Source of the DNA: Mobula hypostoma | Taxonomy: Eukaryota | Length of the DNA stretch: 64,000 bases | Reading direction: 5' to 3' | NCBI RefSeq assembly: GCF_963921235.1 | Contig: NC_086097.1 | Location: 48,424,001-48,488,000, forward strand | Shown here: positions 1 through 64,000 of the stretch, piece by piece | How positions within the stretch are numbered: the first letter of the stretch is position 1 | Layout: the number at the start of each line of letters is the position of its first letter | Notes under the pieces: generated by a model | Database searches by the model: none | The model's input: the letters and a program-made list of their open reading frames with translations, nothing else | Told to the model about the DNA's origin: nothing | Position numbers and translations under genes: made by a program

Positions 1-819
1 CTGTTTACATAAATAAGCTGTACCATTACACCAGAGACTATATTTAAGGAAAAGTTGATGCATTAACTATTTGAAATGCATTCATTACATTCATGGGGTA
101 TTAGTTGTGATGAACAGGTTTCTAGAGGAAGAGACAGAGATTCATTTCTTTCACACAATTTCAAGAAAGTGTTAAATAGATTCCTGAAAAATGAGGTAAT
201 CATGACATGGAAGGTAAAAGTAAATTAAGTCTGGATGATAACTAATGGGTCTGAGGTCTCCTGGGGTTTGTCTGATTGCCTGTGAGGGCTGAAGTGGAGT
301 TTCTGCCAGATTACTTCAGAATTGACCGCAGGTCTCAGGTTCTCCCAGGAGGTGAAGGAAAGCTATGGTAGGTGTGCATGGATGAAATGAACCAAATGAT
401 TCAGTCAAGCATCTCTACAGCTGCATTTATTTCTTGTCCTGGATGCACAAACATATCAAACTGACGCCTTATATTTTTTCTCAATCCATTCTGATGGCAC
501 TGATTATTATTTAGTATTGAACTGGTACAACACTTATGCAATAGTTTATCACCTTTTTGTGTGGTATTGCATTTAGGTAATTAATATAGAAAAATACAGT
601 ATATTGGTCACTTCCTCCACGGATGGCCCGTCTGCTATGGCAGTTTGATTCTACAGGGTGTGGTGATGTTGCTGGTGGCATAACATTGTTAATAGCTAAC
701 AGTTAATGTTGAGGGATGTAAATATGTCTTGAATGTAATCAAGTTATGCATTGTCAAAAGCTTTATAATCACAAAAGGATGGAGAAATAACAGATAGAGT
801 CTAATAGGAGAAGAGTAGG

Positions 820-1510
820 GTGATGCATTATGGGAAGTCAATTTATACAGTAAGTGGCAGTGATACACAGAGAGGTCTTGATGTCCTTAGCTCCCTAAAA
901 ATAGGATAGGGCAGTAAAGTAGGTGAATGGCATCCTGACCTCCATAGGTCGTGGCATCTAGTATAAAAGTTGGGAACACATATTGCAGCTGTGTGAAGTT
1001 ACATTGGGGCACATTTGTAGAATTGTGTGTTCTGGGTAACATACTATGAGAAAAATGTGGAGGTTTCAGTGAGAGTGTAAGACGGGTTATAAGAGACATT
1101 GGTAAGGTGGCCAGACTTGTTTTACCATGGTGAAAATATCAACTACTAGAGGGCATAGGTTTAAGGTGAAAAGCATAAAGTTTAGAAGAGTTTTATGGGG
1201 CAAGTATTTTAAACAAAGAAGGGTAGATGTTTGAACATGCTACCAGGGGCAGTGGTGGAATCATAGACATAGGAAAGTACAGCACAGAAGCAGGTCCTTA
1301 TACCTATCCAGCCCACGTTGAACCATTTAAACTGCCAGATAGAATCATATAGGATAGCAACATTCATTTATTTATTTGTTTGTTTGTTTGATTAAATCTT
1401 ACATTCATCCCACAGCGTGAGGGAGTAAAAGTCTTTGTTTCATGACTCTTTCGCAATATACAGAAATATGAATTAACAGGCATTTAGATAAGTACATGGA
1501 CAGGCAAGAA
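820..1510 (+). mobile_element. Old, degenerate CR1 LINE 3' fragment interrupted by short repeat tails
   Basis: Resembles the CR1 3' ends at 53886-54471 and 61300-61890 (e.g. actagagggcataggtttaaggtg; ggcatttagataagtacatgga). No open frame. Confidence 0.7.
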
Positions 1511-4204
1511 ACACAGAAAACAGGAACAGGCACTTTGATCCATCATGTCTGCAGTGACCATAATGCTAACGTAAACCAACACTATTTGTATGCATATGGC
1601 CCATATCCTTAGCCAGTATTTTCTGCTGCTAAAAAATGCAGAAGTGTATTGAAATACAAGGTTAGATTTAAACTCAAATTCTAACATGCAATTTGAATTT
1701 GCAGCCTTCTGATTCAGAGAAGGGAAATATCAGACACTCAGCCATGATGCAGTGTTTTAAATTGAAATGTTCACAGTTCTTTTCCTTCTGCAGATGTTGT
1801 TTGACACTTTGAGTTCTTCTAGAACTTGCCTGTTGCTCCACAATCCAGCATCTGCAGCCTCTTGAGTCTCTATAGGGAACGATTGACAGATCTAAGTTTT
1901 ATGTAACAGTCCAACTATATTGGAAGTTTAGGGATTTTTGTTTTGACTTGCAATTGTTCACCCCTAACACTGGAACTATTAAAACTGAATACTCCCCTCC
2001 CCCCATTTCTCTAAATTATTTGTGAAAGTCATCTTCCACTTGTCCTAACAACTACATTGTCTATTGCTTCAAAATTCCTTTGCATGCTATTGTTTCTAAT
2101 TATAGTCAAGGATAGCAAAGACTGAATTACAAGGTTATAATCTAACTGAATGGCTTAGATGATCTCACAAACTATGAGGTGAAACTATGAAGGTTTATTA
2201 ATGTCATTTGAACCCCAAAGAGATTATAAACTTAACTCACCCTCTGCTGGCAGAGATTTTATTTCATGATTTTAATATGCTTTAGTATAAAATTATTTTT
2301 ATTTGCTGAGATTTGGCAGGTCATTAATAAAGATATATTCAAGAAATAATTCACAATTGATTAAAGAGAAAGTCTATGTTCATTATATTTACGATCTTTC
2401 ATGGAGAAAGGCATATATTCACACTGGCATGTTTTATATAGAATGCAGATCCAATTTTTCTCTTGGGTAATGTCTTGCCAATTAATTGTAATTTAGCATG
2501 CCAAATGCAGTATATTTAATTGTAAAACAATGCTCCTATCTTTGTAGCATTGGGGTATTTATGTACGCAGGTCACTCACTGTCTTTGAAAATCAGTTTGG
2601 CAATGCACATAATTTTTTTAGCAAGAGTGTTTTTATGCTAAGATTAGTGATGGTACAAACAAAGAAGTTTAACAAGTTACAGCAACATAATACACTAAAT
2701 GTTTATTCAAAGCTCTTCCAATTATCTTCACCATCCCTGCAATAGAAGAAAAAAACACTAATGCTAGTTGGATGCCAAATCCCAATTACTACCCAATGGC
2801 CTTGTTAGAAAGTTTCCATAATGAAATATAGGATTGGGTGTTTTGTCTATGATAGTCAAACACCTGTAGGCACAATTACAATCCCTCAAATATAAATAGA
2901 AAGACTGAATCCTCGCTGACGTATTTTCCCTCTCTTAGCCCAGGACACTGACATCCAACATAGCCACCAGACTTGCCTTGGCTAATATAAAACAGGAAAT
3001 TTATGGGCTGCTCAGTATTACAACACACAAATCCAATTACCTGCAGAGCAACAGAACTGTTTAGTGTATTATTTATTAAACTCTGCACCTTAGATCGAGA
3101 TTCAGCCTTTGTTTACACCAAGTGGTTGGTGGTTGGAGAGATGTAAGGAAAATGAATAATGCTCTTGAGATGTTCTGATGTCTTCTTAATAGATAGGAAG
3201 CTTTGTACCTTATTTTATATCTTCTTCCACATGAAAAATAGACATGTGGTTATCAATCTTTAAACATTAATTGTAGGAAATTTTGACTGATACCACTTTT
3301 TGAAGACATTTGAAGACTAGCACTAAAATGAGAAATCTTCCAGTAGAACTATCATTGTTCCGTTCACCATTCAGATGATCAGCAGTGTTAATACGATTCA
3401 AGAGAGGACGAGAGAAAGAGAGAGAGAGATAGAGAGGAGAGAGAGTGTTAAAGATTAGCAATGGTGAGGTTTAGGCCAAATGCAGAGATTTAGCTGTTTC
3501 TACAACCTGCATGATGCCCTGATCCTGATGTAGCATCACAAGATGACATTCCTTTACCTCCACATAAGCAGCTTGACCTGCTGAGTTCTTCCAGCAGTTT
3601 GTTTTATCTCTCTAGATTCTGGCTTTTGGAGTCTCTGTTATTTCTTCTACTTTTCTTGTTTCCTCATACATCCAGGCCAAGTGGCAATCAATTGCTGGTG
3701 TATATTTGATTATTTCTCCCATTGTTATGCCTGCTCCCTTTTATCAGGGAGGGTGAGGATTTGGCCCTTGAACTAACAATAAAGAAGAAACAAGCTCCAC
3801 CAAGTGGCAGGTAAATTATGTACTAATTTAAGAGGGAATTGCTTGGGGTAATTCACAATATGTAAATCAATAAGAGCTGCAGAAAGATCACAGGAATTTA
3901 TAGTCAGACCCAAACTCTGTCAGAGTGAAGAGAGATACAAACTTCAAAGCCCAACATGTAAAATAAATTCTTTCTTGCACACCAGAAATTGTTCCGATGT
4001 CTGGCAAGATGGTTGGGTCCACTCTCAGTTTGTCTGGACTTCTAACATAAGGCAGGATAATTTTCTTGTCTTGGCTGAATCTATTTTAAGCACTACAACC
4101 CTACTCTAAAACTGTGAAGTGGGAAATTTGGTCTAGATATTGACTCATTCCCACCATTAAATGAGTTACTCGCCTCTGCAGCTATGCTTGCATAGAAGTT
4201 ACTT

Positions 4205-7200
4205 CAGAATCAGAATCAAGTTCAATATCACTGGCAAATGTCATGAAATTTGTTAATTTAGCACCAACAGTACAATGCAATACATGATAACATAAATAAG
4301 TAAATCAATTTGTTGTCGTCGTTGTCGTGGCTATCCCTCGAGGTCGAGGATGATGGTCTTCGTTCTGTTGATCTACTTATGGGCTCTCAAGTGGCTTATG
4401 AGTCCAACCTTGGCTTTGAAAGTTCTTCCGCATTCAGGACAGGTAGTTCCAGATGGCAGATCGGGCTTTGATTGTTGCTGCCTCTCTTTCCAGTTTCTTC
4501 TCTTTTCTTCTAATTCTGCACATCTGTTGGCTTCGAAAGTTGCTGTTCCTTCTCGGATGATGGCTTTCCAGAGTTTCCTGTCCTTGGCAATGGTTTCCCA
4601 ATTGTTGATGTCAATGTGACATTTCTTCATGTTGGCTTTTAAGACATCTTTGAATCTCTTCTGTTGTCCGCCTCTTTTACGTTTGCCTTCTTTAAGCTGG
4701 GAGTAGAAGATTTGTTTCGGCAGACATTCGTCTTTCATCCAAACAACATGACTGCTCCATCTTAGTTGGTTCTTGACGATGTAGGCTTCAATGCTTGTTG
4801 TTTTTGCTTCAATTAGCACGCTGACATTGGTTCTTCCATCTTCCCAGCTGATATTTAAGATGTTTCGAAGACAACGTTGATGGAACTTTTCAAGTGCCTT
4901 CAGATGTCGTTAGTATGTTGTCCAGGTTTCTGATGCATACAGGAGCGTTGGGATTACCACTGCTTTGTACACTAACATTTTGGTGTCTGTTCGGATGTCA
5001 CGATTCAGAGACGTCCAAGGGCTGTTCCAGCGCATTTAAGACGATGTTGGATCTCGTCATTAAGGTCGACATTGGAAGAGAGGTGACTTCCAAGATATGG
5101 AAAGTGGTCCACATTTTCCAGGGTTGTTTCACCAAGTTGAATTGATTGTTCTATCCGATTTGTCTCATTTGGTGATGGTTGATAGATGATCTGAGTCTTC
5201 TTGGAATTGATGGTAAGTCCAAGTTTTGTCTATGTACGGTTGAAGGCAGTCAGAATCTGTTGTAGGTGGTTTTCTGAAAGAGCTGAAACACTATTGTCAT
5301 CTGCGTATTGGAACTCGATGAGGGAACTCGTGGATGTCTTCGTTTTGGACTTGAGACAGGCAAGATTGAAAAGTCTGCCATCTGTTCCGTAGACAATTTC
5401 GATTCCTCGGGGTAGGTCATCCTTGATAATGTGGATGATTGTCACAATGAAGATGGTGAACAAAGTTGGGGCAATCACGCATCTCTGTTTTACTCCTGAT
5501 CTAACTTGAAAAGGCTCACAGTTACTGTGGCAAGCATGCCATCATGGGCCTTGTCGCCGTGGAGAGGCCTGTGTGGTCCTGAGCCCGAGAGCAATGCCTT
5601 TTGGAGCTATGCTCCTGGTAGGGTCACCCATGGTGGTAAGGTTGAGGGTGAGGTCCCTGACAAAGAACAATCCAACCAAGACCTCAACGGTGGAACAGGC
5701 AGACAAAGTTACTTCGAACTCAACGGCTGTGAAGGAGGATGAAGGCTGCAACAAATCCATCAGCTCCAATTGTCGTGGTTTCCATGCATTGGAATCAGTT
5801 GGTTGATTTGTGAAGTATGATGTGCTTCTTGGAGTGCAACATCAAGTACACGTTAAACAAATACACGCACAGGCGTCTTTGCTCTGTTGGAACAACCCGC
5901 TCAAGCCTTTAGCTGAGAAGATCCTTCTGGAGACACAAGCTGGTTTTAGACCATCACATGGAGCAATCAACATGATCTTCACAAAGCGACAACTACAAGA
6001 AAAATGTCGTGAACAACTTCAACCTTTGTACATGGCATTCATCAACCTCACCAAGGCCTTTGACTCAGTATCTAGGGAACTCCTGTGGGATGTCCTATCC
6101 ATCTATGGATGCCCTGAAAAGTACATTTGAATCCTAAATCAATTACAGTAAGTATAAATAGTTAAATTAAAAATAGAAATAATTAAAAAAGTGAGGTTGT
6201 GTTCACAGGTTCAATGTCCATTTAGGAATCAGATGGCAGAGTGGGAGAAGCTGTTCCTGAATCGCTGAGTGTGTGCCTTTAGGCTTCTGTACCTCCTACC
6301 TGATGGTACCGATGATACGAGGGCATGTCTTGGGTGATGGAGATCCTTAATAATGCATGCCACCCTTCTGAGGCATCGCTCTTTGAAGATGTCTTAGATA
6401 CTACAGAGACTAGTACCCATGATGGAGCTGACTAAGATTACAACTTACTGTAGTTCTTTTTCGATCCTGTGCAGTAGCCGACCACCCCCCCACCCCCATA
6501 CCAGACAGTGATGCAGCCTGTCAGAATCCTCTCCACAGTACATCTGTAACACTTTTCAAGTGTTTTAACTGACAAATCAAATCTCCTCAAACTCCTAATG
6601 TAATATAGTCACTGCCTTCTTCACAGCTGCATCGATATGTTGGGACCAGGTTAGATCATCAGAGATTTTGACACCCAGGAGCTAGAAATTGCTCACCCTC
6701 TCCACTTCTGGTTCCTTCTATAGAATTGGTTCATGTTCCCTCATTCTACCCGTTTTGAAATCCTCAGTCAGCTCTTTGGTCTTTGTGACATTGAGTGCAA
6801 GTTTGTTGCAACACCATTCAACCAGCTGGTATATCTCACTCCTGTACACCCTTTTGTCTCCATCTGAGATTCTGCCAACAATGGTGTATTATCAGCAAAA
6901 TTATAGATGGCATTTGAGCTATACCTAGCCACACAGTCATGGGTATAGAGGGAGTAGAGTAGTGGGCTAAGCACACACCCCTGAGGTGTGCCAGTGTTGA
7001 TCATCAGCGAGGAGGAGATGTTATCACCAATCCACACATTGTGGTCTTCCAGTAAGGAGGTCGAGGATCCAATTGCAGAGGGAGGTACAGAGGCTCAAGT
7101 TCTGTAGCTTATTGATCGGGACTGTGGGAATGTTAAACACTGAGCTACAGTCATTAAACAGCAGCATTGTGAGATAGGTGTTTGTATTGTCCAGGTGATT

Positions 7201-7547
7201 TAAGGCCATGTGAAGAGCCATTGAGATTGCGTCTGCCCTAGACCTATTATGGTGATAGGCAAATTGTTGTGGGTCCAGGTCCTTGCTGGGGCAGGGGTGG
7301 GTCCTAGCCATGGACAAACTATTGAAGCATTTCATCACAGTTGATGTGAGTGCTACTGGCAGATAGTCATTAAGGCAGCTCACACTACTGTTCTCGGACA
7401 CTGGTATAATTGTGGCCTCTTTGAAGCGGGAGGGAACTTCCAACCATAGCAGTGGGATGTTGAAAATGTTGGAAAGAGTTGATGTGCATCCAATCTCACC
7501 TCCAACCTCGCTCAGAGTTGTTTCTTTGTGCTTGAAATAGCCCCCCA
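4205..7547 (-). mobile_element. Rex1/Babar LINE, 5'-truncated, interrupted by an RTE insertion (4311-6134)
   Basis: (GATTCT)n-type tail at about 4205. RT motifs in ORFs 7024-7548 (YLPVALTSTVMKCF, DPQQFAY) and 6768-7037 ([27 protein letters not shown]). Confidence 0.9.
4311..6134 (-). mobile_element. RTE-clade LINE with inverted 5' segment
   Basis: Minus part has GVKQ(R)CVIAPTLF, FQYADD, QLRWSSHV, LPKQIFYSQL and a terminal C2H2 motif CPECGRTF..GLISHLRAH. The plus-strand part 5893-6134 has QAGFRP, RQLQEKCRE, FINLTKAFDSV. 10-bp TSD taaatcaatt at 4301-4310 and 6135-6144. Confidence 0.9.
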
Positions 7548-7719
7548 CAAATCATTCTTACCTTATCTTTCTTAAACCATTAATACTTACTTTAGAGTTA
7601 CGTTATTTTTCTTAAATCATTAATATCTTACTTGGACTAATTAAATTGAGAGATAGATCAAGGAACTAACGTTTGTCATTTTCATCATTATGCAGGAAGA
7701 AAGAAGTGAGGAAGCTTAC

Positions 7720-7817
7720 TGTTAGGAGTTCCAGGTTGAGACCTGTTGGCCATCCCATGCCGATCGTAGAGGGATGTTCCCATTATTTCAAAGGCAGATG
7801 ATTGAAGAAGTCTGGGT
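7720..7817 (-). CDS. Candidate 98-nt internal coding exon of an unidentified host gene (PRLLQSSAFEIMGTSLYDRHGMANRSQPGTPN)
   Basis: On the minus strand, acceptor ctttcgctcag| and donor ACA|gtaagc. One of three frames is open, and the segment lies in non-repetitive sequence. Protein not recognised. Confidence 0.35.
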
Positions 7818-9171
7818 CTGAGCGAAAGATCACTCTTTTATGATGATTAGCTTCAAATGAAAGTGCAGAAACCCCAGTGTAGTTATGTTTTTCACTGTAT
7901 TGTTGATATTTAAAAAAATAAGAACTAACCAGCAAGGTTCAACTAAAACACAAGCTTCTTAAAATGAGGATAAAATACACAGAAATTACTGGTCACTTTT
8001 TTACTAGTTCTGAAAGTACAGTGAATAACTCATTTGAAATAAAAATTGTTTCTCCATTTAATCAGTAGAAAATTTTATTTTGTGCTAAATATGTTGAATT
8101 GGTGATATTAGTCACAATAGTAATAGCTTCTGCCATTTAACTCTCATGCAGGCAACATTAATCCAAAACAAAAGATGTCAGCTTCGTCAAGCCCTCAGGA
8201 AATCTGTCATGTTTGAGGTGAGGCTTCTGTTGTCTTCTTGGGAGCACCCTTTTCAGAAACTGGCAGCACTAATGGGGGTATTGAGCCAGATAAATTGGGT
8301 GCAGTTTAAATGTTAGATAAGCAGCAGCAAAACTAAATCAAAGGCTACTATTTAAAAAAATAGCTAAACAGAGACTGGTATCAGCCCTGGTATGGTTGAC
8401 ATGCAGGAAAATTGCCTCGTGATATTTGTTTGAATTTTCTACTTTTCACTTTCACTGATGGACTTACTCGAGAGATTGTTTTTTTTTAAAGCATTGATTT
8501 TACATTATTCACGCCATAAAAGATAGTTGTCAGCTGAACTTGTGCACTGGTACTGTATTTGGTAAAGCAAAACTCTCCCATTATAAATCAGTGTGATCCA
8601 CTACCCTACGCTGCTTTATACCAGCTCAATCAACCTGTGTGTTTAAAATCACACTCTGATTTATAGTTTGCAAACTAATGGCCACATAGATAGTTAAGAA
8701 AATCATTGCCAGAGGCTCAGCTTCTGAGCAGTGTCTGTTCACTGCTCCAATATTGTGTCGCAATAAGAACTGCCACATCTCAGAACCTGAATCTGAATCA
8801 GAATCAGGTTTATTATCACCAGCATGAATTGTAAAATTTATTAACTTAGCAGCAGCAGTTCAATGCAATACATAAAAGGAAAAATAAATAAATAAACAAA
8901 CAAACGGTATATGTATAATGAATAGATTAAAAATTGTGCAAAAACAGAAATAATATATATTAAAAAGTGAGGTAGTGTTCACGGGTTCAATGTCCATCTA
9001 GGAATCAGATGGCAACAGGGAAGAAGCTGTTCCTGAATCACTGAGTGTGTGCCTTCAGGCTTCTGTACCTCCTACCTGATGGTAACAGTGAGAAAAGGAG
9101 ATGCCCTGGGTGCTGGAGGTCCTTAATAATTGACGCTGCCTTTCTGAGACACCGCCCCTTGAAGATGTACT

Positions 9172-9709
9172 CTGGTTAGGCCACACTTGGAGTATAGCGT
9201 CCAGCTGTGGTCACCTCACTATAGGAAGGATGTGGAAGCATTGGAAAGGGTACAGAGGAGATTTACCAGGATGCTGCTTGGTTTAGAAATTATGCATTAT
9301 GATCAGAGATTAAGGGAGCTAGGGCTTTACTCTTTGGAGAGAAGGAGGATGAGAGGAGACATGATAGACGTGTACAAGATAATAAGAGGAATAGATAGAG
9401 TGGATAGCCAGCGCCTCTTCCCCAGGGCACCACTGCTCAATACAAGAGGACATGGCTTTAAGGTAAGGGGTGGGAAGTTCAAGGGGGATATTAGAGGAAG
9501 GTTTTTTACTCAGAGAGTGGTTGGTGCGTGGAATGCACTGCCTGAGTCAGTGGTGGAGGCAGATACACTAGTGAAGTTTAAGAGACTACTAGACAGGTAT
9601 ATGGAGGAATTTAAGGTGGGGGGTTATATGGGAGGCAGGGTTTAAGAGTCGGCACAACATTGTGGGCCAAAGGGCCTGTACTGTGCTGTACTACTCTATG
9701 TTCTATGTT
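9172..9709 (+). mobile_element. Young 5'-truncated CR1 LINE
   Basis: Open ORF2 C-terminus 9187-9645 (LEYSVQLWSPH, LERVQRRFTRM, SLERRRMRGD, FFTQRVVGAWN) followed by a (TTCTATG)n tail. Confidence 0.95.
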
Positions 9710-10159
9710 TGCAACTTAATTGTGCCTGTGTAAGCTATCAGGTAAAGTTAAGCTGCTACTGGATCCCCTTTGCTGGATTGTTTCTGTTTTCTCTCGGCAT
9801 TTTCTACATTTATCATCTTGAATTTGTTATCTTTTATTTTGACTTTTTGATAATTTTTTTGTTAACCACCTGGTCTTGTATTGCCACAAAGAACCCTTCT
9901 GTTTCTGGGAAGAGGTCTCCAACTCTGAGCCTAGGTGTTTGGCATTTCCTTGTTGAAATCTATTCTGCTCGGGTCATGGGGATGTCTTCCATGGAGGGTC
10001 ATGCTCTCCCACTGGTTAACTTTTTTTCAATAGCGATAATGTCTTCATTTTTCTGAGTTGAGTTCTCAATTAAGTTCAGTGGTGCATACTTCCTGTCAGA
10101 ATTGCATATGCTCGCGTGGAGTGCTGAATCATGTCTTCATTGATGAAAGTACATCCTGA
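9710..10159 (-). mobile_element. Internal fragment of an R4/Dong (Rex6-like) RLE-type non-LTR retrotransposon
   Basis: Frameshift-corrected minus translation gives W..MTLHGRHP, LRVGDLFPETEGFFVAIQDQVV, NYQK, DDKCRKCRE, YLHRHN-like segments. These are typical of the CCHC region preceding the restriction-like endonuclease. Confidence 0.75.
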
Positions 10160-10486
10160 GTGCTGTACTATTCTATGTTCTATGTTCTACTGGGTACTTT
10201 GTAGGCTGGTACCCAAGATGGAACCAATCATCTTTATGACCCTCTGCAGCTTCTTTCTGTCTGATTTCTTTTGTTACTTTTCATTGCTGCTCTCTGTTGA
10301 CACATTGACTAACAGAGAATTGCATACGTGCTTGCATCAAAATGAGCATGACAAAGATACTCCCATTTTCATTCTCACAAAATGGAGTTCCTGGAATCTG
10401 CACTGACAAAAACCAATCTGTTCCTATATTCACTTCTATTTCAAAGGCAGCTTTAGAAATTAACAATCATTGTCACATTTGGTTCC

Positions 10487-10660
10487 AAGTTCAAAGTTAA
10501 ACATATTCATTTTCTTGCAGGAATTTACAGTAGAATAGAGAAATATAATAAAGTCAATGAAAAACTACACACAAATGAAGACTGACAAACAACTAAAGAA
10601 GACATACCGTGCAAAAAAAAAGCCAAAAAAGTGAATAAATAATACTGAGACTATGTTGGA
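10487..10660 (-). repeat. Isolated (TTTGAAC)n-type LINE/SINE 3' tail
   Basis: Similar to the Rex1 tail at 59050-59330. Confidence 0.6.
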
Positions 10661-11395
10661 GGACACTTGAAACTGACGAGTTTTACCTCCATTTGGAAGT
10701 AAGTCATGAAAACCATTTTGTGCAGTACGTGTCACCTTTTAGCTGCTCTCTGGGTAATGATAATAAGGTGCAGTTACCGAACATAATTCATGGAGCTGAG
10801 ATGAAAATGGTGCCTCACTTCTTCAAACCGCTGCAGTCCTTGTGACTATTTCTTTCACAGACATCCACATTTTTCTGCGGCGATTGAAAATTTGGAAGCT
10901 GGCTCTTGCCAGTTTTTGGGCCATGTTGGTGTCATCACTGAGTCAGGCCTGCCACTCTCCCAGCACTTGTGCCTCTTGTATCTCTGGTGGAGTAATCCCT
11001 TATCCCTGCTGACTTGGCTGTGGGGGTGTGTACAGGCTTCTCACCCTCCCTCTCTTCCTCTGAAACTGCTCATTCACCCTGCCACATCTCTTCATGGGAG
11101 TTCAGAGTTCTGAGGAAACCGTTCCAAAAACCCAAGCATTTGGTTGTCAGAGTGTGTAGACACAGAGGGTATCTGATGTCCCCTGCCTGTAAAACTTCCC
11201 AGGGTTTACTATGATGTTGATGCCCTCCGAAGGATTGGCAACAGTCACACAAAATTTGTTCCATTTTCTTTGTGTGGGTAGAATTTTTGAAATTAGGTGA
11301 AAAACGTAAACTGAAATTCAAATCAGGGTTGGCTGAGCTCCTCACTTTATGGACAATATTGTTTTGTTTGCTAATTAGTGTTCCTTTTTTCTCAG

Positions 11396-11410
11396 CGGAG
11401 GTTGTAAAAG
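11396..11410 (+). other. Candidate 15-nt microexon (cggaggttgtaaaag)
   Basis: Branch-like gctaat, pyrimidine tract gttccttttttctcag|, donor AAG|gtgagg; frame-preserving length. Confidence 0.25.
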
Positions 11411-11616
11411 GTGAGGTAGGCTGATCGTGCAGAGCAACTCGTATGGATTCCACTCCAGTTCATGTCTTGTTCATTGCTTTCTGCATTTTGATTGTACAAA
11501 TGGAAGAAGCTAATCTGTCTTGATTGGCCTTGATTGAAGTTGATTGATAGCACAATAGTCAGTCAGCTTTGTGAGTGCAGTCAATCTGAGAGAAATTTCC
11601 AAATAAGCACGTCAAC

Positions 11617-13460
11617 AGAATCAGAATGACAATCAGGTTTAATATCATTGGCCTACAATATGTCATGAAATTAATTGTTTTGCAGCAGTAGTACAGTGCA
11701 ATACATAAAAAAACTATAAATTAGAATAAGAACTCTAAATTACAATAATAGTCATAGTCATAGTCATACTTCATTGATCCCGGGGGAAATTGGTTTTCAT
11801 TACAGTTGCACCATAAATAATAAATAGTAATAAAACCATAAATAGTTAAATAGTAATATGTAAATTATGCCAGGAAATTATGAAATAAGTCCAGGACCAG
11901 CCTATTGGCTCAGGGTGTCTGACCCTCCAAGGGAGGAGTTGTAAAGTTTGATGGCCACAGGCAGGAATGACTTCCTATGACGCTCTGTGCTGCATCTCGG
12001 TGGAATGAGTCTCTGGCTGAATGTACTCCTGTGCCCACCCAGTACATTATGTAGTGGATGGGAGACATTGTCCAAGATGGCATGCAACTTGGACAGCATC
12101 CTCTTTTCAGACACCACAGTCAGAGAGTCCAGTTCCATCCCCACAACATCACTGGCCTTACGAATGAGTTTGTTGATTCTGTTGGTGTCTGCTACCCTCA
12201 GCCTGCTGCCCCAGCACACAACAGCAAACATGATAGCACTGGCCACCACAGACTCGTAGAACATCCTCAGTATCATCCGACAGATGTTAAAGGACCTCAG
12301 TCTCCTCAGGAAATAAAGACGGCTCTGACCCTTCTTCTAGACAGCCTCAGTGTTCTTTGACCAGTCCAGTTTATTGTCAATTCGTCACCCCAGGTATCTG
12401 TAATCCTCCACCATGTCCACACTGACCCCTTGGATGGAAACAGGGGTCACCGGTACCTTAGCTCTCCTCAGGTCTACCACCAGCTCCTTAGTCTTTTTCA
12501 CATTAAGCTGCAGATAATTCTGCTCACACCAAGTTTCCTACCGTAGCCCTGTACTCAGCCTCATCTCCCCTGCTGATGCATCCAACTATGGCGGAGTCAT
12601 CAGAAAACTTCTGAAGATGACAAGACTCTGTGCAGTAGTTGAAGTCCGAGATGTAAGTGGTGAAGAGAAGGGGAGGCAAGACAGTTAAATAGGCACTACT
12701 TATTTAACTTATATGTAATAAGCAGTGCTAAAAGAGAGCAAAAATAAAGCGGTTAGTGTTCATGGGTTAGTTCATTGTCCGTTCAGAAATCTGATGGCAG
12801 GGGGAAGCAGCTGTCCCTAAAATGTTCAGTGTGTGTCACTAGGATCTTGGACCTCCTCCCTGATGTTAACTATGAGAAGAGGGCTTGGCCTGAGTGATGG
12901 GCGTCCTTAAGGATGGATGCAGCTTTTTGGAGATCGCCTTTAACGACATTCTTGATGCCGGGAGGCTAGTGCCCATGATGAAGCTGAGTTTGCAACCTTC
13001 TGCAGCTTTTTCTGAATCTGTGGAGTGGCCCCTCCATACAAAGCAGTGTTGCAATCAGTTAGAATGCTCTCCATGGTAAATCTGTAGAGATTTGCTGGAG
13101 TCTTTGGTGATGTACTGTATCTCCTCAAACTCCTGATGAAATATAGCTGCTGTTGTGCCTTCTTTGTAATTGCTTCAATATATTGGGGTCAGGATAGATC
13201 TTCAGAGATGTTGACACTCAGAAACTTGACACTGCTTATCTTTTCCACAGCTGATTCCTTGATGAGGACTGGTTTGTGTGTCCCCAACCTCCCCTTGCTG
13301 AAATGCACTACCAATTCCTTGGTCTTACTGACATTTTGAGTGCAAGTGTGTTGTTGTATCACCACACAACCAGCTGATTTATGTCACCACCTGAGAATCT
13401 GCCAGCAACAGTTGTGTCGCTGGCAAATTTATAGATGGCATTTGAGTTGAGCCTAACATA
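11617..13460 (-). mobile_element. Older Rex1/Babar LINE split by a younger Rex1 copy
   Basis: Tail at about 11617-11745. Body resumes at about 12690-13460 (YRFTMESILTDC, KLQKV). Confidence 0.8.
11750..12685 (-). mobile_element. Younger Rex1/Babar subfamily copy, 5'-truncated
   Basis: (GACTAT)n tail at 11750-11768. ORF 11902-12276 (MFYESVVASAIMFAVVCWG, HPLH, TERHRKSFLPVAIKLYN). Upstream LFTLYTSDF/FSDDS-like RT motifs. Confidence 0.9.
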
Positions 13461-13772
13461 GAAGACACAAAGACCTGTAGGGTTGGTTGAAATAATACTC
13501 CCATAATACTCGAAGGTAGAAAAGTGAAGGGAAATTGTATATCTCTGGCTGAAACATAAATTGCTGACGGGAACACCCTCTTCCTCCTACTTTGTTAACA
13601 TCGCAAGCAACCTCAGCAACACTAGAATCAGAATTCACTATCAGGTTTACTATCTCTGACATGTGTTGTGAAATTTATTGTTTTATGGCAGCAGTACAGT
13701 GCAAGATACAAAAAAATTACTATAAGCTACAAAAAAAAACACCTATTTGAAATCCTATGTCCAAATAATCAG

Positions 13773-14198
13773 TGTTGTTGCATGAATGAAGTCACCGGAT
13801 AAAATTACTGGTAGGTACAAAGCAGCTTCTTTATTCGACAAAACAAGGTACCACAGGCATCATATCAAGACGCTTTTGGTTGAAAGGTCTCACTGGTCCA
13901 ACATGGGGCTCTGTGTTTTATGTGTCAAACATCAAAGGACAACTCCATATTTACAATGTATGGACAATGCTTACTTTGAAACCACATACAGCCTTCACAC
14001 CTCCTGATTCGCACTACACCACAGACATCTAAATGAATTTTAATCAGTATTGTGTGGACTGGGATTCCCAGATTTTAGGAACCCATTGTTCAGAGCTGCA
14101 ATCCAAATTAAATCCACAATGTATTTTCAGATGTGAAGACTGGTCGCCAAAGTTAATTGCTAAATATCTATGTCCTAAACCCAAAATTCACTCTAACA
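13773..14198. mobile_element. Solo LTR (426 bp)
   Basis: Termini TGTT...AACA with a perfect 5-bp TSD atcag at 13768-13772 and 14199-14203. Confidence 0.75.
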
Positions 14199-14252
14199 AT
14201 CAGTAGAATCAATCTTCCACTCCACGTTGCTTCTATGTGTACCAGACCCATA

Positions 14253-14620
14253 GAACTCAGCAGGCCAGGCAGCACCTATGGAAAAGAGTCGACTGTTTAC
14301 TCTTGCACAGATGCTGCCTGACCTGCTGAGTTCCTCCAGCATTTCGTACGTGTTGCTTTGGATTTCCAGAAACTGTACATTTTCTTATGTTTCTCATATA
14401 GAGAATGATACATTGGTGCCTATACTGTGCTTCATGTACAACCAAGTGGCGGATTTAAAAAAATAGCTATGCTTCAGTATTAACCCCAAATCCTTGCCAT
14501 GCAACAATGGATCGCAAACAAGAACTGCCGAAGGGTTTTGGCCTGAAAAGTCGACTGTACTTTTTTCCATAGATGCTGGCCGGCCTGCTGAGTTCCTCCA
14601 GCATTTTGTGTGTGTAACAA
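14253..14620 (+). repeat. Penelope-derived short repeats (one inverted pair, one with decayed hammerhead core)
   Basis: Share gatgctgcctgrcctgctgagttcctccagcatttt with the Penelope 3' region at 24360-24415. Confidence 0.75.
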
Positions 14621-16019
14621 TGGATCTCTAAGGGTTAAGAAACGCACACAGGAAACATGATCTTAACCCGTGGTCAATTCTTAAGGGTGCCTGCTGCAGC
14701 TCTAGTTGCTGCCGTTTCTGGCGTGCAGCTGACTTGCTTGTCACTATGGCTAAGTTCCAGGCAGGAGATGCAGAAGCCTATTAAATTCGGCAGCCCTATG
14801 TACATCAGCCTGCACAGGTTTTTCTCGCATTATGTTCACCACAGTCCATCAGCTTTATTAAGCTTCTGATGTCAACACTACAGATTGGCTTCCTGTGCAT
14901 AGTAAATCTCTCTCTCTAACCACAATTGGCCTCCTGAGCATGAACACCCTCCCTGACCTTGATCCCTATTCCCTGATCAATTCTTTGCCCTGCCTTTTGA
15001 TGATTGTTATCTGGTGACTATAATGGCTCACCCTAAACCACAGTCTCTCTCTCCCAACCACAAATGCTACGCTCCCAGCTCTGTCTTCTTGAACCAAGAC
15101 CCACCTTGGCCTTGAGCTGCCCACTGTGGTAGCCCGTCAAATACGTATTCATGCCAGTTCCTGTCCTTTCTTGAGCTCTCGTTTCTACTCCCACGTACAA
15201 ATACACAGGCAATTTAATACGTTTATTGATTGCATTCTAATAAATTGTAACAAAAACCCATTCAAATAAAAACAGAAACAGAAATGTGTGCTTGGAAACA
15301 CTGTGCATAAATGTAATAAAATTAAGTAATCCTCAATGTTAACTGGCCAGGAAAAAAAACGATAAAAAAAACAAGCCGGGAGAATGAGCAAGAGCTGGCT
15401 ATAAGCTTAAAGAAGATGTCACGGGCCTCAAATAGCTGATAACTGAGGAAAGGTCATGACATGAGCAAACAAAAGGTTACCACTGGCTTTCTAAGTGGAA
15501 TGGTAGGTATGGTGACAAACCTGACATGTAAAAAGTGGTGCATGTCCTTCATTTTTCAGGTGCTAGAGCTGAGCTGTGGGGATCTCTGCTGAAACTCCAT
15601 GCCATGCTTGCTCCCTCCCCCCCCACCACAAAGATTGACGGTCACACAAAGCTGTGTCTTCAGTGACCCTGGCGTGATTCCATAAGCTACAACATGCTCG
15701 GCCACATTTAAATGAAGTGGGGTAGCAAGCTAAGTTGTAGTGCAAGATTTGCTGTCCTGGGGTTTCCATTTGTGCACTTTGCCTGCTGCCCTGGGGATCA
15801 GTGCCCTGCAAGAGATCAGCTTGTGAGCACGGGCTGCGTTTGGAAAGGGGTCAGGAAGATGCGTGACTGCACTGGCAGACGATTCTGTAATGTCTGTGCG
15901 TTGGGAGTAAATTCCTTTATTTTAAATATGCAAATATTAAATGAACAAGAGAACAGATGTACTTTAAAAGAATGATCTCTCTCTGGGTATTCTATTGTTC
16001 CTGTGCTTTTGTCGGTTTA

Positions 16020-16365
16020 AATTTGAGGAGTGCAGCAGGCTTCACCGAGATAATACTTGTCCAGACGACAACTACAGCTAAAGGAAAACCTAACTTATAT
16101 TTTTTGCATTGTGTCTGAATCTACGTGACACTCTCACAGAGATATTCCAGCTGTTAGACCCTGTCTTTACCACCAGGCCCTGTCAGTAGCTGTGAAGGTG
16201 ACAATGTACTGAACTGTTTGGGATCTGAATACTCCCAGGCAGCTTCTTATAACATTAGTCACATTAGGCAGTCAGCAGTTCATTGTGACATTGGCCAAAG
16301 CTGCCCTTTCACAAATTCATCTGAGCTTATACAGACCTACATGGATGCAGAAAAGGAGAGAGAGT

Positions 16366-16405
<40 letters not shown>

Positions 16406-16705
16406 TGAGAGTGAGAGGGAGAGAGAGAGAGAGAGAGGAGAGAGAGGGAGAGAGAGAGTAAGAAAGAGGAATAGAGAGACAGAGATAGGAGACAGAGATA
16501 GATCAACATCTTCTCATTGGAATCCCATAAGCGCAGATGCCACTGATATCATCCACATAGCTATAAAGGCCCTGACTGATAGCTCCATCAACTTCATGCA
16601 AAGGAAGGGATTTCATTCCCTCAATGTCTAGATAGCGAGTGATGTGAGCCACTTCATTATGCTTGTCAGTGCAGGCTCTCTGGGGAATAGGCCTGATACA
16701 TTTGT
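16020..16705 (+). mobile_element. Ancient PIF/Harbinger transposase remnant
   Basis: Translations ALSVAVKVT, SQAASYNISHIRQSAVH and ATDIIHIAIKA...FMQRKGFHSLNV match HARBI1-type motifs (AIDCTHIAIKAP, NRKGFHS.NVQ). Confidence 0.75.
16355..16500. repeat. Imperfect (GA)n microsatellite
   Basis: Directly visible. Confidence 0.95.
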
Positions 16706-17467
16706 TCTCAGGCAATCTAGGATATCTGTGCTATACAGCCATACCAGTCTGACAGAGTGACTGATAGTAGACCCGGGCCATTCTTTTGGAATTTAAGAGT
16801 AGCCCAAAACAGTTTCAATGAGGTATTTGGCATTTCTGAGTTCCTGCCAGAGGTAACATTGGAATTCTTAGGTGCGCTCTTTGTGCCTGGACGGTTAGAA
16901 GCCCTCCAGTTCATCGTGTGTTGGTGCAAGTTTTATAATATAGGAACAGGGATTACTTTATCCTTGCATATTGCAAGGAATATAATCCCAGATAAAGAAA
17001 TCTTATCTCACTGGCTCTCCAGTCAGTTTTAGAGCACCTACCTGGACGAAAGCAAAAAAATGCATCAGGTTGCTGTGCATCGACTACAGCTCAGCATTCA
17101 ACACCATCATCCCCTCAGTACTAATCAACGAGTCTCAAAACCGGGGCCTCTGTACCTCCCTCTGCAACCAGTTCCTCGACTTCCTTACTCAGTCAGTACA
17201 GACTGGTAATAACATCTCCACCTCAATGACAATCAACACAGGCACGCCTCAAGGATGTGCACTTAACCTGTGCTCTACTCTTTCTACACACGTGACTGTG
17301 TGGCTTTGCACAGCTCAAATGCCATCCATAAATTCACTGATGATATGACTGTTGTTAGCAGAACCTCAGATAGCAAAGAGGAGTACAAGAGTGAGATAGG
17401 TCAGCTGGTTGAGCAAAATCCGTGCACTCACCATCAGTATGACTAAGGAATTGATTTTAGACACACT

Positions 17468-17600
17468 CAATCCTGATGAAGGATTTTAGCCTAAAACGTT
17501 AAGCTCTTTATTTCCATCTACCGCTGCGGCACGACTTGCTGAATTCCTCCAGCATTTTGTGTGTGTTGTTCAAGATTTACAGCATCTCCAGAATGTCCTG
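17468..17600 (+). repeat. Penelope-derived short repeat with decayed hammerhead core
   Basis: ctgatga-aggattttagcct-aaaacgtt followed by the family motif gctgaattcctccagcattttgtgtg. Confidence 0.7.
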
Positions 17601-17692
17601 TGTTTACCACACACAGTAGTTCCCATTGAAGTGTCAGCATGGAAGGGTGAGCAGCTTCAAATTCCTGGGCCCAACACACTGATGCTATCATG

Positions 17693-20600
17693 AAGACCAT
17701 GAGATCATAAGATATAGGAGGAGAATTCGTCCACTGAGTCTGGTTTACCATTTTGTCATGGCTAATTTATTATCCCTCTCAACTCCGTTCTCCTTCCTTC
17801 ACCCTGTAACCTTTAACACCCTTACTAATCAAGAACCTATCAACCTCTGCTTTAAATATACCCAATAACTTGGGTCTCTGTGGCATTGATTTACCCTCTG
17901 GCTAAAGTAATTTCTCCTCATCCCCGTTTTAAAGGGATGTTCTTGTATTCTGAGGGTATGCCTTCTGGCTCTAGACTCCTCCACAATAGGAAACATCCTC
18001 TCCACATCCACTCTGTCTCAACTGTCAATATTTGATAGGTTTTATTGAGATCCACTTCCCCCTGCCCCCACATTCTTCTGAACTCCAGTGACTACATCAA
18101 TCAAACGCTCCACATACGTTAACCCATTCATTCCCGGGATCATTCTCATGAACTTCTCTGGACCCTCTACAATTACAGCACATCCATTTTTAGATAAGGG
18201 ACCCAAAACTGTTCACCATATTCCATGTGTGATCTGATTTAAGCCTTATAAAGCCTTAACATTACATCCTTGCTTCTGTAATATGGACCCTCAAAATGAA
18301 TGTGAACATGGCATTTTCTTTCCTTACCACTAATTCAACCTGCAAGTTAACCTTTAGGGAATCCAGCACCAGGGCTCCCATGTCCTCTTGCACCTATGAT
18401 TTCTGAATTTGCTGCCCATTTAGAAAGTAGTCTACATTTTTATTCCTTACCCAAAGTGCCTGACCAAACACTTCCTTACAGTGTATTCCATCTGCCAGTT
18501 CTTTGCCCATTCTCCAGATCTGTCTAGGTCCTTCTGTGGAATCCTTGCTTCCTGAATACTACCTGTCCCTTCACCTGTCTTTGTTTTGTCCGCAAACTTG
18601 GTCTCAAAGACATTAATTCTGTCATCCAAACCGTTGACATATAACGTGAAAAGAAGCAGACCCAAAACTGGTCGCTGCGGAACACCATTCGTCACGGGCA
18701 GGCAACCAGAAAAAGGCCCTCTTAACTCTCACTCTTTGTGTCCTGACAGTCAGCCAATTTTCTATCCATGCTAGTATCTTTCCTGTAATATCACAGGCTC
18801 TTACTTTGTTTAGCAGCCTCATGTGTGGCACCTTGGTAAAAGTCTTCTGAAAATCTCAGTATACAACATCCACTGACTTGCCTTTGTCTATTCTGCCCGT
18901 TATTTCCTCAAAGAATTCCAACAGATTTGTCAGGCAACATTTTCCCTTAAGAAAGCATGCTGACTTTGACCTATTTTATCATTGATCTTTCCAAGGTCAG
19001 GATAATTGGCCTATAATTTCCTGCCTTTTGTCTTCTACCTTCTTAAAAAAAAATGGAGTGACATCTGCAATTTTCCAGTCCTTTGGAATCCTTCTATTAT
19101 CTAGTGATTCTTAAAAGATCATTATTAATACCTCTACAACCTCCTTAGCTATCTCTTTCAGAACACTGGGGTGTAGTCCACCTGGCCTAGGTGATTTATC
19201 GACCTTCAGACCTTTCTGCTTCTCAAACACCTTTTCCTTAGTAATAACAACAACACGCACCACTCATTTCTTCCCCGTGACACTTCTGAATTTCTGGCAT
19301 ATTCCAAGTGTCTTCCAAGTGAAGACTAACACAAAATACTTATTGAGTTTGTCTGCCATTTCTTCGCTCCCCCATTTCTACCTCTCCAACATAATTTTCC
19401 AGTGGTCCAATATCCACATTTGCCTCTCTTTTACTCTTTATATATCTGAAAATCTTTTGATATCCTCTTTTGATATTATTGGCTATCTTAGCTTCACATT
19501 TCATCTCTTCTCTCCTTATTGTTTTTTTAGTTGCCTTCTGTTCATTTTTAAAAGTTTCCCAATCTTCCCAACTTTTGCTATATTGTATGCCCTCTCTTTG
19601 ACTATTATGCTATCTTTGACTTCTCTCTTCAGCTACAATTACTACATCCTCTCCTCAGCATACATCTTCTCATTTGGAATTTATCTATCCTGTGTCTTCT
19701 GAATTGTTACCAGAAGATCCAGCCATTGTTGTTCTGTCACCAAAGCTGATAGTGTCCCCTTCCAATCAGCTTTAGCCAGCTGCTCTCTCATGCCTCTGTA
19801 GTTCCTTTTACTGCACTGTAATATTTATACATATAACTTTAGGTTCTCCCTTTCAATCTGCAGGGTCAATACTATCATATTATGATGGTTCACTGATTCT
19901 TGAGATTTCGGTGAAAACATGTCCCATTAAGAAAAGTGGAAATTCCGTTGAAAATGAATAACATTTTCTTATTTAAAATAATCAGGGTTGATCATCTGAG
20001 GGTCTTTTGCACAAATGCAATATTTTTTCATATGTTTGTTTTTAATTTTATAAATTATATGATTATATGATAGCCCAGTACCCACAAAATCAGTTGTCCT
20101 TAGACAAGAGATTATCATTTCAATTTGACAAAAAGTGTGAAAAAATCATTTAAAATGTATAACATATATGCCAGATGAAAGAGTAGAGTGAAAACCCTCT
20201 TTAAAACTAAAGGCAGTGAATTTTCCACAATATTTACTCCTATTTTGTGGTTGCTCAAAACGTGTACCAAGTTTTTGTCAACACCGTCTATTATAAAAAA
20301 AAAGCAATAAAATCAGGCAACCACATGGTCAACTATATTCCTGAGGACCCCCTTTCCACCCTCCACATCTGCTAAATGCAACAAGGTCAAACAAGCTCCT
20401 GTAAGTTTGCTATTTTTTCAATAATTTATTACATATTTATTGATGTTGCTACTGTCACAACCATGATGTGTCAACACTGTCTCTTTTGTATGGAAAGAAT
20501 TATTTTAAATTATGACATAAATTTATGCATTTTAAGTAGAGGCCAGAGGCAGCTAGCAACAGAGGGAAAACAAAATGGCTCCTGTATACAACTCATGCAT

Positions 20601-23255
20601 GTCATGTAGAAAAGTGGGTTTTTGTCACCACGGTCAGACATCAACACCGTCAGGTTTTCTGTCTGACAGTGGTGACACATAGTTTGAGCGTGTTGACAAA
20701 AACATCCAAATCATCCTCAATGGAGGCTTGAATATAATTTATGATCACAGTAAATAGTAATATGGCTTGTAATGTTTCATTAACCTCTTTATTTCTAATG
20801 TACATAATTTCCCCTTTATTTCTTCCTCACACAAGCCTATAATATTTCCTTACTTACTATAATGTACCCCAGTGACTAAAACCATAAATGAATTTACTTG
20901 CACCATTTCATAATCATTTTATAAAATTTCACCAAATTAAACATAATTAAATTCATAGTAATTTTGCACAATTTCATGGTAATTCCATTAAATTCTGACC
21001 TTCCTTTTATGTATTTTAGGAAGATATGGCTAGGCAGCAGCTATCAGTGGAGGAGCGAAGGAGAAGAAACAGGGAATAACAACAAAAGCAGAGAGAGAAA
21101 ATATATAGTGAGCCAGAGTTAAAGAAGGAATACCTGAGAAAGGAAAAGCAAAGATGGAAGAAAGAGAGTAGAGGATGGGAAGATAAAAACTATCAGTGAT
21201 TTGAATGAAATGGAAAAGAGGAGTAAGAGAAAGGCGTGGAAACGTAGACAGCAAGAGTCAAGAAAGCGTAAGAGAAAGGGCCCAGAAACTCCCTAGATAG
21301 TCCATTGGATCAGACTATACAGGAGCCAGCTCGCAGTAGGCGGTCTATAGCAGGGGAAAGGGAAAGAAAGAAAACAAGAGCAAGAAACTTGAGAGAGATG
21401 AATGCTTTGAAAAATAAACTTCAAGAGATAATAAAAGATAGGAACAAACTGAAAAAGTGTTGGCGACGAGAGTAAACTAGAAAGAAAAAAACACAAGAAT
21501 CACCAAGGTAAAAAACAGAGCAGGTGCTACAGGGAAGCAAAATCTTCCATGAGATGGTTAGGAGAAGCCTTTGCAATACTCAGCTCTATCATATTGTTGA
21601 AGGTGACATGCAGACATATGATGCACGCCTTTCTCAACCACTAAAACCTGTACCAGCAACGAGGAAAATCCATCAAGTCATACCTTACGGAAACAGCATC
21701 CATTGCAGATCATTGTCATGTTTCTGCAGTGAGCCACAGATGTGACACAGTTTCAGCCCTGCAATATTTCAGTTGATTGAAAATACACATGCCAGGGTAC
21801 AGGCTGAGGAGAATCATGGCTCTACCACCATGGGAAAGAACAGAGGACCTTTGGGAATGCTGATGGAGGAAATGGAGCAGGAACCCCAGAGTGGTCCTGA
21901 TGGGACTACGGCAGATATATCTGCTGGTGTCATTAATTGTGGAGATTGGCTTGCAGTCATTTATGACCAAAATTGGTGGTTAGCAAAGGCTGTCACTGTG
22001 GATGCTCATCACCAAGATGTTCAAGTGGAGTTTTTCCACCCTCATGGGCCCAACACACGCTTCCATCCAAAATCAGGTGGAAAGGATATGTGCTTCGTAT
22101 CAGTTGAAGAGATTCTGGTCAAACTGATGGAGCCATCATCACCGGGTCGTGCAAGCAGGATGAGGGAGATCTACCACCTGTCTGAAGTCATGGACTTCAT
22201 AGAGGAGGAGCATATTAATCGTCTACTTCCTGATAAAGCTGACTGAACTTTTTCGAAGATTTTCAAGCTCAGAAATGGATGGAATTTTTTTTAGTTCCTG
22301 ATGTTTTCTGATGTTTATGCTTAAACATTGCAGTTGTACTGTAGTTTTTATTTTGCTGTTTACCATTGTTAATATTTACAGAAGGATAAAATGTACATGA
22401 CAAATTGTTATTTGTTGTACCAAATTGTTAAATAAAGTTGTTAAGCAAGGAAGTATTGACTTGAGTGGTGAAAAGGTTGGAATTGTTTGTTGTAATTAGG
22501 CCACTGCCACCACCGTCAGATGGAACCTTCTTTGTTTTAAATTAATATGCTTACAATCTGTTCATCCAAAACAGTTGATTTATTAAAGTAATTGTCTCTT
22601 TAAAATTAAAAATGTGTTTTTATGTTCAAAATTGTTATTTTGTATATTTAATGCTAATGAAAAAAGTTGCATGATGTAAGAGATTTTAAAGGAGTACATG
22701 TGAAATAGTATAAAAAATGAGCAAAAGTGAATATTCAACATTTAACAGCATATATGTGCACCTATGGTGTAGACACAATGATTTAAAAGCTCTAAATCTA
22801 TATAAGACTAAATAAATAGGAATAATTAGCTTTTTATTGTGTTTGACTGTTTTGACAAAAACTAAGAAATGACAGGAAAAACACATAGTTTATGAAAAAA
22901 TTACAAAATTAGGAGGTTGCACCGAAATATTGCTTGATTATAGATCTTGTTCTATAAACATATGTTTAGATTTCTTAAAATTTAAAATTTTTTCTTTTCA
23001 AAATTAAAACCTGTTTTATCCAAATTCTCAAACATCAGTGAATTCTTTCACCCAAGTTCCTTTACCTGAAGCTCCCTAATCAAATTTGGTTCATTACTTA
23101 ACACCTAATCCAGAATTGCCTTTTACCTGGTGACCTCAATCACAAGCTGCTCTAAAAAGCCATCTCATAGGCATTCTACAAATTCATTCTCTTTGGATCC
23201 AGCACCAACCAGGTTTTTCCAGTGTACGTGCATATTGAAATCCGCCATGACTATT
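17693..23255 (-). mobile_element. Degenerate CR1 LINE (17693-19886 and about 23046-23255) split by a DNA transposon
   Basis: Tail at about 17693. RT motifs in minus ORFs 18447-18831 (VPHMRLL, GVPQ..VLG, KFADKTK). Both flanks align in register with the CR1 at 35590-35820. Confidence 0.85.
19887..23045 (+). mobile_element. About 3.15-kb TIR DNA transposon, Sola2-like (tentative), catalytic core deleted
   Basis: Imperfect TIRs: TTCACTGATTCTTGAGATTTCGGTGAAAACA (19889-19919) vs the reverse complement of 23012-23042, 25/31 identical. Broken ORF 21026-22246 has a basic N-terminus, LKPVPATRKIHQV..LSCFC and a Tudor-like GDWLAVIYDQNWW..VEFFHPHGP domain. Confidence 0.7.
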
Positions 23256-23819
23256 GTAACGTGTAACAGGCATTAGGGTTTTGAGGAGATTTGATATGTC
23301 ACCAATAGTTCTTGCAGATTGATATGGATGTAAGGTGGAGAGCACTCTGACTGTTTGTATCACCACCTGGTAGAGAAGCTCCACTGTGCAGGATTGAAAT
23401 AGTCTCCAGAGGGTTGTAGACTCACCCAGCTTCATAGATATCTTGGGAACAACTTCTTCACCATCAGAAGTCCTAGCAGTCCATGAACACATCAACACTT
23501 CCTCAGGCCTCCTGCACTATATTCCTTTTTGTAATTTATAATCATTTTACTGCCACAAATCAACTAATTTCATGACATACATGTATGTCAGTGATAATAA
23601 TTCTGATTCTGATATAATCCCCATTCTTTGGCATCTAAGAGTGGGAGTCAGTGGCAGTAGAAAATCATTTCTATTCACTTTCACGTATCTGTATGAACGT
23701 CGATGGCCATGTGTAGTCTCCGTGCATGGATTTCTCCACATTGCTTTGATGTTCTCAACCAGGGGCTCATAGTTACAAGGTAAGGGTTCAGGCTTTCAGG
23801 ACTGAGATAAGAAGGGCCC

Positions 23820-24415
23820 AGCATCTTACACTCTGTCCGCCAGAAAATTCAGGATCTCCCGAAGGCCACTCATTTTAATTCCACTTTCCATTCCCATTCT
23901 GATATGTTACTACGTGACCTCCTCTACTATCGCGATGAGGCCAAGCTCAGGTTGGAGGAACAATACTTTATATTCCATTTGGGTAGCCTCCAACCTGATG
24001 GCATGAACATCAATTTCTTGAACTATGGGTAATGCCCCCCACTTCATCATTCCCCATTCCCGTTTCCCTCTCTTACCTTATCTCCTTGCCTGCCCATCGC
24101 CTCCCTCTGGTGCTCCTTCCCTCATTTTCTTTCTTCCATGGCCTTCTGCCCTCTTCTGTTAGATTTCCCCTTCTCCAGCCCTGTATGGCTTTCACCAATC
24201 AACTTCCCAGCTCTTTGCTTCACCATTCCCCCTCCCCCTCCCAGTTTCACCAATCACCTTGTGTTTCTTCCTCCCCTCCCCCTACCTTTTAACTCTACTC
24301 CTCATCTTTTTTTCCTCCAGTCGTGCTGACAGATCTTGGCCTGAAACGTTGACTGTATTCGTTTCCATAGATGCTGCCTGGCCTGCTGAGTTCCTCCAGC
24401 ATTTTGTCTGTGTTG
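23820..24415 (+). mobile_element. Penelope-like element 3' fragment (GIY-YIG C-terminus plus pseudo-LTR)
   Basis: Translation HFNSTFHSHSDM...LRLEEQYFIFHLGSLQPDGMNINF*, then a pyrimidine-rich UTR and a hammerhead-like motif. Confidence 0.85.
24318..24355 (+). ncRNA. Decayed minimal type I hammerhead ribozyme of Penelope
   Basis: Stem I cagtc/gactg intact, GAAACGTT intact, CTGATGA core mutated to GTGCTGA. Confidence 0.55.
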
Positions 24416-25250
24416 CAGAGAGAAGAAGGTTTTGTTTACCCGATGAGATGTAATTCTTTTGAACTTCTGCCTAACAAGATGATGGTATTTCATATAGTTT
24501 CATGCTTTTTACAGGATATTTTAAGGGATTTGTAATTAGTGCAGGACAACGGAATTCAGATAAAGGATTGGCTGTGATGCTATTGCATGACAGAGTAGTT
24601 TTTGAACAACCCGAATGAACCACCCCTATTATCATATTATGTTTGATACAGTAATTACCTATCATCCTTCCCTTTGTCCTCAAACATTTAATTAATTGCT
24701 TTTAATTCTAGCATAGTTTTTGGGACTAGATAATTAAAACTATAACAACGGCAAACATCAATAGAAAAAGTACCAAATAGAACTGACTGACATGCAGTTT
24801 TGATAAAGGGTATTTGATCTGAAATGTTAGCTCTGTTTCTTTTCTTACAAATGCTGTATGACCTGCTGTTTTATCCACTGACGTACCATTGCTGTCACTT
24901 TCCCTTAATGCTACTTTAATTACCCTTTGTATTTCAAACACTTAGTAACAGTTCTACCTTTGCAGTGCTACCAGAGGTCAGAAAATTGGGGGATTTCTGA
25001 CTTTGTTGGTACAGTGAAAGATTAACATACTCTGAATTGGTGACACTGACATCTTTAAGGAACTTGTTTCAGGTTCATGATATCAGCACCACCAAATTTC
25101 TGCCAGATTAGGAGGACTCCATTTCAGAGACTTTGGACGAAACAGGCTCAATGCTGGTGAAACACTATTAGCTAAATCTGCTGCTTGCATCACATTTGCA
25201 CTTCACGTGGCGAGACTGGTGTGTGTTCCCTTGACTTCCCCTTCCTGAAG

Positions 25251-26068
25251 GAGGAGCTTAGGAGACAATGGTGTCTAATGGTGACTCCTTTGCTTTCATC
25301 TTCAGAAACAACTCTATTTCTATCTTTAATATCTCTATTTTTCCCTTTCAGGGTTCTTTCGAAGACCCTGATCTGGAGTTACATGCTAACTTCGGTTCTT
25401 TGCAGGAATGGGACCCACTCTCAGGGTCTCACGACTGGCTGTTATTTGATATTCCAAGGACACGGCCTAGAAGATGAGTTCGCCTTCAGAGTTTCAGGAT
25501 TTTGTGGCTCTGGAGGCGGGCAGGCTCAAAGTCAGTGCCTCTGCAGGAAATCGGTGTGTCGTGGGAGTACACGGGAGATCTCTGGCTGTGTGCCCGAAGA
25601 CCCGAATTCTTTGGGCACGGAGCTCAGAAAAAGGGACGCAGTGGACTTTTAACATCGTAAATCAGTGAGTTGTTTTTGTTATGTCTCCCCTCTCGCTGCG
25701 GAACAGAGACATCTCTTTTTCTCTTATTAGGGAGAGAGAGAGTCTGTGGTGTCAAACTACCAGGTGAACAAGTAGTCTTTGGGGTACTGCAAGTCTGTGT
25801 CTTTACTGATGCTTTTCTGCACACTTGAGTGCTCAGTGGGGGGGGGGTGCTGATGTTTTTTTTTGCTGTTGGGGAGGGGGGACCGTTGCTTTGCTGCTGC
25901 TTACGTGTGGGAGGAGGGAGCTGGGGGGGGCTTTGGGGTTCTAACATTTAACTGTTATTCATTCTTTGGGGCACTTTTTCATGGATGGCTGCAAAGAAAA
26001 AGAATTTCAGGATGTATATTGTATACATTTCTCTGACATTAAATGTACCTTTGAAACCTTTGAAACTT
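25251..26068 (+). mobile_element. 818-bp non-coding retroposon with (CTTTGAA)n tail
   Basis: 5-bp TSD tgaag at 25246-25250 and 26069-26073, splitting a Rex1 copy. Tandem-repeat tail. No recognisable ORF. Confidence 0.7.
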
Positions 26069-26663
26069 TGAAGTCCACAATCAATTCCTTGGTCTTGCTG
26101 ACATTTGCTGACAAGGTTGTTGTTGCAATACCACTCAACCAGCCAAACTATTTCGGCCCTGTAAACCATCTGGTCGCTATCTGAGAATCTGCTAACAACC
26201 GGTTTTTCATCGGCAAATTTATAGATGGTGTTTGAGCTGTCCGTAGCCACATAGTCATGGGTATAGAGAGAGTACAGCAGTGGGCTAAGCATGCATCCTT
26301 GCAGTCCACGAGGAGGAGATGTTCTTTCTGATCCACACTGACAGTCGTGTCCCCATGAGGAAGTCAAGGATCCAGTTGCAGAGGGAGGTACAAAGGCCAA
26401 GGTTTTGAAGCTTGTTGATTAGTACTAGGGGATGATGGTGTTGAATTCTGTGCTGTGATCAATAAAAAAACAGCCTGGCATAGGCATTGCATCCATTTTA
26501 AATCTATTGTCATGGTAGACAAGTTGCAGCAGGTCCAGGTTCTTGCTTAGGCAAGAGTTAATTCTAGCTATGACCAACCTCTCAAAGCACTTCATCACAG
26601 CAGCTGTGAGTATATCTGGGTGATATTTGTTGAGGCAGCTGACCCTGCTCTTCTTGGGCACTA

Positions 26664-27985
26664 CACACTATCCTCGTTATATGCAGGAGATACGTTCCTC
26701 GAAGTTGATGCATAATGTGAAATCGCATAATGTGAATAATTATTTAAATGGAGAAAATAGAGATGTGTTCCCGAGGGCTTCCTAAATATGTTTTATCTGT
26801 AATTTATTCACATTTTCATACCAATACGACACAAAAGCAGTACTACAAGACAATATTTTTATTATATTTCATCAATTTAAGGTAATATTCAATGTAATAA
26901 ATCATAGAAAGTTAACATCCTCTGATGTACAGTACTCAGCAACAGTGGCAGGTGTGTTTGCTCCGGGATATGAGTGGTGGTTGTGGTGTCGGGCAGCTTT
27001 ACACAGATAAGGTGGATGGTTGTGGTCGTCAGGATCATATCAAGCACAGCAAGGGGTGAAGGAAGACTCACAGAACACTTAGAACTGCCGGCAGAAGATG
27101 TTACCGATTTGAATAAAGTGGTGAGGGTTGTTTGCTTGGCAGCATTTTGTTTTAAATTTGCTTGTAGGGAAGAAGGGTTGATGGCAGGGAACGACTGAAA
27201 TGCTAACTCCGTTCTAAACTTGGGTCCATGTCCATCGCCATTTGTGCCAAGTGTTCCGACTTCCACCATTCCCTCACCGTTGGTAAACTCCCGGGATTTT
27301 CAAAATCGTCTGTTGCTTGCAGCATCTGAGAGATAGTTCGCTGTAAAAAAAAATATGTACACCTTGAATGTGGATCACACCTTGGTCGAGAGGTTGAATC
27401 AGTGATGTTGTGTTAGGCGGCGGGAAATGCACTGTTATGTTTGGATGAATGCTGTCCAAATGTTTAGGATGGGCTGGCGCATTGTCAAGCAACAAAAGAA
27501 CTTTAAAGGCAAGATTCTGTTCCCAGCAGTAGCGTCTCACAGCTGTGTTACCTTCAGCTGATGCTGCGCTGTTTATAATTTCCAACTTTTTTTCAAGTGT
27601 TAAAGCGGTTCTCTGCCGCTCGGCTGACGGCCCAGGACATGACATCGGATGCTTAGGAGGCATAGTTAAATATTTCAAGCGCAAAATCACTGCACCGTAG
27701 GTAAAACCAACAGAGGTTTAAGATTGTGCATCCATATCTTGCTAAAACCAATGCGAGAGTGGCGGGAGTGAGATTGTGAGGCGCGCGCACCTGACTTGTA
27801 TTGGCGGGAAAGTGGTGCTTCTCATCCCACAGTGAGACTGTGAGGTGTGTGCACGTGACTTGTATTGGCGGGAAAGCAGTGCTCCTCGCATAACTGTGAA
27901 TTTTGGACGCATATAACGAGACATTGGTAGAAATAGGTTCTGTGAATCCGCATAGTCTGAAGACGCTTATAACGAGGATAGGGTG
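26664..27985 (-). mobile_element. Tigger/pogo DNA transposon, internally deleted
   Basis: TA TSD on both sides and 18-bp TIR cac(a/c)ctatcctcgttata. ORF 27274-27690 joins psq-type HTH start (LTLEKKLEII) directly to the DDE motifs LLLLDNAPAHP and PPNTTSLIQPLDQGVI. Confidence 0.92.
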
Positions 27986-29399
27986 TACTATGATTGATGC
28001 CCTTTTGAAGTGGCTGGGAATCTCCAACTGCAGCAGTGAAAAATTGAAGATGTCCTTGAACATTCCCGCTGGTTGGTTTGCACAAGTTTACCAGGTACAT
28101 CATCAAGTCTGGCGCCTTGCGAGACTTCATCTCCTTGAACAATGTTGATGTCACCCTCTGAGACTGAGGTCACAGAGTCACCAAAAGCTGCAGGGATTCA
28201 TACAGGTGTAACTTTATTCTCCCTTTCAAGTGTGAGTATAAGACATTGAGCTCATCTGGGAGTATATTATGATGTTAGGTTTCGCCTTGTAAGAAGTTAT
28301 AGCCTGCAAACTCTGCCAGAGCTGACATGCATCCGATTCTGTCTGTAACTTCAATCAGAATTACTCTTTTGTTCTTAAAATAACCTTCCATAGGTAGTAT
28401 ACAGATTTTTGTAGAATTCTGGATCAGTGGTCTTGAACTCCACAGCAGACTGTGAATCTCCTGGTTCATCCATGGCTTCTGGTTTGGGTATGTCTGGTTT
28501 GTTCTCAAAGGCACGCACTCATCCATACAAGTCTTTATGAAGACAATGACAACTATGGCAAATTATTCAGATTTGAAGATGAATCCCTGAATGTTGTCCA
28601 GTCTACCGATTCGAAGCAGTCTTGTAAGTGCTCCTCCTCCACCCTTGACCTTTGTGGTCCTCACCATTGGTGCTGCAGTCCTCAGTCTCTGCCTGTACAC
28701 TGGGAGTGGAAGTACAGCCAAATGATTGGACTTGCTAAAGTGCAGACGTGGGATGGCACGGTAGGTGTTCTTGACGCTGATGTCACTGTGGTCAAATGTG
28801 TTGGCTCCTCAGGTTTCACAGGTGCTATGTTGGTTGTAGTTGGTCAGAGATTTCTTCAAGTCGGCCTGGTAATGAAGGCATCAGGGAGCGCCATTTCATG
28901 CCAGCTGATCATAGTGTTCAACTCCTCCTGATGTTGTTCAGAGGTGGAAGGTACACCTTTAGCAGGATGACAGCGGGAAACTTCCTTGACAGATAAAATA
29001 GACAACAATTGACTGCTCTGTGTTCCAGGTTGGGGGAACCGGGTGAGGCAGAACCACCATGACTGTGCATCACATTGTGAGTCAATAAATGGTCCTTTGA
29101 CTTATAGTTTCCCCATCTGCTCTCTGCAGGCTTCATTCATATCTTGAGAATCATGGTGACTGCGGTTCTCTTTACCTTGTGCCACATCTTCGGTACTGAA
29201 CTACACATGCTAATTCTAAACTCTACCAACATGACAGCTGAACCTGAGAGAGACTACCACCTAGGCTGGTTAGCAAATCAAAGCTGGGTGCTTTGATCAC
29301 TGACTTGTGTCTCAATCGATAGAGCTTTGAGAAGTCGTCTCAGCAGTTAGCTGATACCATTGGGCTTTCTGCCCCAGGGGAGTCCGAATCCAACTTTGG

Positions 29400-29760
29400 T
29401 GACCTTGACGTTGCCCTCTCTCCTGTAAGCTGCAACATGATGTGATGTTGGAGAAAGCCTGCCTCCTTCCAAGACTAGGGGCCTGTGGCAAAGTCGATAG
29501 CTTTGGCAAAGAACATACCCAAGGGCTGATGAATCTGAGCTGATTGTGACTGACTGACATTTCAGATGTAACCGGGTGTAGCTCTGAATGACCTTGAGCT
29601 TATGAGACACAGTGATCTCACCAGCCATAGGGAAGGTCGCTGGTGATCTTATCCTGAGCAGCAAGAGAGAGAAATCTCAAAGCCTGCTCACACACTGCCT
29701 CTTGGTGGACACTCGGTTAGAAGTTCTGGGCCAGTACACTCAGTAGTTGCAAGCCTCTGG
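29400..29760 (-). mobile_element. Possible second ancient Harbinger transposase remnant
   Basis: Multi-frame translation gives VYWPRTS..RQCVSRL, GSFRATPGYI*NVSQS, FFAKAIDF, resembling the HARBI1-type N-terminus. Heavily decayed. Confidence 0.4.
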
Positions 29761-30499
29761 TGGGCTGAATACCATCGCTCTCTTGCTTTGTACAGCTCTC
29801 TCAGTTTGTTCCTCTCTGTTGTCCTCCTACTCCTCTTTCATCAGCAGAGGGGGTGCAAATCCACCTAGCCATGGGCTTGAAGTATAAAATATTGCAGAAT
29901 GGAGTTGGGCTGTTGATCAAAGGAACAAAGTGCTTTGGATAATGCTGATATATGAACTTGATTCTTCAAGAAGTACATTTTCTTGCTTTCATTTTGGAAA
30001 TAACAAGGAACAATAAGGCCAACAAAACGCTGGAGGGGGACTTAATGTATTGAGTGGAAACGTAGTTAAATTGGAAGTAAACCTGACTCCAGGCTTTTCA
30101 TCTCCAGGTTCAAAAAAAGCTTTTTGAACACCTGTGAACATTTTTTTTCTACCGTGGACAGCACATCGGCAGCAGATTTCTGGTAATCACAGAAACTGAT
30201 GTTCTTCAGAGATGTTAATGAGCTTTATTATGTTTTATTTCACTTGCCTTCAATTTTAATATCTTCAGTCCTGGATTACAAGGTGAATGAATCGTACTGC
30301 AAAACAGGGGAGAGACTGAACTTCACATCACCTATGCAGTTACAGTTCTAATTGGTCCGTCAGACCAAATATTCAATTACATAACTCATGTCCAAATCCG
30401 AAACATAAAACATTGCAGATGCCATAAATCTGAAATGAAAACGTCAAGCACTGGGAATGGCAGCAAGTCCGGCAGAATCTCCAGAGAGAGAAGCAACCT

Positions 30500-30721
30500 T
30501 GACGAAAGGCCAGTGACCTTATCTCTATGAAATTTGTCTCTCCATTTAAAAGCTGGACTATTTAAATGCAAATAGCAGCATAGTTAGTATAGAGTATGTA
30601 TTGTAACTTCCCTGACAAAAGGTCAATGACCTTATCTCCATGAAATTTGTCTCTCCATTTAAAAGCTGGACTAAAATACAAATAGCAGCATAGTTAGTAT
30701 CACAATATGTAGTATAACTTC
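30500..30721. repeat. About 110-bp tandem duplication
   Basis: tgaccttatctcyatgaaatttgtctctccatttaaaagctggact...aaatagcagcatagttagtat...taacttc occurs twice. Confidence 0.9.
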
Positions 30722-33558
30722 AAAATAACAAACTAATTCAAAGGGAGACATAGGAGACTAAAAATGGGACTTACTTTGTGTCTTACTTTAAGTGAAGTGC
30801 ACATGTATCACATGGTAGTGTGATGATGTTTGCAATTCACATGTTTATACATATATAACCTGTAACAAATTATTGAAATGAACAAGAATGCTTCATCAAT
30901 TTCCAAGATTACTCGTATATTACTGAAATATTAAATACACAACATTCCTTCCTAATTAGTTATAAACTCCAACTCAATAGAGAATGCATCTCAATTATAT
31001 ACACAGTATACTATATCATATAACTACTACATGCAGATATTCACAGCAAAGTAAAATATAAATTGTCCCATTCAGACATAAAGATTTAATTGCCTTCCTA
31101 CCCTTGTGGGATAGCGCCTTTCCTGACCAGAGGGTTCAGTCTACTTTCAGGTGAGACTTGTGACTATGAAACCAATCTCAGGTTCTGGGGCCTCCTCTGT
31201 GGTGGTTGTAGGAGCTGACTCTGAGACTGCAGGAAGTGGTTCTGACAGCTCTGGCCACCTTTCTTCTCCTTTTCTTGTCTTTTCTCTCTCGATCTACTTC
31301 GACCCTTGCTTCTCTCCCAGTCCCAGCTTCTTTCTCTCTAGTTCCTGCTCTTTTTCTTCTTTTTAGGATGTGTATCTTGACCTTAGGAAGGTGCAATTAA
31401 TTCACAGGAGTATTTTCTTATTAATCCTTCTATTGTTCCCTTCATGATCAGATCTCTCCTCTTGGTTTTCACATCAACAAAATTATTTGACGATTCCTCT
31501 GTTTTCAGTCCTCCATTGACTCTTTTCTTTTTGGGCTTTGGTCTTTGCATCTGCTCTTACAAGCAGCTACTTATCTTCCATTTGAACTTCATGCAATAAC
31601 CTTAATGCACGCAGAGCAGATTCTTGTTCTTTATACTCACAAAAGCTCGCAACTTTCCTGAAGCTCCTTGAACTCCCTTGCAGCTTAAAACCAAGCCACA
31701 TTTCACAAATAACTGCCTGATTGACCAATCAGAAGCTTTCTCAGATATGTTGCCTATGGACCAATGCTTTTGTCAGTTTCATGTCTCCTTTGAGCAGCAT
31801 GGTCCTTCCTTGGTCCGATATGCTTTCCAACCAGAGGCACAGAAGCTGGCACTAACACCTCTGTGGGCAACAGTTCATGCTTGGAGACAGTTGGGGCACT
31901 GCCCGGTACCTTTCTTAATTTACTTGCAGACAGCTTCGTTGCAGAGGATGTGGCATGCAAATAGTGGATGGATCTCCAAATAAGTTGTAGTTATCTCAGC
32001 CAATCATGCCTCCACAATTGTGGTCCTCTTGTTTTTACCACATACAAGCTCAATGTGACTTGTTGGTTGTTGTATTTCACTGTTACAAATGCCATTCCCA
32101 CAGGAGTTACTTTTTTTCCAGTATAATTTCTTAGTTGGATATCTGCAGAATTCGGTTTGGTATTGTTGAAATGCCATTCAAACTCATTTTGTAAAATGAC
32201 TGAAACAGTTGAACCAGTGTCCAATCCCATTTTTGTTAATTTGCCATTCACCTCAGGCGTAAACCATATTGCTGGTCCATTGTTAGTTTTCACATTGAAA
32301 ATCTCAAGTCTAGCCTGACCTGTGTCACTCTCATCAATATCAGATTTTCACCATCAGCATGCTGATTAGTGCTCATTTTGAAACTGCAATTGACCTTTTA
32401 ACTTTTTCTCTTTCCTATGCGGTCCATTTGCTTTTGTCTGCCTGACATGCTTTTTGCATTTTCTTCAAGTTTTGTCTTTAAATCTGCATTAGTCTGGCAT
32501 ATGTGACCCCCTGCCACAACAGTAGCACAAGTTGTTTGTCCAGCCTGGTTTCGGTTTAGACATTGCAATTTTGTTCACACTCACTTTCATTCTTGATCGC
32601 AAATCAATTTTGTCTTTGTCTGCTGCTTCCTTTGATACAGCAATTTCAACTGTTCCTTTAAATGTAAGATGTGCTTCAGTTACGAGCCATTTTTAAATGT
32701 TTTCTTGTAAGACTTCACAAACTAAATGATCTCTAAGTGTATCATTAAGCCCATCATTGAACTGACAATGTTCAAACAACTTCTTCAATTTAGCCTCATA
32801 TGTTGCAATGGACACTCTTCCCCCCCGTCCTTTTAATTCTAATTATGAAGCATAAAACATTCTGCAATCAATAATGGTTTTGATTCTAAGTGTTCCTGCA
32901 TTACTTTCATGATATCAGCAAAGCTCATTTCTGCTGGATTGGTTGGAGCAGTCAAGCTTCACAACAAACTGAATTTCCTTAAACGCATTGCACTCAGCAA
33001 AATTGGTATTGATTTCTCAGTGGCTATTTCATTTGCTTTATACAACTGCTCAATTTGCTCAGTATATGCAATCCAGTTATTTGTTGTGTAATCAAATGCG
33101 TCTATCTTTCCGATGTAGCCAGCCATTTTTGCTCTTTTATTTATCACCCAGTACTTACTCTTTATGAACCTGTGAACTCTTCTATTTACTGCCTTTTTAA
33201 AAAACTCAACTATGCTGGGCTGTGTTTTTCACTTGCCATTCCTCACTGCGCTTTTTTTTAGTTTGAACATCTCTCTGCCCTTCAACCGGTCAGTTGTCAC
33301 CTTGGATTTGTTTTACAAATACCACATCACCACTGTTATAATTTGTAACTTCAAAACATTAAACTAATTCAACTAACTTCACGTTTTACTTTAAGTGAGG
33401 CGTACACCTATCACATGATAGCGTGATGAGGTACACAATTCACATATTTATAATAACAGTAATTAATAATCTGTAATGGATTATTGAAACAAACATGAAT
33501 GCTTAATCAAAAAATTACAAGATTACTGAAATATTACTGAAATAGTAAATACACAACA
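30708..33558 (-). mobile_element. Non-autonomous Ty3/Gypsy LTR retrotransposon carrying a captured host cDNA
   Basis: Two similar LTRs of about 230 bp (about 30708-30944 and 33334-33558, both ending aaatacacaaca). PBS-like tggtgatg next to the 5' LTR and PPT aggaaggaa next to the 3' LTR. gag (MAGYIGKIDAFD..W..YTEQIEQ, decayed zinc knuckle), protease (LDTGSTVSVI) and pol tail (ERRYPTRV). Confidence 0.9.
31269..31860 (-). pseudogene. RBM25: Processed partial retrocopy of RBM25 (RRM region plus a short RS/RE piece) inside the Gypsy element
   Basis: Minus translation VLVPASVPLVGKHIGPRKDH, GNISEKASD..IRQLFVKCGLVLSCKGVQGASGKL, FCEYKEQESALRALRLLHE, LLVRADAKTKAQ, TKRRDLIMKGTIEGLIRKYSCELIAPS, HPKKKKK is collinear with vertebrate RBM25 as I recall it. 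Contains stops, frameshifts and small deletions. Confidence 0.88.
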
Positions 33559-33703
33559 GAGGGTAAATATTCGGCTTGAGTAGTGGTGCATGAGGTGCAT
33601 GAGGAAGGGTTTCAGATTCCTGGGGCATTAGAACTATTTCTTGGGGAGGTGGAATCTGTACAAACTAGTTGATTCACACCTGGACAGGACTGGGGTCAAT
33701 ATC

Positions 33704-36700
33704 ATAAGAACATTAGGACATAAGTCATAAAAACAGAATTAGGCCATTCAGCCCATCGAGTCTACTCCACCATTCCATCATGGCTGATCCTGGAACCCAC
33801 TCAACCTCATACACTTACCTTCTCGCCATAACCTTAGATGTCCTGACTAATCAGAAAACTTATCAATTTTTGCTTTAAACGGCCTTGGCCTCCACAGATA
33901 TCCGAGGCAGAGCATTCCACAGATTCACTACTCCCAGGCTAAAAAAATTCCTCCTTACCTCTGTTTTAAATGCTTGCCCCTAATTTTTGAGGCTGTGCCC
34001 TCTAGTTTGGACAACTCCACCATAGGAAACATACTCTCTACATCCACCTTAACCAGTCCTTTCCAAATTCAGTAGGTTTCAATAAGATCACCAAGTATTC
34101 TTCTAAATTCCAGTGAGTACAGGCCAAAGCTGCCAAACAGTTCTCATATATTAACCTCTTCATTCCTGGAATCATCCTCCCAAACGTCCTCTGGACTCTC
34201 CACAATGACAGCATATCCTTTCTGAGATATGGGGCCCAAAACTGTTTGCAATACTCCAAGTGTGGCCTGACTAGTATCTTATAAATCCTCAGTATTATCT
34301 CCTTGTTTTTATGTTCTATTTCCCTTGAAATGATTGCATTTGCCTTCTTTACCACAGACTCAATCTGTAAATTAACCACTAGTCCCTGGCAGCCAACCAG
34401 AAAAGATCCCCTTTATTCCCACTCAATACTGTCAGCCATTCCTCTGTCCATGCCGGTATCTTTCCTGCAATGACATGGGATTTTATCTTGTTAAGCCACC
34501 TCAAGTGTGGCACCTTATCAAATGCTTTCTGAAAATCCAAGTAAATGACATCCACAGACTTTCCATTGGCCACCCTGCTTGTTACTTCCTCAAAGAACTC
34601 TAAAAGATTTGTCAAGTAAGATTTCTCTTTACAGATACCATGCCAAATTTGACTTAATTTATTATTGGTCTCCAGTACACTGAAACCTTAATGATCCTTA
34701 ATGATGGACTCCAACACTTCCCTAATCATTGAGGTTCGGCTAACAGGCCTGTAATTTCCTTTCTTTTGCTTCCCTACCTTCTTAAAGAGTGGAGTGACAT
34801 TTGGAATCTTCCAGTCCTCCTGGACCATGCCAGAATCAATTGATTCTTGAAAGGTCATACTTAATGCATTTACTATCTTTTCTTTTCAGAACTTTGGGAT
34901 GAAGTCCATTTGGTCCAGGTGACTTTACCACCTAAAGACTTTTCGGTTTACCTAGCATCTTTTCCTTTGTAATAGCACTGGCACTCACTCCTGCTCCCTG
35001 ACACTCATGGACCTCTGGCACACTGCTAGTGTCTTCCACAGAGAATACTGATGCAAAGTACCCATTAAGTTCATCTGCCATTTCTTTGTCCCCCATCACT
35101 ACCTCACCAGCATTATTTTCCAGTAGTCCAACATCAGCTCATCCCTCCCTTTTATTCTTTATATAACTGAAAAAACTTTTTAGTATCCTGCTTTATATTA
35201 TTGGCTAGTTTGCTCTCATAATTAATCTTTCCTTTCTTATGGATTTTTAGTTGTTTTCTTTTGGATTTTAAAAGCTTCCCAATCATCCAATTTGCCATTC
35301 ACTTTTGCTGCCTTATATGCCCTTTCCTTGGGTTTTATGCCGTTTTTAACTTTCTTTGTCAGCCACAGTTGCCTACCCCTACCATTTGAGAAATTCTTCC
35401 TCCGTGAACTATTACTTGTGAACTATTCCCAGAAACTTCAGCCATCCCTGCTCTGCCGTCATCCCCACCAGTATCCTCCTCCAATCCACTTGGGCAAGCT
35501 CTTCTCTCATGCCTCTGTAATTCCCTTTATTCCATTGTGATACAGATACATATGAGTTGTGCTTCTCTCTCTCATACTGCAGTATGAATTCAATCATAAT
35601 ATGATCACTGCCTCCTAAGGGTTCCTTTTACGTTGGGCTCACTAATAAGATCTGGGTTATTACACAACACCCAATCTAAGACAGTCTTTCCCAAGTAGGT
35701 TCAAGCACGTTCCTCTAAAAAAAACATCTCATAGGCATTCAACAACTACCCTCTCTTGCAATCTGACACCAACCTGACTCTCCCAGTCGCCTTGCATATT
35801 GAAGTCCTCCATTACAATTGTAACATTACCCTTATTTCCAGCTCCCTCAGCAATCTCAACCCCACATCTTGGATACTATTTGGAGGCCTATATATGTTTC
35901 CAATAATGTTTTGTTTTACCCTTGCAGTTTCTTAACTCCACCCACAAAGATTCGACATTCTGAGACCCTATGGCACCCTTTCTACACACCACCTCTGCTT
36001 TCCAGCCTGTCCTTTCGATACAAAGTATATCCTTTGATATTAAGCTCCCAACTATGACATTCTTTCAGCCACAACTCTGTGATGCCCACAACGTCATACC
36101 GACTAATCTCTAATTGTGCCATGAGTTCATCACCGTATTCCGAATGCTACATGTAGTTAAGTACAACACCTTCAATCCTGCATTCTTTGCCCTTTTGAAT
36201 TTTGCCTCTGTGGTACAGTTTAACTCTTTTCACAGTCTGCATTTATTCCCTATCATTGTCTTGTCCTTCCTTACATTCATGTTACACCCATCATCTTGTA
36301 ACTCTGCTGGCTCATCCTCAACGCTGTTATAATTGGTTCCCATCCCCCCACCATATTAATTTAAACCACTTCCAGTAGCTTTAGCAAACCTGCCCGCAAG
36401 GCCGTTGTCCCACTGGGATTCAAGTGCAACCTATCCCTTGTGTACAGGTCACACTTGTCCCAGAAGAGGTCCCAATGATCCAAAAATCTGAATCTCTGCC
36501 CCCGTTCCAATTCTTCAGCCACACATTTATCTGCCACCTCATTCTATTCCTATCTTCACTGTCGCATGGCACAGGCAGAAATCCCAAGAGTACTACCCTT
36601 GAGATCCTGATTCTCAGCTTTCTTCCTAACCGCCCCCCACCCCTGTATTCTGTTTTCAGGACCTCCTCCCTTTTTCTACCTATGTCATTGGTACCAATAC

Positions 36701-36950
36701 ATATCACAACTTCTGGCTGCTCACCCTCCCCTTTCAGGATATTGTGGACACATTCAGAAACATCACGGATTCTGGCACCTGGGAGGCAAACTACCATCCG
36801 TATTTCTTTTTTGCGTCCTCAGAATCGCCTATCTGTTCCCCTAACTATGGAGTCCCCTATTATTGCTGCCATCCTTTTCAGTTCCTTACCCTTTTGAGTT
36901 TGAGGGCCAGACTCCGTGCAAGAGGCCCAGCCACTTCTGCTTCCCCCAGG
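33704..36950 (-). mobile_element. CR1 LINE with SGNH-esterase ORF1 remnant and ORF2 remnant
   Basis: ORF 36420-36797 (VVCLPGARIRDV, IGTNDIG), 34379-34615 (TNLLEFFEEVT, YLDFQKAFDKVPH), 34038-34379 (LVRPHLEYC). Tail at about 33704. Confidence 0.9.
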
Positions 36951-37051
36951 TACGTTCTATGTTGTTGGGGAGGGTTTAAACTATTATGGGATGGGGATGG
37001 AAATCCCAATGGAAAGATGCTGGCGATGTAATGGAAAACCATCCTTTTATA

Positions 37052-37513
37052 AGGATGTTGCCTGGATTGGGGAACATGCCTTATGAGAATAGGTTGAGTG
37101 AGCTCGGCCTTTTCTCCCTGGAGTGACGGAGGATGAGAGGTGACTTGATAGAGGTGTACAAGATAATGAGAGGCATTGATCGTGTGGATAGTCAGAGGCT
37201 TTTCCCCAGGGCTGAAATGGCTAGCATGAGAGGGCATATTTTCAAGGTGCTTGGAAGTAGGTACAGAGGAGATGTCAGGGGTAAGTTTTCTACGCGGAGA
37301 GTGGTGAGTGCATGGAATGGGCTACCTGTGGCAGTGGTGGAGGCGGAAACGATAGGGTCTTTTAAGAGACTCCTGGATGGCTACATGGAGCTTAGAAGAA
37401 TAGAGGGCTATGGGTAAAGCCGAGGTAGTTCTAAGGTAGGGACATGTTCGGCTCAGCTTTGTGGGCCGAAGGGCCTGTATTGTGCTGTATGTTTTCTATA
37501 TTTCTATGTTTCT
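37052..37513 (+). mobile_element. Young 5'-truncated CR1
   Basis: ORF 37133-37417, nearly identical to 61428-61790; ttctatg-type tail. Confidence 0.92.
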
Positions 37514-38094
37514 AAAGCAAAAGTTAGAAAAGTAAAAAGCCAAAGTGGAGTATGGAAAGTCAAGTACAAAGGAGAGAAAAGTCACTAGATTGCATAAGGA
37601 CAGTAAGTGTAAGGGCACTTTATCTGAATTCCTATAGTATTCAAAACAAGGTCAGAGAACTTGTTGCACTAAGCAGTCCAAAGATACATGAGTTAGTGGC
37701 CATTACCGAATTGTGATTGAACAGTGGAGATGATTGGAAATTAAATATTCAAGGGTATCAGGTAATATGGAAGGATAAGCAGGAAGGTAAGGGAGATTTG
37801 GCAGTGCTCTTGATTAAGGATAAGATCAGGGAGATTGTGAGAGACAATATAAGATCTAAGGAGCAGAATGTTGAGTCAATCTAAATAAAGGTTAGGAATA
37901 GAAAAGGCAGAAGTCACTGGTGGGAGTGTCTATATGCAGCCAAATAATAACATTACAGTTGGAATAAGCTAAGAAATATCCAATGCGTGTGAGACTGGAA
38001 TGGCAGTCACCATGGGGGACTTTAACTTGCAGATAGATTGGCTGGATTAAGTCGTTCGCAACAGTCTTGAGGAGAACTCCTAGAGTGCACCCCT

Positions 38095-38465
38095 GAGAGC
38101 TTTCTTTTCCATTATTAAAGACCCCCAGCACCCAGGGCATGCACTTTTCTCACTGTTACAGAAGCCTGAAGGCACACACTCAGCGATTCAGGAACAGCTT
38201 CTTCCCCTCTGCCAACCGATTCCTAAATGGACTTTGAAGCTTTGGACACTACTTCACTTTTTAAAATATACAGTATTTCTGTTTTTGCATATTTTTTAAA
38301 TAATCTATTCAATATACGTAATTGATTTACTTGTTTATTATGTTTTATTTTATTTTTTTTTCTCTCTCTGCTTGATTATATATTGCATTGAACTGCTGCT
38401 GCTAAGTTAACAGATTTCACGTCACATGCCAGTGATAATAAACCTGATTCTGATTTTGATTCCGA
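38095..38465 (+). mobile_element. Rex1/Babar 3' end
   Basis: Reverse complement of the tail at 8785-9130; ends aataaacctgattctgatt. Confidence 0.85.
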
Positions 38466-38499
38466 CTACATGTTGGTAAACCTATAAGGGAAAATGGTA

Positions 38500-38820
38500 A
38501 ACATCCCTTCCTCTATTCCCTTCTCAGACATTTTACCTCTTCTCACCTGCCTATTTCTTCCAGCAGAAGTAGTTGAGGCAGGTTCGATGTTGTCATTTAA
38601 AGTTAAATTGGATAGCTATATGGACAGGAGAGGAATGGAGGGTTATGGGCTGAGTGCAGGTCGATGGGACTAGGTGAGAGTAAAAGTTCAGCATGGACTA
38701 GAAGGGCTGAGATGGCCTGTTTCCATGCTGTAATTGTTATATAGTTGTATAGTTATTTATTCAATTCCATAAATGCTGCTTGACCTGCTGAGTTCCTCCA
38801 TCATTTATGTCTGTGTTGCA
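38500..38820 (+). repeat. Penelope-derived repeat with a short CR1 3' end (about 38565-38755) inside
   Basis: Family motif gctgcttgacctgctgagttcctcca; CR1-like end with (GTTATATA)n tail. Confidence 0.6.
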
Positions 38821-41329
38821 AAGGAAAATGCTATCTTAGATATGGTCCTGTGCAAAAAATTAATGATCTTGTAGGTTGGGATCCTCTTGGAAAGAATAAT
38901 CTGAGTATGATTGAAATTCTTATGCAAAGGGAGGGTGCAATATTTTGATCTAAAACCAGTGTATTATGTCTAAACAAAGGAAACCACAATGAGATGAAGG
39001 AGGAGCTGGTGAGAGTAGACTGGAGCACAGACTATGTGGTGGGACAGTTGCAAAACTGTTTCAAAGAGTGTTTTTCACAATGCTCAACCGAAGTATATTC
39101 CAATTAAAAGTATGAACAGTAAGGGTGGGGAGATCCAGTCTTGGATAACTTAGGAAATAAAAGAAAGTATCAAACAAAAAGTTCATGCCTATAAAGTCAC
39201 CAAGAGTAGCGGCTAACAGGAAGACTGGGAAAAGCAACAAAAAAACCACTAAGCAAGCAATAAGCAAAAGGAAAATAGATTATGAAAGCAAACTAGCACA
39301 AATTATAAAAACGTAGTAAAAGATTTAATAATTATATAAAGCAAAAAAGAATGTAATGGAAGTGAACGCAGGTCCCTTGGAAGAACCTTACTGGAGTTCT
39401 TTCAGAACATAATGTGTGAAGTGAATAGAAGAGAACAGATGGATGTTGTATAAAAGACTTATCTATAAGATATTGATGCATGTAGCTGGGGATAATATAT
39501 TATGGTGCTCAACACCGTAATGCATTATCCCCAGTAGAGGACTGATTAACCAATCAGAGAGTTGGGATAAATCGGCGATTCTCTGTTTGCTAGTCAGTGG
39601 TGAGCAGACTGCTGCAGGGGTCAGTGCTGGGCCTACAACTGATAACAGTGTACAGCATATTTGGAAGAGGGGACCAAGTACAGTGTATCTAAATTTGCTG
39701 ATGATGCTAAACTGGGTGGAAAAACAAACTGTGCGGAGATGCGGAAATACTACAGAGAGATATAAGTAAGTTAGGTGAATGGGCAAGGGTCTGGCAGTTG
39801 GAGTAAAATGTTGGTAAATGCAAGGTCATTCACTTTGGAAGGAAAAATAGAGGATAAAGTTATTAATTAAATGGTGAAAGAGTGCAACACGTTGTGCAGA
39901 GGAATTTAGAAGTGCTTGTGCAAGAATCACAAAAGTTTGATTTTCAGGTGCATTTATCAAGAAAGTGGATGGAATGTTGGCCTTCATTACTACAGGGATT
40001 GAATTTAAGAGCAAGAAGCTTATGTTGGAACTATTCAGGGTACTGTTGAGGCAGGACCTGGAGAACTGTGTGCAGTTCTGCCTTCCTTACTTGAGGAAAG
40101 GCTTTGGAGACAGTGCAGAGGAGTATTACCGGGTTGATTTTGGAGATGATGGGTTTAGCATATGAGGAGAGGCTATTCTCATTGGAGTGCAGAATAATGA
40201 GAGGGGCTCTTATAGAAACATTAAATTATGAAAGAGGTACATAAGAGAGAGTCAGGATAGATGTTCCCACTGGCAGGTGAGACTAGAACTAGGTGATAGC
40301 CTCAGGATTCAGGACAAAGATGAGAAAGAACTGTAGTGTACCTGTGGACATCTCTACCCAGGGAAGCAGAAGAGACTACATCATTAATTATATTTAAGGC
40401 ACAGTTAGACAGAATTTTTCAGAATAGGGGAATTAAGAGTTATGGGGAAAAGAGCTGAGTCCATGGCCAGATCAGCCATGATCTTATTGAATGGTGTGGG
40501 CTTGAAGGGCAAGCTGGGCTACTCCTGCTCCTATTTCTCATGTTTTTATGTTCTTCTTTAGTGTGTACGTCCTTCTCTAGATTATTTCCTCAAAAGGTAA
40601 CACTTTGCACTTGTCCAAGTTAAATTCCATCGGTCACTCCTTGGCCCAATTTCCTAATTCATCTAGATTCTGCTGTAATCTCTGATAAGCCCTCTCTAAC
40701 ACCGTTACTAACTATACCATCTTCATTTTCATCTGAATCTTTAATAGAGATGAAACACTACAGTGGAGCCAGCACGGATCTCTGAAGCACCTCTCTGGCT
40801 TTAGGCCTCTGAGCTGAAAAGCAAGCTCCCACTGCCTGCTCACAAGTCCACTACCTTCTGCTAATTTTTGCATGAAGCAAAAGAACAAACTACGACAATC
40901 GAGTAATCATTAGTTAGATGCACTGCATTGGGTCAGGGTGATCAAATGTACCGTGGTCAAGCGCAGAGGGTCATGTGCATCACACTGAGAATGCCTGGGG
41001 TTAGTAGCAGCAGTGGATGGGGGATAGAGTGGTACTGAAAAACTGGAAAGAGATTGATGGGTGATGTTAAAGTTGAATGAATGTGAGCCTGAGCACAGAT
41101 GGGAAGATGAAATAGGTGGAGCTTAATCTCCAGGTTTTGAGTGGCAGGTGAATCAGCAAATGTGTTCACTCTTTATGACTGCTTCAATTCATACAGGTGC
41201 TTTCTGTATTTCACAATTGTCTTCTGCAATCAGTTGAAGAACCTGACATGTGGACCTGTCTTCCCTGTTTCTCTCATGCTGTAATCCATGTCTAGTTCGA
41301 AGACACACCGAGATTAGTGAAGAGAGTGC

Positions 41330-41540
41330 AGAATCTGAGGCAACAAACTATCTGCTGGAGGAATTCAACTGGCTGAGCAATGTCTGTGGGGGAAAATGAC
41401 ATTAACTACATTCTTTAAAGTTTATTTGGAACCAAAATGATTTTATTTTGACTCTGATACAGGGTTTCGATCGAAAATGTCGAAAATTCCTTTTCCCCCA
41501 TCGATGCTGCTGGCACACTGAGTTCCTCCAAGACTGACTT
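41330..41540. repeat. Inverted pair of Penelope-derived repeats
   Basis: ctgctggaggaattcaac (minus copy) and ctgatacagggtttcgatcgaaaatgtc...gatgctgctggcacactgagttcctcca (plus copy). Confidence 0.6.
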
Positions 41541-41559
41541 TATTCATTACCAACATATC

Positions 41560-41937
41560 TGGTTTCCTCGAGAATCCTGAAGAGGTGCAAGTATGTTAAC
41601 TGGCTACTGTGAATTTCCCTTAGTCTTGCTGGGTAGCAGGAGAATCACAGTATTAATGATGGGCAGATAAGGGAGAACAGGATTCAGAAAACGGGGGGGG
41701 GGGTGGAATGAGATTGATGACAACACATTAAATGCTGGCATATATGTAATGAATGGACTGGGCACCTTCTGTGCCATGTGAAAATATGACTTGAAAGTGA
41801 AATATGACTTGAAGGAAACCCACATGGAATTTCACAGGGAGAATGTATAAACTCCTTACAGACAGTGCAGGGGTTGAACCCAGGTCTCTGGCACTGTAAT
41901 AGCATCATGTGATCCACTATGCTGCTGTGCTGCCCCA
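41560..41937. mobile_element. Two V-SINE-like fragments, tail to tail
   Basis: Minus copy 41800-41937 has a tRNA-like head (B-box ggttcaacccc) followed by V-domain-like gtaaggagtttatacattctccctgtg...gtgggtttcc. Plus copy 41560-41790 resembles the 3' half. Confidence 0.65.
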
Positions 41938-44900
41938 AATTTAAGGTTTTTTTCAGGAAAGATTCATTTTGGTAGTATATGTATATTGGTCTGTGCCTCA
42001 GAAGCCAGCTATCATATGTTACTGTTAATTTAAGGCATATGGTGTTGCTGTTATCTGAGGAAGCTGTGTCATGTGGTTAACTTAATGACATTGTAGATAC
42101 AATACATTAGCCTAGTTTACAGAGTTAACTGCTAGAATAGTAATGTTTCCTCGATGGACAAATAGAAGGAAGTTTATATTTTATTCCACACTAGGACCAC
42201 AGCAAGAACCATATTCACTATAGATGGATTGAATAGATGCAATGATTTCAATTTCTAGCCTGTTCTGTGGCAGAAACCTTTTGGTGCACATCCTTTCTAA
42301 TCAAATGGAGGTACCCTACAGTAAATGGTGCCATTTTCATCCAACAGAAAAATGTCAAATGTCACCAGAACAATTGAGTGGCAGCTGATGAAAGTAGGGA
42401 ATGAAAAATCACCTATGATAAAAATATTAACGTGGTTGGTAAAGCAATAACAGTCAGGAAAAGCAAAAAAGATCTGCTGAGGGATATGTAGGTTCAGAAG
42501 TGGAGCACATCTGTTTTCTCAGTAATCATTAACACGTGTGTATTTGCTCCGACTGTCTCTCGGCTGCTGGATCTGTCACCATACTCTACCTTATCCCTAT
42601 TCAGAAATAATCTTGTTGTTAGATCATGGTAAGAGGGTAAAACAGAATTAGGTCATGCCCCTAAAAAGGGAGCAATTCAACAGTGTGGAAGCAATAGGAA
42701 CTAATTTACATGGAAGCTGAATTCAGGAGTGTAAGAGGTTGAACGTATCTATATGCTAAAAGAATTGGTGAGATAAGAATGCCTGTTCTTAATGAGAGAT
42801 GATAATGGCAGACACTGTTTCAATTTATCCTAAAGACTCCAGATTAACACAAATCTCTGAGTGTCTTTATTACTGCCAAGAGTTTGAGGGAATTGCAACA
42901 GAGGGTGGAAATGCTAAGCAGTCTGGGACCATCTGTCACCTCGATGGAGGTGAAAATGTGCATGATTGAGTGACACCTGCTTGTCAAGTGCAGCCTGCTG
43001 GGAAATTGTGGCTCGATTCAGAGAGCCCCGAACTACAATGCCCGCATGTGAATCAGACGCATGGGCCACTCTTATACCACCCTTATCTTAAATATTCATA
43101 AAATAGAAAGGCAGTTATTTGCTGGTGCACTTACAGTCATAACAATATTAGATGACAGCTCTGGAAATTACTGCTATTTATGCACAAAGAATCCTGTGGT
43201 TAAAAAGGGCAGAAATAATGGCACACAGCACAAGGCAACACAAACAGGCTGGTTCAATTTGTAGTTAGAGTTTGTTTATTTCTTTATTTTAATTCCCTCT
43301 TTTAAATTGGTTAAGCATTGGGCATTCTGCCATGGATCTGTGGCATCTGGATTTACATATTCTGCCTATTTCAGTGCAGATTTTTTTTTCCCAGTGTCAT
43401 ACATTAGCATTTAAACTTTTGTTGTTTGAATATATTCAGCAGAGCACAGAATCTTCTCTTTGTTAATACGAAGCTAAACTAAATTCAAATTGTCTACAAA
43501 GAGAGAGATAAAGGAAGCAATTAAATTAAATAAGACTTGTAATTTCAGACAACTGTGCTATCCAGAGTTTTGCATCATGTTTCTATTCCACTATTGATTG
43601 TGAATAAACAAAAGAAAGAAATAGATTTAGGTCCAGACTGCTGGGCTCTGCTGAGATCAGATTTATGAATTATTCTCATGGCAGTGTGGCATGACTCCTG
43701 TTTTGTTTTGTAATCATTCAAGCAATCTGTCTAGGCGTTTAATACATAAAGACCAGGAGCTTAAAACCAGCAAATTTAAATCTGTAATTTGTAGTTGTAA
43801 TATTATAATGTTTAAAAATGCTTATGGCAAGAACTTACTCCCAGTCTTAGTAGCTTTGCAATCAAAATTCATCATATGAGAATTTCAAGCATAAGATCCT
43901 TTCATTTTTGCTCCAACCTTTGTCAGGAGAAAAATCAATAAATAATTAGCATTTTCTAATCAATATTTAATGTCACGGCATATGATCTACATTTTTGCTA
44001 TGGCACTCTGTTGTTAGGAAAAACGTGACAAAGACTAACAAGCCATCAAGCACTCAAGTGCCAGGGGTTTGTCCCTGGTTAAGAACATTATGAAGGTTAC
44101 AGAGTCCACTCCAATGAAATAACCTGCAGCTGGCTATCTGAGGATGGGAGGATAGACAAGGGAGCCTGGCCATGAATTTTAATGAATAGCAGAAACAAAT
44201 GAGTCAGAGATGCACACAATTAGTGGGATGGTGGAATATGTGTTGTGTCTAAATGAGGGACATGATCAGCTCTTGACTCTCAGCATGGTATGAGCTCATT
44301 CTCCAAAGACCTTAATGAGGGTGGTACATTGCACCAGTGCAGTGTTCAGAACAGACTGATGGCACAATAGGGAAAAGGAACTGGTTAAACAAGCACTTGT
44401 GATCCAAATAATTTTCCAAATATCTGCAAGCAAAGAATGTCAGTTCTTCAGGATGCTGTTTTATTTTACTTTAATACAGAGCATGCGGTGCCTAGTTGGT
44501 TGTTACAATAGAGGAAAAAATATTCCATATTACTTGTTTAAGCCTTTTTGTTATTTTTCTGAATTTCATTTCATAAATTTCATAAATGAATTTCATTTCA
44601 TTTATCGGAAACAATTTATACATTTGTGCTAATGGCAAGATTCTATTTCATTAATGCAAATAATATGCAGCCATTAATAGCAAATGGATACATCAAATAT
44701 CTGCTAAATAATCACAGTTATATCAAAGATAAGCTGCAATTAATGCTTTCAACTTTAATAATGTGTATTCTATATAAATTTAGCTTACCATACAGTGAGG
44801 AAAAAACTGGAAATTATGAAATTAGATGGTACAATTTTAAGAAGAAGGTGCATACCAGATATCATATCAATTTGTTCTCTGTGTTGTACGTGTTATTTTG

Positions 44901-47900
44901 AATTGATATGAACCTAAGTCAATTTGCAGTATCTTTCCTATCGATGCTGACATATCATTTGGAACTAGATATTGTTGAAAGACACTATTATGCTTGCAAT
45001 GTTCTGCCAAATATATAACCCAGGATTAAGGTTCAAGTAGTTAAGGCTGCTAATGTACTTCAAAAAAGTTCTCAGACCAATACCTGTATATTGTGGCCAC
45101 AGCACAGCTAATCTTCATTATCTTGTCAGGTCACATGCAGGTCACTAGCGAAGAAATTCTCTTGCCTAGAAACAAAAGCAGAGCTTTGTTTCCCAGGCTG
45201 CTAGTTTTTTTTTAATGTTGGCAGAGTATGGACAGAAATGGCAGCTTTCTCCCAGCATTAAAAAAGATGGAAAATAATCTTCAAACGTCCCAGCAGGTGC
45301 AGTAGACTGCCGGAGTGCTTTTAAAGTGTGGCTTCACACTGAGCTGGAGTTATATCATCTCTATTATCAACTCACATTGCTCACTTTAATGAGCACTGGA
45401 GGTTGTGGCTGATCGGGCTAGACTGCCATACTTTGGCTTGCACAAACATGTTAGTGGCATATAACTACACCTTGGGATCTGGGACTTCCTCACATGTAGA
45501 CTATCTTTACCACATTAGGCCATTTGTCTACTTCTGAGAATCTTCAGGCATGCACTTGAGCTCACAAATGCTGGTGTCCTCTGCATGTATGTGAGTGGAA
45601 TATCTTGGAGCCCATCATTTAAGAAGAGAAATCATTAATTTACTTCTCCTCTATTATGACAAATGCATTCACAATATGAAAATGTTTCTTCATAGGAAAA
45701 TAATGGGAAATAATATTTACCTCTTTTTACAGAGAAGCCATATTACCAAACCTTGATAGTTTGTTCTTAATCTATCTTTAGAAAACTTAAGTTCCCCTGT
45801 TCTTTATTTCCCATTTTAATACGTGTTCCATAGTTGTTTTTTGTCACAATCATTGTTTTTCTGCAAAATTTCATTTACAGTGTGCAATATAAGACCCTCA
45901 AATGACTCTAGCAACTATAAATGTTTGATAAGTGACACAGTAGCAGAAAATAGGTCAGTAAGCATCAGATCTAATCTGGTGCATTTAGAAACCAAAAGTA
46001 AATTATGAGCATTTTAGAGATGATGATTAATGTTAGCTCATATTGAAGTGGTAAGTAATTATAAATACCCCTAATTTTCTCAGGGATCTCCATCCATATC
46101 AGTTCCCTGTTGTTTCTACGATAGTTCTGTGCAGGCTTTCAAAGGGAGGGAATCCCACTTTCTCCATTTGTGACAAATCACGTCAGGAACAGCCTTGGGA
46201 GCAAAGCCAGAGACAGGAAGTTCCTGCTTTTCCAGTTCAGTCACAACCTAATGTAATAATGGAGGCTGGCTCGCCTAGGGAAATCACAGCAACATGGCTC
46301 CAGGTGGAAATTAATTTATTGCTGATTGTGTTATATTTGATAAGTGCGATCTCCTTTCCAGACATGTGGAAGTATGCAAAGGAACTTAAGCTTACCACCT
46401 TTAGATGGAAAAGTAGGTCCCCCTGGTTATGTGGTGAATGAGATTTTGTATGTTTATTCTGATAGGTCATACATAATTTTTCAATGAGTATTTTTGATAC
46501 GTTCCATGTCCTGATTGAGTATCCAGAATTCTTGCAAAAAGGGTCTTTTTGTTATGAGGAAGCCTAAAATTACCTCCAAACCTCACACTCAAACCCCAAA
46601 CAATTGTCAACATGGTGCCAGCAGATACCAGTGATACATCTTTTATGGTATACGTGTTTGTTACTTATTTAGAAATAAGCCTTCTTTGTTGTGACTGATA
46701 GCGCAAGTGTCAGAATGGTAGAGCATCGATCTTGAAGAATCGTATGTGTTAATATTTGTGAGTGTAACATAATCTAATTTAAAATAACATCCATAAAAAA
46801 TTACCTAAACACATGCCTTCTGAATAAAATAATTTTTTTTCCAACAGGCCGCCAGCGCTGGTCTGATTGATGAATGACAGCACACATGAGAACCAGGTCT
46901 AAAATTGAAAAGAAATCCTATTTTATTATTAGAAACAAATCTAGCGAGCAGAAAGCATATGTTGTGCTTTGGACCCCACGCTGCTAGTCTGAGAGATCAG
47001 GTCTCACACTAATCAGTAACTTCAAACAATACCCAGCAACCACCTGGGACAGAGACTTTACATTAGTCCTGACTTAAAGCCCTCTGATGTCAGTAGACAG
47101 CCCAGAGGCACTGGCCGACAAATTGTCACAAAGGAGGAAGGGAACAGCAGCAATCAATGACTTTCACATTAAATCGCAAATATATTTTCAAAACAACTGC
47201 ATAATGAGCTCATCATTTGGTGACTCTTAAAATGTTTCATTCAATGTTTCAGGATGTTAAAAAGTTTTATCCCTGACTTGGGATATTTGAAAGATAAAAC
47301 AGAAGACAGAAGGGCTTCTATTACTTCACTTTAAAATCAGAAACATTTCTTTAGGGCTAATGATAAGCTCTTGCAATGCTAATACATGATTTTGTCTGGG
47401 AAATTGTTGCCTGACCAATAGCAACATATTGATTCTTGACGGTAAATGAAACTAAATTTGCAATGCTTATTATTATTGACATGAAATATAAAAGAGATTT
47501 TGCAAGTAACGGGTTTGCCAATTATGTAGCTTATAATGGCCAAAGCTAATTGCATAATTTTAATTATTATGTGATTTAATCATTGATAAATGTACAATAA
47601 ATTAAAGAACAATGAATGAAACCATTTTGCTAAAAATCACTCACCCTTGCATAAATGTTATGAATTATATTATAAATATGTTAACATGTCACATTGATGT
47701 TGTTTTAAGAGGCTTGCTTATTCATATATTTAAAGTCATTTCATTTATGATTCCTTACCAAGTGCTTAGTGTTCAGCTTTGTTCTAACTGGCAGATATGT
47801 TTTATTATAACAGTAGAATTAAAGGCTATGAATTTTAAAGAAGGCTGGTTATTCTTTGTAACTTATACAATCAATTTTCTCTCCAGCTAAGAAAATGCTT

Positions 47901-48282
47901 TTTAATGTTAAGATTAATTATTGATCAGAGTGCCCCTTTCCAATTGCTCCATCATTTTTGTTGACTTAAATTACACACTAAGTTTCAAAGAATAAAGGCT
48001 GCATCTCTCCATACTGCAGTGCATTCAGTCCATCATTATCTAGGCTAGAATGATATTATGGAATGCAGTTATTACCTAAAAATCATCTGCACAGAGGTCT
48101 ATCGATTATCCCTTGCAGTAAGTTTGCGTGCAGATAGATCTCCGTGTATCTTGATCAAATTAAAAAGGTCTAATATATCCCTGACACAGAATTGCCTTGC
48201 ATACCTCGGGCACTGCCCCTTTTAACCATTAAGCTTCAGATTAAAGGCATATCTGGTAATGACCAAACAATTTTGCAGAAGG

Positions 48283-48700
48283 ATCAAGGGTCAGCTCAAG
48301 GGTCTATATTTGCATGTATTAGGAATTTACTATAATGTGTTGGTCAGGGTGCAAAATGCAACAAAATACAACAATATTCAGCAATTATGAAGAATAAATA
48401 ATTACGTACATAAAATCGGGTTAGAGGCTAAAGTACTGATATGAAAATAAATGTGTACAAATACATAAATACTAGCATTATCTTCAATGTAAACAGCATT
48501 AAAAAGGTGGTTTAAACTGTTGACAGTTCAGTACAATGACATGGGATAGAGGGGGTGTGAGTGGCTGATTAGAATGGTTGATCAGATTAACTGACTAGGG
48601 GAAGAATCTTTTAAGATGGCATAATTTTTTTTTGTTGTAATAGCTCTGTAGTGCTTTCCAGAAGGGTGGTTTTGGAAAAGGCAGTTTGCAGCATGATTTT
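48283..48700 (-). mobile_element. LINE 3' end (Rex1-like, TTGATCC-type tail)
   Basis: Clearly homologous to 63297-63590. Confidence 0.65.
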
Positions 48701-49782
48701 TCCTGTGGTAAGAAGAATGAGGAGTCTCAGAAGAACGTGTTAGCTATTTTCAAGAATAGGAGTACACAGTTAACTACATTAATATAACAAATGACACAAA
48801 CTCTTTCATAATGGGATGGAGACTCAATAATATACAAGAATTTGGATATGTGGTCCAAAGAGATAGTTCTGAGTAGGCAGGAAATTTGATCAGATGGAGA
48901 GTGTATGAAGTGTCTATCGTTGATTATTAACTGAAGAAACAGAGAACTGAGACTGGGAGATTCAAGATGAACAGGATGGGCCAAGACAAACGTGGGATTC
49001 AAAATAGGGTAAATAAAAGGAAGGTGAGTCTGTGGAGCTGAGCAGGTGTTGGTGAAGGGAATCCAGTACAAGATTTGACTAGTGCAGATCTAGATGAGTT
49101 TGAAAATGTGTGGCATAGAGTCATGTTTGTCAGTGAGAAGTGAACTGGAGAAGCTGAACATGGAGTAAGTGGAGGCATGGTTGAGATAATGGAAGGAATA
49201 GAGGAGGGCTGTATTACTGATATGAGGTTTTTAACGCTCACTTATGTGCAGATTGACATGGCACTGAGATTTGTGCATTGTAATCAGTGTCAGCGAATGT
49301 TTGAGGAGTGGAATGGAATTGGATGTTATGATGAAAGATGACCAAGAGGGTTCCTTTTGCCAGTACTGAGCTGTAGAAACAGTGGCTACAACCCATCCAC
49401 CTTTGACAGACGGTACAATTTGCAGAACAAAGAATGTGTATGTAGAAAGATAGTCTTAACTTGTGGCTAAAATCCAACCTGTCTGTGAGAACTATAATGG
49501 GCACTGCACATTGTAATGAAATTTTAAGAGCATGCATGACAATTATTTTAATACTAATTCAAATTATGTGAATTTTGAAGTTTTTAAAGGAGGGTACTTT
49601 TGGGACTTTGTCATAAGTGGGGTTCTTCATTATAATTGTAGTTTGTGTCTTCAGACTGACTGACTGACTGAAAACAACGTACCACAGATCTCTCACTTTT
49701 GTTCAGTCAAGATCATAAAACATTTATTATATATGGCAATAAGGACAATAATTAATTTGTTGAACAATCTTGCTACATAATT

Positions 49783-49952
49783 AGAGTCATAGAGCAATGC
49801 ATCTCCAGTGGAGGCCCTTTGGCCCATTAATCCATGCAAGCACAGTGCCTACCTAGCTGGTCCCGATTTCCTGCATTCGGCCATATCCCTCTAACCCCTG
49901 CCACTCCACGTACCTATCCAAGTGGTTCTTAAACGATACTATTGCACCTACC
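49783..49952 (-). mobile_element. Short CR1 3' end
   Basis: ggccctttggccc...atatccctctaacc...tacctatccaagtg..cttaaa is the reverse complement of a CR1 terminus. Confidence 0.7.
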
Positions 49953-52203
49953 AAGTAAAAGATAACATTACTAATATCGGCAATGTTGCTGCGACGCACA
50001 GTATAATTACTGAGAAGTAAACCATTATCCTGGTATTTTAATCAAATGCTAGGATTTGAATAGGTTCCCATAAACTGATGCAGAATTGGTTTAGTCAGAT
50101 TAAGCCCTGTCTCCTTAACAGAAACTTCTATTTTCTATTTAGTAAAATTGTCTCTCAGATTTCTTACACCTTCCTGTGGTGGAGGATTCCATAACAAAGA
50201 GAATTCACTAAAATATGGCAATCCTTTCCCAGGCTGATGCCACACAGAATATTAGAACTCTGTATTGCCTCCAGAAATAGTTCACAATTTTAACTGTTAA
50301 CAATGCTTCCCTCACTGGCAGGCATCTAATGATAACTCATGGATGGGAAAGGGATTAGAGAGGTAAACATGAGGGAAATGGGCTCTAGATTTCATCCAAA
50401 GAATGTTGTTATTCTTAAAATGCACCTGTGCTTTGCTGTATGCAAATGTGGCATTGCCCATAGTCTTGTCCTGCTTGAAATACATCATGAATACATTACA
50501 CTGAAAATTCAAGCCTGCTTGTGAGATTGGATTCCATGCAAAGTATTACTCAGCACCTTGGTGTTTACCTTACATCAATTGCATTTGCCTTAGGTTTAAA
50601 AGAGACAGCATTTGCAAGAAGTTAACCTTTTCTTATTTCAGCAAAGGTAGATAGCTTTGCTCAACTTCTGCTTCAGTCCTGGTTGTGCCTGGTTCAAAAT
50701 TACTCATTCATCTCTCAGGAGATTATCGTAGGCAAATCATGCTGCATTTCTTCCAGCCACCATCCTACTAAATATTACATGAAGTATAATTAACCCATTG
50801 TTGGCCTTCAAGTCTGTCCACACTGCTGCAGTACCATACTAAGGACATGTTTTATTCTGTGGTTTAGAATTCATAAAGGTTGGACAACAGGGACTACTAG
50901 TTTATGAACAATAAATAATTGAGTGATGCCAGGTCACATAATTCACAAGTGCCGTTGGCAACAACAAGTAACATCCTTGAATAGTACCAAATGTTTCCTA
51001 TTTCATAAAACAGTGATTTCAGACATGTTCCTTGATTTGCTTTTTTCCTATTTCTGCAAATTATGACTAACATTTAAGACATGAAAGGGAGATGTAACAA
51101 TAGCTGTTTAGTTGTATCTTTGTCATTGCGCAACAGATCTGAAATTCGATGTGCAACGCTTTGTGAGCAATTCCACTTCTTCAATGCGACAGAAGAATTT
51201 TAAACAATTCTTGTATGCATGTGTAATCCATTGTGCAACCTCCTGTATGTACAATAGCTTTTCTATTAACTTTCAATTAACAGCTACATTCTCTCGTGTT
51301 TAAATTGAAATATCGTTTTTTTTTGTCAAGTGTAATCTTAAATAATTTAATAATTCAATTTTCTAAACGTGAAGGTTTGGGTATTGTGAGGGGTAAACTG
51401 AACTGTAAATTCATGGTTCTATGTGTTAGGGATGTAGTAATTAGCTGAATGTTGAATTTGGACATTCTCTGAAAGTGAGCTCCAATTATAAAATCATTAT
51501 TTGAGGTCAATGAGATGGGGACTACAACATTTGACATTCAGAAATATTCTTAAACAGCACATTTGCTGCAAAATTTACCCAGAGATTGAGAAGGAGGGAC
51601 TCAAATATTCTTCTTCGAATGAAAGGCAGGCAACTCTTAACAGATCCCCTAATTAAGTCACATTCTCAAAAATCAAACATCACTGCTGTCATTTCTGTAA
51701 TTTTGCTGAAAACATTTCAATTCAATATATATAACTTTTCATTTAAGAGGAATATCAACACGCACCAAAACCTGAGCCTTTGTACATCCCTCTGCAAATG
51801 AACCCTCAATTTCCTCATGGGGAGACCACAGTCTGTGCAGATTGGGAATAACACCTCCTCCTTGCTGATAATCAACACTGGCACTCCTCAAGAATGCGTA
51901 CTTAGTCCATTGCTCCACTCTCTCTACACCCACGATTGTGTGGCCAGGCACAGCTTAAATGCCATCTATAAATTTGCTGATTACACAACTCTTGTTGGCC
52001 GAATTTCAGATGGTGAAGAGGAGGTATACAGGAATGGGATATATCAGCTGGTTGCGTGGTGTCGCAGCAACAACCTTGCACTTAGCACCAGTAAGACCAA
52101 GGAATTGATTGTGGACTTCAGGAAGGGGAAGACGAGGGAACGCACACCAGTCCACATTGAGGGGTCGGATGTTGAAAGGGTGAGCAGTTTCAAGTCCCTG
52201 GGT

Positions 52204-54471
52204 TTTGGTTCCAGTGATCATAACACCGTTAGTTTCAACTTGATCATGGACAAGGATAGATCTGGTCCTAGGGTTGAGGTTCTGAACTGGAAGAAGGCCA
52301 AATTTGAAGAAATGAGAAAGGATCTAAAAAGCGTGGATTGGGACAGGTTGTTCTCTGGCAAAGATGTGATTGGTAGGTGGGAAGCCTTCAAAAGGGAAAT
52401 TTTGAGAGTGCAAAGTTTGTATGTTCCTGTCAGGATTAAAGGCAAATTGAATAGGAATAAGGAACCTTGGTTCTCAAGGGATATTGCAACTCTGATAAAG
52501 AAGAAGAGGGAGTTGTATGAAATGTATAGGAAACAGGGGGTAAATCAGGTGCTTGAGGAGTATAAGAAGTGCAAGAAAATACTTAAGAAAGAAATCAGGA
52601 GGGCTAAAAGAAGACATGAAGTTGCCTTGGCAGTGAAAGTGAAGGATAATCCAAAGAGCTTTTACAAGAATATTAAGAGCAAAAGGATTGTAAGGGATAA
52701 AATTGGTCCTCTTGAAGATCAGAGTGGTCGGCTTTGTGCGGAACCAAAGGAAATGGGGGAGATCTTAAATAGGTTTTTTGCGTCTGTATTTACTAAGGAA
52801 GCTGGCATGAAATCTATGGAATTGAGGGAATCAAGTAGTGAGACCATGGAAACTGTACAGATTGAAAAGGAGGAGGTGCTTGCTGTCTTGAGGAAAATTA
52901 AAGTGGATAAATCCCCGGGACCTGACAGAGTGTTCCCTCGGACCTTGAAGGAGACTAGTGTTGAAATTGCGGGGGGCCCGAGCAGAAATATTTAAAATGT
53001 CGCTGTCTACGGGTGAAGTGCTGGAGGATTGGAGAGTGGCTCGTGTTGTTCCGTTGTTTAAAAAAGGATCGAAAAGTAATCCGGGAAATTATAGACTGGT
53101 GAGTTTAATGTCAGTAGTAGGTAAGTTACTGGAGGGAGTCCTAAGAGACAGAATCTACAAGCATTTGGATAGACAGGGGCTTATTAGGGAGAGTCAACAT
53201 GGCTTTGTGCGTGGTAGGTCATGTTTGACCAATCTGTTGGAGTTTTTCGAGGAGGTTACCAGGAAAGTGGATGAAGGGAAGGCAGTGGATATTGTCTACA
53301 TGGACTTCAGTAAGGCCTTTGACAAGGCCCTGCATGGGAGGTTAGTTAGGAAAATTCAGTCGCTAGGTATACATGGAGAGGTGGTAAATTGGATTAGATG
53401 GAAGAAGCCAGAGAGTGGTGGTAGAGAATTGCTTCTCTGAGTGGAGGCCTGTGACTAGTGGTGTGCCACAGGGATCAGTGCTGGGTCCATTGTTATTTGT
53501 CATCTATATCAATGATCTGGATGATAATGTGGTAAATTGGATCAGCAAATTTGCTGATGATACAAAGATTGGAGGTGTAGTAAACAGTGAGGAAGGTTTT
53601 CAGAGCCTGCAGAGGGACTTGGACCAGCTGGAAAAATGGGCTGAAAAATGGCAGATGGAGTTTAATACTGACAAGTGTGAGGTATTGCACGTTGGAAGGA
53701 CAAACCAACATAGAACATACAGGGTTAATGGTAAGGCACTGAGGAGTGCAGTGGAACAGAGGGATCTGGGAATACAGATACAAAATTCCCTAAAAGTGTC
53801 GTCACAGGTAGATAGGGTCGTAAAGAGAGCGTTTGGTACATTGGCCTTTATTAATTGAAGTATTGAGTATAAGAGCTGGAATGTTATGATGAGGTTGTAT
53901 AAGGCATTGGTGAGGCCGAATCTGGAATATTGTGTTCAGTTTTGGTCACCAAATTACAGGAAGGATATAAATAAGGTTGAAAGAGTGCAGAGAAGGTTTA
54001 CAAGGATGTTGCCGGGACTTGAGAAACTGAGTTACAGAGAAAGGTTGAATAGGTTAGGACTTTATTCCCTGGAGCGTAGAAGAATGAGGGGAGATTTGAT
54101 AGAGGTATATAAAATTATGATGGGTATAGATAGAGTGAATGCAAGCAGGCTTTTTCCACTGAGGCAAGGGGAGAAAAAAACCAGAGGACATGGGTTAAGG
54201 GTGAGGGGGGAAAAGTTTAAAGGGAACATTAGGGGGGGCTTCTTCACACAGAGAGTGGTGGGAGTATGGAATGAGCTGCCAGATGAGGTGGTAAATGTGG
54301 GTTCTTTTTTAACATTTAAGAAAAAATTGGACAGATACATGGATGGGAGGTGTATGGAGGGATATGGTCCGTGTGCAGGTCAGTGGGACTAGGCAGAAAA
54401 TGGTTCGGCACAGCCAAGAAGGGCCAAAGGGCCTGTTTCTGTGCTGTAGTTTCTATGGTTCTATGGTTCTA
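52204..54471 (+). mobile_element. Young 2.27-kb 5'-truncated CR1 (most intact element in the window)
   Basis: Consecutive ORF2 pieces ([48 protein letters not shown]). (TTCTATGG)n tail. TSD tgggt at 52199-52203 and 54472-54476. Confidence 0.95.
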
Positions 54472-54569
54472 TGGGTGTCAACATCTCAGAGGATCAATCC
54501 TGGGCCCAAATTATTGATGCTATTACTAAGATGGCATGACAGTGGCTATATTTCACTAGGAGTTTGAGG

Positions 54570-55294
54570 TGTCATGTACCCCGTGACAGGCTAAAGATTC
54601 AGCAGAAATGGAAAACACTTTGGAGTCCAGTATTGCTATTAACTAATAATATTTATTAGTAACTACACAATACAGTTATATAAATGAAGGTATATCAAAT
54701 AGGTTAGCAATGATTATATATATAAATAAGTGTGGAAATATATGAAAACCGAGCTTCTTCGAGTCTAAGGGTAAATAGATAGTCTTATGATGATGGGTAA
54801 AATTCAGTTCAGTTCGTGGTATTGAGTTGAGTAGTGATGGGGAGAGAGAGAGAGATTTGAGTCTTCAGGTGAGCTGATGCCGTTGATCTTCTCGTTGTCC
54901 TCCAAAATCCTTTAGAAGTCACCGACTGTGACTATAACAAAGGGGACCCTTTTCTCACTGCGAGAGCCACTGATCAATCCTCCAAAACCTACCTTTTCTG
55001 TGGGCACAACAAAGCTTATTCAGTGTCCAAAACCATGTGTCTGCAGGTCTATCATCTGACCTTCTATTTATCTCACCGTGCTGAATACCAACTGTGTCTC
55101 AAGTAGCTCCTCCCTTCTCTCTCTGTAAGAATTTCCAAGCAGGCAGCGTCCTTCTAGAAAGTATAAACAAACTGTGAGCAGTCTTCGCCTCTCTCTCTTT
55201 CTTCCTCTTTCTTTTGACCAAGGTGTCTGTGTCCCACAACTCTCCCTTTCCTTTAGAAGCACAGTTCATAGGGATAATCCGGGACTCCGTCACA
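54570..55294 (-). mobile_element. Solo LTR (725 bp)
   Basis: TGT...ACA termini; 4-bp TSD gagg at 54566-54569 and 55295-55298; AATAAA on the minus strand near 54655. Confidence 0.8.
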
Positions 55295-55518
55295 GAGGAG
55301 AATTGATATGTCACCAAAGACGCTTGCAAATTTCAACAGATGTAGCATGGAGAGCATTCTAACTGGTTGCATCAACATCTGACATGGAGCGGCCATTGCA
55401 CAGGAGTGGAAAAAGCAGCAGAAAGTTGTAAACTAGATAAGCTCCAATATGGGTACTAATCTCCCCAGCATCCAGGACACTTTGAGAAGAAAATGCCTCA
55501 AAAAACAACATCCATCAT

Positions 55519-55840
55519 AAGACCATAAGACATAGCAGCAGAATTAGGCCATCTGGCCCATTGAGTCTGCTCCGCCATTTAATCATGGCTGATTCTTTTT
55601 TTTCTCCTCCTCAACCCCAGTTCCCGGCCTTCTCCCCGTAACTTTTGATGCCATGTCCAATTAAGAACCTATCCATCTCTGCCTTAAATACACCCAACAA
55701 CCTGGCCCCACAGCTGCATGTGGCAACAAATTCCACAAATTCACCACCCTTTGACTACAGAAATTTCTCTGCATCTCTATTTTGAAAGGGCGCCCCTCTA
55801 TCCTAAGGCTGTGCCTTCTTCTCCTAGACTCTCCCACCAT
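55519..55840 (-). mobile_element. CR1 3' end
   Basis: (TCTTATGG)n tail and C-terminal MVGESR..RNFCSQRVVNLWN. Confidence 0.9.
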
Positions 55841-57065
55841 GCGTGAAATGGGAGAGATGCGTTTGAGAGCAGAGTTGATGGTGGAGGAAGGGAAGCCCCT
55901 TTCTTTAAAAAAGGAGGACGTCTCCTTCGTCCTGGAATGAAAAGTCCCATCCTGAGAACAGATGCGGTGGAGACAGAGGAACTGCGAGAAGGGGATGGCA
56001 TTTTTGCAAGAGACAGGGTGAGAAGAGGAATAGTCCAGATAGCTGTGAGAGTCAGTAGGCTTATAGTAGACATCAGTAGGTAAGCTAGAGATAGAGACAG
56101 AGAGATCTAGAAAGGGGAGGGAGGTGTCAGAAATGGACCAAGTGAACCTGAGGGCAGGGTGAAAGTTGGAGGCAAAGTTAATGAAGTCAATCATCTCAGC
56201 ATGCGTGCAGGAAGCAGCGCCAATGCAGTCATTGATGTAGCGAAGGAAAAGTGGGGGACAGATACCAGAATAGGTTTGGAACATAGATTGTTCCACAAAG
56301 CCAACAAAAAGGCAGGCATAGCTGGGACCCATACGAGTGCCCATGGCTACACCTTTAGTTTGGAGGAAGTGGGAGGAGCCAAAGGAGAAATTATTAAGAG
56401 TAAAGACTAATTCCGCTAGACGGAGCAGAGTGGTGGTAGAGGGGAACTGGTTAGATCTGGAATCCAAAAAGAAGTGGAGAGATTTGAGACCTTCCTGATG
56501 GGGGATGGAGGTGTATAGGGACTGGACATCCATGGTGAAAATAAAGCAGTGGGGGCCAGAGAACTTAAAATCATCGAAAAGTTTCAGAGCGTGAGAAGTG
56601 TCACAAACATAGGTAGGAAGGGATTGAACAAGGGGGGATAAAACCGTGTCGAGGTATGCAGAAATGAGTTCAGTGGGGCAAGAGCAAGCTGAGACAATGG
56701 GTCTGCCAGGACAGGCAGGTTTGTGGATCTTGGGTAGGAGGTAGAAATGGGAAGTGCGGGGTGTGGGAACTATAAGGTTGGTAGCAGTGGATGGGAGATC
56801 CCTTGAGTGGATAAAGTCGGTGATGGCGTGGGAGACAATGGCCTGGTGCTCCTTAGTGGGGTCATGATCGAGGGGTAAATAAGAGGAGGTATCTGCGAGT
56901 TGTCGCTGTGCCTCGGCAAGGTAGAGGTCAGTGCGCTAGACTACAACAGCACCCCGCTTATCGGCGGGTTTTATAGTAAGGTTAGGATTAGTGCGGAGGG
57001 AGTGGAGAGCAGAGCATTCGGAAGGGGTGAGGTTGGAATGGGAACAAGGTGCGGTGAAGTTGAGA
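55841..57065 (-). mobile_element. Penelope-like element internal RT fragment
   Basis: IKPADKRGAVVV, MDVQSLYTSIPH, GVAMGTRMGPSYA, LRYINDC, LPFLD, YKPTDSHSYLDYSSSHP. Confidence 0.92.
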
Positions 57066-57146
57066 TTTTTGAGGGGAATGGTCACAGGGGTGCTTTGCTC
57101 TAACTGCTTATTTCCATTTCTCCTGACAGTCACCCAGCTACTCGCC
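57066..57146 (-). mobile_element. Short CR1 ORF1 fragment
   Basis: SWVTVRRNGNKQLEQSTPVTIPLKN resembles the CR1 ORF1 linker (W.TVRR...STPV.IPL.N). Confidence 0.55.
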
Positions 57147-57869
57147 TCTATCATTAAGGACCTCTATCACCCAGGATGTGTCCTCTTCTCATTGCTACCA
57201 TCAAGGAGGAGGTACACAAGCCTGAGGACACACACTCAATATTTCAGGAACAGCTTCTTCCCCTCCGCCATCAAAATCAGATTTCTGAATGGACAATGAA
57301 CCCATGAATACTATCTCAGTACTTTTCCCTCTCTTTTTGCATTACTTATTTAATTTAATTTAGTTTTAGTATATACTTCTTATTGTAATTTCAAGTGTTT
57401 TATTTTTATGTCTTACAATGCTGCAAAACAACAAATCTTATGACAGATGCCATTGATATTAAACCTGATTCTGATTCTGAAATCAATGTTTTTAGAATCA
57501 CTCTTTAGATGCTATGTGGTATAAATCCCAAGAAGTGCTCCTCTTCTGTCACTCCAGCTGTACCTCTTCATCATTCTTCATGTCATACCTGCTTTGAAGT
57601 GATGATCCAAATTTTCCTGCTGTGGCTTTCATGGATGTGTGGAGAGAGTGACACCGAACACTCTAAGGTAATAGTTAAGGATGGTTTGTTCTTGGCTGGT
57701 TCTCAAGGGCATAAGACTCAGCTCAGAAGCAAAAGTTCATATAGTTGATAGTGGGAGTCGGTGTGTTTAGTTAGTTTTAGAGTATACATACAGTATGAGG
57801 CAGTGGAATAATGTTACCTTTAAGGCTTCTTTCCTATTGTCATGCCTACTAATATTGACTGAGAAGATA

Positions 57870-58115
57870 TATGAATGGATTTACCAAAAGTTAACACACT
57901 GGGCACTCCCATGCTCTCTGTCCTGGAATATTTTTACATCCACCTGCTGGTTCAGATGGACATTGGTTTGATATCCCTGTGCAAGTCCTGTGCCTCAAGC
58001 TGTGAAACACATCGTTATTTCTACGTCATACCATCAGCCTAGATGTTTGTACTCCGGAGTGAGATTTCAACCCATAACCTTCAGAATTATAGATAAGAGC
58101 GCTACCAGCTGAGCC
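57870..58115 (-). mobile_element. Ancient tRNA-headed SINE (SacSINE/Deu-type)
   Basis: Minus strand has ggctcagctggtagcgctc...gaaggttatgggttgaaatctcactcc (A and B boxes), then ctaggctga...caggtggatgtaaaa. Confidence 0.6.
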
Positions 58116-59049
58116 GCAAATGACAATTTAAAAGAAAACCGCTTCTCCTTTAAGAGCTCTATTGTGCATAGACTTTTGCTTTCCAGCTCCTGAAAATGGA
58201 TAGCACATGCCTCTAGGAAATAAGAAGAAATCAATCACATTTGGACTTACTCTGTGTGTTGGTGTGGGAGGTGGGGGATGGGGTAGGGTAGTGGCATTGG
58301 TGTGGGGGGTGGGGGTGGGTTAGTAGCTTACATTTCACAAATTGCAAACAGCATGAGCAGGTGATGCCCAGATTCTTGGCTGCAGCATAACTGAAACCTT
58401 TGGGATACATTCTGACCAAGTACACTCTAGAATTTGGGAGTTGTTAAGAGCAGACTTACAGAATATATTTTAAATTTTAGCACTGCCAGACCACCCAGGC
58501 AGTGTAGCAGGAAAGCTCTACAGCAAGTTCAACATTTCCTAATTATTAATTTCAGACGTTGGTAAGCTATGAGCTTGAAGGTGAAGAAGTGAAGTCCAAG
58601 CCAACATTCAGCAAGTTTGAGATGGTTGGCAGGTTTGATAGATGCCTAGAAAAGACCTACATGGCATACAGATGTGAGACCAAATGCACGTTTACAATCC
58701 ACCGTATTCTCCTCCCCTCGACTATAATATGTTTAACTCTGGTTGCATGTTCCTCTATTCAATTCATCCTCAAGTGTTCATCTAGCCTTTAAGTTCATCA
58801 ACACACTCTGTTATCAATCAGCATTTATCCATTCTTAGAAATTTCAATGAAGTGTATGTGTGTGTATGTTGGCAGAAGGGATGCAAAAACTGTTCTCCAC
58901 CATAAGCTGCTCTGGTGGAATTTTGAAGAGAAGAGTGGGCTCTGATATGGCATTCGCTATGCAGGATAACAAATTGCATGGTGAAGGACGGGCATCAGGG
59001 TGCAGTTCGTATTATCAATTATATCAGTATTAGATCTTCATTGTCAAAG

Positions 59050-60130
59050 ATCCAAGTTCAAAGTAAATTTATCATCAAACTATATATATGTCATCATATG
59101 CTGCAGTGAGATTCATTTTCTTAAGGGCATTCACAGTAAATGCAAAGAAACACAATAGAATTAATGGAAAACTGCATACGAGACGGACAAACAACCGATG
59201 TGGAAAAGACCACAGATTTTCCAAATACAACAAAAAATGAAAAAACAAAAATAATAAGTAACTAAATAAATAAATATTAAGTCCTTGAGACTCAATAAAT
59301 AGATATTGAGTTATAGAGTCCTTGAAAGTGAGTCCATAGGTTTAGTGATGGTGTGAGTGAAGTTATCCACACTGGCTCATGAATCTGATGGTTGTGGGGT
59401 CACAAATGTTCCTGAACCTGGTGATGTGGGACCTGATGCTCTTGTACCTCCTTCCTGATGGCAGCAGTGAGAAGACAATATGGCTTGAATGGTGGGGGTC
59501 TTTGATGATAGATGCTGCTCTATTGTGACAGCAACCTGTGCAGATGTGGGGAATGGTGGGGAGGGCCTTTCCCGTAATGGACAGGGTGCTATCCACTAAT
59601 TTTTGAAGGCCTTTCTGTTCAAGGGTATTGGTGTTTCCATACCAGGCCATGATGCAACCAGTCAGTATACTCTCCATTGCACACCTATAGATGTTCGTCA
59701 ACGTTTTACATGACATGCCGAACCTTTTCAAACTCCTAAGAAAGTAGAGGTGCTGTAGTGCCTTCTTTGTAATGGCATTGATGTGCTGTGCCTAGGACAG
59801 ATCCTCTGAAATAAGTTGCTGACTGTCTCCACCTCTGGTCCGCTGATGAGGACTGGCTCCTGAACTTTCAGTTCCTTCCTTCTGCAGTCAGTAATCAACT
59901 TTTTGGTTTTCCAGATGTTGAGTGAATGGTTGTTGTTGTGGAACCGCTCAGTCAGATTGTCAGTCTCCCTCCTATATGCTGATTTTTCATCATCTTTGAG
60001 AGTTGTAGTCAATGAAGAGCATCTAGGTATTCCAGGGTTGAGTGAAGAGCCAATGGAATGGCATCTACCGTTGACCTGTTGTGACAGTAGGCAAATTGGA
60101 GTGGATCCAGGTCAGGTAGGTGTGGAGAAG
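59050..60130 (-). mobile_element. Rex1/Babar LINE 3' part with (TTTGAAC)n tail
   Basis: ORF 59363-59731 (YRCAMESILTGCIMAWYGN, FSLLPSGRRY). Confidence 0.9.
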
Positions 60131-60594
60131 CTGAGAACACATAGAGAAATGTTCACAGAGGTGAGTCTCCTGTGGGGATTTAGCAAATGTTAATTATAGA
60201 TACCTGCTCCTGGGTCCCTGGCAGAAATAATTCACAGCTTATCTGACTCAGGCCTTCATGAATCTATTGCTTCTATCACAGCACCCTGATTTGCTTATTA
60301 AAGAGACATATCTGGGAGTGTCTAAAATAAAAATAAACAAAAATACTCAGCAGTTATTTATGTTATATTTCCAGAATCTGCATTTGTTCTGCTTATGCCC
60401 CATTACAAGTGTATCTAACGGTGATATCAAGGAGCTGCAAGATCACCAAATCATTAGACAAGCCATTAGACTTTTAAATTCACAAGTCTGTACATTGCAA
60501 TAGAGTCATAACGCAAACGTTTTTACCCCCTCACGTTGTTAGATGGATGTAAGATTTAAATAAATTCTATTCAATCCCATGATACGGCATATGG

Positions 60595-61890
60595 CAATAT
60601 GATCAGGAATAGTCAGCATGGCTTTGTGAAAGGCAGATCATGCCTTACGAACCTGATTGAATTTCTTGAAGATGTGACATTGACGGTGGTAGAGCAGTAG
60701 ATATAGTGTATATGGATTTCAGTAAGGCATTTGACAGGGTACTCCATGCCAGGTTTATTGAGAAAGTAAGGAGGCATGGGATCCAAGGGGAAATTGCTTT
60801 GTGCATCCAGAACTGGCTTGCCCACAGAAGGCAAAGAATGGTTGTAGACGGGTCATATTCTGCATGGAGGTCGGTCACCAGTGGTGTGTCTCAGGGATCT
60901 GTTCTGGGACTCCTACTCTTCGTGATTTTTATAAATGACCTGGATGAAGAAGTGGAGGGATGGGTTAGTAAATTTGCTGATGACACAAAGGTTGGAGGTG
61001 TTGTGGATAGTGTGGAGGGCTGTCAGAGGTTACAGAAGGACATTGATAGGATGCAAAAATAGGCTGAGAAGTGACAGATGCAGTTCAACCCAGATAAGTG
61101 TGAGGTGGTTCATTTTGGTAGGTCAAATATGATGACAGAATATAGTATTAATTGCAAAGCTCTTGGCAGTGTGGAGGATCAGAGGGATCTTGGGGTCCGA
61201 GTCCATAGGACACACAAAGCTGCTGCACAGGTTGACTCTGTGGTTAAGAAGGCGTACGGTGCATTGGCCTTCATCAATTGTGGGATTGAGTTTAGGAGCC
61301 GAGAGGCAATGTTGCAGCTGTATAGGACCCTGGTCAGACCCCATTTGGAGTACTGTGCTCAGTTCTGGTCGCCTCACTATAAGAAGGATGTGGAAACGAT
61401 AAAAAGGGTGCAGAGGAGTTTACTAGGATGTTGCCTGGATTGGGGAGCATGCTTTATGAGAATAGGTTGAGTGAACTTGGCCTTTTCTCCTTGGAGCGAC
61501 GAAGGATGAGAGGTGACTTGATAGAGGTATATAAGATGATGAGAGACATTGATCGTGTGGATAGTCAGAGGCTTTTTCCCAGTGCTGAAATGGCTAGCAC
61601 AAGAGGGTATAGTTTTAAGGTGCTTGGAAGCAGGTATAGAGGAGATATCAGGGGTAAGTTTTTTACGCAGAGAATGGTGAGTGCGTTGAATGGGCTGCCG
61701 GCGATGGTGATGGAGGTGGATAACATAGGGTCTTTTAAGAGACTCCTGGATAGGTACATGGAGCTCAGGAAAATAGAGGGCTATGAGTAACCCTAGGTGA
61801 TTTCTCAGGTAAGGACATGTTTGGCACAGCTTTTTGGGCCGAAGGGCCTGAATTGTGCTGTAGGTTTTCTATGTTCTATGTTCTTCTATA
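60595..61890 (+). mobile_element. 5'-truncated CR1 LINE
   Basis: [44 protein letters not shown]; (TTCTATG)n tail. Confidence 0.95.
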
Positions 61891-63296
61891 TTCTAATTCC
61901 TACCCCAATACCACCAGATAAGACAGTGAGAAGCAATACCTTCATTTCAAAGTGCAGAGCTTTGAAGATGAATTGACAGTGTTTTGGATGTGAATTGTTA
62001 CAAATTACTGATTTATCAATATTCCATCAAACAGATAGATTGAAATTTATTTCAATAAACTGATTTGTTTATACAGTTTGCAACAACTCTATCTATCTTC
62101 AAACCCTTGGTGAAATTAGTAGTACTGTTTAACATGTTCTTTTCAGCAATAATGTTTCATAATAAGTGAAAACATTTTACTTTTTAAAAAATGTTCTGAA
62201 TCTTTGATGAGCACTCACAGTAAAGATTAACCCAAGTGGCAAGGTCAAGTAATAAGGAATATTGAGGAAGGCAGGTGGTAGTGAACTTAGAAACTGTCAG
62301 GAAAAACTCTGGACCTTAGGGTGAAATTGCTTTCTTAAGAAGTCACACTGCCAGTAAGTGGACAGCAATAGCTAGATGAGAGCTTTGTAGAACTGATATT
62401 TCCCAACAAATGGAGGTCAAAACAATAAAAGATATTCATTAACAATGGAACAGTTATGTTACGATGATCTATGTGCTACTGAATCATGAATGATCTATAT
62501 CTCTATTGGTGTGGAAAAAACGTAAATAAAAGGAAAAACAAAAGGCATAAATTCCATGAAATTTTCTGATAAGGATGATTTCACTTAAATTGAGTCCCCT
62601 GCCAGATTTGTGAAAAAAAACTGGAACAAATTGCTTTAGTGTGCAAATAAGATGCCAACGAGAATGTTTATGCACATGTAAATTGTACCATGCCTGCTGC
62701 TTCTGTTGCTGCCAATATCAGGTGCAGTAGATTAGTGTCTGCACTGGGAAGCGAGACAGCAAAGTTGTAAATTGCTTTTTGCTTCTGATAGTGTAAGGAA
62801 AACATCCAAAAGAAAGTTTACTGAGCTTCAATGTGCCTTGAGAACAGCTACGGGGCTCCTCAGTACCTTCAGGTTCGGATGAACCTTACTAGACATTAAT
62901 CATTGCTTTGCCAAGAACCACAATAACATTAAAAATTCCCTTTCGTCCTCAGCTAAGCTTCCCTGTGACTATCGTCAATAATCTGGTGTTGATGCTTTAT
63001 TTCTTTAATGAGATGTGGGTGTCACTGAGAAGGCAATATTAATTGACCACCTCTTACTGCCTATTTAGCTAAATGTGCCTCAGAAGTCTACTGAGAGACA
63101 ACTACATTTAGTGAGTCTGGATACCATACTGAACAGTGGTGCTAGATTTCCTTTCCTGAGGCAGTTCAGGGAAGCAAAGGAATTTTTACAAGGTAGCTGT
63201 GGTCATCATTACCGATATTATTTTTTAATTGCAGCTTATTTCATGAACCTAATTTAATTATTCAGTAAATGAGCCAATGCTTCAATTTATGTTATG

Positions 63297-63660
63297 GATC
63301 AAGGATCAAAGATTGACTTTATTTTTAACATTGCACGTATTAGGAATTAGCTGTGGTGTGTTGGTGTGACATGCGTTAAAAAACATTCAATAATTATAGT
63401 AAAGAATTATATAAAAAATAAACTTAGAGGATAAAGTTCAAATATGGACTAAAATGTGCATAATCACATAAATAACATATACTTACAATGTAAACATTGT
63501 AAAAAGAGGTTTTAAGTATTTACAGTGCAGTGCAGTGACCGAGATAATAGATAGAGGAGGTGGGCTGGCTAACTAGAATGGTTGATCATCACTGTTACTG
63601 AACAATAAAAGAAAACACAGGATAAGACACCAAAACACTATGGCCGCCATTTTGGGCAAT
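63297..63660 (-). mobile_element. Short LINE-derived element (TTGATCC-type tail) with possible 5' leader
   Basis: Homologous to 48283-48590 up to tagaatggttgatca, then diverges into a segment ending in gccgccattttg. Confidence 0.5.
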
Positions 63661-63679
63661 GCGATTAACTAGATAGGTT

Positions 63680-63890
63680 ATTGTGCAGTTCATATTGTGT
63701 ATATTATTCATTTACTTTTTTATTGTTTGTGCAATTTGTTCTTTTTTTTGCACATTAGATATTTTATGGTCTTCGTTGTGTTGATATTTTTCATAGATTC
63801 TTTTGTGTTTCTATGTTGTATGGATGCCTGCAAGAGGATGAATCTCAGTATTTTGATTATATATGTATGTTGAACTTTAAACTTTGATAG
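63680..63890 (+). repeat. (TTTGAAC)n-type LINE/SINE 3' tail
   Basis: Reverse complement resembles 59050-59230; ends ttgaactttaaactttga. Confidence 0.65.
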
Positions 63891-64000
63891 CAGGATAACT
63901 TTATGAATAGAAATGACTCTACTGATCTTCTGTATCACACCAGAAAAACAAAGTTCTGACTAGTCTGTCTGTTGAATGTCAAGTACTGTCTGATGACTAC

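Follow-up and report, generated by a model that had tools for sequence, protein, structure and literature searches.

A high-copy Ty3/Gypsy-derived family in Mobula hypostoma carries spliced RBM25 sequence in place of reverse transcriptase, RNase H and integrase

In this study, we analysed a 64,000-nt stretch of Mobula hypostoma DNA (NC_086097.1: 48,424,001-48,488,000), referred to here as the window; coordinates without a prefix are positions in it. A Ty3/Gypsy LTR element occupies the minus strand of 30708-33558. Its parts are two LTRs, a PBS-like site, gag, protease (PR), a polypurine tract (PPT) and the last ~60 pol codons, and intron-free sequence of the host gene RBM25 has replaced reverse transcriptase (RT), RNase H and integrase. 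In our view, the locus very probably represents a dead member of a high-copy, non-autonomous Ty3/Gypsy family whose origin was a single LTR-mediated retroposition event. Template switching is already known as the mechanism of such retroposition; a copy number such as that found here is unusual for a vertebrate. Our full-text literature searches brought up no report that connects RBM25 with a family of transposons; Repbase and Dfam lay outside this search, and the family may be catalogued there.

Anatomy of the element

The features of the window copy are collected in Table 1. The LTRs are in direct orientation, with the PBS following the 5' LTR and the PPT preceding the 3' LTR, as in LTR elements generally. 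The minus-strand order given in the initial annotation of this DNA (LTR, gag, protease, pol linker, RBM25 insert, pol tail, PPT) was recovered in all its features, and of the cis signals, which it had described as all remaining, the two LTRs, the PBS-like TGG.. site and the PPT were located. The copy had further been described as decayed, with stops and diverged LTRs, which is in agreement with the in-frame stops in gag and with a global alignment of the LTR pair that contains 176 matches, 32 mismatches and 46 gap columns (84.6% identity over 208 ungapped columns). The flanks read CCCTC and TATTG, in which no TSD match is readable, the LTR end being blurred by decay.

Table 1. Features of the window copy, in the order in which the element is read
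Feature	Position	Strand	Basis
5' LTR (TG...CA)	33334..33558	-	direct repeat of 30708-30944; family copies align from same start
PBS-like site, TGG start, one base past 5' LTR	33316..33332	-	sequence reading
gag with CCHC zinc knuckle, stops and one frameshift	32348..33126	-	tblastn of P0109
Aspartic protease (LDTGS)	31991..32347	-	weak Pfam gag-asp_proteas match, E 0.0025
pol linker, protease-to-RT (..DWLR*LQLIWRSIHYLHA..KLRKV..)	31898..31990	-	Gypsy Gag-Pol homology; L052 alignment
5' switch zone, last 9 nt of RBM25 exon 2 (family GCCACAACT, window GCCCCAACT)	31889..31897	-	host exon 2 comparison
RBM25 48-nt cassette exon 'Z', two small deletions	31859..31888	-	aligns to host C1:99832586-99832633
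RBM25 exon A (pre-RRM and RRM start), 16-nt deletion	31710..31858	-	blastn host idx 39166-38996, 80% including gap
RBM25 exon B (RRM)	31646..31704	-	blastn 90%, host idx 37252-37194
RBM25 exon C (RRM end), 18-nt deletion	31511..31644	-	blastn 86%, host idx 34407-34295 and 34277-34254
RBM25 exon D (..ELIAPS..HPKKKKK)	31351..31505	-	blastn 86%, host idx 29424-29270
RBM25 exon F, last 52 nt (ER/RS-rich)	31288..31339	-	blastn 90%, host idx 20402-20351
RBM25 exon G, first ~29 nt, and 3' switch zone (..GGAGAAGAAAGG/TG..)	31258..31289	-	blastn 93%, host idx 19259-19230
pol 3' end, integrase C-terminal tail (..PELSEPLPAVSES..ERRYPTRV..LNL)	31072..31257	-	80% DNA identity to L055
Polypurine tract AGGAAGGAA, adjoins 3' LTR	30945..30953	-	sequence reading
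3' LTR	30708..30944	-	direct repeat of 33334-33558; family-copy alignment

The gag-PR part is matched by P0109, a 652-aa Gag-PR protein of a characiform fish, which aligns to the window with in-frame stops at 45-53% identity (tblastn E 1e-94), and whose tail matches two of the 29 other family copies (E 2e-4 and 0.002). The LDTGS protease motif is present both in the window copy and in other family copies. While a protein search for longer proteins with the window PR ORF gave 76 candidates and none that was significant, a profile made from 13 PR-linker translations of the family gave 3,409 matches at E <= 1e-3. RT, RNase H and/or integrase domains are carried by 11 of the 17 matches that were checked, and the full set of RVT_1, RT_RNaseH and rve by four of the 17. 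The Pol order PR-RT-RNase H-integrase was found in relatives only (Pfam on P0113, P0208, P0258 and P0215, and L052 together with L054 in the same genome), and the window copy and all 29 other family copies have no RT, RNase H or integrase of their own. Because these domains are absent and RBM25 cDNA stands in their place, the element is a non-autonomous Ty3/Gypsy derivative. An assignment of the linker to RBM25 exon 1 (match score 32) was considered and rejected; the stretch is the conserved Gypsy ..LDWRSI.. linker.

The RBM25 segment and its two joints

The RBM25-derived part spans 31897-31258 on the minus strand. In the initial annotation it had been placed at 31860-31269; the identification as RBM25 stands, and the limits are to be moved outwards on both sides. 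The residues 'APT' and 'VSKHELLPTE', which had been read as pol, belong to RBM25 as well, the former being the end of exon 2 and the latter the decayed 48-nt cassette exon. That the insert follows RBM25 through its RRM is borne out by several searches. All of the 108 proteins retrieved with the 56-aa RRM ORF (E <= 1e-3) are RRM proteins, and those among them that are named in their source are nearly all called RBM25; a shark RBM25-like protein finds the window with a tblastn E of 7e-46, and Pfam RRM_1 matches the ORF at 31602-31772 (E 0.0033). A PDB search with the RRM ORF gave generic RRM proteins only (best E 0.006) and was uninformative.

In the host, RBM25 is a minus-strand gene of the same contig (C1), 51 Mb away from the window, and its exons map from 99791418 to 99840627. 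Compared with this locus by blastn, the window copy consists of one block per exon at 80-93% identity, and it contains pieces of eight host exons and no intron sequence. The joints ex2/Z, Z/A, A/B, B/C, C/D and F/G are crossed in the window copy, D/E and E/F in longer family copies, and the host gene has an intron at each joint that is crossed. This confirms the earlier reading of the insert as spliced sequence from several exons. The jump from exon D to an RSRSREK piece, which had also been reported, is real, and we can now account for it. Exon E is present in seven of the 29 other copies (L014, L017, L018, L019, L021, L026 and L030) and upstream parts of exon F in nine (L009, L014, L016, L017, L018, L021, L025, L026 and L030); since both exon E and almost the whole of exon F are retained in the longer copies, the loss of this sequence from the window copy is a later internal deletion.

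Host exon 2 ends in GCCACAACT, followed directly by gtaagt, and the cassette exon (C1:99832586-99832633), which is complete in most family copies, is bordered by ag and gt in the host. It could be argued that this Gypsy lineage has long had the RBM25-like segment as one of its domains, or that the segment passed from the element to the host, but nothing except the shared sequence speaks for this and we regard it as scarcely credible. It is already contradicted by the introns of the host gene, by RT occupying the same place in autonomous relatives, by the presence in the element of a cassette exon that is specific to the host's lineage, and by the records that name RBM25 with the same RRM in many bony fish, amphibians and reptiles and in one shark.

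The two ends of the host sequence can be compared with autonomous-type fragments of the same genome, over the PR-linker (L052, 79.5%) and over the tail (L055, 80%). In L052, which together with L054 has the order PR to RT, RNase H and integrase and whose pol end is interrupted by other repeats downstream, identity to the window copy extends up to 31876, and the Gypsy Gag-Pol homology of the window copy stops at ~31886-31889. Across the homologous 5' joint region L052 reads ..GGTGCCACAGCAGTG.., and past the joint it continues as GCAGTGTTC.. (AVF.., the start of RT). The first 6 nt of the exon 2 end and the T preceding them are common to pol, and an earlier view, in which the 9 nt ahead of the cassette exon came purely from the host, was dropped in favour of microhomology on the basis of the L052 sequence. 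In L055, the integrase C-terminus continues into the tail in a single frame, and identity to the window copy begins at the 3' joint. The microhomology is thus TGCCACA (7 nt) at the 5' joint and the purine-rich AAAAGG (6 nt) at the 3' joint, each based on a single, decayed autonomous-type copy (L052 and L055, respectively); purine-rich microhomology at the 3' joint had been stated in the initial annotation. Between the flanking pol pieces ~2.6 kb of pol is absent, and the RBM25 sequence is a replacement and not an insertion.

The joints are common to the family. The linker followed by GCCACAACT, the cassette exon and exon A is found in 26 of the 29 other copies, the differing 5' structures being those of L003, L015 and L025. 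The exon F/G joint followed by ..GAAGAAAG joined to GTGTCCAGAGC is found in 22 of 24 aligned copies, five of the 29 with matches below 80 nt having been excluded. A 5' junction in frame with pol, as had been claimed, agrees with the finding that ORFs of at least 120 aa cross this joint, which is in frame with Gag-PR/pol, in six of the 29 other copies; the 3' joint is out of frame with the pol tail in most copies. A fusion of Gag-PR with RBM25 may once have been translated. No PR-RBM25 fusion protein (124-396 aa) is recorded among the 88 matches to a joint-crossing L014 ORF, which cover at most 55% of the query and only its RBM25 half.

Copy number, decay and distribution

A 26-mer of the 5' joint (<=3 mismatches) occurs 1,267 times genome-wide (reversed control 0) and a 23-mer of the 3' joint (<=2 mismatches) 783 times (control 2), copy number being taken here from joint-sequence counts, with summed contig depth left out. 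The family is thus amplified with identical internal joints, as the initial annotation had suggested of a non-autonomous family. The joint-bearing sites are dispersed over many contigs, and the copies examined bear their own LTRs. The insertion in the window is common to at least three other organisms, in which the boundary between flank and 3' LTR is bridged by X5 record 16, X9 record 24 and X10 record 1; in X5, contigs also extend across the boundary of the 5' LTR and across the 5' joint. With regard to the surroundings, a further 4 kb upstream of L025 contains LINE pieces only.

LINEs are also very abundant near the locus, and in two family copies a LINE 3' end is located at the start of exon A. 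These observations would fit a LINE-made RBM25 processed pseudogene that was nested in one Gypsy copy and multiplied by segmental duplication, which we hold to be very unlikely and which is contradicted by the anatomy. The insert is in sense orientation, as had been claimed, and ends ~29 nt inside coding exon G, where it abuts pol sequence; the poly(A) and TSD around the insert that would mark a LINE retrocopy are absent. In addition, the flanking pol pieces are non-contiguous because ~2.6 kb is missing, and a segmental duplication agrees poorly with 1,267 joint-bearing sites dispersed over many contigs in copies that have LTRs of their own.

Copies differ from one another to a similar extent at codon positions 1, 2 and 3 (18.6, 17.2 and 17.9%), and the copies have decayed neutrally, by ~9% each. 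Variants of intermediate frequency number 13, 12 and 13 over the codon positions and give no sign of selection on the RBM25 frame inside the family; variants present in at least 70% of copies number 2, 0 and 18 (p 5e-7).

Origin of the chimera and comparison with known systems

According to the model that we favour, the RT would have left the element RNA at AAAAGG near the pol 3' end during minus-strand DNA synthesis in a virus-like particle and landed at AAAAGG in exon G of a co-packaged, spliced RBM25 mRNA. It would then have moved back along this mRNA, copying exons F, E, D, C, B and A, the 48-nt cassette exon and the final 3-9 nt of exon 2, and returned to the element RNA at TGCCACA, immediately upstream of RT. 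In this way ~2.6 kb encoding RT, RNase H and integrase would have been swapped for ~1.1 kb of sense RBM25 cDNA in frame with Gag-PR. LTRs, PBS, PPT, gag and PR would have been retained, and therefore the chimera could have been mobilised in trans by autonomous relatives. A burst to well over a thousand copies probably took place soon after the capture and would have been followed by neutral decay, with the additional loss of exon E and most of exon F in the window copy.

The reverse-transcription step is known by inference, and microhomologies of 6-7 nt are as compatible with end joining as with template switching. A broken cDNA or a processed retrocopy of RBM25 might have been joined into a Gypsy element at the DNA level, by microhomology-mediated end joining or gene conversion, with the repaired product happening to be transcribed and mobilised afterwards. 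We consider such an origin improbable, as it needs two precise joints that leave intact the sense orientation, the frame of Gag-PR and all cis signals, and the overall pattern agrees with LTR-mediated retrocopies as these are documented in the relevant parts of Tan et al. (2016) (PMC5131818). Furthermore, neither the 40 places scored nor the 30 copies examined included a free RBM25 retrocopy with matching end points.

Non-autonomous LTR elements with gag only or with no gene at all (TR-GAG, LARD and TRIM) have been described mostly in plants; they keep LTR, PBS and PPT but neither RT nor IN, and through amplification in trans their copy number can become high. Such elements arise by internal deletion, whereas in the RBM25 element host coding sequence has taken the place of the deleted pol. 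By its appearance, P0109 derives from a related lineage by deletion alone. Replication-defective transducing retroviruses form Gag-onc fusions, in which spliced host cDNA is in frame with gag, pol is lost and propagation is helper-dependent. The in-frame spliced host cDNA, the pol loss and the probable dependence on a helper of the RBM25 element are similar; however, unlike these viruses it is a germline retrotransposon with no env that carries a splicing-factor fragment and whose success is genomic copy number. Capture by transducing retroviruses through microhomology-guided switching is cited in PMC5131818.

The chimeras formed by LTR-mediated retroposition that are treated by Tan et al. (2016, Genome Res, PMC5131818) have a median 6-bp microsimilarity at their fusion points and are explained there by a double template switch in a virus-like particle. 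The RBM25 element resembles them in that a retrocopy between two LTRs displaces part of the element ORF, with no introns, poly(A) or TSD around the insert and with short microsimilarity at both fusion points. As described there, those chimeras are single or few-copy, with at most a few secondary insertions, whereas the element studied here has more than 1,200 joint-bearing sites and is found in several organisms. Maize Bs1 (1-5 copies, three genes joined) and human HERV-K/FAM8A1 (a single untranscribed pseudogene) likewise have host exon sequence inside an LTR element, but neither, as presented there (PMC5131818), combines a copy number in the thousands with Gag-PR fused in frame to host sequence.

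It is conceivable, although we give it only a small chance, that the RBM25 module gave the putative Gag-PR fusion the edge behind the burst, or that the more than 1,000 exon copies, sense and antisense, couple small-RNA silencing of transposons to host RBM25. With its RRM and ER/RS-rich region, such a fusion could for example bind its own RNA for packaging or steer particles to splicing compartments, and the short stem before the burst, in which codon positions 1 and 2 account for two of the 20 near-fixed changes, may be compatible with a fusion that was intact at that time. In this family, LTR-mediated gene capture has left a clean natural record in a vertebrate, with switch points resolved to 6-7 nt and the donor gene in the same genome, and the outcome was a family of more than a thousand and not a lone retrocopy. 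The family is a fossil of the RBM25 splice form that included the 48-nt cassette exon at the time of capture, and more than 1,000 scattered copies of splicing-factor exons can mislead gene annotation and the mapping of small RNAs to RBM25. It also shows that, in an animal genome, a non-autonomous chimera with a host gene is able to out-replicate.

RBM25 origin and spliced structure of the insert

In this study, we confirm that the sequence standing in place of RT, RNase H and integrase in the Gypsy element is derived from RBM25, as the initial annotation had proposed. A 56-aa ORF within it matched 108 proteins at E <= 1e-3, every one an RRM protein and nearly all of the source-named ones called RBM25, and a tblastn search of the window element with the RBM25-like protein of the sevengill shark as query gave E 7e-46. 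The host RBM25 gene lies on the window's own contig, G000:C1, of which the window spans 48424001-48488000. The exons and splice signals of this gene were mapped, and blastn of the element against this locus returned separate exon-by-exon blocks only, with zero intron sequence, in agreement with the claim of a spliced, intron-free insert. Host exons are labelled here in mRNA order as 2, Z (a 48-nt cassette exon) and A to G. Directly 5' of exon A, the 48-nt exon is present in the element in decayed form; in the host it has ag/gt flanks, is in frame and encodes VSMLYTMNRCPTEGKQ. Farther upstream in the element come the final 9 nt of exon 2. Because these pieces lie upstream of exon A, the RBM25-derived part is a little longer than the 31860-31269 first assigned to it; the identification as RBM25 stands, but the exact ends do not. 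The host cassette exon (L038) follows canonical exon 2 and precedes the first exon of the RRM, also begins a predicted short RBM25-like isoform of the sevengill shark (P0007), and has been preserved as spliced in by the retrotransposon family.

Features of the element, its flanks, the host gene and related copies (window positions unless a contig is named)
Feature	Position	Strand	Description	Basis
5' LTR	33334-33558	minus	225 nt	direct repeat with 3' LTR
3' LTR	30708-30944	minus	237 nt	direct repeat with 5' LTR
PBS-like site	one base past 5' LTR	minus	begins TGG	sequence inspection
Purine tract	adjoins 3' LTR	minus	AGGAAGGAA	sequence inspection
RBM25-derived part	31897-31258
56-aa ORF	31602-31772
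Exon A			80% identity to host, 16-nt gap included	blastn
Exon B			90% identity to host	blastn
Exon C			86% identity to host	blastn
Exon D			86% identity to host	blastn
Exon F, last 52 nt			90% identity to host	blastn
Exon G, first ~30 nt			93% identity to host	blastn
5' joint, L052 (autonomous type)			..GGATGGTGCCACAGCAGTGTTC.. (D G A T A V F)
5' joint, chimera			..GGATGATGCCACAACTGTCTCC..
5' joint, host mRNA			..ACTCCTGCCACAACT / GTCTCC..
3' joint, L055 (autonomous type)			..GTTAGAGAAAAAAGGTGTCCAGAG..
3' joint, host			..GGAGAAGAAAAGGGATAGG..
Host RBM25, mapped exons	C1:99791418-99840627	minus
Host 48-nt exon	C1:99832586-99832633
Tandem duplication, 3' flank	30497-30700
Decayed LINE	33560-36200	minus
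LINE 3' end	33688-33808
L003	G000:C62:50067396-50071076
L015	G000:C73:9387874-9391384
L025	G000:C45:85830441-85834136

Joints of the family and probable switch points

Genome-wide, 3,800 first-look candidates matched a 751-nt query spanning the insert, and the 40 places that were scored are 70-79% identical to it and spread over many contigs. Copy-level analyses used 29 family copies besides the window copy. In 26 of these the 5' joint has the order pol linker (..GGTACTGGATGAT), exon 2 end (GCCACAACT), whole cassette exon, exon A, the exceptions being L003, L015 and L025. At the 3' joint, 22 of the 24 copies aligned (five with matches <80 nt were left out) have exons F and G spliced, followed by ..GGAGAAGAAAG joined to GTGTCCAGAGC. 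The proposal of an amplified family with identical joints is borne out genome-wide, where a 5' joint 26-mer was found at 1,267 sites with <=3 mismatches (99 exact; reversed control, 0) and a 3' joint 23-mer at 783 sites with <=2 mismatches (control, 2).

The jump from exon D to an RSRSREK piece had also been described, and it is present in the window copy; however, exon E is found in 7/29 copies and upstream parts of exon F in 9/29, and the jump is therefore a later deletion within purine-rich sequence, not the original structure. The ancestral insert began with the last 3-9 nt of exon 2, continued through Z, A, B, C, D, E and F, and stopped ~29 nt into exon G; it measured about 1.1 kb and included eight exon joints.

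The genome also contains autonomous-type relatives, and two of these fixed the breakpoints. Between late gag and the 5' joint, L052 (with its extension L054) shares 79.5% identity with the window copy, and beyond the joint its sequence passes into RT, RNase H and integrase; the three-way comparison with chimera and host mRNA points to a switch within TGCCACA, common to pol and RBM25 mRNA. As had been claimed, the pol and RBM25 frames coincide here, and ORFs of at least 120 aa read through the joint in 6/29 copies. L055, which fixes the 3' joint, spans the integrase C-terminus and the tail that follows, and from the joint on it matches the window copy at 80% identity. The purine-rich microhomology expected there is AAAAGG, common to L055 and host, within which the second switch probably took place. 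The tail encodes the conserved end of pol (in some copies ..ERCYPTRVRKPPQRLNL) and is out of frame in most copies because the joint has one A fewer than the host. The pol gap between the two switch points is about 2.6 kb, and neither poly(A) nor TSD was found around the RBM25 insert. The observation is confirmed, and the capture interpretation is supported.

In L015 and L025, a complete CR1-like LINE 3' end adjoins the first base of exon A, at the former splice joint with the cassette exon. The two copies are colinear through this joint (67% over 1.6 kb), and therefore the junction has a single origin and was copied afterwards; it began as either a nested insertion or a template jump. L003 has a pol-tail duplicate before the cassette exon, replacing the joint of linker and exon 2, and may be a variant or intermediate subfamily.

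Retroelement backbone, decay and age

The element interior matches P0109, a Gag-PR protein from a characiform fish (652 aa; E 1e-94), over gag, CCHC knuckle, protease and a short linker. This closest public relative of the element's gag-PR is an internally deleted ORF, Gag-PR-(start of RT)-(integrase end), and is a plain deletion derivative of a related Gypsy lineage. A PR-linker profile built from 13 translations (window and family copies, each stop treated as X) matched 3,409 proteins at E <= 1e-3; among 17 matches checked, 11 had RT, RNase H and/or integrase domains, and four (P0113, P0208, P0215 and P0258) had RVT_1, RT_RNaseH and rve in Ty3/Gypsy order.

The window copy is a dead relic, as its described decay implied: its gag-PR alignment has many in-frame stops and one frameshift, and its LTR pair aligns with 176 matches, 32 mismatches (208 sites) and 46 gap columns, a divergence that fits the age of the copies. 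Across the 699 coding sites compared in exons Z to E, mean copy identity is 86.8% to the host gene and 82.1% copy to copy. At codon positions 1, 2 and 3, between-copy differences are 18.6%, 17.2% and 17.9%; singleton variants number 173, 172 and 166, those in 2-5 copies 117, 112 and 106, those in six copies up to 70% 13, 12 and 13, and those in >=70% of copies 2, 0 and 18 (p 5e-7). The copies have therefore decayed neutrally, by about 9% each, and the branch from host gene to family founder is almost purely synonymous. Our interpretation is that the family burst shortly after the capture, in which case most of that branch would reflect host-gene evolution under constraint. The branch is compatible both with a fusion protein that mattered and with one that did not.

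Other organisms and known retroposition

Part of the stretch is present in 20 of the 24 listed runs, and contigs from four runs, one for each of four other coded organisms, were compared at >=88% likeness. Flank and 3' LTR are bridged by X5 record 16 (30300-30933, 12 differences), X9 record 24 (30407-30931, 28 differences, 19 gaps) and X10 record 1 (30674-30855); X5 record 22 bridges the 5' LTR boundary and X5 record 19 the 5' joint. The window insertion was therefore in place before at least four organisms diverged. Single RBM25-derived positions (31680, 31817) are covered by 96-120 contigs in all four runs. In three runs, about 90 contigs each depart from the tail at 31268 with a continuation that by eye resembles the L055 integrase end, a weak hint of autonomous-type copies in those three organisms too.

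In all four runs, contigs join LTR positions 30899 and 33516, omitting 2,616 nt, as solo-LTR paralogues would. The 3' flank holds a ~110-bp tandem duplication with units 92-96% identical; a contig of organism D omits 30564-30673, and the duplication may therefore postdate the insertion. A decayed LINE with RVT_1-type ORFs is located immediately upstream of the element, and its 3' end is represented in the contigs of all four runs far more often than any other stretch.

Functionally, the nearest parallel is a helper-dependent transducing retrovirus carrying a Gag-host fusion. Full-text searches, with repeat libraries outside their scope, returned no literature link between RBM25 and a transposon family. 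In the LTR-mediated retroposition model as outlined by Tan et al. (2016; PMC5131818), ORF sequence is replaced by an internal retrocopy, with joints of median 6 bp microsimilarity and without poly(A) or TSD, and the anatomy of the RBM25 element is alike. However, secondary retroposition in the cases described there gave few copies only (Bs1 at 1-5 copies), against 1,267 joint sites here. LTR-mediated retroposition itself is known, and the RBM25 chimera family is an unusually successful example of it.
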